From the human T2T-CHM13v2.0 reference genome, Homo sapiens, in NCBI GenBank assembly GCA_009914755.4, contig CP068257.2, positions 34,080,001 through 34,144,000 of the forward strand: a stretch of 64,000 bases of DNA, in the 5' to 3' direction. Of the stretch, positions 1-64,000 are shown piece by piece. Every line of letters begins with the position of its first letter. The first letter of the stretch is position 1. The notes under the pieces are model-generated. The model was given only the letters and a program-made list of their open reading frames with translations, did not search any database and was not told where the DNA came from. The position numbers and the translations under genes are program-made.

Positions 1-1982
1 CATGTCCTTCAGGACCAGTGTGCAAAGGCATCTCTTCAATACATTTTCTGGTGTCTTCCTTTTAAGCAAAAATCAACTACTTGCAGGCAACCCCCAACCC
101 CTCCCCTTCCTCTCCCTCAATGCCATGCCCAACGCCACTCCCTGGCTGCATGACCCCAAATGCAACTTACATGAGGGACCAGACACAACACTGGGGGAAC
201 CTCTACAAGTGCCTGACCCAAGGAACCACTCCAGAGAGCACGCACCGAGCAGCTGAGGCCACAGTGGTTCTGGGCTCACTGCCAAGCTCTCTCTCACTTG
301 TCAGCAAAAGCAAAATTGGGATTTTTTTTTTTTTAAACAGCCCCTGGCCAAGTGTTTCTGTGCTGGGTGTTACTTTGCTTCAGATAGGCACAAATCCAAC
401 CTCTCCTCTGGAGCACAAGCTAGAGAAATCAAAAGTTTAAGAAATACCTTAAATGGCTCCATACACTCAAACCATGCTGGTTGGTGCAGCTCAAAAGGCA
501 AAGAATTCAAACATGTGGTTCCTAACCTCACAGAGCTGATTATCTGTCCAAGGCCAGGGGTAGATAAAGTTCTTGGAGAAGCAGCAGAGAACTGAATCAA
601 ATGAAAAGCAAAATACTATAAACTCAAGGTTTAAGTGCTGGGTTTGAGGGAACAATCTGGGAAATATACCCAGGAAGTGGGCTTTAAATTGGTCTTAGAA
701 AGAGGACTTCTACAGATTGTCAGAGAAGAGAGAGTGTTCCTCGCGTGAACCACAGCTGGGAAAAAAAAACATGATGGTGGAAATTTAAATTCATCCTTGG
801 GGGACAGGGCACTGATTGACATGGTTGGCACAGCAAGGCCACGGGGGGAATAAATGGGAGAGAAAGTCAGAGAGGGAGGACCAGCTAATAAAAGTCTTTG
901 AATACTACACTGTGGCATTTAGAGGATTCACAAAGAATGACTTCAGCAGGTACATGCCAGCCAGCCTAACTGAAAGCAAAGACAACAGAATGTCTCATGC
1001 ATAAAAGGTTCTCTGCCTAAATTATTTTTGATCTATTGGCACATCTTTTATGATCTACTAAAAAATTAAATTTTTCATTCATCTATTGTATTCAACAAGC
1101 AAAAGCTGCAAGCCCAGATTATTAATGATGTCAGATCTTGTATTCCTAAAACAAATGCACAACAGTTCCATTTCTGATGACAAAAAGAGAGTCATTTGTT
1201 TCAATCATGGAGGACAATCTTATTAAACATCGCCAACCTACTGCCAAGCTGGCTGCTCACCAGTGCACAGCTACAGAACAAATGGAATCCGGAGGACTGT
1301 CAATCTTCAGATAGTGTCACTGCCCCCAAAATAATAAACTTAGGGGGAGATAAATCTGTTATGACTTGAACACTTTTGCTTCTTAACTCTGGAGTCTTCA
1401 AGTTCAGCAATTTCATAATTCTTTCATGTGGCAATAAGGCTGTTTGGCAAATGCTAGTGAGAATTGCTAAACTGAGCTTACCTGCATATAAACCTTATAC
1501 ACACTCATATCAACTGACTTACCCTTTCAGGAAAGTAACTTAGTAAGGGAAATAATAAACCTTAATAATATGCATGCCTTTTGATCCAATAAGTCTGTTT
1601 CTCAGTCTAAGGAAATAATACAGAATACAGAAAAGACGTTGCACTTAAGAATGTCCATACATTGTTGTTTCTAATGGCCAAAAAATAAAAATAAACATTG
1701 AGCCAACCCATTTTCCAATAGAAGGGGCATGATTTAATAATGCTCCAGGCCTAGAAAGAAATGTTTATGGTGTAATGTTACATATATACTATGCCCTATA
1801 TAGTATGATATCAAGTATATGAATAAGATTCCCAGAATGAAGAATAATCAAGAAAAGCACCAAAATTTTGACAATCGTTTTGAGTGTTGAGATTTTATGT
1901 ACCTGTTTATGTTCTTCTTTATTCTTTGCTATATTTTCAAAACTTTCTCAGTGATCATGTATCACTTTTAAAAGCAAGTAGA

Positions 1983-2256
1983 ACACAAGAACAGAAAAAC
2001 CAAACACTGCACGTTCTCACACATAAGTAGGAGTTGAACAATGAAAACACATGGACACAGAAAGGGGAACATCACACACCGGGGCCTGTCAGGGTGGTGG
2101 GGAACTAGTGGAGGGATAGCATTAGGAGAAATACCTAATGTAGATGACAGATTGATGGGTGCAGCAAACCACCATGGCACGTGTATACCTATGTAACAAA
2201 CCTGCACTTTTCGAACATATATCCCAGAACTTAAAGTATAATTTTAAAAAAAAAAG
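1983..2256 (+). mobile_element. L1 (L1PA-like) 3' end fragment: ORF2 C-terminus/3'UTR with poly-A tail
   Basis: The text 'caaacactgcacgttctcacacataagtaggagttgaacaatgaaaacacatggacacag ... gggtgcagcaaaccaccatggcacgtgtatacctatgtaacaaacctgcac ... cccagaacttaaagtataa' matches the L1 3'UTR consensus. It ends in A10 at 2246-2256. Confidence 0.8.
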
Positions 2257-2513
2257 AACTATCAAAACATTTCTCAACAAGTTCCTCTTAGAAGGCCTAT
2301 GAGCTGGGAGGCACCAGAAGGAATGAAGGGCAAAGGTAAGGAGGGAAAACAAGAAGTGAGGGAAGTTCCTGTTGCCCCAGAAGGAGAAGCATGTTCCAGG
2401 ATTACCAAAAAGAGGGATTTTCAAGGGAATGAGGCCAGGGTTAGCGTGTTTCCAGGGTCCCAGAATAGGCCCAGCTCCCACCCAGATGCCCATGAGGTAG
2501 GAGACATTAAATT

Positions 2514-2514
<1 letters not shown>

Positions 2515-2550
<36 letters not shown>
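2515..2550. repeat. (CA)n microsatellite, ~17 units
   Basis: A perfect 'acacac...' run is visible directly in the sequence. Confidence 0.95.
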
Positions 2551-2551
<1 letters not shown>

Positions 2552-3178
2552 CACTGGGTGTAGAAGGACCCAAAAAGAAGAAAGGTTTATGTTCCAATTC
2601 TTACTTAGAATTGTGGGAGACCACTTGGGGGTGGTGCCCAAAGGTAACATGAGGTGATCCCAGTAAAGTAGAAATGTTAGAGTAGGATCTGGAGGCCCTG
2701 AAACAGCCACCACCCCAGATGTCCACAGCCTGAGAAGCAAGGCACAGAAAGATCCAGAAGTTGCCATGAGCCTCAGTGGTGAACAGGTCAATGGACTGAA
2801 GAAGCATAGAGTGCAGACAAGGAGGGACCAAGTGATGACACTAATGACCAAGTAGCCTACAGGAACGTCAGACAAGGCCAGCAGATGCTGCAACACACCC
2901 AAAACCATAAGGGGTCTACTATGTTTTGTTCAGTTTACCCCCAGAGCCTCAAGCACGCAGAGTTAAGTAAACTATACTCCTAGCTAACAGCTAATGACAT
3001 ACCATCAGTTAATGGTGCAATCTCCTCATTAGTTTCTGATTGATTAATTGCCTTTTATTCCCGTTCCCATAACCATCTCTCTCTCTTGCCATGGGCATGC
3101 ACTCCATTGTGTTTTACTAATTTGGATGTATTCTTGAGATTTACGTAGTTTTCATTTGAATAAATGGTAATATGCTAA

Positions 3179-3504
<326 letters not shown>

Positions 3505-4552
3505 CCTGATGTTCTTTTCTTCCTTTCTTCACTCAGCACTCTGTGTTTAAGGTCTAGTCATTCTGATGTGTGCACGCCTACTTTGGTTTCTGCATATTTT
3601 TTCTTGATTTATGAAACTTTCCCCACAGCAACAAACACCTCAGATTCAGTCAACTCCAGCACAGGCACTTCTGCAATAGATATTCTTTTGCATGTTGTGT
3701 TATGGACCCCTATGAGAATCTCTCTGATATTTATCACCTGGACTGGAACTTAAGAGACATACCTGCTCAACCTAAGGCTTGTTTCTTGCCTTTAAACATG
3801 GTTCATAAGTCTTCACTTCTATCCACAATGCTTGAAAGTTGCAGTTTTCCCAAATCCACACCCATGCACACACACATATATAAACAGCCCCGTGAGAGAC
3901 ACAGAGTGCATTGCCCGGGTGCCACTTCAAGGAAGGACTTGCTGCCCAGCTGCAGGGAGTGTGGTCAACAGGCGGCCTCCAGCTGTTAGCAACTGAAGGG
4001 TCTGCCTTGACTGCACAACACGTAGTCTTTAACCTCCTGGAGTTGATTATCTGACCAATGCCAAATACAGATTGGCCCGAGGTTTCACCCCTCCCAGGGC
4101 AGCTTGCTGCTGGGGGTATAATGGCCAGCTATTTCAGCCAGGTGCCCGCAACCCTGAAGAGCAACCTCCACTCCAACTCCTTTTGGGTTGAGTGAGACTT
4201 TGTCCTGCTACATCACATCTCTACTTCTCCTGCCAGTCTTGCATCCTCCCCACTCTCTTCTCAGCTCATTCCAAATAAACACCTTAAGCCAAACCTTGAT
4301 TCAGTGTCGGCTCAGTTTGTGCTCTGGGAGAGCCCAGGCTACAATAGCACTGCTCAACTTCTTAATTTTGCCAATCCACTGTGCAGAAAATGGCATCTCA
4401 TTGTATTAATTTTCATTTCACTGCTTCCTAATAATTTGGAACACTTATTAATATAAATGTTGGTTGTTCAGTGATCCCTTCCTCTGAATTTATTTGTTAT
4501 AGCCATTTTCTTAGATTTTGTGGCATTTTCTTAATATGCCTTGATTCCTTGA

Positions 4553-4890
<338 letters not shown>

Positions 4891-5107
4891 TCTATAGGTA
4901 TCTTTTATACACATATACTGAGTGACGTGATTACAACAGTCAAGCAAATTAACACTATATAAGACTTCCTGGTTTAAGAAGTTGCAAATATCTTCTCCCA
5001 ACATACAGGCTATTAACTTTGTCTATGTGAGGTCTAACAATGAATCAAAATTCTTAGCTTTGATGTGATAAAATCTACCAGGCTTTTATTTTTTTTTGTA
5101 ATATTGA

Positions 5108-5464
<357 letters not shown>

Positions 5465-6997
5465 TAGTACTATATTTTATATTTAGGTTTTTAATTTATC
5501 TGGAGCTCAGCCTTGTATATGGTAGTGAACACAACTGGGATGCAGTTTTATTTACATTCATATGGAGAGGAAGTTTTCTTAGTAGAAATAAAGGAAAAAA
5601 TAGTGATACCACCAAATGGGGAGGGGAGAGGTAGGCAAGGGGAATAACAACTACCGGCAGAGGCATATTATTTAAAGATAGGGAGTTAACCACCAGAAGT
5701 AACTAATAACAGCAAAAACAGAAGCGGTTAAAGGCAAAGGCCTCCAGGGATGGAGGAAGGTCGGAAGTTAGGGAAAGGGGAAGGCAGAGGCTGGAACATC
5801 CTTGTTTCTCTTGTATTACCTCAGTAATTTTTTATTATTCTTACTTAAGTTAAACTTTTAAAAAATCACACTTGTTATGAATCCTTCCCAAGAGATCTCT
5901 GATTTCCTGAGTCAGAGAATCATCCAAGTCCCACTTATTCCCCACCCATCCATTACATGCACTCCTTTTCGAATGACTCCCCAAATACATACAACAGCAT
6001 AGACACACTTTATGACACCTCAGGGATGGGAATCAGCCCAACTGAGATAGAGAGTGAGCGGAGGGTCCCCAGCGGGTGATGAAGCCACAAGGCCAGTGGA
6101 GATAGGGTTTGCAAAGAGTCTGTGGGTCCCTTTCATTTTCCCACAGCAGATGTGTTCTTGCTGAAAAGGGAAGGGCATAGCCCTGAGTTATTCTGCAGTA
6201 AGGTATCTGTCTGTGAGTATACACCACTCTCATCTTCCCCCTAAAGATAGTTTAAAATAGCCCTGTCTACTGTCCAGCAAGTTCAAATTACCCAGAGCCA
6301 CCGTATACAATTGTATAGGTTCTAGATGTGAAGGCTCTAAAAATGCCCTAAAGCTGTGTTTCTGGATGAGGCATCATTGTGCTTTGCAAACAGCACTGGA
6401 CTGGGAATCAGGGAGATGCATTTTGTCCACTAGCTTTGACCATGAACCAGTCCTCCACCTCTACGAGCTTCAATTTCCTCTAAGAAAATGGGTTACCAGA
6501 TAGTAGTTTCTAATACCCCATCCCATTTTAACCACCTATGATTCAAACTATGATTATATTCCTGGAGAATCTCATGGTACCAAAATATTTCAGAAACATG
6601 TTTTGAATCCAACAAGTATATTCCACTGAAATTGATGACAAGGCAAAAATCTTTATTTGCGCATTCAATTGTCCTTTTAAAATATGTCCTTTAAATGCAT
6701 TAATTGGTTAGTAAATAACTGAAATAATTTCACAGTCTAATAAGTGCACATTAGAATCCAACACAGCTTCTGAGTGTTCTACTTAAGAAAAGATGAAACC
6801 TTAACATTTTTATGATTCTTAGACATTTATAATATTGCCAGTTCATTAGATGAATATATTGCCATACTTCATGACTGTTCAAAGTTTTGTTATCAGCCCA
6901 AATATTTGACATTCTGGAAAGTGAGAGACATCTCTGTGGGCTAACCTTCCTTCTTGTGTTCACACAGCATTTCATCAGACCTATATAAAAAAATCAG

Positions 6998-7273
6998 CAC
7001 GGCATTGTGGTTTATGCCTATAACCCCAGCAATTTGGGAGGCCGAGATGAGAGCATCGTTTGAGGCCAGGAGTTTGAGACCAGCCTGGACAACGTAACAA
7101 GACCCTGTCTCTACAAAAAAAAAAAATTTAAAATTCAGCCTGGCATGGTGGCATACACCTTTAGTCCTAGCTACTTGTGAGGCTGAGGTGGGAGATCACT
7201 TGAGCCCACAAGTCTGAGACTGCAATGAGCTATGATTGTGCACTCCAACCTGTGCAACACAGAGAGAACCTAT
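6998..7273 (+). mobile_element. Alu SINE (older, AluJ/S-like), plus orientation; its 3' tail runs into the purine tract below
   Basis: 'cacggcattgtggtttatgcctataaccccagcaatttgggaggccgagatgagag ... cagcctggcatggtggcatacacctttagtcctagctacttgtgaggctgaggtgggagatcacttgagcc ... gcactccaacctgtgcaacacagagagaacc'. Confidence 0.9.
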
Positions 7274-8087
7274 AAGAAAAAAAGAAAAAAGGAAGAAATA
7301 GGACATGAAGGAATGAAGGAAGGAAGGAAGAGAGAGAGAGAGAGAGAGAGAAAGAAAGAAAGAAAGAAAGAAAGAAAGGAGGGAGGGAGGGAAGGAAAAG
7401 AAAGAAAGGAAGGAAAGAAGGGAGGGAGGGAGAGAAAGAAGAAAGAAAAAGAAAGGAATGAAAGAAAGAGAAAGGGAACGAAAGAAAGGAAAAAGAGATA
7501 GAAAAGAGAGACAGAGACAGAGAGGAAGGAAAGAAAGAAGGAAGAAAGGGAGGGAAAAGAAAAGCAAAGAAGGAGAAAAGAGAAGGAAGGAAGAAAGGAA
7601 GGAAGGAAGGAAGAAAGGGAAAAGGGAAAGGATGGAGGGAAGGAAGGGAGGGAGGGAAAGAAAGAGAAAAGAGAAGGAAAGAGAGAGAGACAGACAGAAA
7701 AGAAAAGAAAAAAGAAAGAAAGAGAAAGAAAGAAAGGAAGAAAGGAAGGAAGGAAGGGGGAGGGAGGGAGGGAAGAAGGAAGGAAAGAAGGAAGGAAAAG
7801 AAAGAGAAAGGAAAGAAGGAGGGAAGGAAGGAAGGGAGGGAGGGAAAGAAAGAGAAAGAAGAAAGAGACAGAAAGAGACAGAGACAGAGAGAGGAAGGAA
7901 GAAGGAAGGCAGGAAGGAAGGATGGAGAAAGAAGGAAGGAAGGAAGGAAAGAAGGAAGGGGGAGGGAAGAAGGAGAAAAGGAAGGAAGAAAGGGGAAGAA
8001 AGGAAGGAAGGAAAGGAGGGAGGGTGGGAAAAGAAAAGAAAAAAGAAAAGGAAGGAAGGAAGAAGAGAAAGAAAGAAATAAAAGAAA
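7274..8087 (+). repeat. ~814-bp near-pure homopurine tract (GA/GGAA/GAAA/AGAGA-type compound microsatellite), polypyrimidine on the minus strand
   Basis: Almost exclusively G and A on the + strand. Degenerate motifs such as (GAAA)n, (GGAA)n, (GA)n and (GGGA)n make up the tract. It starts at the A-rich tail of the Alu at 6998. Confidence 0.95.
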
Positions 8088-10256
8088 TCTTCCATATTTC
8101 CTATAGTGTAAGCCAGGTAACAGCTTCCCTAAGCCCTTCTAATCATTTGTCAAATGCACCTGGAAAAATCCCACACCTTGATGACTGAATTTTCCATTCC
8201 TGGCTAAAGAAAGTCAGGAGAGCCAATGTTTGTTTTTTCTACTGTTTGTAGAAAAAAAAAGTGTATGGTTTTTTCTACCCCGCAATGCTCCCTGTTATGG
8301 GATGTGGTTGGTGTCCCAGTGTACATTTGAACAAATGATTGGTTATTTTATATGTATCAGTATATTATACTTTTTCTAAAAAAAAGGAGAACACTACAAT
8401 ATGAATTACTGAACATATCTAATTAAGCAATCTACCAGCTGTTGGACATTTAGGTCATTCCAGCTTTTCCTTTCTGAACAACCTAACGATGAGAGAACCA
8501 AAAGCTTAATTCAAATACAGTCAGAAGGAAAATTCTTTCAGTTGAAGGAATGAACATTTTACCCCACCATAATATGTAACAAATTTTAGTTCCATAGCAA
8601 AAATAGAAAATTGGAGTTCTTTGCTGATGATGGGAAAGAACAAAAAGACAACATCCCCTTGTGGTTCAGAGTGAGACTGAAACCTGCAAAGGGAAGGAGA
8701 ATCCCCTAAAAATGGGTGCAGGAATCCCTACCCTCTCTTTCTCTCCTCTTGTTCATTCCCCTTCTTGGCCTCCTCTGCCTAAGCCAGAGTCAGGGACTTG
8801 TGTGTTCCCCACAGAGACTTGCACCAGGCTACCATCTGGCCCTGGCCCTGGCCCAGTGGGCACTAATTATCCTCAGTCAGCAGATCTGGCATCTCCATCT
8901 TGACATGTGTCCCCTCAGTCCCTGTGTGGTAATTAATGATGTGGACCACACTTTTCTTCTGAAATTGCGCCCTCCTCTTCTGGCTTCTAGGAGAACTCTT
9001 TCTAAGACCATTCTCTGTTCTTCCCATCACCAAATGCTGCTCTTCACCACAGTGCTTTCCCTGACTTTCTTGACAGCTTTTCCAGGCGAAATTCCATCTT
9101 TCATAGGGCCAAACCTTAGCCACGTGATGATGACTCCAACTGAATTCTCTATAGAGTTCCAGGACAAAATTTTCAGTTTCTAATTGTATCTTCTCCATCT
9201 TGCATTTTAAAAATTTAAAGACATTAATTTCCATCCTGATTCCACTAAAAAGAAAAAAAATTGATCCCTTTGCCAAGTTCTTTCAATTAATGTTACCATA
9301 TTATCCCATTCATTTGGGTTTGAAATCTCATAGCCATCTTTAACTCTTCTTTATTCCTGTATCTAATCAGCCACCATCTCCTTTCAGTTCTATTTCCCCA
9401 AAAGGATCACATTTTGATTACTTGAGGCTGAATTAAACATGGTTGAGGCTGAGCAGTGAGTTGGGACCCCTTTACCTTTCCAGCTAAGAGCATTTGTTAG
9501 CCAACTGTCAAGTGGAGAAGCAAGAACTCCGCAAGCAGAAGAGCTGCGTTTGATGTAAGCAGGGAAGAGAGATCAGAACTGTTTGGCCTCCCTTTCTCAG
9601 CCTCCTGCCTCCACCCCAAGTCACATATACTCCCAAGACCTGACCCATTCCCAAAATGAATGATCAGCATTCGTCCACTAACCAGAAGCATGTCCCAGCT
9701 CTCTTCTGTGTCCCACCATTAGAAAATCAAAAGCTGACTGTAGCTTTGATTTAGTTGCAATTAGGAATTAGTATCTTCTTCTTCACTACCAATTTCTCCC
9801 AGTTAATGGAATATGAATGGTAATTCCAGAATCTTTTATCTCCTTTCTGACTACCATAGCCCCTATTCAAATCTTCAGCATCTCACATCTAGATGACTGC
9901 AGAAGTAGCCTACTGGTCTTCTCTGCTTAGAGTCACATTCCAATTCAGCTCCCACCTTGCATTATTCTAATATACACCCTTGATCATATTGTGTCTCGAT
10001 CAAAAGCTTCAATGGTCAAGTACTGAACATTGCTTATATATCACTGACATTGCTAGTATTCCTGCTATAACAAGTTCTCCCTTATTCAGAATCCATTTAA
10101 AATGTAGTGCAAAACACACACAAAGTGACAGTAACCTAAGTGCCCACCAATAAGGAATTGTTAAATAAATTCTAGTACATCCATGACATGAGATAATAGC
10201 ATGTCGTCCATCATATGGAATAATAGGAAGTCATTTGAAAGAACGAGATGATGGCA

Positions 10257-10605
<349 letters not shown>

Positions 10606-11015
10606 TTATAGGCAAACAAACATTTAGGAAGAACACACATCAAACAGTTATAAACCGTAGCCACCTGAGGAGTGAGATTAAGGGGAAAAGAGGGCTTCTG
10701 TGTTTATTTTGTGATTGTTTTGTAAGCGTCTGTGTTCTTAAAATATGTTACAGCATACGCAGGTATTATTTTTAAATATCTAAAGCCAATAAAGGTTTAT
10801 AAACGCATTTGTCATCTAAGAGCTTCATTTAGAAATTATCACTATATTTTTATTTGAGGTACATTAACATATGTGTATGTATAAACCTAAGATTTAATAA
10901 TATAATGTACTCACTAGACTGTGTTCATTAAAGGCAGAGTTGGTATAGTCAATTTGCTTTTTTATTTTCCCAGAATGTGTCTCAGAATTTATATAGTGCC
11001 TGGCATATTAGAAGA

Positions 11016-11018
<3 letters not shown>

Positions 11019-11061
<43 letters not shown>

Positions 11062-11064
11062 TGA
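11019..11064. repeat. (GT)n microsatellite, ~21 units, followed by 'gagtgag'
   Basis: A direct 'gtgtgt...' run is visible. Confidence 0.95.
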
Positions 11065-12300
11065 GATTTGCTACAAATTTCTCTAACTTCATAGAATATG
11101 ATGGAACATGTACTGTGATTCTAGAATCATTTCTCTATTGCTATACACAAACCATATATATGACAGTTTTGCATATTTGCAAATGCAAATATATACACAA
11201 CCAAATGGGAGAATGATCTGCATATTGTCATTGTGCTGACAAACCTGTCTTGATCACTGCTACGGTGACTCCAAATCACTGAGTGCTTCGAAAAGGACAA
11301 GAGGAATTCCATACGGAATAGGCAATTAGGTTTTGGAACAATGTGCACAGGCTGGTGTTAACTGGTTCCCGTGAGTCAGGGCCATTCCATTTTGGGGATT
11401 AAACACATCAGCAGAATGCCCCTTTCTCTGCAGCTGACAAGGGGGAGTTCCACCCCATACACTGAGGGAGAGGGTCCCCAGAATCTTCCGGGGAGTGAGG
11501 AAACAAATTCCAACCCCCAAACAACCTGATTGGAAAGGGAGTGTTTTTATATACACATGTCTCCGAAATCCGGCCAGCAAATGATAAACATCAGCTGGTG
11601 TTTAGCTAAATGTTAAAAATCTTATTGAGGCAAAAGCAATGCTAGAAAGGAACAACAACGAAAAAAGCCAGCTCAGCCTCTGCCCCACGGCCTCGATTTC
11701 TCTCCCAAATCCCAGGTAGCTGAGAGGTGGAAAGTCTAGAAACAGAATCGAACACGTCTAATCTCTTTTACAACAATGTTCTTATTTTAACCCATGTCAT
11801 CAGGGGAAATGGCTGAAAATAGTGACAAATACAACATCAATAAACATAATAATAATTGATTTCCCAGAGATGAAAAATTTGAAATTATTGGCCATTTCCC
11901 CCTAGAGCATTGGTTGATTAATTTAATGTTCATCTTAGTCTTTCAAAGACATCCTCTTATGTTGATCTGCTTTGCCAGACTTTGTGATGGGTTTTGCGGT
12001 TTAGGGCCCAGTGGTTAAAGTATATTGCACAGTTCTGCAGTTTTAAAGAGAATTCTGATAGTTTAAGGATGACTGCAGCCAACAACAGCAACAACAAAAG
12101 TTAAGACACATCAAGCAATTAAATTTCCAGAGATTGGAACTGGAGTTTTTCATACAGGATATAAGTTCAGTGGCTGTACTACTCAGTTTTTCTAGCTTAA
12201 GTATCCAAGAAACAGATTTTGAGAGGTACAACCTCTATTCCCCCAGAGCACCCAACTTTCACTTAATTCAGAATCTCAACACAGAGCAAGGTGAATTTCA

Positions 12301-12432
12301 AGTAACTATTTTCCTTCCTCTCTCCCTTCTTTCTTTCCCTTTTCCCCTTCCTTTCTTTCTTACTCATGTTTCTCCCCTACCCTCTCTCTTCCTCATTTCC
12401 TTCTTCCTTTCTTTCTTCCTTCTCATCTTTAA
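12301..12432. repeat. Polypyrimidine (TTCC/TCTC-type) low-complexity tract
   Basis: 'ttccttcctctctcccttctttctttcccttttccccttcctttctttctt ... ttccttcttcctttctttcttccttctcatcttt'. Confidence 0.8.
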
Positions 12433-12486
12433 ACCACTTCAAAGTTTGATGTTTGTATTTATCCTGAGAGACAAGTGAAATAAGCA

Positions 12487-12608
12487 TTATTATCCTTTTT
12501 TTACAGATAAATGAAGTGAGACACAGAGGTTCAGTGACTTTCTCAGACTTTCTTGTGACTGAATAAACAGCCCAGGGAAAGAAGTTTTGAACCTCCTGAG
12601 TTCCAGGT
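12487..12608 (-). mobile_element. MIR SINE fragment (minus orientation)
   Basis: 'ttattatcctttttttacagataaatgaagtgagacacagaggttcagtgac ... gtgactgaataaacagcccagggaaagaagttttgaacc' resembles the MIR reverse-complement core 'ccccattttacagatgaggaaactgaggcacagagaggttaagtgacttgcccaaggtcacacagc...'. Confidence 0.6.
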
Positions 12609-13065
12609 TAGCACTTTTTCTTTTCATTTTTTATTATACTTTAAGTTCTGGGGTACATATGCAGAATGTGCAGTTTATTACAGGTACACACGTGCCATGG
12701 TGGTTCACTGCACCCATCAACCCGTCACCTACATTAGGAATTTCTCCTAATGCAATCCCTCCCCTAGCCCCCCACCCCCCAACACACCCCAGTGTGTGAT
12801 GTTCCCCTCCCTGTGTCCATGGGTTCTCATTGTTCAATTTCCACTTATGCATAAGAATATGTGGTGTTTGGTTTTCTGTTTTTGTGTTAGTTTGCTGAGA
12901 ATGAGGGTTTCCGGTTTCATCCATGTCCCTGCAAAGGACATGAACTCATCCTTTTTTATGGCTGCATGGTATTCCATGGTGGATATGTGCCACATTTTCT
13001 TTATCTAGTCTATCATTGATGGACACTTGGGTTGGTTCCAAGTCTTTCGTTAGTACTTTTTCTAC
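12609..13065 (-). mobile_element. L1 (L1PA-like) 3' end fragment, minus orientation
   Basis: A poly-T-rich start leads into 'gggtacatatgcagaatgtgcagtttattacaggtacacacgtgccatggtggttcactgcacccatcaacccgtcacctacattaggaatttctcctaatgc ... ttcaatttccacttatgcataagaatatgtggtgtttggttttctg ... atggctgcatggtattccatggtggatatgtgccacattttctttatctagtctatcattgatggacacttgggttggttccaagtcttt'. This is the reverse complement of the L1 ORF2-end/3'UTR. Confidence 0.85.
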
Positions 13066-14430
13066 AAGTAGCTGGTCCCAGAGCATGTCAGGGAGAACTC
13101 CAGCCAATCCCATCAATCACAGCTCCGTCCATCAACCCTGTGAGCACAGACTGACTCTTGCATGGAGTCAGCATCTGGGTGTGCAGAGGCACCTTCACTT
13201 CTTGTCCCTTCCCAAATGCCACATCACTAGAAGTATCTACTTTATCATTTTGAACATGTAAGAGTAAACCTGCTTCCACATTCTTAGGAACTAGGAATGC
13301 ATCAGACCTCTTTATCAGACCTCATCTGCACAGGTGAGCCTAAACCCCTTGTTTTGGAAATGTTTGATATGGCTCCTGGCACTGGGTGCCTGGTCCCTTC
13401 CCTTTAGGGTTTCCCTTACTTTTCCTGGGACCATTGCTATGCAGTGTAATTTCTCCTGTCTTCAGCCCCTAAGACACTCGGCCTAGTATCCTTGTCCCCA
13501 TAAGTCTACCGGAGGATGGTGATTTCCACTGTCTCAAATGCATGCACTTTGACCTCACACTCATTTTTCTGCACCATCTCAGGGTCCCTACCATTGTACC
13601 CAGGAGGTATAAAAAACCTTCTGTGAAGACATATGTAGCCTTCAATTAAAGCATTTGTAATTATTTCCCAGGACAGTTATTCATCTACAAACTCATCGTC
13701 AGTGGATTTACCTAAGGAAAGCAAACAACAAGAGGTAAATCAGGGACTTTCATGAATGCAAACAGTCTTCCCTGTGACATCTTGCACAGAATAACTCTCC
13801 CTAAACAAGGGTCAAGGTGAGATGGCAGCACTGTTAAGTCATTAAAGGCCAAGCTTCCTAGGTCATGTCAGTATCACGCATCAATAAAGGACTCTGGTAA
13901 GTAAATGAAGCCATTTCTCTAAGGAATAAAAAAAAATCATCACTTTTAAATGCTTAAGAATGCATTTTGTCAACACTTTTTGATTAAGATACAGCTTTCT
14001 GAAACATATGAGAAATAAAGTAAAGAAAATCTCTTCCTTTCCTTTCCAAAATTCTGCCTTCCAGAGCAGTTGAGGCAGAGTGATGCTGGGAATATAAGAA
14101 ACTCACAGAAACAGTGGGGAGGGCAGAGCTGGGGAATCGAGTTAGAGCAGCAGACACAGCCTGTGTCACTGAGCCATGGTTCCCTGCACAGGCCCCATTT
14201 ATAACCTGGTCTTTAACTTTGTTTATCTTTGTGGACATTCGCAGAAGCATCTTACTTTCCAGAAGCTGGGGCCCTATAATCATTATCTGTCTTTGGAGAA
14301 AATGGGATTATGTGCATTTAATTGCTCTTCTCAGAAAGTCGATGTTGTAATAGATCACTCTTCACTGACCCTCTTCTCCAGGTGGGGCTTCTGGGTTTTC
14401 ACATTTTTCCCTTGGCCTTGGTGTTGTAAA

Positions 14431-14449
14431 AAAAAAAAAAAAAAAACAG
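14431..14449. repeat. (A)19 mononucleotide run
   Basis: Direct observation. Confidence 0.9.
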
Positions 14450-15403
14450 TAAAGGTGGGCTTCTTGGTACCAAACCTCAACCACAAGCAGAAAGGAAGTG
14501 GAGAAGGCTTACCATCTTCTTTAGTGTCTGAGATTGAAAACCCCCAGCTGTCCTAAGAATGAACACCTGTTTATGGAAGTGAATGCAAATTGTGGAGGTT
14601 TCCAACCTGTGTGCATCTGCCAGGGCCACCACAACAAAGTACCACAGACTGGGCAGCCCGAACCACAGATGTTCATTTCTCACCGTCCCAGAGGCTGGAA
14701 GTGTGAGATCCAGGTGTTGGCAAGGTTAGCTCCTTGTGAGGCTGTGTGGGAAGGCTCTGTTCCAGGCCTCTGTCCTGGGCTTGTAGATGCCATCCTCTCC
14801 CTGTGTTTTCACACTGTCTTCCCTCTGTGCATGTCTGTCTCTGTGTCCAAATTTCCCCTTTTACCTTTTAGTGAGGACACCAATCACTAGGTTAGGGCTC
14901 ACCCTATAGACATCCTTTTAACTTGATGACCTCTGTAAATATCCTATTTCTAAATAAGGTTACATTTTGAGGTACTAGGAATTAGGCCTTCCAATGTGTG
15001 AATTTGACAGGGAATCATTCAACCCGCAACACAGCTCAATTAAATTATCCCAGGTTTCAGACAGAGGATGGTTTGGGGTGAAGAGGACCGTCTCCCCAAG
15101 TTTGCAGCAGCTGTGCTTTTCCTGTCCGTCTCTTGTGTGTGATTTCACCTCCGCAGTCAGCTTTCAGCTCTGAAGGGCAATGACTGAGGGCTCTTTGGGT
15201 ACATAGAGGTGAGTCGTTCTGATAAGACTGGGGAAGATCCAAGAAGACCCCTGGATGTGCCAGTGGACTCTGAACGTTTTGCTTGGCTAAGTTCTGATGT
15301 GACGTCCCCGACTGCAAGTGTGGCATGACAGAAACCAAGGGGTGAGTACGGAAGGGAGTGGTCAACAAAGACATCCATCGGGACAGCAATTAAGACTCAG
15401 AGA

Positions 15404-15676
15404 GGCCAGCCATGGTGGTTCACACCTGTTATTCCAGCACTTTGGGAAGCTGAGGCAGGTGGATCACCTGAGGTCAGGAGTTCAAGACCAGACTGGCCAA
15501 CATGGTGAAACCCTGTCTCTACTAAAAATACAAAAATTATCCAGGTGTGGTGGCATGTGTGTAGTCCCAGCTACTCAGGGGGCTGAGGCAGGAGAATCAC
15601 CTGAACCCAGGAGGTAGAGGTTGCAGTGAGCCGAGATCAGGCCAGGGTGACAGAGCAAGACTCCACCAAAAAAAAA
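15404..15676 (+). mobile_element. Alu SINE with an internal deletion in the right monomer, plus orientation, with a 12-bp TSD
   Basis: 'ggccagccatggtggttcacacctgttattccagcactttgggaagctgaggcaggtggatcacctgaggtcagg ... gcagtgagccgagatcaggccagggtgacagagcaagactccacc' followed by poly-A. The expected 'gcgccactgcactccagcctgg' segment is missing. Perfect TSD 'aagactcagaga' lies at 15392-15403 and 15677-15688. Confidence 0.9.
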
Positions 15677-15854
15677 AAGACTCAGAGACAGCCAGCTGTG
15701 GTTCCAGCCTTTCATCTAATACCATGTTTGGCTAACACTACCCTCCCTACCCTTCCTCCTCCCTACTTCTCCCCAGACAAAAGCTTTTCCTTCTTGGCTG
15801 CACACATTTACCAGACTTCCCAATATTCTGGCCTAAGCTGTGTCTCAGTGCTTT

Positions 15855-16270
15855 CCTAAGTGTAAAAGTTTCTTATGGCTGCTGCACCAAATTACCACAA
15901 AGTTAGTTACTTAAAACAATACAAATTTATTGTAGTATAGTTTCAGCACCCAGAAGTCTGAAATGGGTCTCACTGGGCTAAAATCATATTGTCATCAGGG
16001 CTGCATTCCTTTCTGGAGGCTTTAGGGGAGTCCCTGTTTCCTTGCCTCTTCCAGCTTCTAAAGGCTACCTGCATTCCTCGGCTTGTGGTCCCTTCTTCCA
16101 ACTGCAGTGCCAGCAGCGTAGCATCCTCACATGTGTCTCTCTAACACTGACCTTCTTCTTCCACTTATGAGGGCCCCTATGACAACTTCCATCTGCAACT
16201 TTAATTCTCCCCTTCCTATGTAACATAAAACAGATTCTCGGATTAGGATGTGGACATCTTTTTAGAAGGC
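15855..16270 (+). mobile_element. MLT1-type MaLR LTR (old mammalian LTR), minus orientation relative to the MaLR consensus
   Basis: 'ctgctgcaccaaattaccacaaagttagttacttaaaacaatacaaatttattgtagtatagtttcagcacccagaagtctgaaatgggtctcactgggctaaaatca ... ttcctttctggaggctttaggggag ... cttgtggtcccttcttcc ... ggattaggatgtggacatctttttagaaggcagagg' resembles the reverse complement of the MLT1/MLT2 LTR family. The family name is uncertain. Confidence 0.5.
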
Positions 16271-16419
16271 AGAGGGGAGCATCATTCTGCCAACCATACT
16301 AAGCGAGACAAATTCCTTCCTACAAGGAGTTCCAGTGACAACTGTTATGAGAATAAGGTGTTTATGTCATGACATAAGGACTGAACGTTTCCACTGGGGT
16401 TTTGTTTGTCGTTATTGTT

Positions 16420-16678
<259 letters not shown>

Positions 16679-17989
16679 TGAACAAAAACAGAACCTGGTT
16701 AAGGACAGTTTGGAATTCAGTGAACCAAAACATGAAGGAAGAATCAGTGAATGAGAAAGTAAATACAGATAATACGTGTAAGTATGTCAACAGTTTTTAG
16801 GAAAGTACACAGGTTATTAATCTTAGAGAGGAGAGCAAGCACCAGGGAGGGGTGAGCGAATTTGATTTAAGTCTTAATTATAGATTGTGCAATCTCCATG
16901 TCCAAGGAATCAAAATTCCTAGCTCCATGGATCCTCTTCCCAGTCCACTTGCCAATCAGCTTTCTGAAGCAATCTGGCACAGGAAGGAGTGGGAGACTGA
17001 TGAGCAGCCCAGACCCCCTGCTAGCTACATTGCACAGTCCCTGGAGGATCCTTCCAGGGAGTTGGGTCTCTATAGAGTACTCCCAAATCAATCAACTCCC
17101 TTTAGCCAATCTCTGTGCTGAGCCCCATGGTACAGCACCCTTGGGATCCAGCCTATGCATACTCTCCAAGCCCTGCTGGTTCACGCTACCTGGGCTTTAG
17201 AGTGCTTTACCTTCAATTATGGGGCCCAGCACAGCCTCCACTGGGGCATGCTGTGCTATAACCATAGTGATAGGTTTAAGGGTCAAAAGGGGTGGTGTAG
17301 GCACAGACTGAGGAGATGATTCTCGTTATCTTGCAGAGGAGAGGTCTCTGTACTATCTCCAGGCTAGAGGGGAGTTCTAGCTCTTCCCAGGAGGTGTGGG
17401 CTCCTTTTGCAACTTAGAGGGCTCAGGAGAACCCAGAGATTCAAGATTTTAATGGCATCAACACAGATTCCTCTACCCGAGCAGAGCTGGGGATGAGGTG
17501 AGGTGAGGTGAGGGAGGCATCTAGGGGACAAAATTTCAGGACTTACATACTCCCTGCACATGCATGGACCTGAGAGTGAACACCTCCTTAAATTTTGCAC
17601 CATCGGCCCCTGGCTTGCCTCACCCTAGCTGCTGCCTTGCATCTAAGTGTCAGGTCCTGTTCTCTTCCAACCAGGAACCTGACTTTGGCATAGAATACTG
17701 ACCTTGCTTGGTATTTAACCTACTTCAGCAAGGACCCCAGAAGACTGCATAAATTGGCTATTAGGACAGAGTCTCAAAGCATGAGAAAAGTGATGTCTGA
17801 ACTTAGTGAGGTTCCGACGCCAGAGTTGCTGGGAGCAACTGCAGGGAACAAGCTGGAGAGGAGATATGACAGAAGACTCCCAGAAAACCCACCAGATCAT
17901 CACATTCCATGGGAAGTCCCCTGCAGAAACTGTCTGGATCCTGGAGGATGATGATAGACCACTCAAACTCAACTAAGCAGCAGCCATTT

Positions 17990-18420
17990 TTTCCTTCAAT
18001 TCCTGACATGACATCTTTGTTGGAGAGATGAATAATGTCTCAGGGACATTCTACACAGCCATTGATTTGGTGAAACCATTCCTTTCTAATTCTATCAAAA
18101 AAGAAGATCAGAAGCTATTTGCAATGAAATAGAAAGAATAAAAAATATTCCTTTACAGTTTTGCCCCAGGACTATGTTAACTCTTGCACCTTTGGTCATA
18201 TTATAGTCTGTGGAGATCTGGACATCTCTACACCTGGGCATTCCATAGAATGTCACACTGATATGTGATATAGATGACATCATTCTAGTCAGGTCAAATG
18301 AGCAAGAATTGACAAGTACATTGCAGACCTTAGTAAGATACACATCTTCCAGAGGATGACAGATAAAGCCCATGAAGATTCAGAGGCTTGCTACATCAAT
18401 AAAATGTTTAGGAGTCCAGC
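17990..18420 (+). pseudogene. Endogenous retrovirus internal region relic: pol (reverse transcriptase) fragment with frameshifts and stops
   Basis: The translation shows RT motifs in order. 'AIDLVKPFLSNSIKKEDQKLFA' lies at ~18058-18123 (RT domains 1-2). 'FTVLPQDYVNSCTFGHIIV' lies at ~18150-18205 (the LPQG box). 'LICDIDDIILV' lies at ~18262-18295 (the YxDD catalytic motif). The reading frame is broken several times. Confidence 0.7.
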
Positions 18421-18699
18421 GGTCAAGGGGTATGCCAGGGCACCTTATCCAAACTAAAGGATCAAATATTGCATCTTGCATCTCCCCCCATGAAGAGGAA
18501 AGCCCAAAGGTGAACCCAAGGACCAACTTATAATATTCTCCACTAGCAATGATCATTCTACCATTAGCAGGAGAGGGGATTACCAACAGTGCTAGGTTTT
18601 CTGTATAAATAAACATTTGTTGAGGCTCTCCAAAGAACATTAGCAACAAGAAAGAACAGACAACACAAAACATAATCAAATTTCCAAGGTAGTACATCA

Positions 18700-19260
18700 G
18701 TTAGCTATTCCTGCATAACAAATCTAAAACTTAAGCCACTAAAACTTAGTGGCTTAAGACAACTACCATTTGCTTAGCTCGTGATTCAGTCAGCAACTTG
18801 ATCTGGGCTCATTTGGATGGGTACCATGATTTTGCCTGGGCTCATTCACACATCTTTGCTCAGCTGAGGAGTCAGCTAAGGATTGGCTAGTTTGGGGTGG
18901 CCTCAGCTAGAACATCTTACCTTTGCTTTATGTGTTTGCTTATCCCCAGCAAGCTACTCTTGTCTTATTCATAAGATATCTGGGCAGGGTTCTAAGAAAG
19001 AATAGTCACATGTAAGACCTCTTGAGTTCTCATGCTAGGCTCACAAAGGGCACACCATGACTTCTGCTGAATTCTATTAGCCAATGCAAGTCACGGGCCA
19101 GTAACAGATTCAAAGGTAGAGGAAATAGACTCCACCTCTTGAAGGAAAAGTTGCAAAGTCACATTACAAGGAACATGGATACAGGGGAAAGTGAAGAGTT
19201 GTGGCAGTTTTTGCAGTCTATTAATCTGCTGGATTCTGTATGAATTAACATTTATGGGAG
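18700..19260 (+). mobile_element. Old LTR/MER-type interspersed repeat (family uncertain)
   Basis: 'cctgcataacaaatctaaaacttaagccactaaaacttagtggcttaagacaactaccatttgcttagctcgtgattc ... ctgaattctattagccaatgcaagtcacgggccagtaacagattcaaaggtagaggaaatagactccacctcttgaaggaaaagttgcaaagtcacattacaaggaacatggatacaggg' matches a widespread mammalian repeat consensus that I cannot name with certainty. Confidence 0.45.
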
Positions 19261-20571
19261 CTTCCAAAGAAGAGCAGCCCCTGAGAGGGTGAGAGAAGTA
19301 AGAGCCTGATCAAATTTCTGGACCAGTCTTTTCAAGGCAAGAGTCAGAAATTTCTAAACAGATTTGATGACCCTCCTTAGAAACGCAGCAGGACAATGTG
19401 GCCCCAGTCAATCCCTGACCTTTCTCTGTATTCAATCCTACCCTCTGAAGTGACCTCTGTGTGTTCCCTGTCCTCTTTTATAGTCAACTTAGAAATGACT
19501 CTATCACTTCTGCCTTCAGAACAGAGCAACATACTGAAAAAGGTAGACAATGTGTTCAAAAAATGGGAACAAATTTCTATAATCTGCCTGTCACCCTCCT
19601 GCATGATTTTTAATGACATTCTTTGCTTCAAAGGAAAATAAAAATAAGGAAGTAATCTGACATATATACTGCACTTAAATGCTAGTAAGTCTTCACACAC
19701 AAAGAAAGAAATAGTAAGAAAAGAGAAAACCCTAAAAATATTGAGGTTGGGAGCCAAATGCAGCATATGTTTTTGAGAATCTAATCCTTCCAGTGAAACT
19801 CCCAGACAGCTGTCAGAGTGAGTTCAGTGGTGCGGTGGATGAGGTGATAAGACATGGTACTGTGTAAAGCTCCACCCCAGGCTTCATCATTGGAGTGTCA
19901 GCCATCATCCTTCTCCTTTGCAAATTGGCATTTAATGAAACAAAGCACAATTTCTTAAATCCCAAATCCTATTTTTACTTCTATTTGCCAAGTTATTTTC
20001 TCTGCTTTTACTTCTCCTGATTTTCCTTTGTCTACTCTTTTTTTTTTTCTTTTTCCTTCCCCATTAAGGAACGAGGATTTTCAAGCTTTGCTTCCTTATC
20101 AAGCTAAAAGTCCAAAGAATCAGACCTTTTGGTTTCCCTTTTCCATTTCAAGATATGATGAGGTCAAGTAGATTTGTAAGGTAGCAGAGGTGCTCTGTTA
20201 CTCAATCATGGCTCCAAGAACAGGAATGTGGAAGAAAAAAAAAAGGAAGTAATAAGGCCTCTCCCTGTTCCAACCCCTTTAAAATGTAGATTTAAGAAAA
20301 GGTGCTAGGGAGTCAAGCAGGAGGAACTAAAAGAGCTTTTTCATTTAAAACACTGAGCTCAGAGCTTGAAGAGAATTTAGAGACCTTCTAGCTGCAAACC
20401 AATCTGATCTCTCTAAATTTAAGCACATCCCTTCCTGGGCTCAAGAAAACATTGTCCACAAGAGCACCTACCCTGAGGACAAGTCTTGGATAGGGATCAA
20501 TAAGATACTCCAAATCAAACTTGCCCTAATGAGCTTTATCTATTAAAAAAAAAAAGACCAAACAATGGAAG

Positions 20572-21250
20572 GCAGCATAGCATGGTGGTTAAGAGCACAG
20601 ACCCAAGACGTCATGGATTTGAATCCTGGCTCTACCAGTGTTATGGGTTGAATGTGTTCTCACCCTCCAAAATCCACATGTTGAAGTCCTAATCCCTAGC
20701 ACCTCAGAATGTGACATTATTTGGAGATAGGGTCTTTACAGAAGGTAATCAAATAAAAATGAGGTGATTAGGGTGGGCCCTAATGCAATATAACTGGTGT
20801 TCTTATATAAAAGAAGGAATCTGGACACATAAACAAGCACACAGGGAGACTGCCCTGTGATGATAAAGACTGAGATTGGGGTGATGTGTCTAAAAGCCAA
20901 GGAATGCGAAAGACTGCAGCAACTCCCAGAAGCTGGGGGAGAGCCAGGAACAGATCCTCCCTCACAGCCTCAGCAGGAACCACACCTGCTGACCCCTTGA
21001 TCTTGGACTTCTGGCCTCCAGAGCTGTGAGAGAATAAATTTCTGTTGTTTAAAGCACCTAGTCTGTGCTACTTTGGGCAGCCCTGGCGAGGTCACGCAGC
21101 CACTCACCATCTATCTGTGTGACTCTGGCATGGCTTCTCCTTGCCCTGTCTGTAACATGTAGATGACAATAAATGTCTAAGTCAGAGGGTCGTTAGGAAC
21201 ACTAATTAAATAAATTAACATATGCAAGTGTTTCAAATAGAAGTTGACGC
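20572..21250 (+). mobile_element. MIR SINE (plus orientation), split by a nested LTR insertion
   Basis: The 5' part 'ggcagcatagcatggtggttaagagcacagacccaagacgtcatggatttgaatcctggctctaccag' runs 20572-20638. The 3' part 'gccactcaccatctatctgtgtgactctggcatggcttctccttgccctgtctgtaacatgtagatgacaataaatgtctaagtcagagggtcgttaggaacactaattaaataaattaacatatgcaagtg' runs ~21085-21235. Both match the MIR consensus. Confidence 0.75.
20639..21080 (+). mobile_element. MLT1-family MaLR solitary LTR (plus orientation), inserted into the MIR above
   Basis: 'ccaaaatccacatgttgaagtcctaatccctagcacctcagaatgtgacattatttggagatagggtctttacagaaggtaatcaaataaaaatgaggtgattagggtgggccctaatgcaatataactggtgttcttatataaaagaaggaatctggacacataaacaagcacacagggagactgccctgtgatgataaagactgagat ... 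cttggacttctggcctccagagctgtgagagaataaatttctgttgtttaaagcacctagtctgtgctactttgggcagccctggcgaggtca' matches the MLT1 LTR consensus. Confidence 0.8.
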
Positions 21251-21269
21251 AAAGAAAGAGGTATATGAA

Positions 21270-21651
21270 TGTATTAGTCCGTTCTCACGCTGCTATAAGG
21301 GCATACCAGAGACTGGGTAATTTACAAAGGAAAGAGGTTTAATTGACTCACAGTTCCGCAGGGCTGAGGAGGCCTCAGGAAACTTACAATCATGGCGGAA
21401 GGAGAAGCAAACATGTCCTTTTTAAAATGGCAGTAGCAAAGAGACGTGCAGAGCAAAAGGGGGAAAAGCCCCTTATAAAACCATCAGATCTCGCGAGAAC
21501 TCACTCACCATCACGAGAACAGCAACATGGAGATAACCGCCCCCATGATTCAATTACCTCCCACCAGGTCCTTCCCATGCATGACATGTGGGGATTATGG
21601 GAACTACAATTCAAGATGAGATGTGGTTGGGGACACAGACAAACCATATCA
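21270..21651 (-). mobile_element. THE1-type MaLR solitary LTR (minus orientation) with a 5-bp TSD 'atgaa'
   Basis: It reads as the reverse complement of the THE1 consensus: 'tgtattagtccgttctcacgctgctataagggcataccagagactgggtaatttacaaaggaaagaggtttaattgactcacagttccgcagggctgaggaggcctcaggaaacttacaatcatggcggaaggagaagcaaacatgtcc ... aaccatcagatctcgcgagaactcactcaccatcacgagaacagcaacatggagataaccgcccccatgattcaattacctcccaccaggtccttcccatgcatgacatgtggggattatgggaactacaattcaagatgagatgtggttggggacacagacaaaccatatca'. It has TG...CA termini, and 'atgaa' sits on both sides (21265-21269 and 21652-21656). Confidence 0.85.
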
Positions 21652-22319
21652 ATGAATATTTCTTAAATAAAAAAAAATTAAAACCAACATCTGCATGAGT
21701 CATTATAGGTATTATTAGTGAATCTGCTTGACTCTTCAGTCAGTATGGTATTAGAGGGAAAATAAGAAATCCTTTGGAAAGCCAAAATGCCATTGCTTAT
21801 TCCAAGCACTGTCTACAAATTGTTATAATCAGAGCTATGTTGTTTTCTTTGTTTTTCTTTAAATCGTTTGGATCTGGCAGTGCCCAGGCCTTTAGGTTTC
21901 TAATAAATTATTAATCTAAGAGTTAATAATTCAAGTTAATTGGTGGTATAAGCCACTTTCTCTGGCAAATGTGAGCAAAGGTCACAACTTTTTAACAGCA
22001 AGGGTGAAACCTTTTCTGAGGTTTTTTCCCTCCCCCATGGTCTATCATGGAAATATTAAGATATGAAAGAAAAATTTTAACCAGAGCTGGGAAAGCAAGA
22101 TAATTCCAAGGATAAAAGTGTAGACTGTCAGCCATACTTCCTGGCCAAGCACTGTCTCCATAGCCCTGCTGGAGGAAAAGGAGGTCTCCAGGGAATTCAG
22201 GGGACTCCAGCCCCACAGGAGCCCACCCAAGAAGGACACAGCCATGCAGGTTTGTAAACCTTTGACAAGACAACTTATAATCATTAAACATGTTGACTCA
22301 TTGATCAAAAAAGTTTTGG

Positions 22320-22352
22320 TTTTTTGTTTTTGTTTTTGTTTTTGTTTTCAGA
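22320..22352. repeat. (GTTTTT)n simple repeat, ~5 units
   Basis: 'ggttttttgtttttgtttttgtttttgttttc'. Confidence 0.9.
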
Positions 22353-24166
22353 AAATAAAAGAAGGCATTTAAGAGATTAGCTCACCAATGGGATTTTTCA
22401 CAAAGAATGATAATTTTCCTAAATTACAAGGCACAGGCTTAAGAATAGAGAACATCCATTCATACTGGGTGACAGCCATAGAATGCTAAGCAAACCCCTT
22501 CCACCACTGACTTCTTTGATTTTAATTAATGTATATATGCTCTGCCTTTTTGTTTCCAGAAAGAATTTCAGGTAATTCCTGATTGCAGGCCGCAGAAGCC
22601 AAGAAATAAAAGACTTCTTACCCGAACTAATGTGACTTTACTTTCCAGCTCATGGATTTGCCCCTAGATCTGTGAAGCAGCCACAAGTGGCCTAGCTGTT
22701 CTGGGTGTTTTATACCTTTTTTGGCCTTAATGCTTATTTGCAAGGTTCATGTCAAGTTACAGGCTGATGTGATGAAATGACTTTTTCCCATTTGGAAAAT
22801 AAGATTATTCTTAGTAGCTTGTTTCAGTCTTGATTAAAAGATAGATGTAAAATATTCAAAGAATGATGTCTGAAGACTTAAAGATAAAATTTACATGGAA
22901 GCCACTAGTTTAAAGAGATTCAGTCAGCTCCTCCAGCTCTTGTTTTTCTAAAGAAAATTTGAATAGCATATGCTTTTCATTGTGCTCCTTTTCAGCCATT
23001 TACATATTGGGGAAATATATATTTGGCAACTGGTCCTATTTTTAGGAGTCCTTGAAACTTGCCCTTTGAAAATGTTTTCATTTTTGGCACATATGTGTGT
23101 CTTAAGCAGAATGAAAACACAAAGTAAAAAAGAAAAATATGTACAAAAAGGAATGATTTTTCCAGCCCTATGTAGCACAATAAGAAAGCAATCATTCAGT
23201 GGTGACTTTAAAAAATGGATTCTTGCCTGGATTTTCCAACGATTTCCTTCTAAGTGAGCGTTTCTCTGCAGAACTGAACTAATGTAAAGAGACAGTTTGT
23301 TCCAGTGCCAGAAATGAACCAGCAAAAAAAAGGACGGAGGCTCTATTTTCATAGGAGGAAGTTAACAAAATAATACCCACTCTGTTTCTCTGCAGCCTCT
23401 TGTGTCATTTCAGAAGAAAGTGCCATATGCCCATTGCGTGATTTGAAGCATGTATTCCCAGCCTGACTCTTGGTCACCACTCGTTCTGTTATTTGCAGTC
23501 AGTAACAAAGATTCATCCTTGTGTCCATCATGCAACAAGGAGAATCTTTGTCACTTAGTGTAATTAATAGCTGGACCTTGCAAAGGAAGGTGGGAGAAGG
23601 AAGCCGTTCATGCATAGACCTGGATAAATTCAGAACAGGCTTTGCGGATCTTTGCTGCCTTTTGACCAATTAAGGTGCCAGAGCCCCAGCAGAAGAGGAA
23701 ATATGGTAAACAAAGTGTTTTCTCTGGGGCTGTGTGTGTTATAATCCCAAGCTCTGTAACTGTGGTTCAGGAGAGCTCTCTAACTTTCCCTATCAAGCCA
23801 GATGACCATCGACTCCCCTCTACGTCTATGTCCTATTTCAGTGTATCCTTCCCACTTTCCTTCCACCACACTGTCTTCACCAGCCTCTAGATAGATACCA
23901 CTATAGGATAAAAATCAAAAAGAGAGGCCTTATGTTTGATGAGTGCCTCCCCTAGACTATGTGGTTAAATCACTCAGCAAGCTTTCAGAGAATGTGTAAT
24001 GGGCCCTGTTTTCAAAATGAGAGGACTGAAAAGAGGTTTAGAGAGGCCAGCGCTGAGGTTAGGCTCAGGGAACAGATAGAAATAGCCGATTCAGGACCAC
24101 ATCAAGGGCTCTCTAATGCCGGGATTCTTAGCTCACTTTTCCCTGTATTGTGATCTTTTCTTTCAC

Positions 24167-24299
24167 TTTTTTTTTTTTTAATAGAGATGGGGTCTTGTTA
24201 TATTTCCCAGGCTGGTCTTGAACTCCTGGCCTCAAGCAATACTCCTGTCTTGGCCTCCCAAAGTGCTGGGGTTGCAGGCGTGAGCCACTGTACCCAGCC
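24167..24299 (-). mobile_element. Alu left-monomer fragment (FLAM-like or truncated Alu), minus orientation
   Basis: T13 is followed by 'aatagagatggggtcttgttatatttcccaggctggtcttgaactcctggcctcaagcaatactcctgtcttggcctcccaaagtgctggggttgcaggcgtgagccactgtacccagcc'. Only the left arm is present. Confidence 0.8.
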
Positions 24300-25012
24300 T
24301 CCTTAACTTTCTGAACTCCTACTTATTTATTTTTGTGACCCTACTTCTTTATTCTTCCTCCTCCTGTACAAAAATGGCTGGATGGATTCCACTTGTCCCT
24401 GGACCTTTAAACTCCTGTCCTCCATACCTGAACAAATCCAATTTATCTCTCAAAGTTTCAGAGAGTTCCTAAATACTAATAGTTCCTCACCATCATCTCA
24501 CTTGCAATCCGTGCATTTCAGAGTTCCCTTCCCAGAGGCCATTTTTGCCTTTAATTAGCAAATGCATACTATTCTAGGATCCATGAGATTTTTTTCCTTC
24601 TATTTCTGCCCAAGGAGAAAGCAAACACGTACTGCTGCATTTGCCATCCTAGGTCCATAATCTCTCTGATCTTTCTTCACCTTTAAAAATCTCACCTCAT
24701 ATATCTTTTCTTAGGCTCATCCCTCAAATATTCAGGTTATTTCCCCCAGGCTTCCTCTCACCTCTCTCCTTGTGGCTACACTGGCTAGGAGTGTCCAGCC
24801 TCATTCAAGAGGGGGTCGGATCTCCTTTCCCTGCCCTGTTGCTTTCCACGGTGGAACCAGCATCCTCCCTGACTCCCTGCCCCTCCTCAGGAACCACAAC
24901 TCCCTGTCGCCCTCCTCTGAACAGGATTGTTCTCCATCCATCCTCCTCCCTGCTCAGACCTCCATCCATAGCACTGTTTCTAAACCTCCAGCTCCCTCTC
25001 CCTTATCCCATC

Positions 25013-25378
25013 TGTGTTAGCCTGTTTTCACACTGCTGATAAAGACATACCTGAAACTGGGCAATTTACAAAAGAAAGATGTTTAATTGGACTCACAGTT
25101 CCACGTGACTGGGGAGGCCTCACAATCATGATGGAAGGCAAAGAGGAGCAAGACACATCTTACACGGATGGCAGCAGGCAAAGAGAGAGCTTGTGCAGAG
25201 AAACTTGTTTTTAAAACCATCAGACCTTGTAAGACTCATTCACTGTCATGAGAACAGCACAGGAAAGATCGGCCCCCTTAATACAATCACCTCCCACTGG
25301 GGTCCTCCCATGACGTGTGGGAATTGTGAGAGTTACAATTCAAGATGAGATTTGGGTGGGGACACAGCCAAACCATAG
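25013..25378 (-). mobile_element. THE1-type MaLR solitary LTR (minus orientation) with a 5-bp TSD 'ccatc'
   Basis: 'tgtgttagcctgttttcacactgctgataaagacatacctgaaactgggcaatttacaaaagaaagatgtttaattggactcacagttccacgtgactggggaggcctcacaatcatgatggaaggcaaagaggagcaagacacatcttacacggatggcagcaggcaaagagagagcttgtgcag ... aaaccatcagaccttgtaagactcattcactgtcatgagaacagcacaggaaagatcggcccccttaatacaatcacctcccactggggtcctcccatgacgtgtgggaattgtgagagttacaattcaagatgagatttgggtggggacacagccaaaccatagca'. 'ccatc' lies at 25008-25012 and 25379-25383. Confidence 0.85.
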
Positions 25379-25684
25379 CACCATCTTTTCAAGGATCCTT
25401 TTCCACACATCTCACAGGGTCTGCTCCTGTCCTAGCTGGCTGAACAGTCATCCTAGGCTTCCAAAGTATTGCCAGTCAATGTTCATAGCTCTCTTTATCC
25501 AATTTGGGAACTCATCACTGCCTCTGAAACCCAGCTGCTTCATGATAGGCTGCAGCAATAACAATTTTGGAGGCCCAGCCCCTCCATGAGTTTGTTCTGA
25601 TTTGGGGTGTGCCCATTTGTGCTCTACCTAAGCTCCTGAGGTTAGGGACTCCTGTTAGTCTTAGTGACTCTATGTGTATAATAA

Positions 25685-26020
<336 letters not shown>

Positions 26021-27214
26021 TAAATTCTAATTCTTTAGATATGTAGAAAGCATAGTCATTCCTTCCAAGTCCATAAAAGTGCCTTGCCCACAACATGTGT
26101 GTTATTTTTCAATCCAAGGCACTCTGCTGAAAGTTCAGACCAGCATGGCAAGCTGCGCAAGCACAATTTAAATTCCTACCACACCACACCATTTTGGCTG
26201 ATGTGTTCCTAAGTATTTAAGTCACTGAACATTCCCTTCTTCCCCCCCCCAACCCCTCTCACATGACACCACCAATTTTGCCTTAAGGGAAACCTAAATG
26301 CAGATTCCTGTGACCTGGAGTGGACAAGATAGAGAGTTAGTTCCTGCTGTGATCCTACTATCTTCCATCTGTAGAATCTACCAGAAAGTAAGCTAAAACT
26401 TAGGAGCAATGGGAAATGAAGCAAGGTTGCCCTTAAGCCCATTTGTCTGCCAAGACCTCTCTGCAAGTCCTAGACTGAATTGCCTTCCAGATGTCCACCA
26501 AGATAAAAAATGTCACTACTTCAGGCCAATTTCTTTGCTTCCTCCCCACATGTGAAACCAGACAGAGACCTGGGAGTTATCCTGGACTCCTTCCCTTAAA
26601 TGATCCCTCCCGCACAGTCCAAGTCCTGTCCATCTCTTGCTGAACAGATCACCTAAAGTCACCTGAGCCTGTCCTCTGCTCTCTATCCCCATCACATCGT
26701 CTTCAGTATAGAATTAGGAATGGGATTGCAGTCCCTTCACTGCCTTTTACCTGCACCCTAGGAGTATCTACCCTTCACCAACTCTCTGTTGCTTACACCA
26801 TCAACTTGTGGAGAGCTCCAGGCCTGAGAGATGGATGTGGGGGTGACTGGAAGCTCAGTTCTCACTCAGCCCCTTTGTCACTCACACTCTGCCTCAGCAT
26901 TCACAGCTTAACAAAGACCAATGCAGCCTTCCGGTAGACCCATAAATGGAAGCTATCAGGACCATGGTAGAAGCTGATTCACATTCCATAGGGGCATGCA
27001 AGGTTTTCCAAGACCCAGCCTCCTCTGAGTTTTAATTTGTAGAAATACTGGACTGCCTGTAGTTCCCCAAACTCACCAGCCTTTGCACGTGTGCTCCCAG
27101 CACAAAGCTGCTTCCCACATCCCCTCAGCTCCATACAACCCCTCCGCATTACTCATAGAGGAAAATCTATTTACACATTTTGCTTGCTCAGATGCAACAG
27201 CCCCTAGGATGGCC

Positions 27215-27466
27215 TTCTGACTTCAACTACCTCCTCCTTATCCCTGTCTTAGTCTGCTCTGGCTGCCATAGCAAATACTACAGACCCAATCGCTTAAACA
27301 TCAGAGATTTATCTTCTCACAGTTCTGGAGGTCAGAAGTCTAAGAGCAGGTTCCTGGTAATGGCTCTCTTTCTGGCTTGTAAATGGCAAGTCCTCACCAT
27401 GTCTTCACGTAACCTTTCCTCAGGGCCTGCCCACACAGACAGAGGGAGATCTCTGGTGTATCTTTC
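27215..27466 (-). mobile_element. MLT1-type MaLR LTR, left part (minus orientation); continues at 28271-28440 after a composite insertion
   Basis: 'cctgtcttagtctgctctggctgccatagcaaatactacagacccaatcgcttaaacatcagagatttatcttctcacagttctggaggtcagaagtctaagagcaggttcctggtaatggctctctttctggcttgtaaatggcaagtcctcaccatgtcttcacgtaacctttcctcagggcctgcccacacagacagagggagatctctggtgtatctttctcttg' matches the reverse complement of the MLT1 consensus 'ctgccataacaaaataccacagactgggtggcttaaacaacagaaatttatttctcacagttctggaggctggaagtccaagatcaaggtg...ctctggtgtctcttcctcttcttataaggacacc'. Confidence 0.75.
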
Positions 27467-27940
27467 TCTTGTTTTTTTAACTGGTGACCAATTTATTAAA
27501 ATAGTTGACTTAAGTATCTGCAATGGTGGCTTCAACCTCAAGTCCTCGCTCAATACTGATGGAAGTCATCCGCTCAACAATCTCAGAAGGGCTGTGCGAG
27601 TCAATGAGTGGCTTGTGGATTTTCATCTGGAAATGATCCCATGTCTTAGAACCTTCACCTCAAGGAGTTTTTCTTGTAGTAATTCTCAAAAGTCTTGGTA
27701 GGCATTCTAACTGGTCCTTTCACTTCGAGATTCTTTTCCTTTGCTCCTCTGTTCAAGTCAGCACACATTTCTCCAGAGATTTTATGTGGCAGCTCATTAG
27801 CGTGATTCGAATTCAGCAAATCACCACCTCCAGCTCCATGGGTGTTTTTCTGGGATCTTTAAAAGCCATGGCTGCAGTGCAGCTTCTTGACCGACTTGTT
27901 CGTTGGCGAGAGTGAACAGTGGTGAATCAGGAGCAAAAAG
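27467..27940 (-). pseudogene. RPS20: Processed (retrotransposed) pseudogene of ribosomal protein S20 (RPS20): full-length retrocopy from the 5'TOP through CDS and 3'UTR to a poly-A remnant, disabled by a premature stop and a 1-bp frameshift
   Basis: The reverse complement reads 'ctttttgctcctgattcaccactgttcactctcgccaacgaacaagtcggtcaagaagctgcactgcagcc ATG gcttttaaagatcccagaaaaacacccatggagctggaggtggtgatttgcTGAattcgaatcacgctaatgagc ... aaggaaaagaatctcgaagtgaaaggaccagttagaatgcctaccaagacttttgagaattactacaagaaaaactccttgaggtgaaggttctaagacatgggatcatttccagatgaaaatccacaagccactcattgactcgcacagcccttctgagattgttgagcggatgacttccatcagtattgagcgaggacttgaggttgaagccaccattgcagatactTAA gtcaactattttaataaattggtcacc'. 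It translates to [16 protein letters not shown]...[70 protein letters not shown]. That is about 85-90% identical to human RPS20 ([119 protein letters not shown]). There are no introns. The ATG is at 27867-27869 (minus) and the stop at 27510-27512. The 'aataaa' signal and a T7 poly-A remnant lie at 27467-27475. Confidence 0.85.
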
Positions 27941-27946
27941 CTATTC

Positions 27947-28270
27947 TTTTTTTTTTCCCATAGGTTACATGACTAAGTTATTTAGTGGTGATTTGTGAGA
28001 TTTTGATACACCCATCACCCAAGCAGTATACACTGCACTCAGTTTGTAGTTTTTTATCCCTCACCCCCTTCCCACCCTTTCCCCCGAGTCCTCAAAGTCC
28101 ACTGTGTCATTCTCATGCCTCTGCATCCTCATAACTCAGCTCCCACTTATGAGTGAGACCATATGATGTTTGGTTTTCTGCTCCTGAGTTACTTCACTTT
28201 TAGTCTCTAATCTCACCCAGGTTGCAGCAAATGCCACTAATTCATTCCTTTTTATGGCTGAGTAATATTC
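27947..28270 (-). mobile_element. Old L1 (L1PB/L1MA-like) 3' end fragment with poly-A tail, minus orientation, directly joined to the RPS20 pseudogene
   Basis: T12 (27947-27958) is followed by 'cccataggttacatgactaagttatttagtggtgatttgtgagattttgatacacccatcacccaagc ... ctcagctcccacttatgagtgagaccatatgatgtttggttttctg ... ggttgcagcaaatgccactaattcattcctttttatggctgagtaatattc'. This is the reverse complement of the L1 ORF2-end/3'UTR (compare 'cccacttatgagtgagaacatgcggtgtttggtttt...ttttatggctgagtagtattcc'). Confidence 0.7.
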
Positions 28271-28440
28271 TTTCCTCTTTGAAGGCCGCCAATCCTATCA
28301 GAGTAGGACCCCACCCTTATGACTGCATTAAACCTTAACCTCCTAAAAGCCCTACATCCAAACACAGTAATTCACAGCTTCAACACAGGAATTCTGAAGA
28401 ACACAATTTGGTCCATAGCAACCCATACCCCAATTCCCTG
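28271..28440 (-). mobile_element. MLT1-type MaLR LTR, right part (the continuation of 27215-27466)
   Basis: 'tttcctctttgaaggccgccaatcctatcagagtaggaccccacccttatgactgcattaaaccttaacctcctaaaagccctacatccaaacacagtaattcacagcttcaacacaggaattctgaagaacacaatttggtccatagca' matches the MLT1 reverse-complement consensus 'cttcttataaggacaccagtcatattggattagggccccacccttatgacctcatttaaccttaattacctc...ccaaatacagtcacattctgaggtactgggggttaggacttcaacatatgaatttt...cagtccatagca'. Confidence 0.75.
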
Positions 28441-30040
28441 ATAGAAAACACATTACCTACATACAGAAGAAAAATGACTTTCCTTGAGTACTCTACAAAT
28501 TAGTTTGTTTAGTGTTTTATTATAAAAGTTATTATTTGCAATCTATCTTACTATAATTGCACTATGTTCCATTATTATTTTTTGATAAGTAGAAATGCAA
28601 TATGTTTGCAAGTATGTGTTTTAATTCGTAACTTATGAAACTAGTAATAGCTGGCTGTTTTTTACCTAAATATGTCCATTTTATAGAGTTAAATCTAATA
28701 TAGATGTGTAATTTATCTTTATACATTGATCAACCAGATAAACTTGTAAATTAAATTTTATTTGCTATGTGCATTATTCGTTCCACAAAATTCTAACGAA
28801 AAAGGTTAAAAACAACCCACATGATTATGTAAACATCAAACTTTATTTTATGAAACTACAGAAGTTTAACTGAAGTTTCACTGTTGCCATCAATCTGTGA
28901 GTCCCAGCAGGAAAAGGAATTGATGGGCTGATAAGGGTCCACTTCACCTGCTTTTGAAGGAACCACACCTCTTCTCTTTCATGAATTATTAAAATCGAGA
29001 TACAAAAGTTGCCATTCTGGAAATGGATGGATGCTGTTAGCTGTCATGTGACAAGTGAGGTTTTATTTATTTTTAGCTCACAGTTCCCTCTCACATACAT
29101 ACTGAGAGACTGAAAAAAATGCTGGGGATCATTAAACATGACTGGTTTTATGGTATCTAACTACATCTTCAACGTTTACTAAGACTAAAATTTAATCTTT
29201 AATCTCAATTATATTACACATCATGAATAATGTGGACCTGAATTCCAGCTCCTGATTTCTTATGAAGTCAGTCTACAAAATAATCAAATTAATTTATACA
29301 AGTTACCCAGGAAAAACGGTTTGCTGACTATGGTTACATCTCACTTGCTTAACTTATTCAATGTTAAGCTTAATTTCCACAAGAGGTTGGAGCTACTAAG
29401 AGTTGTTTGTTAAGAAGCTGCGAAAAGAGCATACTTAGGTGTTTCCACACCAAACCAGACTGTGAGCCCCAGAAATGGACATGAGAGGCCTTACAAGACC
29501 TTCTTCTCCTTTACAGCCATTTCCTAAAGCAAATATTCAAAGTCTGCATTACCCATGAGTTGAACCATCCTATGCATACAAAATGGCCACTCAGAAGGAT
29601 TACGTAAAAGCTGCCATTCCTTTCTAATAGAAATGAGTTTGTGCACTGAAAGTCAGCAGTTCATCCACATTATATCCCAGAGGACTAATTTCTGCAGCTA
29701 GAGAACTGGAAAACCTCAGCATTTTTCAGGGAGAACAGAAACGTTATCCTATAGCTCTCCCTGCACCATCCTACCCTCCTCCTTGCCCACAGCCACTGAC
29801 GAGTCAGTGATAAAAGACTCCATCTTCACCTCAACTTGGATTTCATTTTTACTCTCCACTCCCTTAGACTTGAGGTTCTAGAACATTCCTTGCTTTTCAG
29901 ACTACCTTCAACTTGATCCGAGATTCAAACACCAGTTTCCCTGGTGTTTTTCTTTCTTATTCTCAGAAACATATTCTCTGCTAGACCACATAACCATTAA
30001 CTCCACACATCCTAAATTCTCTTACAAAAAAGAAAAAAAA

Positions 30041-30134
30041 GAGAGACAGGGTCTCTGTTGCCCAGGCTGGACTTGAACCCAAGGCCCAAGCGATCATTCC
30101 ACCTAAGCTTCCCAAGTAGCTGGAACTATAGGTG
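30041..30134 (-). mobile_element. Short old Alu fragment (right-monomer part), minus orientation
   Basis: 'gagagacagggtctctgttgcccaggctggacttgaacccaaggcccaagcgatcattccacctaagcttcccaagtagctggaactataggtg'. Confidence 0.6.
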
Positions 30135-30773
30135 ACTCCACACATTCTGAAGAGGAAGCTAGCATCCTCCCTACACAGCCCATTTTTGGTCCTATTATAG
30201 TTCTACCTTTTTTATAAATGATAAACTGATAACGGCTTCAAGAAACAAGTAAACTTTGAAAGATTGCAAAGGAACCCTTCCCTTAACCCTCCTCCATCTC
30301 CCCTCCATAATTCACCTTATTTTCCAGAGCCTGCTCTCCTCAACTACCTCATTCCAATTTACTATATGTTGGCTTCTGAAGAAAGCCAACGTTTGGAAGC
30401 CAATGTGTGGTAAATTGCTCATTGCTAACTGAGGTGTATTTAAGTTTGCATAGTGACTATTATGAGCAGTATTTCATACATTCTTAGCAGTCAGAGAAGC
30501 CTTCCTGCGAACGACCACCACTCTTCTACCTCTTTTTCCCCTCCTCTCCCACCCATGCACACATCCCTTTCTGTTTATGGAATTCATAAAAACATGTAGC
30601 AAGCTGAATCTAAAAAGTCCCTGGTCCCTTCTAAAGAAGTCTGTTATAAAGAGTGGAAGAAACAGCCAAAGAAGCTATTGCCAATGAAAAGAGAGACCTC
30701 GAACCTTAATATTGTTTCCCATGTCTTTGCTCAACACTTTGGAAGAGATTTTATGGGTTTTGTTTTTCCAGTA

Positions 30774-31292
30774 CAGTTGACTCTTGCACAATATGGGTAT
30801 GAACTATGCAGGTTCATTTATACAGACTCTTTTTCAGTAAAAGTTACACTGAACATGCCTCCTCTCCTGACCTCCCTTCCACCTCCTCCATCTCTGCTGC
30901 CTCTGCCCCTCTTGAGACAGCAAGGCCAACCCCTCCACTTCCTCCTCCTTATCAGCCTACTCGACATGAACATGATGAAGATGAAGACCTTTATGATGAT
31001 CCACTTCCACTCAATGAATAGTAAATGTATTTCATCCACCTTTTTCTTAATAACATTTTCTCTTCTCTAGCTTACTTTATTGTGAGAATGCAGTACATAA
31101 TATATATATATAACATACAAAATATGTGCTAATTGACTGTCTGTGTTATCAGCAAGGCTTCCAGCCAACAGTAGGCTATTGGTTAAGTTTTTGAGGAGCA
31201 GGCTATTGGTGAAGTTATACATGGATTTTCAACTGCATTGGTGGAGGAGGGGGGTCAGCATCCCTAATCACCACATTGTTCAAGGATCAACT
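30774..31292 (+). mobile_element. Non-autonomous Tc1/mariner (pogo/Tigger2-like) DNA transposon with recognisable terminal inverted repeats (TIRs), ~519 bp
   Basis: The 5' TIR is 'cagttgactcttgcacaatatgggtatgaactatgcaggttcatttatacag'. The 3' TIR is 'catccctaatcaccacattgttcaaggatcaact', the reverse complement of 'agttgatccttgaacaatgtgg'. The internal text 'cctactcgacatgaacatgatgaagatgaagacctttatgatgatccacttccactcaatgaatagtaaatgtatttcatccacctttttcttaataacattttctcttctctagcttactttattgtgagaatgcagtacataatatatatatataacatacaaaatatgtgctaattgactgtctgtgttatcagcaaggcttccagccaacagtaggctattggttaagttttt' matches the Tigger2-type consensus from memory. TA dinucleotides flank it at 30772-30773 and 31294-31295. 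Confidence 0.6.
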
Positions 31293-31712
31293 ATAATTTC
31301 TTTGCTGTGCCCAAAATTTGAGAGGTACTTATAACTGCTGGTAGAATTTTTCCTGTGTAAAAATAGGTGGCATTTGTCTGAGAAAACCAAACCTGGGAAA
31401 GCACAGATTCAATCTGAATTCCAAAAGGGTGTGCTTTCCCATCTGTACACTAAAAGATTTCCCTGTAATTCCATTTGCTGGTGACTGCACATTTTTCAAA
31501 TTAAACTTGAGGAAGGAAGAGAACACTTGTCCTTGAGAAGTTTATAGCAACAGAAGCACCAGAATAGAAACTTTAGATAACTTAGAAAAATTAAACACCT
31601 CTAAACAGCACCCCAAAAAAGTTAGCCATTTTTAAGATATGAACATTTTATTTTTTCTTAATTAGAGCATTGAATATCATAAGTAGATCAAGTGTGTTTG
31701 CTCCTGTTATTA

Positions 31713-32042
<330 letters not shown>

Positions 32043-32922
32043 TTAGTGCTTGAAAGTGCTCTGCCCTTTAAAAAATATACCTTACAGAGACTAGAGACAT
32101 ATAACTAAATACAATCTTAGACTGAGTCCTTATTGAAGGAAAAAAAGTGTTATAAGTACATTGTTGGGTCAATTAACAAAACTGGAATATGGACAGTAAA
32201 TAAGAGTATTATATTGAGGCAAAATTTACCAAAGTTGATAAGCGTACTACAGCTGTGCAAAAGAATAAATATTCCTAGTCTTAGGAAATACACTCTGAGG
32301 GATTTAGGGGTAAAGGGCCATGGTGTACGCAACTTGCTTGCAAAGGAGACAAATATATTTTTTCTATGTTATGCATACATGTATATGTGTATGTATGGAA
32401 AGAGAGAGCAAATGATAAAGCCAATGGAATAAAATGTCCACAACAGGTGATTCTGGATAAAGGGTATTTGTTGTGCTTCTCAATATTTTTACTATTGCAA
32501 TTTTTCTGTAATTTGAAATGAGTTCCACACTAGAAGTTTAACAAATATACACCTTACAGTTTGAAATTATGTTTTAAAGAAAAGTTGGAAAGCGGAGAGA
32601 CAAAAGGGGGAAAAAAACAGGTAAAAAATTAATTTCGGGAAAATAATTATCCACACATCTAGGTGGCTTCTTCCCATCTTCTGAGACAGGTCAGCATCAT
32701 AGATGCCTACTGTACTCCAGTCCTCAGCCTCATTCTTATCTCTCCAGTCTTCCTGATCAGGAAATAGCTTCAAAGGTCAGCCAGGTTGGCTCAAAAAATC
32801 CACAGACAAAATGGGTGAAAATGAGTATCTTGGAAATGGTGTGTTGCATCCTCTTGGTCCTGAGCACTCTGCCTCCTCGTGCTGCTCCTGGAGCCACCAC
32901 TGAATCAGGCAAACACATTTCT

Positions 32923-33253
<331 letters not shown>

Positions 33254-33654
33254 AGGCAAACACATTTCTATGCCAGACCTCTAGGGGGAACTCCTTGGGA
33301 TTGACGCTCAAAGGCATGAAGCTTTGAATTTCTCTCTCAATGTTACAAAACTTAAAACCCCCTTCGAAATAGATGGCTACGCTGCAGACCAAGGTACTAA
33401 ACAATATTTTATTATAACAATAATCATTAGTGATGTCAATTGAGAAAAATGACAACACAAGTCTCAATCATTTTAGGAAGTTTATTTGCCAAAGGTAAGA
33501 ATGCGAGCCTGGGAGACAGGTCTATGCCTTTCTCCAAAGATGATTCTGAGGGCTCCAAATTTAAAGGGGAAAGGGCAGGATATTGCAAAGTACACAATTT
33601 TCACGTAAGAGGGGGCTAGGAAAAATTAGTCATTCGTGCCTTTGTCTGGCTCAA

Positions 33655-33775
33655 TAAATCTGCATTTTTTTTATGTAAGATGACATAGACAAATAAGGCA
33701 GAGGAAAAAGGCAGGCAATCTGCATTTTACATAAGATAACATAGACAAAATGGGGCAGGGAAATAATCAGATAGG
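33655..33775. repeat. Tandem duplication, 2 diverged copies of a ~60-bp unit
   Basis: Copy 1 is 'tctgcattttttttatgtaagatgacatagacaaataaggcagaggaaaaaggcaggcaa'. Copy 2 is 'tctgcattttacataagataacatagacaaaatggggcagggaaataatcagataggca'. Confidence 0.7.
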
Positions 33776-34084
33776 CATTTGGGTCAGTTGGGCAGGAGGA
33801 TGGCTGCACCTGTAAAGATAAGCTATCAATTTGCATTGCCATGGTGAAATTTTAACAGAAACACCTTAGAGTAAAGATCTTGCAGCTCACCAGGAATTTA
33901 CTTGTAGGCAAAATATGGGGGAGACATGTAGCTTTTCATCTTGTAGCCATCTTATTTAGGAATGAAAAACGGGGAGGCAGGTTTGGGTGACCCCGTCCCT
34001 AGCTCCACTTTTCCCTTTGGCTTAATGAGTTTGGGGTCCCAAGATTTAATTTCCTTTCACAATATCATTCTATTCTAAGCCACT

Positions 34085-34285
34085 GAAATGTGTTAACTCA
34101 TTTAATCCTCACAACAACCTTGTAAGAGAAGTATATGATTACTTCCAGTTTATAATACAAATGAAGAAATCAAAGCCCAGACAGAATAAGTAACTTGCCC
34201 AAGGTCATGCAACTGGTAAGCCACTGAATTTGAACCCAGGAAATTTGACTTCAAAGACCACATTCTTAATTACCACACTCAACTT
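34085..34285 (-). mobile_element. MIR SINE (minus orientation)
   Basis: 'catttaatcctcacaacaaccttgtaagagaagtatatgattacttccagtttataatacaaatgaagaaatcaaagcccagacagaataagtaacttgcccaaggtcatgcaactggtaagccactgaatttgaacccaggaaatttgacttcaaagaccacattcttaattaccacactc' matches the MIR reverse complement. Confidence 0.8.
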
Positions 34286-36016
34286 CTCAACTGCACCATC
34301 CTAAGACCCAGACATCAACCTTCATCTGTTAGCCAGTTAGAACAATTCAAATTATCCTGGTTGAGTGGCCTGGATGTCACTACAGATGCGATATTGCCTT
34401 TGTTTACAATCCCATTGTCTAAGCTTCATAAGGCAAACCCCTATTGAAAAGTCAAGTTTACTCCATGGTTGCTATTAAATTTCTGGGGCCATGTTCAGCA
34501 TTTGTTCTTTTCACCCCCGTCAAATGAACTGGATAGACTAAGCAACTAATTGATTTTCTCCATAAAATCTTCAACAATTTTCTCATAACCCAAAATGATC
34601 TCTCCCCTCTAAATCCATTATGAATCATCAGGTGGTGTTCGGCTTCCATAACAATAGACAATGTGCCATTTCCTTGCACATAATCCCTGGGTGGCAGGAC
34701 CTAAGATTTGTTCGGTTGGCTTAGCTCATACTTCACATAGATTCTGATCAAGAAATCTATTTTCCCCTCTCTGGGAAGCAGGAGATCCACGGCTGGCTTT
34801 CATGGAAAACAAGCAACCACTTATCTCATGGGCTTTCCAGTCTCAAAAGAAAGCCCCACAGCTATAATAGGGAGGGTGCTGTAGTAGAGGTTATAGAAGT
34901 AGTAGTAGTAATAGTCTCATAGCACCAGTAATAGGCGTAGTGGCTAACATTTCACCAAGTATCAGGTCCGACTTTAAATACTTTACCTCATCACATCCCT
35001 ATGATGTAAGTACTGTCGTATCCCATTTTATAAATGAGAAGGCTGAGGCACAAAATAAGGCAGGTATGTGGGCCCTTGGAAAGTCAGATTTTGCAGCCAC
35101 CTTGTATTGGTCAGACAGTCTTACCACTGTAGCAAACAACCCCACTTCTCAGTAGTGTCACCTAATGAAGATTCATCCCCCAGTCATAGCACAGTCTGAT
35201 GAGATACTCAGCAGCATCCTTCCACAAGGTGATTCAGAAGCCCTGGGCCCTCCCTCCTAGAGGCTCCATCATCCTCTGGTCTTTGGAGTTCTCCGTGGAC
35301 CATGTCCAGTTGACAGAGAATAAGGAGGCCTGAAATATGGTCTCCTGTGTGATCAAGAGAAAAATGAACACATTGATGAACACACGGTATGCTCTCAGAG
35401 CAATCTTAGAAGCGTGGGTCACTTAGGGACAGAGGATAGACAGCAAGAGAAGAATGCTGGCCCCGACCACCTCTCCAGTGTGAATGCCACCTTCCCTCCC
35501 TCACCGTTCCCCAAGCAGAGAACCAACATTCACACAAATCGGATTATGACTTCTCGTGTTTTCAAGAACGGTCAGTCCTCTGAGTCTTCCAGGCCAGAGT
35601 CTCCCTCCACAACTAAACGCAGAAGTGGGGTGGAATAAAGGACAGAGGTACGTGAACTTTCTCTGACTCACCTGGGCTTCGGCCGGAAATAAGCAAAGTG
35701 CTGATACCTGACGTAGCCGTGACCTGGGCAAGGTATTGTTTCACATGATCCTGTTCCTGAGTGCTTAGGCAAGGCTCGACCAGCCTGAGTCTCACTCTGG
35801 CTCCTACCACACCTTGTTTATTAAGTCATAAAACTTTCATGAAGTTAAGCCAGGCATAGCGGGGCTCATCTGACTACAGCTACAAGCCTCCAGAAGAGTG
35901 CTGGCACTAAGACAGACATTTGTCGAAGGGTGACTACCTCTCTGCTTGCCATTCAATTATGTCCTGTTTGTTATGAATTTTATTTGATTCCTCCATCAGA
36001 ATTTCCTTTCCAATTA

Positions 36017-36523
<507 letters not shown>

Positions 36524-36664
36524 TCAATGTTTTCTTTTTTTAAAAAAACTTTTGAGTCAACGTAACTTTTTCCCTGACTGTTTTGTTCCTTGATGTTCTT
36601 GCCTTTACCTGGTGTCAAAACCCATCTGTGAGCACAGTTAGATAAGGCTTCTCATTGTTCTCAG

Positions 36665-36770
36665 GGTGCATAAAATCCCTCTCCCTCCCTTCCTTCTCTC
36701 CCTCTCCCTGTGCCTTTCTCTGGCTCTCTCTTTTTCTGCCTACCTCATCTCTACCCTTCCTCCTTCCAGA
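36665..36770. repeat. Polypyrimidine (CT-rich) low-complexity tract
   Basis: 'cctctccctcccttccttctctccctctccctgtgcctttctctggctctctctttttctgcctacctcatctctacccttcctccttcc'. Confidence 0.75.
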
Positions 36771-37109
36771 AGCTTTCAAATACAAATTGAGAAAGAAGAA
36801 AACTCCCCAAATAAAACTATACAAGCAAATCCATTCGGCATAATATCTGTGTCATTCTGTATGAAAATCATTAGGTAAGTGTGACCTGAGAGAATTAGAG
36901 AAAATAAATAGGAGCAACTAGAAACCAATGCACCTGGTATAACTAATAAAGAAAACATGAGACTTTTAGTGAAAGGAGTTAAATAAGACCACTGAAAGTT
37001 GATGTGATAGGAACCACATCAGGACTAAGCACCTTTTAAATAAACTAATCCTGCACTTTAGGAAATCAAAACTACAGCTGGCAGTATCCAGTTCACATCA
37101 CTGTGCTGA

Positions 37110-37742
37110 CTGCCTACCAAAATGAGGTTTTGTGTTCCCATGTATATCCCACTCACAATAGCAAAGATATGGAACCACCCTAAGTGTCTATCAACAGATG
37201 AATGGATAAAGAAATGGTGGTATATGTACAAAGTGGAACACTATTTGGCCACGAAAAAGAATAAAATCCTGTCATTTGCAGTAACATGGATGGAACTGGA
37301 AGTCATTATGTTAAGTGAAATAACCCAGGCTCAGAAAGATGAATATTGCATGTTCTCACTCATAGGTGGGAGCTAAGAAAAGGGGAGCACATGGAGGTTG
37401 AGAGTGGAATGATAGATACCAGAGACTGGGAAGGGTGTGTGGGTGGGAGGCGGGGGCATGAAGAGGGGTAGGTTAATGGGTACAAACATACAGTTAGATA
37501 GAAGGAATAAGTGCTAGTGTTCCATAGCAGAGTAGGGTGGCTACAGTTAACAACAGTGTATTGTATATTTCAAAATAACTAGAAGGGAGAACGAAAATGT
37601 TCCCAACACACAGAAATGAGAAATACTTGGGTGATGAATATACAAAAACCCTGACTTGATCATTTCACATTTATGCATGTCATAAAATTTCACATGCACC
37701 CCATAAATATGTACAAATATAATATATTGATAAAATAAAGTG
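37110..37742 (+). mobile_element. Old L1 (L1PB/L1MA-like) 3' end fragment (ORF2 C-terminus + 3'UTR), plus orientation
   Basis: The ORF 'MRFCVPMYIPLTIAKIWNHPKCLSTDEWIKKWWYMYKVEHYLATKKNKILSFAVTWMELEVIMLSEITQAQKDEYCMFSLIGGS' matches the L1 ORF2 C-terminus (TIAKTWNQPKCPS..WIKKMW.IYTMEYYAAIKK.E.MSF..TWM.LE.IILSK.TQ.QKTKH.MFSL.GG). It is followed by the 3'UTR 'ggttaatgggtacaaacatacagttagatagaaggaataagtgctagtgttccatagcagagtagggtggctacagttaacaacagtgtattgtatatttcaaaataactagaag ... gatgaatatacaaaaaccctgacttgatcatttcacatttatgcatgtcataaaatttcacatgcaccccataaatatgtacaa'. Confidence 0.85.
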
Positions 37743-38371
37743 AGTGCTATGTTACACACTGGGGTTGGAGGGCTAAATCAGAAGTGATCTCTGCCCTTGA
37801 GGAGGGAGTCAGACTAAGGGTTCCCCTACAAGATGGTCAACGTGATGACAGACACGCAGGAAGAACAGAGGACTGTACTTCAATGTCCTGGGGACAGGGA
37901 TGGGATCTGGCATATGTAAGAGGAAACAGCCAACCTCAGGTGTAAGCAGAGTAGAATACAAGAGAGAAATAATTAGCAGAAGGTTTGCCAAGATGTCACG
38001 GGGGAAGTATGTGGATAGAACAAAGGCCGGGGGAACGGGGGAATGTGTGGAAGAAGAGTCTGGCCTGATGTAACTCAGAGGCCACGCAAGAGGCACGGAG
38101 CAGGCGAACTTTCACCTGCTGACTGTTCTAGAAAGCAGCACATCTGAGGCGTTCTTCACTCTCTTTGGTGATAACTTCTTCTATCCGAATGTAGAGGAGA
38201 CCATGAGAAATGCTACCTAGGATGAAGTTCTGATTAACCAAGATAAACCATCTCTGGGAGAGTAGAAGTGGCAGAAATACAGAAGAAAGCTTCTACCATC
38301 ACCTTGGAGTTTCACAGCCAGGCAGGAGAGTGAATTTGAAAAAGGCTAAAGAAAGCTCAGAAAAAAAATTA

Positions 38372-38690
38372 CGGCCAGGTGTGATGGCTCACGCCTGTAA
38401 CCCCAGAACTTTAGGAGGCCGACACGGGCAGATCACTTCAGATCAGGAATTGGATACCAGCCTGGCCAACCATGGTGAAACCCCCCCTCTACTAAAAATA
38501 CAAAAATTAGCTGGGTGTGGTGGCATGCACTTGTAATCCCTAGCTACTCGGGAGGCTAAGGCATGAGAGTTGCTTGAAACTGGGAGGCGGAGGTTGCAGG
38601 AAGCTGAGATAACACCACTGCACTCCAGCCCGGGTGACAGAGTGAGACTCCATCTCAAAAATAAATAAATAAATAAAAAATAAAAAATAA
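38372..38690 (+). mobile_element. Alu SINE (plus), first of a head-to-tail tandem pair
   Basis: 'ggccaggtgtgatggctcacgcctgtaaccccagaactttaggaggccgacacgggcagatcacttcagatcaggaattggataccagcctggccaaccatggtgaaaccccccctctactaaaaatacaaaaattagctgggtgtggtggcatgcacttgtaatccctagctactcgggaggctaaggcatgagagttgcttgaaactgggaggcggaggttgcaggaagctgagataacaccactgcactccagcccgggtgacagagtgagactccatctcaaaaataaataaataaataaaaaataaaaaataa'. Confidence 0.9.
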
Positions 38691-38986
38691 GGCCAGGCAC
38701 GGTGGCTGACACCTGTAATCCCAGCACTTTGGGAGGCCAAGGCAGGTGGATCACAAGGTCAGGAGATCGAGACCATCCTGGCTAACACGGTGAAACCCCG
38801 TCTCTACTAAAAATTTTGAAAAATTAGCCAGGCGTGATGGTGGGCGCCTGTAATCCCAGCTACTCGGGCGGCTAACGCAGAAGAATGGCATGAACCCACG
38901 GGCGGAGCTTGCAGTGAGCGCAGATCATGCCACTGTACTCCAGCCTGGGTGACAGAGCAAGACTCCGTCTCAAAGAAAAAAAAAAT
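38691..38986 (+). mobile_element. Alu SINE (plus), second of the tandem pair, inserted into or next to the A-rich tail of the first
   Basis: 'ggccaggcacggtggctgacacctgtaatcccagcactttgggaggccaaggcaggtggatcacaaggtcaggagatcgagaccatcctggctaacacggtgaaaccccgtctctactaaaaattttgaaaaattagccaggcgtgatggtgggcgcctgtaatcccagctactcgggcggctaacgcagaagaatggcatgaacccacgggcggagcttgcagtgagcgcagatcatgccactgtactccagcctgggtgacagagcaagactccgtctcaaagaaaaaaaaaa'. Confidence 0.9.
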
Positions 38987-39337
38987 ATTACATAGACTTC
39001 CATGGACAAAGTCATGAGAAACGAAGACAATTCAAGAGAAATTCAAGGCTCCAGAAAAGTGAAATTGGTTGTAGTGATACAGTCAGAAATAATGCCTATA
39101 TGACTACTTAAAAACATCTTGCATTAAAAACATTTTAGAAATTATTAATAGAAAGTTATAAAAATGAAATTAAAATCACTCACAATTTCATTAACCGGAA
39201 GTTTTTTCTCCAATAAATACACTTAAATTGGAAAATAGTATAAACAGTACATCCTACTTTTCTTTCACTTAGTATAAGAGTATCTGCCATTAATTTAGCT
39301 TTCTTTGAAAAATGTGACTTTTCCAAAAAAATAACAG

Positions 39338-39993
39338 ATCTTGGCGAGGTTGTGGAAAAAACGGAACCTTATACACTGCTGTTGGTAATTTAAATTAGTT
39401 CAACCATTGTAGAAAGCAGTATGGTGATTCCTCAAAGAGCTAAAAGTGGAACTACCATTCAACCCAGCAATCCCATTACTGGGAATACACCCAGAGGAAT
39501 ATAAAGCATTCTACCATAAAGACACATGCATGCCAATGTTCACTGCAGCACTGTTCACAATAGCAAACATGGAATCAACCTAAATGCCTGTCAATAACAG
39601 ACTGGATAAAGAAAATGTGGTACATATCCACCATGGAATATTATGCAGACATAAAAAAGAATGAGATCATGTCTTTCGCAGGAACATGGATGGAGCTGGA
39701 GGCTATTATCCTTAGCAAACCAACACAGAACAGAAAAGCAAATACTGCATGTTCTCACTTGTAAGTGGGAGCTAAATGACAAGAACTTGTGAATACAGAG
39801 AAGGAAATAACAGACACTGGGGTCTACTTGAGGGGGAGGGTGTGATGAGGAACAGGAGCAGAAAAGATAACTATTGGGTACTGGGCTTAATACCTGGGTG
39901 ACACAATAATAGGTACAACCAACCCCCATGACACGTTTACCTATGTAACAAACCTTCACATGTGCCCCCAAACCTAAAATAAAAATTAAAAAA
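39338..39993 (+). mobile_element. L1 (L1PA/L1PB-like) 3' end fragment (ORF2 C-terminus + 3'UTR + poly-A), plus orientation
   Basis: 'gatcttggcgaggttgtggaaaaaacggaaccttatacactgctgttgg ... ggaactaccattcaacccagcaatcccattactgggaatacacccagaggaatataaagcattctaccataaagacacatgcatgc ... tcacaatagcaaacatggaatcaacctaaatgcctgtcaataacagactggataaagaaaatgtggtacatatccaccatggaatattatgcagacataaaaaagaatgagatcatgtctttcgcaggaacatggatggagctggaggctattatccttagcaaac ... actgcatgttctcacttgtaagtgggagctaaatgacaagaacttgtgaatacagagaaggaaataacagacactggggtctacttgagggggagggtg ... cacgtttacctatgtaacaaaccttcacatgtgcccccaaacctaaaataaaaattaaaaaa'. Confidence 0.9.
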
Positions 39994-42741
39994 GGAAATG
40001 TGTCTTTTCATAGCTGTGAATGGTGTCCATTATATGGATGTTAGACAATGATTTTAGCACTTCCTTATTGCTGGAAAGAGGTCATTAATAATTTATTGAC
40101 ATGATAAATAACACCATGATGAACATCTTCAAGGCTTTTGCTATTCCTTCACAACAGGGTGGGCTCTTCCTCAGCTCCTATGTGAATATGGATTGCTGAT
40201 GTTCTTACTTGGACTGCTGTGAAAATATTCCTGGCTAGCTAACGCACTTGTCTAAGGAAAATACTACAGAGCTTACTTTTCAGTTATCCTTGATAATAGA
40301 GGGAAAAGGAGATGAAAACAGGCGCTATTTCATCTACTTTCTGCTTGGCCTAAAAATGCATGGGAACAGCTCCAGAGAATTCCCAGACACCGTGGGTGGC
40401 TCTGAGGGGCTATTTTTATAATAACTAATTTTGTTCATTTTCTTTTATGCCAATCAGAAGTTTGGCCAGTGAATCTTCCCCCACCCTCCTCATTCTAGTC
40501 TCTATAAAACAGATTACTTTTTCTTTATACATACCACACACATAGGAAGGGAGAAATACACAAGAGATGGAAATGCAACTAACTTTGTCCGGGCTCTGCA
40601 AGTTGTTCATGAAATTACAAAGCCAAGGGAAAAAATAAAAACACTGTTGGAAGAGAAGCCAGAACTCTGAGCTGAAGCATTGGCTTGTGTGTTACAGCAG
40701 AAGCCTGCATGTGGTCGACGGTTAGAGAAGACAGTAGCCATGGGGTCAAGAGGACAGATGGGCATGGGCAATCCAGGAAGCCGAGCCTGTGGTCAGTGGC
40801 CTGTGGGGAAGCTGAGACTGTTTTTGTCCACAGTTGAGTAAGTTTGCTGTTAGAAGAAACTCCTTTGAGGCAGCTTGAGGCCTTCATGAAAAATGCAGCC
40901 TAACCTCTAAGGAATAATGTCTATGATGGGTCTCACGAAATCTGCAAAGAATTGTTGAGCAACTTTAAAGGCTGGTGTCCTGCACTGCCTGCCAAGGGTA
41001 AAGCCGGTGGACCTGTGTATCTCACAAATCTCAGAAACAGCTGATTCTTTAGAGCCCTGTTCAAATGAAAATACTCCCAGAGGTCTTGCGACTAGGCTGC
41101 ATTGCTCACCACTCAGACGGGAGCCTTCCATGAGCAAAGGAGAGACACAACTTTACAATGGCTCCAGCTGCAAGGAACTGCATTTTTTCAAGAGCCAGAT
41201 GTGTTTCTCCAGATAACACACTGTCCTCCCTACTGGAAGCTCCAGAGAACTCCAGGAGGAGAAGGAAGAAGAGGCTTTAAAAATGTCTAGCCATGCAGTG
41301 AGTCACCAAGCAGCTCTTCGCCTTGTTGTTCTCTCTTTCCTAATGTCACTAAGGTCACCTCTGAACAGAAGAACACCCATTGGGGGCCCATGGAGGAGAG
41401 AGCGTCCTGGGGAGCGCAAGTAGGCTCCTGGCTGCAGCCGGGGAAGAGGAAGGCGGTGAAACGAACAGGCTCAAGTAGCAGCCTGCTCTTGGCAGGAGCT
41501 ACTGCTAATTTTCCTTGGCTGGCTCTGACTACCTGTCTGAAAGCAATGCAATGCAGGAAGGAAATTTTTCAAGAGATTAAACTATTATTGTTTCCTGTGT
41601 GGCTGTCTTCACTGGTGTATGAAAAAAAAAAAAGGCTTTAAGAGCACTTGAAAAGAGATTTGTCTGAATAGCAGGGTGGTTGTGATTCATCCCCCCCTCC
41701 AGTCGGGATTTGGCCAATTTCCTCAGGAAAGTGGTCGATTAGGACCCATGGATTTATCCGTGGCCTAAATATAAGATGTCATAAAGGTGATTAATGGTAA
41801 GCTCACCATCAGAGGGAGTTAAGAGTTTATAAAAGCTATTTTTAACAGGTTGGAAGGTGAAAAAAACTCATTTGTCCTGTTGCCAACATGTTTCAATGGT
41901 TAAAAACCTCTTTGTAGGCCCTGATAATTCATGCTACCAACTGTTAAAGGTCGTTGTATTTTCTGATTTTACAAGTTTGTTTGAAAAATTGATTCACTGT
42001 GTTTGGCTGTTTATATAAAAGCAATGAGGGGGAAGGAAAAGACCACGTTATTTCCACCATGATTAGCGATTGCTGCGCGTGGTGACACTTCAGTACAAGA
42101 GCCTTGTTTCTTCTTTCCACCCCGCCTCAGGGGAGAAAAGGGGCCTTTCTGTTTATGCTCCTACCACATAAATAGCAACTGATGGAGGGTGTCCCAAGAC
42201 AGTTTTCAGAGCCCAAACAAAATTAGCCTGAGGTTCCCAAATCAGGGAAAATTGCAGTAGTTCAGAAAATGGAAGATGGCATTGATGGCTCCTAGCAGTG
42301 TCCAGTGTGGTTCCTTTGGGTCACGTCACCCAGAGATGCTCCAAAATGTTACTTCATTCTGACGGTAATTCCATAAACAAAGCATCCCTTTAAAATATGA
42401 CATCTTCTTCCCAGTCACAAACTAATCACCTTTGTTTAAAGGAACATATCTGACCCACTTCTTCTCAGAAAAGCTGAATTTCCTATAAAGTACCTACCAA
42501 ATTATCTAAAATGTGCATTTAACATTGGCAGAAGAATATGGTCATACACTAATGAATAGTTGCCGAATACAAAAGGTTGTCACTGATGTCTAGATATTTG
42601 GATGTTTCATGGATGGTAGAAACATGAAGTCCATTCTTCAATGCGTATGGCATGGAGTGGGATGTGGGGAAGGGCTAATTATTGAAATATAATCAATTGC
42701 TATCAACAATTTTGAGTTACTGGCAAAAATAGATAAAATAC

Positions 42742-42904
42742 TTTTTTTTTTTTTTTTTTTAAAGAAACAGGGTTATGCTCCACCTCCCAGGCTGGAGTGG
42801 AGTGGCACAATCATCACACACTGCAGCCTCAAACTCCTGGGCTCAAGTGATCCTTTCACCTTGGCCTCCCAAAGTGCTGAGATTACAGGCATGAGCCACC
42901 ATGC
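42742..42904 (-). mobile_element. Alu SINE with a large internal deletion (the ends of the two monomers are joined), minus orientation
   Basis: T19 is followed by 'aaagaaacagggttatgctccacctcccaggctggagtggagtggcacaatcatcacacactgcagcctcaaactcctgggctcaagtgatcctttcaccttggcctcccaaagtgctgagattacaggcatgagccaccatgc'. It is only ~165 bp, and the linker and the adjacent halves of both monomers are missing. Confidence 0.8.
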
Positions 42905-44279
42905 TAGCGAAGATAAGATACTTTCTTATGATTCTTGCAATATTTTGAAAGATGACACCAATCAACATGATACAGTACAGGGTATTCCTTGATTAATTCA
43001 TAAACATTATAGGACAGTCTAATGTGCCAAGTATACTCACAACTAGAGAGGCAAATATGAATAAGACTTCAATGAGCTCCACAGGAAGCCTGGTAGATAG
43101 AGAAGTCTCTTACAACAGAGGGAGATAAGAGATATGATCATATGTATATATGCACTCCTTCCCTGGGAGTCAGAGAGGGGTAAAATTTTTTCTCCTAGAT
43201 TGCCAAAAGTAGAGACAATAAGAGCAATAATAGCTAACTAGAAGCTTCTGTTTTAGGGTGCAACATAAAAGCTCCAGGAATGGCTTTTTCTGATATCTCA
43301 TTGTCCTGAATTTACTCTGACCACCACACCTAGCTGCAAAGGAGGCGGGAAAATGCAGTTTCTCTCTGAGCAGCCATTGCCACCTGAAGGATAGAGTTTC
43401 TATTACCAAAAGGAAGAAAGGAAAGACAACTCTGGGGAACAGGTAGCAGGTTGTGCACGTCATTTTAAACTATTGCCATGTAGGAGTCGAAAAGGAACCA
43501 TAACATCAGAAAATAGCCATCAGCACGACCGTTTCTGTTGAGTGTGCAAGGCATAAGGCCATGTACTCTACAGCCTGCAACAAAAGGTAAGGCATTTTCT
43601 CATTTTTTGCATTAAAATTGTTTATAATCATTTACTATTTTATAACAAATATTTATAATAATGTTTCATTTATTTTCTCATCAAAAGAGAGAGCAATACA
43701 AGCTGTATGAGTTTTGTTCAAAAAGTAGTAGAGAATTTAAGAGCAAGGAGAAGGAAAGGAGATGAAATAAGCTTTGAGTCAGCAGACTCATGGAAAGATA
43801 GCAAAAGCAAGAAAGATCATCCAAATCAGAGTTAGCTGTTGTGATGGGCTGTTTCCTCAGTCATCTGTGAGCCCTGTCAGTGGAGGTTGTGTTTTATTTA
43901 TCTTTGTGTGCTGAGCGCCCAGTAGGGCTCATTTCCTGGCATTTGATTATGCTAAAGTGAGGGAAAGAACACTTTATTGGCCTTTAAATAATGAATAGAA
44001 TGCACTAAGGGCTATCACAGAAGAGCCATTTGACCTTGACCTCACAATCACAGGGTCTCAAATTTTAACTTTCAAGACACTTATATGACATATATAGATG
44101 ACACGCATAGTTGAAAGATGATGATATTCATCATATAACTTTGATTTCCTGTGTTATTACCAGGCCACACCACATGTTATACACAATAAATTGGTTTTTA
44201 TAAACCCTATAAATATCTTGTGCCCAACACCATTATCCTGAGTTGAACAGTTTGTCTTTAGGTTAAAAAGAATTTGTTT

Positions 44280-44610
<331 letters not shown>

Positions 44611-44645
44611 TTATTTTGGCTTTTTTTTTTCTTCATCTTTTTTAA

Positions 44646-45076
<431 letters not shown>

Positions 45077-45557
45077 TAAATGCAAGTGCCCTGAAAGCCC
45101 TCTCTTCATTTGTCCCATTTAGATTTGTGAACTGGGCTTCCCTCCCTTTCCCAGGTGAAGTCACTAGGTTCAGGCAATTCCCTGGCCCTTTCCATCCTTC
45201 ATAATTGCTACTCTTAGGCTCAGTACTCTCACTGGGCCTCAAGATAGTCAGGCTGGGACCCTAGCTTCTGGCTCAAAAGCAGGTAAACCAGGAAATAAAG
45301 AAAGTTTAGATGGACACAGTCCCCAGTTTCCTCCCTCCCCCAGGAGTGCCTATGTGGACATTACAGTGTTTGGGAGCACCTACAACACTCCCCATTCAAA
45401 CTTGATAAATACACACTTAACTAGATCCAAATCCCAAATCTTATACAAAGAACTTAAATGCAAGCAATCTCTAAATGAATTTACTAAAAACATGTGATTT
45501 TTTGTTTCATCCTAACCCCCAGGGTTCATTCCTAATTAGAAAGGTCTATAAAAACAA

Positions 45558-45872
45558 TACAATGACAGATGGGCACGGTGGCTCACACTTGTAATCCCAG
45601 CACTTTGGGAGGCCGAGGCGGGTGGATCACGAAGTCAAGAGATCGAGACCATCCTGGCCAACATGGTGAAACCCTGTCTCTACTAAAAATAAAAAAATTA
45701 GTTGGGCATGGTGGCGTGTGCCTGTAGTCCCAGCTACTCACGAGGCTGAGGCAGGAGAATCACTTGAACCCAGGAGGCGGAGGTTGCAGAGAGCTGAGAT
45801 CACGCCACTGCACTCCAGCCTGGGCGACAGAGTGAGACTCTGTCTCAAAAAAAGAAAAAAAAAAAGAAAAAA
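45558..45872 (+). mobile_element. Alu SINE (AluS/Y-like), plus orientation
   Basis: 'gggcacggtggctcacacttgtaatcccagcactttgggaggccgaggcgggtggatcacgaagtcaagagatcgagaccatcctggccaacatggtgaaaccctgtctctactaaaaataaaaaaattagttgggcatggtggcgtgtgcctgtagtcccagctactcacgaggctgaggcaggagaatcacttgaacccaggaggcggaggttgcagagagctgagatcacgccactgcactccagcctgggcgacagagtgagactctgtctc' followed by an A-rich tail. The degenerate TSD is 'aatacaatgaca' against 'aacacaatggca'. Confidence 0.95.
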
Positions 45873-47556
45873 CACAATGGCAAAAACAATAATCCTTCTT
45901 CAAGCCTAAGTTTCACACATATCAGCAATATTGGCATAAGAAGCAGATTTTGTAAAACTGCAATTCAGTTTTACAAAATCTAGGCTCTCTCACCTTTCCC
46001 AACTATGCTTTTCCTCTCCATGACAATGTCTACGTCTGTGACTTCCGTGAACAACTGCTGAGATGCAGGGTTGACTTCCAGATCTTCAATTCCAGCCTCA
46101 ACCTCTCTCCTGGGCCTGCAAGTCATATGCCACTGCCTGTGAGGAGCTGACACTTGGGTATCTCAAACTTGGGCACTTCAACCTCAGCGCATTCAAACCT
46201 ATGCTCGTCAACTCACTCCAGACCTGCTCTTCCTTCAAGTTCTCCTGGTCAGTTAGAGACATTACCACCTTTCTTGGTGCTCCAGCTAAACATCAGGGCA
46301 TCACCAACCCCATATCTGATCCCCCTCCAAATCTCATTGATTCTGTCTCCTGTGTTCTCAAATCCACACACTGATATTACCTCATCCAGCCAACTCTGAT
46401 TCCTCTTCTGCACAATAACTTTCTAACTGGCCCCTCTGCATCCATTCTTGTCCCTGAATTACCCATTCTTCCCTCTGCAGCCAAAAGTACTTAAATATCC
46501 TTTCCCTTATTCATTCGACAAATATTTATGAAGTATCTATCACAAGTTAGGGCACCATGCCAAGTACAGTATATAGTGGTGAGCAAAAGAGCTGTAGCTC
46601 CCATCTTCATGGAGTAGACATGAATCTGATTGTCATCTCTGTGCTTAGTATCTGCGGCTTGCAGAAGACAGCCCCCAAAGATGTCCACGTCCTCATGGAA
46701 CGGGGGCACAAGCTAAAACATGCAAGCAGCCAGCAAAAGCTGGAAAAGACAAGAAAAAGTATCCTCCTGTAGAGCTTCCTGAAAGAACACAGCACTGCCA
46801 ACACCTTGATCCTAGCCCAGTGAGACCCAGTTTGGACTTAGACTCTCTAGAACTATGCTGTTTTAAGCCACAAAGTATATGATAATTAGGACAACCATAG
46901 AAAACTAATATGTTGGTTTACTAATATTCATAGTATCAAAACAGCACAGTATCCTTCAATAGCTTCCCAGTGCCTTTGGGATAAAGCAGAATCCTTAGCA
47001 AGGATGGCAAGGCTCTTGTGAACTGCCCTGCCAGCCACAGCCTCACCTGGCCACTCTCATTTCCTCTGTCCACTGCCAGAAAGCTAAACTGCTTCCAGCT
47101 CTCAAAGGAGCTCTTCTTTCTGAGCCTGGAACAAACTCTTCCCACTTCCTGGAACACCCCCTCCCTTCCTCCCTGCTTTATCTGCTGCACACCTACTCCC
47201 AACTTCAACCTTCAAGTTAAAGACCCTCAGCCTGTTCATGTTAGAGGTGCCCATGCTCCCTTTACTTACCTGTTCACACCTGTCTCTGTATGTTTTAATG
47301 TCTCTAATCCCCACTTAATTAAAAACTAGAGGGCAGAGTCTAGGATTCTCTTATTCACCATCGTGAATGCCTACGATGGTGGGCACTCAACACAAATTTT
47401 CAAAATGTATGAATGCACCAATAAGGGACAAAAGGTAAGTTTCTCTTTCATCTAAAGCATAGTTCCCATTGTGTACATCTGGCCACTTGTCATACTCAAA
47501 CAGCTGCTTTATCATCCAAAATCGTTTTGACATCTTAAATTTTGATTGCTTTACCT

Positions 47557-47562
<6 letters not shown>

Positions 47563-47609
<47 letters not shown>
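47563..47609. repeat. (CA)n microsatellite, ~23 units
   Basis: A direct 'acacac...' run. Confidence 0.95.
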
Positions 47610-47612
<3 letters not shown>

Positions 47613-48810
47613 CCCTCCACTGTTATGCATCTTATTTTTTACACATTGCACTTTTAAGTTTTTATCTGGTGACATTTTCTCACCTTCTAGCATCACCTGC
47701 AAGGTGCAGCTACACTTCCTGGGTCCCTGTATTCATTCATTCCAAGCAGATCACCAATCATCAAACACAATATGACCAGTCATGGGCAATATCTAAAATA
47801 GCCATTAGCCAGTGGCCCCTCAGAATCACTTTACCCCTCTAGGAAGATGGCGCTTCCAACCTCCCATGGCCAAGCGTTCACATGGAACGTCTGCTGTGGT
47901 GGAGAAAAGTGCATACAAGGAAGTGGACTCCTCCCATTGTGTCCACTCAGCACCTCCTCCAGTAGGGACCTCATCTCCTTTCTGAGGACTCTTCTCCCTT
48001 CCCCCACTACACCTGTGAATACAAGGTGAGGCACCTTTGTGGCCACATTTCAGGCCAACTACAACAGCTCCCTGGAAAATTTAAAACTGAGAAAGAGATG
48101 CTGCTCTCTCCCATTTCCAACAGTTTGCACCAAAGAAGCTAAAAGAAGAAGCTAAAGTCCAGGAGGAAGCGAGAGAGGGAGGAATAAACCAAGGCAGAGA
48201 AGGAGAGGATTATTTCTGAGGTTCATTCCTCAGATTGGGAGTGACCCAATCTCACCCTTGGGTTCCATGAGGCAGCCCAACATCCATTTAGCACATTCTC
48301 CTTTTTGCCTTAGCTTTTTAAGTTGTGTTTTCATCACTTACAACTAACATGTTGTAAACCTTTGTAAACCCTCATAAACCACAGCAAAAAGTGAGTCCAT
48401 CTATGGCTGTACAGAAGCTCGCTTCATATGCAAAGTGAACCATGTGCCAGGTAGCAGCATACTCTCTCTCAGAGAATGCAAGATCATCATTCATCCATCT
48501 TACTGTAGGAAGTGCAGACCTTACTACAAGAGACTCTGGCCCCACTTGGTGTTCCCAGTTCTTGACACCACAGCGAGAAAGAATCCAGGGATGAGTCAGA
48601 ATGAATGAAAGGCAAGAAGCTTTTATTGCAAAGCGAAAGTACACACTCAACAGTGGGCGCGCAAGCGTTCTCAGGAGACTGAGTCACGCACAACACAGGT
48701 GGGGTTTCACATTTCTAATTTTACGAGCTCTTCTAATTAGAGGTGGAATATTCACGACATTTTCTAGGAAAAGGGTGGGGACTTTTTAGAATTGAGGTCC
48801 CACCCTTTTT

Positions 48811-49085
48811 TTGTTTGTTTGTTTGTTTGGAGTGCAGTGGTGCCATCTCGGCTCACAGCAACCTCTGCCTCCAGGATTCAAGTGATTCTTCTACCTCAGC
48901 CTCCGGAGTAGCTGGGATTAGAGGTGCATGCCACCACGCCTGGCTAATTTTTAATTTTTGTATTTTCAGTAGAGACAGGGTTTCATCAGGTTGGCCAGGC
49001 TGGTCTCGAACTCCTGACCTCAGGTGATCCGCCCTCCTCAGCCTCCCACAGTGCTGGGATTACAGGAGTGAGCCACCGTGCCCTG
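48811..49085 (-). mobile_element. Alu SINE, minus orientation, lacking the first ~30 bp after the tail, with a (TTTG)n tail and a ~10-bp TSD
   Basis: 'ttttttgtttgtttgtttgtttggagtgcagtggtgccatctcggctcacagcaacctctgcctccaggattcaagtgattcttctacctcagcctccggagtagctgggattagaggtgcatgccaccacgcctggctaatttttaatttttgtattttcagtagagacagggtttcatcaggttggccaggctggtctcgaactcctgacctcaggtgatccgccctcctcagcctcccacagtgctgggattacaggagtgagccaccgtgccctg'. The TSD is 'cacccttttt' (48801-48810) against 'cacccattttt' (49087-49097). Confidence 0.9.
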
Positions 49086-52000
49086 TCACCACCCATTTTT
49101 ATACTAAATATGGGCATGCTCAGCCCTTGGTCATGTTCACTAGTGGGTGTGTGATTTAGTGTGGTAATGAGCATATAATTAGGTATGAGGTAGGGCATAC
49201 GGGCAAATCCAATGCCATGTTGGATCTAGCCAGGTTCAACCAGCTTAGCCCTCACCCTGCTTGTGAGGGTCTTATCAGCCCAAGCTCATCCTTGTCCTTG
49301 TAGCTAATTCTAACAGCTCCTTTCTTGCTGCTGTGTGAAATTGCTGCTTGATATTTTCCCACTTCTCTGGTGACCACCCAGCATTCTTATTTTATGGGTG
49401 TTTCTTTAATTAGGAAATGGAATAATCATTAGATATTCTGGAAAAAGAGGGAATTTCAGGGACCCCTGTTTACCAATCCCTTTCTCCCTTATTTGGATTT
49501 GCCTGGAAGAGACACGGACCTGTCACCCTGACCAGGGTTTTGGCCATTTTCTCTCCCTTATTTTGGGTTTTCTGTTATCCTGCAGCTTCTTTGGCTATTA
49601 GAAATGTGTTTCAACAGTCTAAACTAGAACTAAGTATAACGTGATAATGCCCCAAAAGTAGAGTGTTGGGGACGGAGAAGACCGATGCAAATAATGATGA
49701 TAACTTTAATGATAAATTAGTGGTGCATATGTGTAACAGACACATCTAAACTGAGTTAATGTGGAGACAAGGTAGAGAGATGTTGCCTCCAGTCTTGAAG
49801 CCCATCCAGCCAGTTTCTGTTGCAAAAAAAGTCCTCAGTCAAGTTAAATGAAGGAATGAAAATGAGATGAGAAGAGAGATGGCAGCACCAATTCTCCTCC
49901 TTCTTCTCTTCCAGTCTTAACATTCTGCACCCCATTCCTTGTTATTTATTTTCAAGGAAAACTTGAATTTTGAATAGCCAAGTTTTCTTTGCTTACCATG
50001 CACATTAAGGTATGACTCTGGGCAGCCCAGGACAATAGCTCCGAATCCTGTGCTTTCCAGTGCCTTAGAGAAACACACACTGGACCTCCATGGATACAAT
50101 GGGAAAACAGCAGGATTGAGAGCAGGTCCAGACTGCCATAGTCTCAAGGCTCTGCTTCTAAGATCTGCAGAATCACACAGGGAAACGCTATGGGACTCTA
50201 AGGCTTCATGATACTCCTGACTGGGAAGCCAAACTCTCCTCCTGATCAGACTCAGGTCACCTCCTGTAGCCACTCTCAGCATTCCAGTACAATTCCCACT
50301 ACAGAAGCACACCTCACTAGAGCAACAGAGAACTTAGCCCTTCCCAGAACACAAGAATCTGAGGACAAGTTCACTCCTCAGATGTGTTGATCTAAGGCAA
50401 AACATTGTCTGTGCGCCCCCCAATGCACACTCCTCACCACCATCTCATTTTTTATTTTGGTGTGTCTCAAAGAAAAATTTAACCTCAATGGCACCTGTGA
50501 AGAAGAAGAAAAGTCACAAGTGGAAGGAGTGGAAGTAGGAAAAAAATGGAATAGAAATGGTAGCTCAAAGACGCATGAATGAGCCCTAAATTAATTTTCA
50601 CATTAGCTGGAGCACCACGCATTTATAGAGTTACAACCCATCCACCAGCAGCAACACGGGGCTCCACTGCCTCCCCAGGGTAATATCATCTATTTACCAT
50701 GACAAAAAGATCTGTCTCAAACAAGGAGCTAGTTTGGATGTTAGTCACTTCCAAATATCAGTTTGATAGCATTATAATGGACTAAGTGTTGATTTCAGCT
50801 CATTGGTAAACCGAACACTTCATAGAGTCATTTGAAACAGAAAAATTAAGCAGGTAAATGTTGGGATAAAAAAAAAATTAACAAATCTTCAAATAGGAAA
50901 TGCATTTATTAAATTAATTGCGTAGGAAAATGACAGAAAAGGTAGGAAGAGAGAAAGGACATTTCCCTAGACACAAAATGTCTTAGAGGCCTGGAGCAGG
51001 ACACTCGAGCCTAAAATAACTCTCGATTCCTTAGGTTCCATGTCTTTTAGCAGAAGCTAACTTTTCTGGCTCAGAGTGTATAACTGAACTCCAGTGTGAA
51101 ATATTGAAAGAAAATGACTACAGAGGACCTATTTAGACATTCCTGGCAAGAGCCAGGTTAGAGGAGAGGAGGGAAAGGGCTGTTTATCTTGACAGAGGAT
51201 TTCCTTACCAGAACATGGAAAACATTCTTTTTGTCAAATATGGTTAATAGTCACCCAGTAACACAAAGAGCAGTTTCAGTAGCTTAACATCAACATGGGG
51301 TGACTGGGAAAGCTGACCGTGCCCCAGCAGATGGAACATGTGCTAACTCACAGCCATGTCTTGGATGGGGACAGTGTTGTTGATGAGTGCATAGGAAAAA
51401 TATCATTAGCTAGTACACTTTCCACCAAGGAAAATGTTGTCACCTACTTACTAGGTAATGTAGACATGCCCAACCAAAAATGAGGCAAGCAGCAATATTA
51501 ACACATCCTCAAAATGCCTTGAAAGACCCGGCTGCCTTTTCAAATAGGAAGAACAGAGGATGCCCTCACACATACAACTTCCCCATTCTGATGGGAATGA
51601 CTGACTTTTTGTAGCATTGCAACCAACTCCCTCGCTAAGCTCTGTGGGTATTTCCCCTGGAGGTTGAGGCCTCTGAACAGAACATCTGTGATGAGAACAG
51701 TATGGAGTAATGGAAACATCTTGGATTTTAGACTTGGTTATGTAGCTTCTAGCCCTGAGTCTGCCACTGACTGGGTTTTCTGAAACAATTCAGAGTCTCT
51801 CTGGGCCACAGTTTCCTGAAAACCTTCTCAATTCCAATATGTAAAAAGACAGTCACAGAGATAGAAACCCTCTTAAAGGTTATGTATATTAGAGATAAAG
51901 CCCTGAGCTAACCTTCTAGTTTCAAGTCAAATATCAATATTAAGGTTTGGTTTTGTTTTCAAAGACATCCAACATTTTTGTTTCATTCTTCAGGTTTCAG

Positions 52001-52997
52001 AATTAGCTCAAGGAACTTTTATATGTGGTTCATCGTATTTGCTCTTTCCTCCATCCACACCTCTTAAGGCACAGTTTTCTGTATCTTCTCTCTACATGAC
52101 CCCAAATTAAATAAATAAATAAATATGAATTTTGTTCTCAAATTCTTTGACATTCTAATTATCTAAAATGCTCTTCTTTTATACCTGAGGTTTTTTTTAA
52201 AAAAAAGGGTCATTACTACTTCTTACTTGAGAATTATGCAAATTTGGGGAGAGATTTTATATTTTTTTCTGCAAATAAGAATAAGAATATTGTGATGTGT
52301 GTGGTGTGCTTATTTCCCTGAGAATCTGAGCAATTATGAGTTCATTTTGAGTTTTTTCATTCAAATAACAAAAGCTGGAAGCAGTAAACTCTAAAACCAG
52401 AAAAGTACTTGGGAATATCATGAGCTTGTGTTTGGTTTAGTAGACTGCAATATGGTCAATATACTTTGTATCTGTTCCCATCAAGAGACTGAGTCTATTT
52501 CCCTGTCTCTTTAATCTAGCCGTGTGTCTTGCTCTCGCAAATAAAAGGCAGCAGAAGTGCTATTTGGCCACTTCTCATGGGAACTTCTCAGCTTTGTCCT
52601 CTAGAGGTCTTGTAGATACTGTCTGATGCTTTAACAATCCTGCCACCACCTGAACAAGCCCCTAATAGCTTACTGAAAGATGAGAGACCTTTGGCAGTCA
52701 CTCCCTCACCTCAGCCTCTAACCAACCAACTACCAATCGAGTGAATGAAGCTACTGGGACTGGCCAGCACAAGCTGACCCACAAAATGACCACACACTCA
52801 CAAGCAAGCCCAGCCAACATCAGCTGAGCTCAAATCAGACCAAAAGAACCACCTAGCAGAATCATAAGCTAACCAAATGGTTGTTGTTTGAAGCCATTTG
52901 ATTTTGGGATTGTTTCTTATGCAGCAAATACTAACTGATACACCCAGTTTGTTTTTAACAAAGGCTAATCTAAGCATCATTCTGCATTATGTTTTAT

Positions 52998-53131
52998 TTA
53001 TTTATTTATTTAGAGATAGGGTCTCGCTATCTGGGCAATAGCCCAGCGTGGTCTTGAAATGCTGATCTCAAGCCAGCCTCCTACCTCAACCTCCTGAAGT
53101 ATAAGATTACAGACAAGTCACCACGCCCAGC
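52998..53131 (-). mobile_element. Free left Alu monomer (FLAM-like), minus orientation, with a perfect 15-bp TSD
   Basis: A (TTTA)n tail is followed by 'gagatagggtctcgctatctgggcaatagcccagcgtggtcttgaaatgctgatctcaagccagcctcctacctcaacctcctgaagtataagattacagacaagtcaccacgcccagcc'. This is a single ~134-bp monomer. Its reverse complement resembles FLAM 'ggc.gggcgtggtg...gaggctggcttgagatcag.atttcaagaccacgctgggc.at.gcccagatagcgagaccctatctc'. TSD 'ctgcattatgtttta' lies at 52983-52997 and 53132-53146. Confidence 0.75.
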
Positions 53132-53344
53132 CTGCATTATGTTTTAGATAATATAAAGTAAGTAGTATGTTCTCAGTAACCCCCTTTTATCTTGCCTTTT
53201 CTTTGCCCTCAGCACACAGCACTCTCTCCAGATACTGCCATATTCTGCCATCCTCAGTATTCCTGTCCCAAGAGAAACTATTTAATAAAATCGATTTGAG
53301 CAAATACATGAACAGATAGAGTATTTTCAGATGCATTATCTCAT

Positions 53345-53480
53345 TATATTTCATTTTATTTTCACAACAACCCATGAAGTGATAAACATCATTCCCATTT
53401 TACAGATAAGGAAACCGCAGCTCAGAAAGGAAAAAGCTTGTCCATGGCCACTAAACTAGTAAGCAGTCTCTCACCTCCAA
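53345..53480 (-). mobile_element. MIR SINE fragment (minus orientation)
   Basis: 'ttcacaacaacccatgaagtgataaacatcattcccattttacagataaggaaaccgcagctcagaaaggaaaaagcttgtccatggccactaaactagtaagcagtctctcacctccaaacc'. Confidence 0.75.
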
Positions 53481-53872
53481 ACCTTATAGTTCCCTACCCA
53501 TCACACTTCCACCTCAAGTTTCTCTCCATCTAAGATACTGGCATTTCAAAAGAAAAGAATTTGCATTCCTGGAGGAGAGGCTCCTTGCCACCAACCCTAT
53601 TGAAAATTCATACATTAATAGTAGATTACAGAAAACATTTTGGAGAGGTCATTCCTGATGTTCCTCAAATTACAATTTATATTCCTCAAATGTAAAAGAG
53701 TGCAAGCTCCTCCTCTGTCAGAGACCCAAAGAAAGGAATCCATTTAAGCAGTATGTCCTTTAGTTACACACTCAGAATATGACTGTGCACCACTGTTTGA
53801 CTGAAGGATAATTTAAGGACATTTCTTTAAGGATGTCATTATTGCCTCCATTTAATGACTGTTAGCCTAAGC

Positions 53873-54086
53873 CTGTGGTTCTCAAAGTGTGGATCTAGGA
53901 CCAACAGCATCAGCTCCACCTGGAAACTTTTGAAACTACAAGTTCTAAGGCCCCACCCCAGGCCCACTGAATCAAACCTCTGGAGATGGGGTTGAGCTGT
54001 GTGTTTTTTAACAAGCCCTCCACATTACTAGGAAGCATGCTTAGAAGTGAGGAGTGAGAACTCCATGACAATTGCTCAATCCACTG
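53873..54086 (+). mobile_element. hAT-Charlie non-autonomous DNA transposon (MER5-like MITE)
   Basis: 'ctgtggttctcaaagtgtggatctaggaccaacagcatcagctccacctggaaacttttgaaactacaagttctaaggccccaccccaggcccactgaatcaaacctctggagatggggttgagctgtgtgttttttaacaagccctccac...' matches the MER5 consensus 'cagtggttctcaaagtgtggtccctggaccagcagcatcagcatcacctgggaacttgttagaaatgcagattctcaggccccaccccagacctactgaatcagaaactctgggggtggggcccagcaatctgtgttttaacaagccctcc'. The family name is from memory. Confidence 0.6.
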
Positions 54087-54098
54087 ACTTCATAGAGT

Positions 54099-54313
54099 AG
54101 GGGCTGGTAAACTGCAGCCCATGGGCCAAGTCCAGCCAGCCACCTGCTTTTTGTAAATAAAGTTTTATTGGCACACAGAAGTCAGTTTGCTTCCATACCA
54201 CACCACAAGAGCAAAGTTAAGAAGTTGAGACTGAGACCATATGGTCCACAAAAGCAAAAATAGTTACAATCTGGCCCTTTACAGAAAGAGTTTATCAACT
54301 GCTGTCCTGGGGG
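54099..54313. mobile_element. Palindromic MITE-type DNA transposon (termini 'aggggctggtaaact...agtttatcaact..cctgggggt'), next to the MER5-like element
   Basis: 'aggggctggtaaactgcagcccatgggccaagtccagccagccacctgctttttgtaaataaagttttattggcacacag ... ccatatggtccacaaaagcaaaaatagttacaatctggccctttacagaaagagtttatcaactgctgtcctggggg' resembles a widespread ~230-bp mammalian MITE of the form 'ggggctggcaaactgcggcccatgggccaaatccggcc...tttgtaaataaagttttattggaacacagcc...ctggccctttacagaaaaagtttgccgacccctg'. I cannot name it. Confidence 0.55.
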
Positions 54314-55470
54314 TTGACTACATTCAGGTGCAATGGATAAGAACATAGGTTTTATATTCAGACAATATAAGGTTTAATACCAATCTTCACAATTTACTAA
54401 GTGGCCTACCATGAGAAGTTTCTTAATTGCTCTAAGTAGGACTGCATTTCTTCCTCCTCTATACACTGGAGACAGTCAACTTGTAAGGTTGTTGAAAAGA
54501 TGAGATGAGATTGTGTGTATGAAGTGCTGAACAAAGAACATACTGCAGATTCAATGAGTGGCTTTGCACTCATCTCTGTAAATAAACACAGTATCTATCT
54601 CCTTAAGGCATCATGTGAACAACCGGAAAGCTGTGCATTTGGAGTGGATGCTGGGATGCACCCACCTCAGATCCCCTTCAATAAAGGACTAGTAGCCCCA
54701 GCTGCAGTCAGTGTCCACAGAAGCCTTCAGTTCCCAGGGCCTGCAGGAGTGGCCTCAGAGGCCTCAGTCATGCCCTTCCTGATTGATTGGGAAGGAGTAT
54801 AAAAGCCTGGCCATCTTAGCTCCAGTCAGAACTCTGAGGTTCATTTGAGCTCCAGAGTCCCCTGTGGGGCTGACTGAGGCTGCAACTCAACTTCTTTCCT
54901 GCCCACTCCTGCCCCCATCCAACAGGTGTTGCTTCCAGCCCGAGGACTCTCCCCAGTGAACGTGCTGCATGCCAAGGTCTGCCCTCTTAGTGAGCCCAAC
55001 CATGACATCTCAAGACTTGGAGAAAATGTCTAGAACTGTCTGACATAAAATGCCATGATATTCCCATGGCAATAAGCCTCGAAGATAAAGGTCTAGGAAA
55101 GTGGGGAGAGGTTTTTGAGAATTTCCACTGGAGGGTGCTGTCTTTGGTGGACAAAGTTATATTTCCATGGTGGTAGTAGTTGCAATAAGAAAAACCTGAG
55201 TTCTCTGGTGCACCGATTACGGAGATGTTTAAACTCATCTTTATAGCTCAGTGCCCTGGGCAGCTACCCAGCTGGCCCATCCCATAACCCATCTCTGATT
55301 CCAAAAGCTCCTTCAAGTCTTGGTAGATAGGAAACAGGGCATCAAAATGACACCTAAGTCCAGCCCAAGGAAAACACTAGGTTGTTGCAGAGGAGAAGCA
55401 GCAACCAGGGTAGATGCTGAGTAAAGACCTTCTGATGTGTAACCAGGCTTATCCCCAGAAAGGGGGTTAA

Positions 55471-55520
55471 GTGTGATGGTGATAACCCCACTAGTGTGGG
55501 GTTATCAGCATCACACTAGT
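55471..55520. repeat. Near-perfect inverted repeat (hairpin/cruciform-capable), ~20-bp arms around a 6-bp centre 'ctagtg'
   Basis: The left arm is 'gtgtgatggtgataacccca', the centre is 'ctagtg', and the right arm is 'tggggttatcagcatcacac'. The reverse complement of the right arm is 'gtgtgatgctgataacccca', with a 1-nt bulge and 1 mismatch. Confidence 0.85.
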
Positions 55521-55558
55521 GCCCACCTGGGTGGACTTTCGGTAGACAATCTCCATTT

Positions 55559-55775
55559 TAAAAAAGAAGAAAAAGAAGGAGAAGAAGAGGAAAAAGGAAG
55601 AGGAGTACCAGAAGGAGAAGGAAAAGAAGAAGAAATGGAGATAAGGAAGAAAAAAAGAAGGAAAAGAGGAAGGAACTAGGAAGGGAAGGTGGGGAAAAGG
55701 AAGAAAGGGGAAAGATAGGGAAGGAGGGAGAGAAGACGTGAGGGAATGGGGAGAGAGGAAAAAAAGTAGAGCTTC
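55559..55775 (+). repeat. Purine-rich (GA/GGAA/GAAA-type) low-complexity tract, ~215 bp
   Basis: 'aaaaaagaagaaaaagaaggagaagaagaggaaaaaggaagaggag...ggaagggaaggtggggaaaaggaagaaaggggaaagatagggaaggagggagagaag'. Confidence 0.9.
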
Positions 55776-56589
55776 TATTCATAATGGTCAAACTATCAAA
55801 ATGCCCATCAACAACAGAATGTAAACTTCATCAAGCTGTACACTTAGGATATATCCATGGCCACTTTTCTGTATTGTGTTATATATCAACTGAAACTGCT
55901 AAAAGGAAGAGTTCTCACTGGCTCCGTATGCCCCAAAAACAGCAAGTAAAAGCTGAGGCTTATGGAAATTAATCCTGAAATTAGACCTCCAGGATAATTC
56001 ATGGGGTAAAAAAAACAGAAAAATGCTTCAAAAACACCTAATTGAAGCCTGGTGACTTTGTCTACAAAGAAACACACTATTTTCATCACTAGAAGTAAGC
56101 TTTTATTCCAGATTCTTTCAATATGCACATTTGCAAAACTGTGGCTTATTTCTCCAAAGGCCTTACTAAATGCCCCACTGTTTACTAAAGAGCCAGTCTT
56201 GAAGAGCAAGGGAAAGTTTACAAGCTGCTAATGAGGGCTTAGCACCCTGGGAAGGACAAATAGCTCTACTCAGCAGCTCCACAGAGGGAAATGAGCCCCT
56301 GTGCCTGACAGGTGCCAGCCAGGAAGCGCAGTCCTGCATTGATTGCTAGGTAGCTAGAGCAGAAGGAGGTCTGGGTGAATTATCATTTCATTGACTCGGT
56401 GCAAAAGGTATACTGAGCTTAGGTCACTGGGTTCTCCACAAGCCAAGGCAGATAACAAGAAAACAACACACCATAGTAATAGCTTGATTATAACTGCTCT
56501 ATGCCACTTTTCCTTTTGACTTAAGGGAAATTGTCTTTGCAGGGAAATTAAGGGGAAGGGACACAAGGAAGACTGAGTCCCATTTATTT

Positions 56590-57200
56590 GCTTGTTTCAC
56601 ACATTCAGCCAACAAAATTTTTATCAAGTACCAACTTTGCACCAGACACTCCTATAAATGCTGCATTTGCAACATTGAACAAGATCTTCAAAGTCCTTTC
56701 CCACGTGGAGTTGATATTCTGGTGGGTGAAACCAAAACACAAATAATCAAATAAATACCTAGTATAACATCAGGTGGGAATAAGAGATAGATCTGGTTGG
56801 GAGCTGTTGCTTTACAAAAGGGCATCTCATAAATCTCTCTCGAAGGAGGGGGCATTTGCTATATAGGCCAGAGTAATACATCCCTATTTTTTCTTACATT
56901 ATTGAAAATTATTGGAAGGCTATAAGCAATGGAATGATATCATCTGATTATGCTTGTTAAGACTCACTCTGGCTGCCTGTAGATGCATTTTAGGACAAGA
57001 GTAGAAGCCTAGAGCTATGGGAAAAAGAGATGGTAGAGATCAGAGAAGTATATACAGATTTGCAATGTTTTGGAGGCTGAAGCAAAAGGATCACTAACAG
57101 CTTGAGTAGAGGTTTTGAGGGAGAGAAGGAAATCAAGGAGAACAGCCACTTTTTGGCTTGAGCTGAAGTGGTTAGCGGTACCATTTACTAGAACATTCCT
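56590..57200 (+). mobile_element. Old mammalian interspersed repeat (family uncertain, a 'ttatcaagtaccaactttgcaccagacactc...' type element)
   Basis: 'atttttatcaagtaccaactttgcaccagacactcctataaatgctgcatttgcaacattgaacaagatcttcaaagtcctttcccacgtggagttgatattctggtgggtgaaaccaaaacacaaataatcaaataaatacc ... gtgggaataagagatag ... gggcatttgctatataggccagag' parallels a common repeat consensus of the form 'tatttattgagcacctactatgtgccaggcactgtgctaggtgctggg...cctgccctcatggagcttacattctagtggg...gacaataaacaaataaa...'. Confidence 0.4.
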
Positions 57201-60200
57201 GCCTCTTGATCCCCATGATAAAAAGAACTTTTCATCTATGGAATGTCTCTGTCACTATTGTCTAGAGAAGATAGAACTGGCTTGGACATATTCCTAAGAA
57301 GCAAGAAATGGCAGCCTCGTTATTTTTCAGCCCTTGTAGGCTGTAACTTTGGGAGCACACAATTCATAAATAAATTCCAAGTACCTTATTTATCTCTTTT
57401 TTTCCACTTGATTGAAATCCTGGGCATTGACTTCTACTAGGATGATGAATTTGGCTAGAACTTTGTCACATTCATTCAAGACTAATATGGTGTTATCTAG
57501 TACAAGAAACAGATGAGAAATCATTCCTGTAGGACTGAAGCTCAGACACGGCGCAAAGGAAACACATGAGACATAAGGAAATCATTGGAACACAGACATT
57601 AGACAGTCTTGTGCTGAATTAGACAATGTCTTAGTTCACCCAAAATGTAGTATTTATAGGCATGGCAAGGAATTGGGAATTAACTTGGGCCCACAGTGGT
57701 TGTGTTTCAAAGGTGAATTTTCTTAGCACTATTCAAGAGCATTGAACTTTGCATAAGCAACTAATCAACCTAGGAAAAGCATCCAGCCAACAAGTATTTT
57801 TTGAGACATTTTTGTCTTCCAAGTACCAAGAAGAGTACAGTAGGGATCCAAATAAACCAGCTCAGCTCCTTGATGAACCAGGGGTCTAAAGGGAAAGTTA
57901 GCACTGGCAAGGTGATTCTAAATCATGAAATACTTGCAAGGAGAAGTACAGAATGCTATGGGAGCACATACCGGGAGACCAACCCGGTGCAGGGAGTCGT
58001 GCTGAGATAGGACAGGTGTCAACAAGGCAAAGAGAAAGCAGACACCTCAAACAGAGCCAACAGTCAGGAAGCGGAAAAGAGTGTGGCGAGGAACTCTGAG
58101 GAGTGGGGCATAGTTATCTAGAGGAGAGGGCTTAGAAGAGAAGGGTGGACAAAGAGGCAGGAGAGGCCGGCAAGGGCCGGATCAGGCGACTAAGGCCTGA
58201 TAAACCACACCTGTTGTTTATTCTAAAGGCAGTGAGAAGCCACTAAGTGGCCATAAGTAGAGGAATCAAGGGCTGGGTTTTTAAAGATCACTCTGGCAGC
58301 AGGATAGGAAGGGATGGCCTAGGACAAGTGTGTTCATGGCAAGAGAGGGAGGAGGCTTGATGAGGCAGGGGCAGGGGTGGGGAACTGCAAGAGTTGCTTA
58401 GGCAGTAGCATGATGGATAGGCGTGTGCCATGCACAGAGTGGGGCAGAGGTGGGAGCTGCGGCAGGCAAGGAGGCAGCAGGGTCACCAGGATTCCCGGGT
58501 TTCAAGCCAGAGCATTTTACTAACATGGAAAACTCCAGAAGTTTGCATGAGTCTGTCCATTCAGTTCCAGTTTCCACCCTAGGTAATAAGAATGCAGTCT
58601 AGAAGAAAATGTAGAATGAAAGTCAAAGGAACCAAAGGAACAGAGAGAGGATCCAAGAGCCTAACAGAAACAGAAAGTAAGAGAGAAGGGAAAACACGTA
58701 ACCAAAAACATATATAATGAAGCCCCCGCCGCCAACACCCCCGCCACCTGACAAAAGGAGAGGAATTAACAGCATATAGGACTCAGCAGGGTTGAGAGAA
58801 GCAAGTGTAGCAACTGCCTGGCCTGTGATTTCTGGATGGCTAGAAGGTACACAGTTATTCTAGCTTGGGGCCCACAGAGATAAGGCAAAGGCCAGTAGAG
58901 AAAAAAAGATACCAGCTGTGTGGAGATGGAAAGGAATCTTCCACCCCACGGAGTGAAGTCTTAAACCATGCATGAGAAGGCTGGATATAGAAGCTGGAAC
59001 ACCACATTTGTACCCTCTTTTGCCCATTCTTGGATAGAAATGAAAATATCAGTGATTGGCCCTGAAATGCAAAGGTTTTGTAAAAAGGATGGTGTCCAGG
59101 GACTCTCAGTGCACAGTTAAAGGCTTCTTGTTTAATGGCTGACATGTAAGATGTCTAATATTTTCCGCTCACTTAACCTCTTATTCTGAGAATGGACCGA
59201 TTGTCCAAGATTGCAGACATGCTCAGGAGTGCTGGCAAAGGGCTAAAATGTCTTCTGTAAGACTCCATGGAACTATTTCCCAGGAGAATTCATGAAAAAT
59301 GTTACAGATGATGTGTTACACCTCGAATGAATCTCTTTGTCCCACAAGTGTGTTTCTCCACTGCTTTGGAGAATCTCCCAGATAGAGAGAAAATGGGAAT
59401 TAATTTATTCCAAGAGACCCTATTGTTTAATGACACATACAGTAAGAGATCCAGAATCACAATCACCCAAACCACGCAAGCAATGGCAAGTGCTCTAAAG
59501 AAAGATGGGGACATCCAAATGGTAGGTAAAGCTTTTCAGCAAAGACACTGGAGAAGGGAATCCAATGAACTAAAACTCTGCAATGTTAACTGAGGGTTTC
59601 CCCTTGCATTTCCGAGAACGATGGAAATTCTCCCTGCCTTCCCCAACTCAGAGTCAGTAATATGCAGTCATTGAGTCAGGGAAGGTACATTACAGTAGGA
59701 AAATGAGAAAAAAAAAGACTTGAATGAAACTTTGAATATGGCTTTCCTTGTTCAGAATCACAGTCTTCATCTTTCCAGAGACTAAGATTTTAAGCTTGAA
59801 TCGCCCACGTTCTAAATCCTTCAGGAAATAAAGCCCAGTTTGTTTATTTCTCAGGGTCCCAGGCAGAGAAATCAAGTGAATCCTGCTTCTCAGTTCTTAG
59901 CTGTTTATTGCTAGCATCAGCCTGTGCAAAACTCCTCTCTGGTTTTATTTTTTCCCCTTTGATCTGTAATCCCCACTCCATTCCCTAGAGCCCTGCAGGT
60001 AACCCACTCTGGAGGGTCTGTTTATCCCTAAATATGCATATGTCCTTGTAAAATATCCAGAGCCATTATGTGTATGTTTAACTAATTAATCATAAATTAT
60101 TAATAATAATCTATCCACATTGCCATGTTTACATCTATATTGTGGCTGCTCTCTGCAACCATACACACACAAAAATAAACCCTCAGGGCATCAGATTTAT

Positions 60201-61024
60201 ACAACAAACAAGATTGGGGATAAAAATGAATTATGAGCTATGAGCCAGATTGTCTTGTCCCAGATAGGACATCCCTTCTGTGTGCTGCCAGTGCCGTTCT
60301 CTGTTCTGGGAGAAGGGAACACAAGAATCCAAGGGGAAGAAAACAGTTAAGACATCAATGAGAGTCCTGAGAGAGAAGATCCTTGCCCTGTCTCCAAGAC
60401 CAAGACCGGGGGTTCACAAGAGAATTCCAGGTAGGTCCAGAGAATGAGAGGTCCTTTTCCATGTATGAAGTTTGTGAACAAGGAGCAAGACCTCAAAGTT
60501 TTCTCATGCCTCACTCAGTATAGCAATGGGAGGAATGTCTGCATGTGATGCCTTGGGCCCCCTGAGCCCCAATGTCCATGCAGGATGCAGCCTGCTGCGA
60601 CTTTGCCTTCACTGGGTCAGCCTTGCAGGTTGGGTGGGGCAGGCAGATGTAGCATCAAACACCTGACAATGACCCTGGCCCAGCAGCTTCGTGCCTATGG
60701 TGTCTTGGCTCTCTGTAGCCCCCAGGATGAGGATGAAGCCACAGGGAAAAAGGGAAAGACCATGAATTCACAGAAATTTAGTTTCTAACATCCACCAGAA
60801 TGGAGAGTCAGTAAAAATTAGGTCATAATAGAAATATGAAAAGATTACATTTTGTGCACAACTGATTTGTTTTGTACCTACTACACACCTCCCTCCTTCC
60901 CCAGGGTCATGGGGCTTTTTGTTTTAATTAGAAAATTAAAAAATATTCTAAATCTGGAATAGTGCAGGTCCTAGAAATTCTGGATACGTGATCTTCTGTA
61001 TACAATAAAATGTAAGTTTAAAGG

Positions 61025-61715
61025 AAGTAATTCTCTTCCTCAAAAAACTAAAGACAGAACTACCATTTCATCCAGCAACCGCACCACTGGGTGTTTATCC
61101 AAAAGACAGGAGATCAGTATATCAGAGATACTTGCACCCCCATGTTTATTGTAGTACTATTTACAATAACCAAAATATGGAATAAACTTAAATGTTCGTC
61201 GACAGATTAATGGATAAGTGTGGTATACACACAATGGAATATTATTCCCCCATAAAAAAGAATGAAATTCTGTCATTTGCAGCAACATAGATGGAACTGG
61301 AGGTCATTATATTAAGTGAAGCAAGCCAGGCACAAAAGACAAATGTCACATGTTCTCACTCACGGAATTCACAAAGGTAGAGAGTACAATGGTGGTAACC
61401 AGAGGCTGGGAAGGGAAGAGGGGAAAGGGAGATGAAGAGAAGGTGGTTAAAGGGCACAAAAACTCAGAAGAAATAACTTCTAGTATTTGGAAGTACCGTA
61501 GGAAAATTATAGTTAATAATTTATTGAATGTTTCAAAATAGAAGAGAAGAATTATAATGTTCCCAAAACAAAGAAAAGATAAATGTTTGAGGCGATGGAT
61601 GTCCCAGTTACCCTGATTTGGTCATTACACGTTGTATACAGGTATCAAAATATTACATGTACCCCAAAATTTATACAACGCTTATATATCAATAAATTAA
61701 ATTAAGTTAAATAAA
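61025..61715 (+). mobile_element. Old L1 (L1PB/L1MA-like) 3' end fragment (ORF2 C-terminus + 3'UTR), plus orientation
   Basis: 'ttctcttcctcaaaaaactaaagacagaactaccatttcatccagcaaccgcaccactgggtgtttatccaaaagacaggagatcagtatatcagagatacttgcacccccatgtttattgtagtactatttacaataaccaaaatatggaataaacttaaatgttcgtcgacagattaatggataagtgtggtatacacacaatggaatattattc ... gcaacatagatggaactggaggtcattatattaagtgaagcaagccaggcacaaaagacaaatgtcacatgttctcactcac ... gtaccgtaggaaaattatagttaataatttattgaatgtttcaaaatagaagagaagaattataatgttcccaaaacaaagaaaagataaatgtttgaggcgatggatgtcccagttaccctgatttggtcattacacgttgtatacaggtatcaaaatattacatgtaccccaaaatttatacaa'. Confidence 0.9.
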
Positions 61716-62687
61716 CAGGAAGCACCAGGAGGAACTCCTGATGCATTTTATGCTTAAAACAAAAAATCCTAGGTCTTTCCATAGATAAATCTAAGAATGA
61801 TGATAAATATGGTGGAAACAGGGTCTCTTGGTGCTCCAAATATCGTTTCCCAAAACAAAGGAACAGGACATCCCAGAGTAATGGCTGACTCCGGGCCTGA
61901 AACAGGGTATGTAGAAGAGGGCCCTTCAATGCACCGTCACACTGGAAAGCAAGGAAGCCATCAAAGACAGCCAGAGTGCTTCAAAGGACTCAGAAATCAA
62001 CTTATGAGGCCCCACTGGTCAAGGATGGCACAAGGTGAGCATGAGTAAGGACACTAACTGTAACAGATGGAAACATACCAAATAGATTTCATCCAAAATT
62101 TCATAAGAACACTGTAAAATCACTGACTGCCTTTGGAGAAGACTAGTAAACCAATTTGTTATTTTGAGAACTGATGAGTAAAGAGAGTGTCAAGCACATA
62201 CCCTGCCTTTCCTACACAAAGAGAAAAACCAGACATTACGTCCCCCACAGAAGAACCAACCCCACCTGTAAAATAACCTTGCTGAAAAGTGTGAACCTTA
62301 GTCCATTTAAGCATTTGGATCTAATACCAGCTCATAGGAAATCCAGGTAACAGAAGAACATGTTAAATGACACCACAGGTGTCTACATCTGGGGAAGCAT
62401 CAGCAAAATACAAACTAGGGGGAGGCCTGAAGGTTAAAAGGTAAAGAGCAAGGGAAAATATAGATTAAAAAAGACATAAGAGGCATGTTAGCAAATCACA
62501 CTATATGGGTCTTAGTTGATACTTTTTCAAATAAATAAAAGGTTAAAAATTACAGTACAATCAAGGAAATGTAAACACTCGCTGGATACTTAGTGATGTT
62601 GAGGGAATATTAAAGTGAGATAATATTGTGTTTTTATTTAAAATGGGGAGCCTATGTCTTTAGAAATATGTTTAGATAAAATAATAT

Positions 62688-63121
62688 GATGCTTGGGATT
62701 TGCCTCAAAATAACCTGGAGGGGAGGTGCTATGTGTTGCTTCTGTGTTGCTGCTCAAATCTCATGTCAAATTGTAACCCCCAGTGTTGGAAATGGGGCCC
62801 GGTGGGAGGAGATTGGATCATGGGGACAGATTTTCCCCTTGGTACTGTCCTTGAGATAGTGAGTTCTCATGAGATCTGGTTATTTAAAAGTGTGTGGTAC
62901 CTGCCCCACTTCCCTTCTTCCTTCTGCTCTGGCCATGTGAGATATCTCACTCCCCCTTTGCCTTCTGCCACGATTGGAAGCTTCCAGAGGCCCCTCCAGA
63001 AGCAGAAGTTGCTATGCTTCCTGTACAACCTGCAGAACCGTGAGTCAATTAAACTTCTTGTGTTTATAAATTACCCAGTCTCAGGAGTACTACCTGAGAC
63101 CTGTATAAATTACCTAATACA
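62688..63121 (+). mobile_element. MST/THE1-related MaLR solitary LTR (plus orientation)
   Basis: 'tgatgcttgggatttgcctcaaaataacctggaggg ... gctcaaatctcatgtcaaattgtaacccccagtgttggaaatggggcccggtgggaggagattggatcatggggacagattttcccc ... gagttctcatgagatctggttatttaaaagtgtgtggtacctgccccacttcccttcttccttctgctctggccatgtgagatatctcactccccctttgccttctgccacgattggaagcttccagaggcccctccagaagcagaagttgctatgcttcctgtacaacctgcagaaccgtgagtcaattaaacttcttgtgtttataaattacccagtctcaggagtac ... cctaataca' matches the MSTA/THE1 consensus 'tgatatggcttggctgtgtccccacccaaatctcatcttgaattgtagctcccataattcccacgtgttgtgggagggacccagtgg...gagttctcacgagatctggttgtttaaaagtgtgtggcacctcccc...ccatgattgtgaggcctccccagccatgtggaactgtgagtcaattaaacctctttcctttataaattacccagtctcag'. 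Confidence 0.8.
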
Positions 63122-64000
63122 GGAGGTACTGGAGGTACAGAGAATATGAGATTGTCCACAAGTTGATTGTTGTTAAAGCAAATTGTTGGAAACATGGGAG
63201 TTCATTATACTCTACTGTTGCACATAAGTATTTGAATTTTCCCATAATAAAAAGTTTGTGCAAAAAAAGATTTTTTAGTATGGGAAGTCGTTTTTCAAGT
63301 TACAAGATAATCACTCTCGATAATCACTCTTAATCTCCTGAGTGAAGAAGCTATATTAGTTAGGGTTCTCCAAAGAAAGAGAAGCAGTAGAAATATGAGT
63401 TATACAAGAGGGATTTATTATAGGAATCAGCTCATGTGATTATGGAGACCAAGAAGTCCACCACCTGCTGTCTGCAAGCTGGCCACTCAGGAAATCCAGT
63501 GGTACAAATCAATCTGAATCCAAAGCCTGAGAATCAGGAGTCCTGATGTCCAAAGGCAGGAGAAGATTGGATGTTCCAGCTCAAAAAGAAAGAGTGAATT
63601 CACCCTTCCTCTACCTTTTCATAATATTTGAGCCCTCAACAGGTTGATAATCCCCACCTGTATCAATGACAACAATCTTCTTTACCCTGTCTACTAATTC
63701 AAATACTGATCTCTTCCAGAACACCCTCATAGATACACTCGGAAATAATTTTTTATCAGCTATCTGGGTATCCCTTAACCCAGTCAAGTTGACATATAAA
63801 ATTAACCATCACAGAAGCCTAATGAAAACACGACGGAGACACATCCTTGGTTGTTCTGTGTGTTCTATAACCAAGGCTGTTTGGGGGGTCTGAGGCAGGA
63901 ACCCCACTTCAAAGCTTTGCTGTCAGAACTTCAAGAGCCAGACACATCCAAAAGTCAGCTCTGACTACCAACCATCTTCCATGACAGCCAGGGTCAGATT

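What the first reader, a model, noticed from the sequence alone, without database searches (positions are those of the whole stretch)
35340..35800. CpG-retaining non-repeat block with ETS-, CRE- and AP-1-like motifs and splice-donor-like GTGAGT/GTACGT: a candidate promoter or unannotated first exon
In a window where CpG is otherwise almost gone, this ~460-bp repeat-free segment keeps ~14 CpGs. Examples are 'cacacggtatg', 'gaagcgtggg', 'ccccgaccacc', 'caccgttcc', 'aaatcggattatgacttctcgtgttttcaagaacggtcag', 'aaacgcagaag', 'ggtacgtgaac', 'gcttcggccggaaataagc', 'tgacgtagccgtgacc' and 'ggctcgaccagcc'. The CpG observed/expected ratio is roughly 0.5, against ~0.2 for the surroundings. It contains 'ccggaaat' (an ETS-like core), 'tgacgtag' (a CRE/ATF half-site-like motif) and 'tgactca'/'tgagtca' (AP-1-like). 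Consensus-like 5' splice sites occur on both strands. On the plus strand, 'gacagag|gtacgtg' lies at ~35645. On the minus strand, 'gcccag|gtgagtcag' lies at ~35680. CpG retention in non-repeat DNA implies germline hypomethylation or selective constraint. The pattern fits a weak CpG-island promoter or the TSS of a lncRNA or alternative first exon, perhaps bidirectional.
Basis: inference. Interest (0 to 1): 0.5.

Follow-up and report, generated by a model that had tools for sequence, protein, structure and literature searches.

The report
Small CpG-retaining patch near MIR802
A roughly 300-400 bp stretch of primate non-coding DNA, 12 kb from the microRNA gene mir-802 in the gene desert upstream of RUNX1, has lost fewer CpG dinucleotides than its surroundings; it is most likely an ordinary small regulatory element or a statistical outlier, and nothing in the sequence shows it to be a promoter or an exon.

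Summary
The sequence facts hold. Window 35340-35800 has 14 CpGs, GC 0.51 and CpG O/E 0.47, against 0.19 for the window and 0.16 for non-Alu DNA. It is the most CpG-dense non-Alu stretch in the 64 kb, and a simulation produces such a patch by chance in about 2% of comparable windows. The signal is concentrated in 35486-35754. That core passes only the loosest CpG-island rule (200 bp) and fails at 300 bp, 500 bp and Takai-Jones.

Each quoted transcription-factor motif occurs once, at chance level. Their tight cluster at 35650-35725 is unusual (top 0.3%), but three of its four motif types contain CpG, so it is not independent evidence. The plus-strand splice sites are ordinary. The minus-strand CAG|GTGAGT is a perfect donor with no acceptor upstream.

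The block is not coding, not a structured RNA, not a CTCF site, and not Alu, MIR, L2 or THE1. Only its left ~60 bp overlap an old LTR-like tail.

mir-802 at 23483-23576 places the window in the RUNX1 upstream regulatory desert. My best reading is a small germline low-methylated, factor-bound distal element (confidence about 0.4). Promoter or first-exon status cannot be tested here. Interest is low.

The parts
35340..35800 (.). Block as flagged: 14 CpGs, GC 0.508, CpG O/E 0.47
   Evidence: It is the top non-Alu 461-bp window. Family-wise P is about 0.02.
35486..35754 (.). CpG-dense core. It is the only part where 200-bp windows reach GC >= 0.5 and O/E >= 0.6 (maximum 0.75). CpG density is 3.7 per 100 bp.
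   Evidence: TpG+CpA O/E is lowest here.
35650..35725 (.). Tight motif cluster: TACGTG (35650), TGACTCA (35664), CCGGAA (35683), TGACG (35709), TGACCT (35720)
   Evidence: Four panel motif types fall within 60 bp, which is the top 0.32% of the window. Three of the four contain CpG.
35666..35674 (-). Perfect 5' splice-site consensus CAG|GTGAGT. It overlaps the AP-1-like heptamer. There is no usable acceptor upstream of it on this strand.
   Evidence: 3 such 9-mers in the window; score 12.6, top 2 of all GT sites; no minus-strand acceptor between 35672 and 36100.
35645..35653 (+). Donor-like GAG|GTACGT; ordinary
   Evidence: 86 sites as good or better in the window.
35494..35518 (+). Pyrimidine tract plus AG, acceptor-like (an exon would start at 35516); ordinary
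   Evidence: 203 sites as good or better.
35323..35401 (+). 3' tail of an old LTR-like repeat overlapping the left edge of the block
   Evidence: 35323-35382 aligns to the recalled fragment with z = 5.4 and 0 of 300 shuffles as good; the extension to 35401 is by eye. The fragment was recalled from memory and validated only by a second copy at 43282-43371.
35324..35638 (+). Longest open frame through the block (104 codons plus stop); not coding
   Evidence: No Pfam family. No hit among 1.84 billion protein representatives.

Best explanation
The block is a small patch of unique non-coding DNA in the RUNX1 upstream regulatory desert, 12 kb downstream of mir-802, where CpGs have decayed about three times more slowly than in the surrounding DNA.

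The most likely cause (inferred) is that this ~270-400 bp stretch is a low-methylated region in the germline or early embryo, kept that way by bound transcription factors. The sites would be the CpG-containing ones clustered at 35650-35725: TACGTG, CCGGAA and TGACGT, beside an AP-1 heptamer. Less methylation means less deamination of 5-methylcytosine, so CpGs persist and TpG/CpA do not build up.

Functionally that makes it a distal, enhancer-type element rather than a CpG-island promoter.

Shown: the CpG excess, its location, the matching TpG/CpA dip, the motif cluster, and the absence of coding, RNA-family, CTCF or common-repeat signals.

Inferred: hypomethylation, factor binding, and any regulatory target (RUNX1, pri-miR-802 or the desert lncRNAs).
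For: - CpG O/E is 0.47 against 0.16 for non-Alu background, and this is the top non-Alu window.
- Poisson P is 4.7e-4 against GC-matched windows. Family-wise P is about 0.02.
- TpG+CpA O/E dips where CpG peaks.
- Four motif types fall in 60 bp, top 0.32% of the window.
- The core is not Alu, MIR, L2 or THE1, and shows no insertion boundaries, so youth of the sequence is not an evident alternative.
- The locus is a 1.1-Mb regulatory domain with many distal enhancers and open-chromatin sites in the desert.
- Internal calibration shows that local protection from CpG decay does occur in this window. A solo MaLR LTR 2 kb upstream of mir-802 keeps 5 of 11 ancestral CpGs, and its equally diverged sibling keeps 0 of 11.
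Against: - No methylation, chromatin, transcription or conservation data could be consulted.
- The excess is modest. Genome-wide, thousands of such patches are expected by chance.
- Individual motifs are at chance level, and the cluster statistic is not independent of CpG content. I also chose the motif panel after seeing the block.
- An unrecognised repeat cannot be excluded without a full library.
- No orthologous sequence could be obtained.
Confidence: 0.4

Rival explanations
1. There is no function. The patch is a compositional or statistical fluctuation in old, neutrally evolving DNA that is locally richer in G+C.
For: - The family-wise probability is only about 0.02 per 64-kb window under an independence model that probably understates the variance. 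Across the genome that implies many chance cases.
- CpG count correlates with GC (r = 0.31).
- Each motif is compatible with chance.
- At 461 bp the block has 6 panel motif types against a mean of 4.7.
- It fails every CpG-island rule above 200 bp.
Against: - It is the single most CpG-dense non-Alu stretch of the window.
- TpG/CpA dips coincide with the CpG peak.
- The CpGs cluster in about 270 bp.
Confidence: 0.28
2. It is a transcription start region with a first exon on the minus strand. Initiation would occur around 35700-35850. A short exon would end at the perfect donor CAG|GTGAGT (intron starts at 35671) and splice towards lower coordinates, on the strand of RUNX1/LOC100506403.
For: - The perfect 9-mer donor is in the top 2 of all GT sites in the window.
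- No acceptor lies upstream of it, as expected for a first exon.
- CpG enrichment extends downstream of it, as is typical of CpG-type promoters.
- A long, poorly characterised ncRNA (LOC100506403) has introns over this desert.
Against: - Three perfect donors occur in the window, so decoys are common.
- CpG content is at the low-CpG/intermediate border: maximum 500-bp O/E is 0.49 at GC 0.50.
- There is no GGGCGG box and no TATA.
- No transcript evidence was available.
- Published promoters near mir-802 lie upstream of the hairpin.
Confidence: 0.14
3. It is a fragment of an interspersed repeat that I could not recognise, for example an LTR. It would be younger or more CpG-rich at origin than its surroundings, so its CpGs simply have had less time to decay.
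For: - The only other comparably CpG-dense non-Alu 461-bp stretch proved to be a solo MaLR LTR.
- Alus in the window have similar CpG density: 2.7 per 100 bp against 3.0 for the block.
- The left edge abuts an LTR-like tail.
- Only five repeat consensi, all recalled from memory, could be tested.
Against: - There is no paralogue in the window.
- There is no match to Alu, MIR, the L2 3' end or THE1.
- TG...CA ends with target-site duplications occur only at the chance rate, and one candidate is contradicted by my by-eye reading that the MIR sequence continues across the proposed junction.
- There are no terminal inverted repeats and no poly(A) tail.
Confidence: 0.15
4. It is a coding exon or a processed pseudogene fragment, with CpGs retained by past coding constraint.
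For: A 104-codon open frame runs through the block on the plus strand.
Against: - No Pfam family matches four frames. The only hit, DUF723 at E = 0.011, is below its curated cut-off.
- The 104-residue frame has zero hits among 1.84 billion protein representatives.
- There is no poly(A) tail.
Confidence: 0.02

Closest known systems
Low-methylated regions / CpG-poor distal regulatory elements (the class described by Stadler et al. 2011; cited from my own knowledge)
   Same: Small size, CpG density only moderately above background, a cluster of factor motifs, and a position far from any annotated promoter inside a large regulatory domain.
   Different: Membership is defined by measured methylation and factor occupancy, and neither could be examined. 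Here only the evolutionary footprint (slower CpG decay) is seen.
CpG-island and intermediate-CpG promoters (Gardiner-Garden & Frommer 1987; Takai & Jones 2002; Weber et al. 2007 classes; from my own knowledge)
   Same: GC is about 0.5, a 270-bp core has O/E >= 0.6, CpG-containing ETS-like and CRE-like motifs are present, and a consensus splice donor lies nearby.
   Different: It fails the criteria at 300 and 500 bp. Maximum 500-bp O/E is 0.49, at the low-CpG/intermediate border. It has no SP1 box and no evidence of initiation.
Distal enhancers of the RUNX1 gene desert (Marsman et al. 2017, PMC5645309; Owens et al. 2022, PMC8828719)
   Same: Same regulatory domain. [quoted passage not shown]
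   Different: [quoted passage not shown] No correspondence with this human block could be established.
Decoy splice sites and pseudo-exons in intronic or intergenic DNA (Sun & Chasin 2000; from my own knowledge)
   Same: The plus-strand acceptor at 35516 and donor at 35648 would frame a 132-nt pseudo-exon. Sites of equal quality occur every 0.6-1.5 kb in the window.
   Different: The minus-strand donor is a perfect consensus, which is rarer (3 per 128 kb of both strands).

Membership tests
CpG island, Gardiner-Garden & Frommer (>=200 bp, GC >= 0.5, O/E >= 0.6) | A 200-bp window with GC >= 0.5 and O/E >= 0.6 | tested here: met
   45 window starts qualify, spanning 35486-35754. Elsewhere in the window the rule is passed by four Alu-overlapping segments and by one other non-Alu segment, 37988-38198.
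CpG island, stricter definitions (Takai & Jones: >=500 bp, GC >= 0.55, O/E >= 0.65) | Length, GC and O/E thresholds at 500 bp | tested here: not met
   No window qualifies. No 300-bp or 500-bp window reaches GC >= 0.5 together with O/E >= 0.6.
Intermediate- or high-CpG promoter (Weber et al. 2007 classes) | A 500-bp window with O/E >= 0.48 (intermediate), or > 0.75 with GC > 0.55 (high) | tested here: inconclusive
   Maximum 500-bp O/E is 0.490 at GC 0.496, exactly at the low/intermediate border. The thresholds are quoted from memory.
Promoter / transcription start site | Evidence of initiation (CAGE, H3K4me3, RNA polymerase II) | not testable with these tools
   No expression or chromatin data were available. 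Core-element scan: no TATA and no GGGCGG.
Exon (first or internal) | Functional splice sites | tested here: inconclusive
   The minus-strand donor is perfect, but decoys exist. The plus-strand sites are ordinary.
Exon (first or internal) | A transcript or splice junction using the sites | not testable with these tools
   No RNA data were available. The paper k-mer search found nothing.
Protein-coding exon or pseudogene | Similarity of a reading frame to known proteins or domains | tested here: not met
   No Pfam family above cut-off. Zero hits among 1.84e9 protein representatives for the 104-residue frame. The minus-strand frames were tested against Pfam only.
   The core matches none of Alu, MIR, the L2 3' end or THE1, and has no paralogue in the window. 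The left edge 35323-35382 matches an LTR-like fragment. Only a handful of consensi recalled from memory could be tested, each validated by finding other copies in the window. No Dfam or RepeatMasker was available.
Low-methylated distal regulatory element | Reduced CpG decay relative to the flanks (evolutionary proxy) | tested here: met
Low-methylated distal regulatory element | Measured hypomethylation, open chromatin, factor occupancy | not testable with these tools
   No such data were available.
CTCF site | CTCF core motif | tested here: not met
   The only match with <=1 mismatch in the window is at 51324.
miRNA or other structured RNA (possible cluster partner of mir-802) | Rfam match, or a hairpin more stable than shuffles | tested here: not met
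   Best Rfam E-values are 3.8-8.3, far below the gathering scores. Fold z-scores run from -0.7 to +1.2.
Recombination hotspot (GC-biased gene conversion) | PRDM9 13-mer CCNCCNTNNCCNC | tested here: not met
   None of the 6 matches in the window lies in the block. Absence of the motif does not exclude a hotspot.

The most novel reading that the evidence does not exclude
The block is an unannotated, weak CpG-type promoter on the RUNX1 strand. Its short first exon ends at the perfect donor CAG|GTGAGT (35666-35674, minus strand) and splices into downstream exons of the desert-spanning ncRNA LOC100506403, or of RUNX1 itself. It would be a far-upstream alternative start about 12 kb from mir-802, possibly interfering with pri-miR-802 transcription on the opposite strand.
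Probability: 0.07. Interest if true: 0.4.

Novelty: already known. Interest (0 to 1): 0.15.

Why it matters
If the patch is a real low-methylated element, it would be one more candidate distal regulatory site in the RUNX1/MIR802 domain. That region carries GWAS signals (hip shape, postoperative nausea, Burkitt lymphoma) and holds long-range enhancers of a leukaemia gene.

That is useful for annotation but not surprising. Such elements number in the hundreds of thousands, and public regulatory catalogues of the human genome would already show whether this one is active.

The practical lesson is methodological. In CpG-depleted DNA, CpG-containing motif "clusters" restate the CpG signal. Same-family repeat copies make a good internal control for local CpG decay, as with the two solo LTRs around mir-802.

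Tried and rejected
1. MIR SINE inside the block. My by-eye match to the tRNA-like head and core gave a Smith-Waterman z of about 2 (13 of 300 shuffles as good). Neither the consensus nor a profile of the window's own MIR copies hit the block, even at maximum sensitivity. Rejected.
2. L2 3' end resemblance. The consensus was validated on 3 window copies but found nothing in the block. Rejected.
3. Solo LTR or other young insertion. TG...CA ends with >=5-bp duplications occur at the chance rate (2 found). One candidate (35103-35809) is contradicted by my by-eye reading that the MIR sequence continues across the junction. No terminal inverted repeats.
4. Paralogues within the window. None were found apart from a 37-bp inverted similarity to 38046-38081, which is too short to interpret.
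5. Orthologous or independent copies through ORF look-ups. Four window ORFs (74-126 aa) are not on record. The collection evidently lacks such intergenic ORFs, so I did not spend the word-indexed protein searches.
6. Exact 28-mer scans of the metagenome and prokaryote-genome contigs found no match.
7. A full-text search of papers for six 17-19-mers from the block found no paper.
8. Coding exon or pseudogene: rejected.
9. CTCF site, miRNA or hairpin and PRDM9 motif: none in the block.
10. My first idea that 21041-21651 was a unique CpG-rich promoter block was revised. It is a solo MaLR LTR, though one with unusual CpG retention.
11. The idea that mir-802 sits inside a MaLR provirus was rejected. 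The two flanking LTRs have separate target-site duplications and are only 76% identical.

Full report
**Where the window comes from.** The window carries 21 Alu hits. It also carries MIR and L2 fragments and THE1/MST-type MaLR LTRs. It has a full-length match to the mir-802 precursor at 23483-23576 on the plus strand (114.6 bits, gathering score 86). It is therefore primate DNA, almost certainly human, from chromosome 21q22.12. [quoted passage not shown] The flagged block lies 11.8 kb downstream of the hairpin on the same strand. From memory only, that is about hg38 chr21:35.7326-35.7330 Mb.

**Check of the observation.**
- Every quoted string is present at the stated place.
- The block 35340-35800 has 14 CpGs, GC 0.508 and CpG O/E 0.472. 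The window as a whole has O/E 0.187.
- A quarter of all CpGs in the window lie in Alus. With Alus masked, the background O/E is 0.16, and only 0.26% of non-Alu 461-bp windows reach 14 CpGs, all of them this block.
- Windows of matched GC (0.48-0.54) average 4.8 CpGs, giving Poisson P = 4.7e-4.
- A simulation that keeps local base composition and the background decay rate gave at least one such stretch in 69 of 3000 trials. That is about 2% per 64-kb window.
- The signal peaks at 35400-35750, with O/E 0.40-0.64 in 150-bp bins. The decay products TpG and CpA are least over-represented there (1.02-1.18 against 1.2-1.5 in the flanks).

The CpG retention is therefore real and internally consistent, but modest. 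Genome-wide, many such patches would arise by chance.

**CpG-island status.** Only 35486-35754 satisfies the loosest definition (200 bp, GC >= 0.5, O/E >= 0.6). No 300-bp or 500-bp window does, and no window meets the Takai-Jones criteria. The best 500-bp window has O/E 0.49 at GC 0.50. By the promoter classes I recall from Weber et al. 2007, that is the border between low-CpG and intermediate-CpG.

**Motifs.**
- The AP-1 heptamer, the CRE half-site and CCGGAA each occur once, and RCGTG occurs twice.
- Against a first-order Markov model of the block itself, the probabilities of seeing at least that many are 0.17, 0.49, 0.12 and 0.24. There is no GGGCGG and no TATA.
- On a fixed panel of 26 common core motifs, the 60 bp from 35650 hold four distinct types, a count reached by 0.32% of 60-bp windows. 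At the 461-bp scale the block has 6 types against a mean of 4.7.
- Three of the four clustered motifs contain CpG, so the cluster largely restates the CpG retention. I also chose the panel after seeing the block.

**Splice sites.** I scored sites with an approximate position-weight matrix recalled from memory.
- The plus-strand donor GAG|GTACGT has 86 equals or betters in the window, and the plus-strand acceptor at 35516 has 203. That is pseudo-exon level.
- The minus-strand CAG|GTGAGT (35666-35674) is a perfect 9-mer consensus. It is one of three in the window and in the top two of all GT sites by score.
- No usable acceptor lies upstream of it on that strand. If it is used at all, it would end a first exon.
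- It overlaps the AP-1 heptamer, so the two 'features' are one sequence.

**Is it coding or an RNA gene?** No to both.
- Four open frames gave no Pfam family above cut-off.
- The longest frame (104 codons, plus strand) had no hit among 1.84 billion protein representatives.
- Rfam gave nothing better than E = 3.8.
- Four 101-nt segments fold no better than shuffles.
- There is no CTCF core motif and no PRDM9 13-mer in the block.

**Is it a repeat?** No repeat library was available. I used consensus sequences recalled from memory and accepted each only after it recovered several copies in the window.
- MIR recovered 7 copies, including 34983-35070 just to the left.
- The L2 3' end recovered 3 copies.
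- THE1/MST recovered 3 copies.
- Alu recovered 21 hits.
- None of these matches 35400-35800, not even with a MIR profile at maximum sensitivity. My by-eye MIR resemblance had z of about 2 and is rejected.
- The block has no paralogue in the window, no LTR-type ends with duplications beyond the chance rate and no terminal inverted repeats.
- Only the left edge is repeat-like. 35323-35382 aligns to an old LTR-type fragment (z = 5.4, 0 of 300 shuffles), which has another copy at 43282-43371. By eye its tail runs to about 35401.

'Non-repeat' therefore stands for the core as far as I could test, but it is not proven.

**A useful internal control.** The only other comparably CpG-dense non-Alu 461-bp stretch (21041-21651) is a solo MaLR LTR at 21270-21651, flanked by the duplication ATGAA. 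A sibling solo LTR lies at 25013-25380, flanked by CCATC. Both are 83-84% identical to the consensus.
- The first copy, 1.8-2.2 kb upstream of mir-802, keeps 5 of the 11 consensus CpGs (O/E 0.43).
- The second copy keeps none (O/E 0.21).
- This is direct evidence that CpG decay is locally slowed at some places in this window. It fits the shared promoter region of Mir802 and its divergent lncRNA described in mouse liver, and the 2-3 kb upstream fragments used as the 'miR-802 promoter'.
- It also shows that the published promoter of this microRNA lies upstream of the hairpin, not at the flagged block.

**Interpretation.**
- Best-supported reading (confidence about 0.4): a small germline low-methylated region maintained by factor binding at the 35650-35725 cluster. 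That is a distal enhancer-type element of the RUNX1/MIR802 domain. Slower deamination explains both the CpG excess and the TpG/CpA dip.
- Rival, about 0.28: a functionless compositional outlier.
- Rival, about 0.15: an unrecognised, younger or CpG-rich repeat fragment.
From memory, that is the strand of RUNX1 and of LOC100506403, a poorly characterised ncRNA whose introns cover the desert.
- Rival, about 0.02: a coding exon or pseudogene, effectively excluded.

None of the first four can be decided without methylomes, chromatin and CAGE tracks, RNA-seq junctions, conservation scores and RepeatMasker. Attempts to obtain related sequences failed.

**Novelty and score.** Whatever the outcome, the object belongs to well-known kinds: a low-methylated distal element, a weak promoter, or a neutral outlier. 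It lies in a heavily annotated genome. A specialist would not be surprised, and no open question becomes testable because of it. Interest is 0.15.

Noticed in passing
window 23483-23576 (+): Full-length mir-802 precursor (Rfam RF00887, 114.6 bits). It identifies the locus as the gene desert upstream of RUNX1 on chromosome 21q22.12.
   Followed up: yes
window 21270-21651 (-) and 25013-25380 (-): Two independent solo THE1/MST-type MaLR LTRs bracket mir-802, with target-site duplications ATGAA and CCATC, and are 76% identical to each other. The upstream copy keeps 5 of 11 ancestral CpGs (O/E 0.43) and the equally diverged downstream copy keeps 0 of 11 (O/E 0.21). This suggests local germline hypomethylation 2 kb upstream of the hairpin, where the pri-miR-802 / divergent lncRNA promoter is expected.
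   Followed up: partly
window 37988-38198: A second non-Alu segment passes the 200-bp CpG-island rule (8 CpGs, GC 0.52). It contains a PRDM9-type 13-mer at 38029-38041 (-) and a 37-bp inverted similarity to the block (38046-38081 against 35577-35611, z = 4.3). Its nature is undetermined.
   Followed up: partly
whole window: The PRDM9-type motif CCNCCNTNNCCNC occurs 6 times against 1.45 expected, and none of 100 shuffles reaches 6. None of the sites is in the flagged block. Unexplained.
   Followed up: no
window 7307-8087: A ~780-bp purine-rich (GAAG)n-type low-complexity array. It explains the strong GC and AT skew at 6-8 kb and the spurious 299-aa and 207-aa ORFs there.
   Followed up: no
window 38364-38987: Two Alu elements in tandem (38372-38655 and 38692-38970), reported by TRF as a 315-bp period with 2 copies. 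Both are relatively CpG-rich.
   Followed up: no
window 34983-35070 (-), by eye to about 35150: A MIR SINE lies immediately left of the block. Further MIR copies are at 34070-34277, 53347-53466, 21045-21272, 20573-20639, 54333-54534 and 12483-12546. L2 3' ends are at 56602-56858, 46509-46621 and 47287-47412.
   Followed up: yes
window 35408-35435 and 35621-35648: A 28-nt direct repeat at 71% identity (AGAAGYG...GGACAGAGG), spaced 213 bp apart inside the block. The second copy ends at the plus-strand donor-like site. Probably chance.
   Followed up: no
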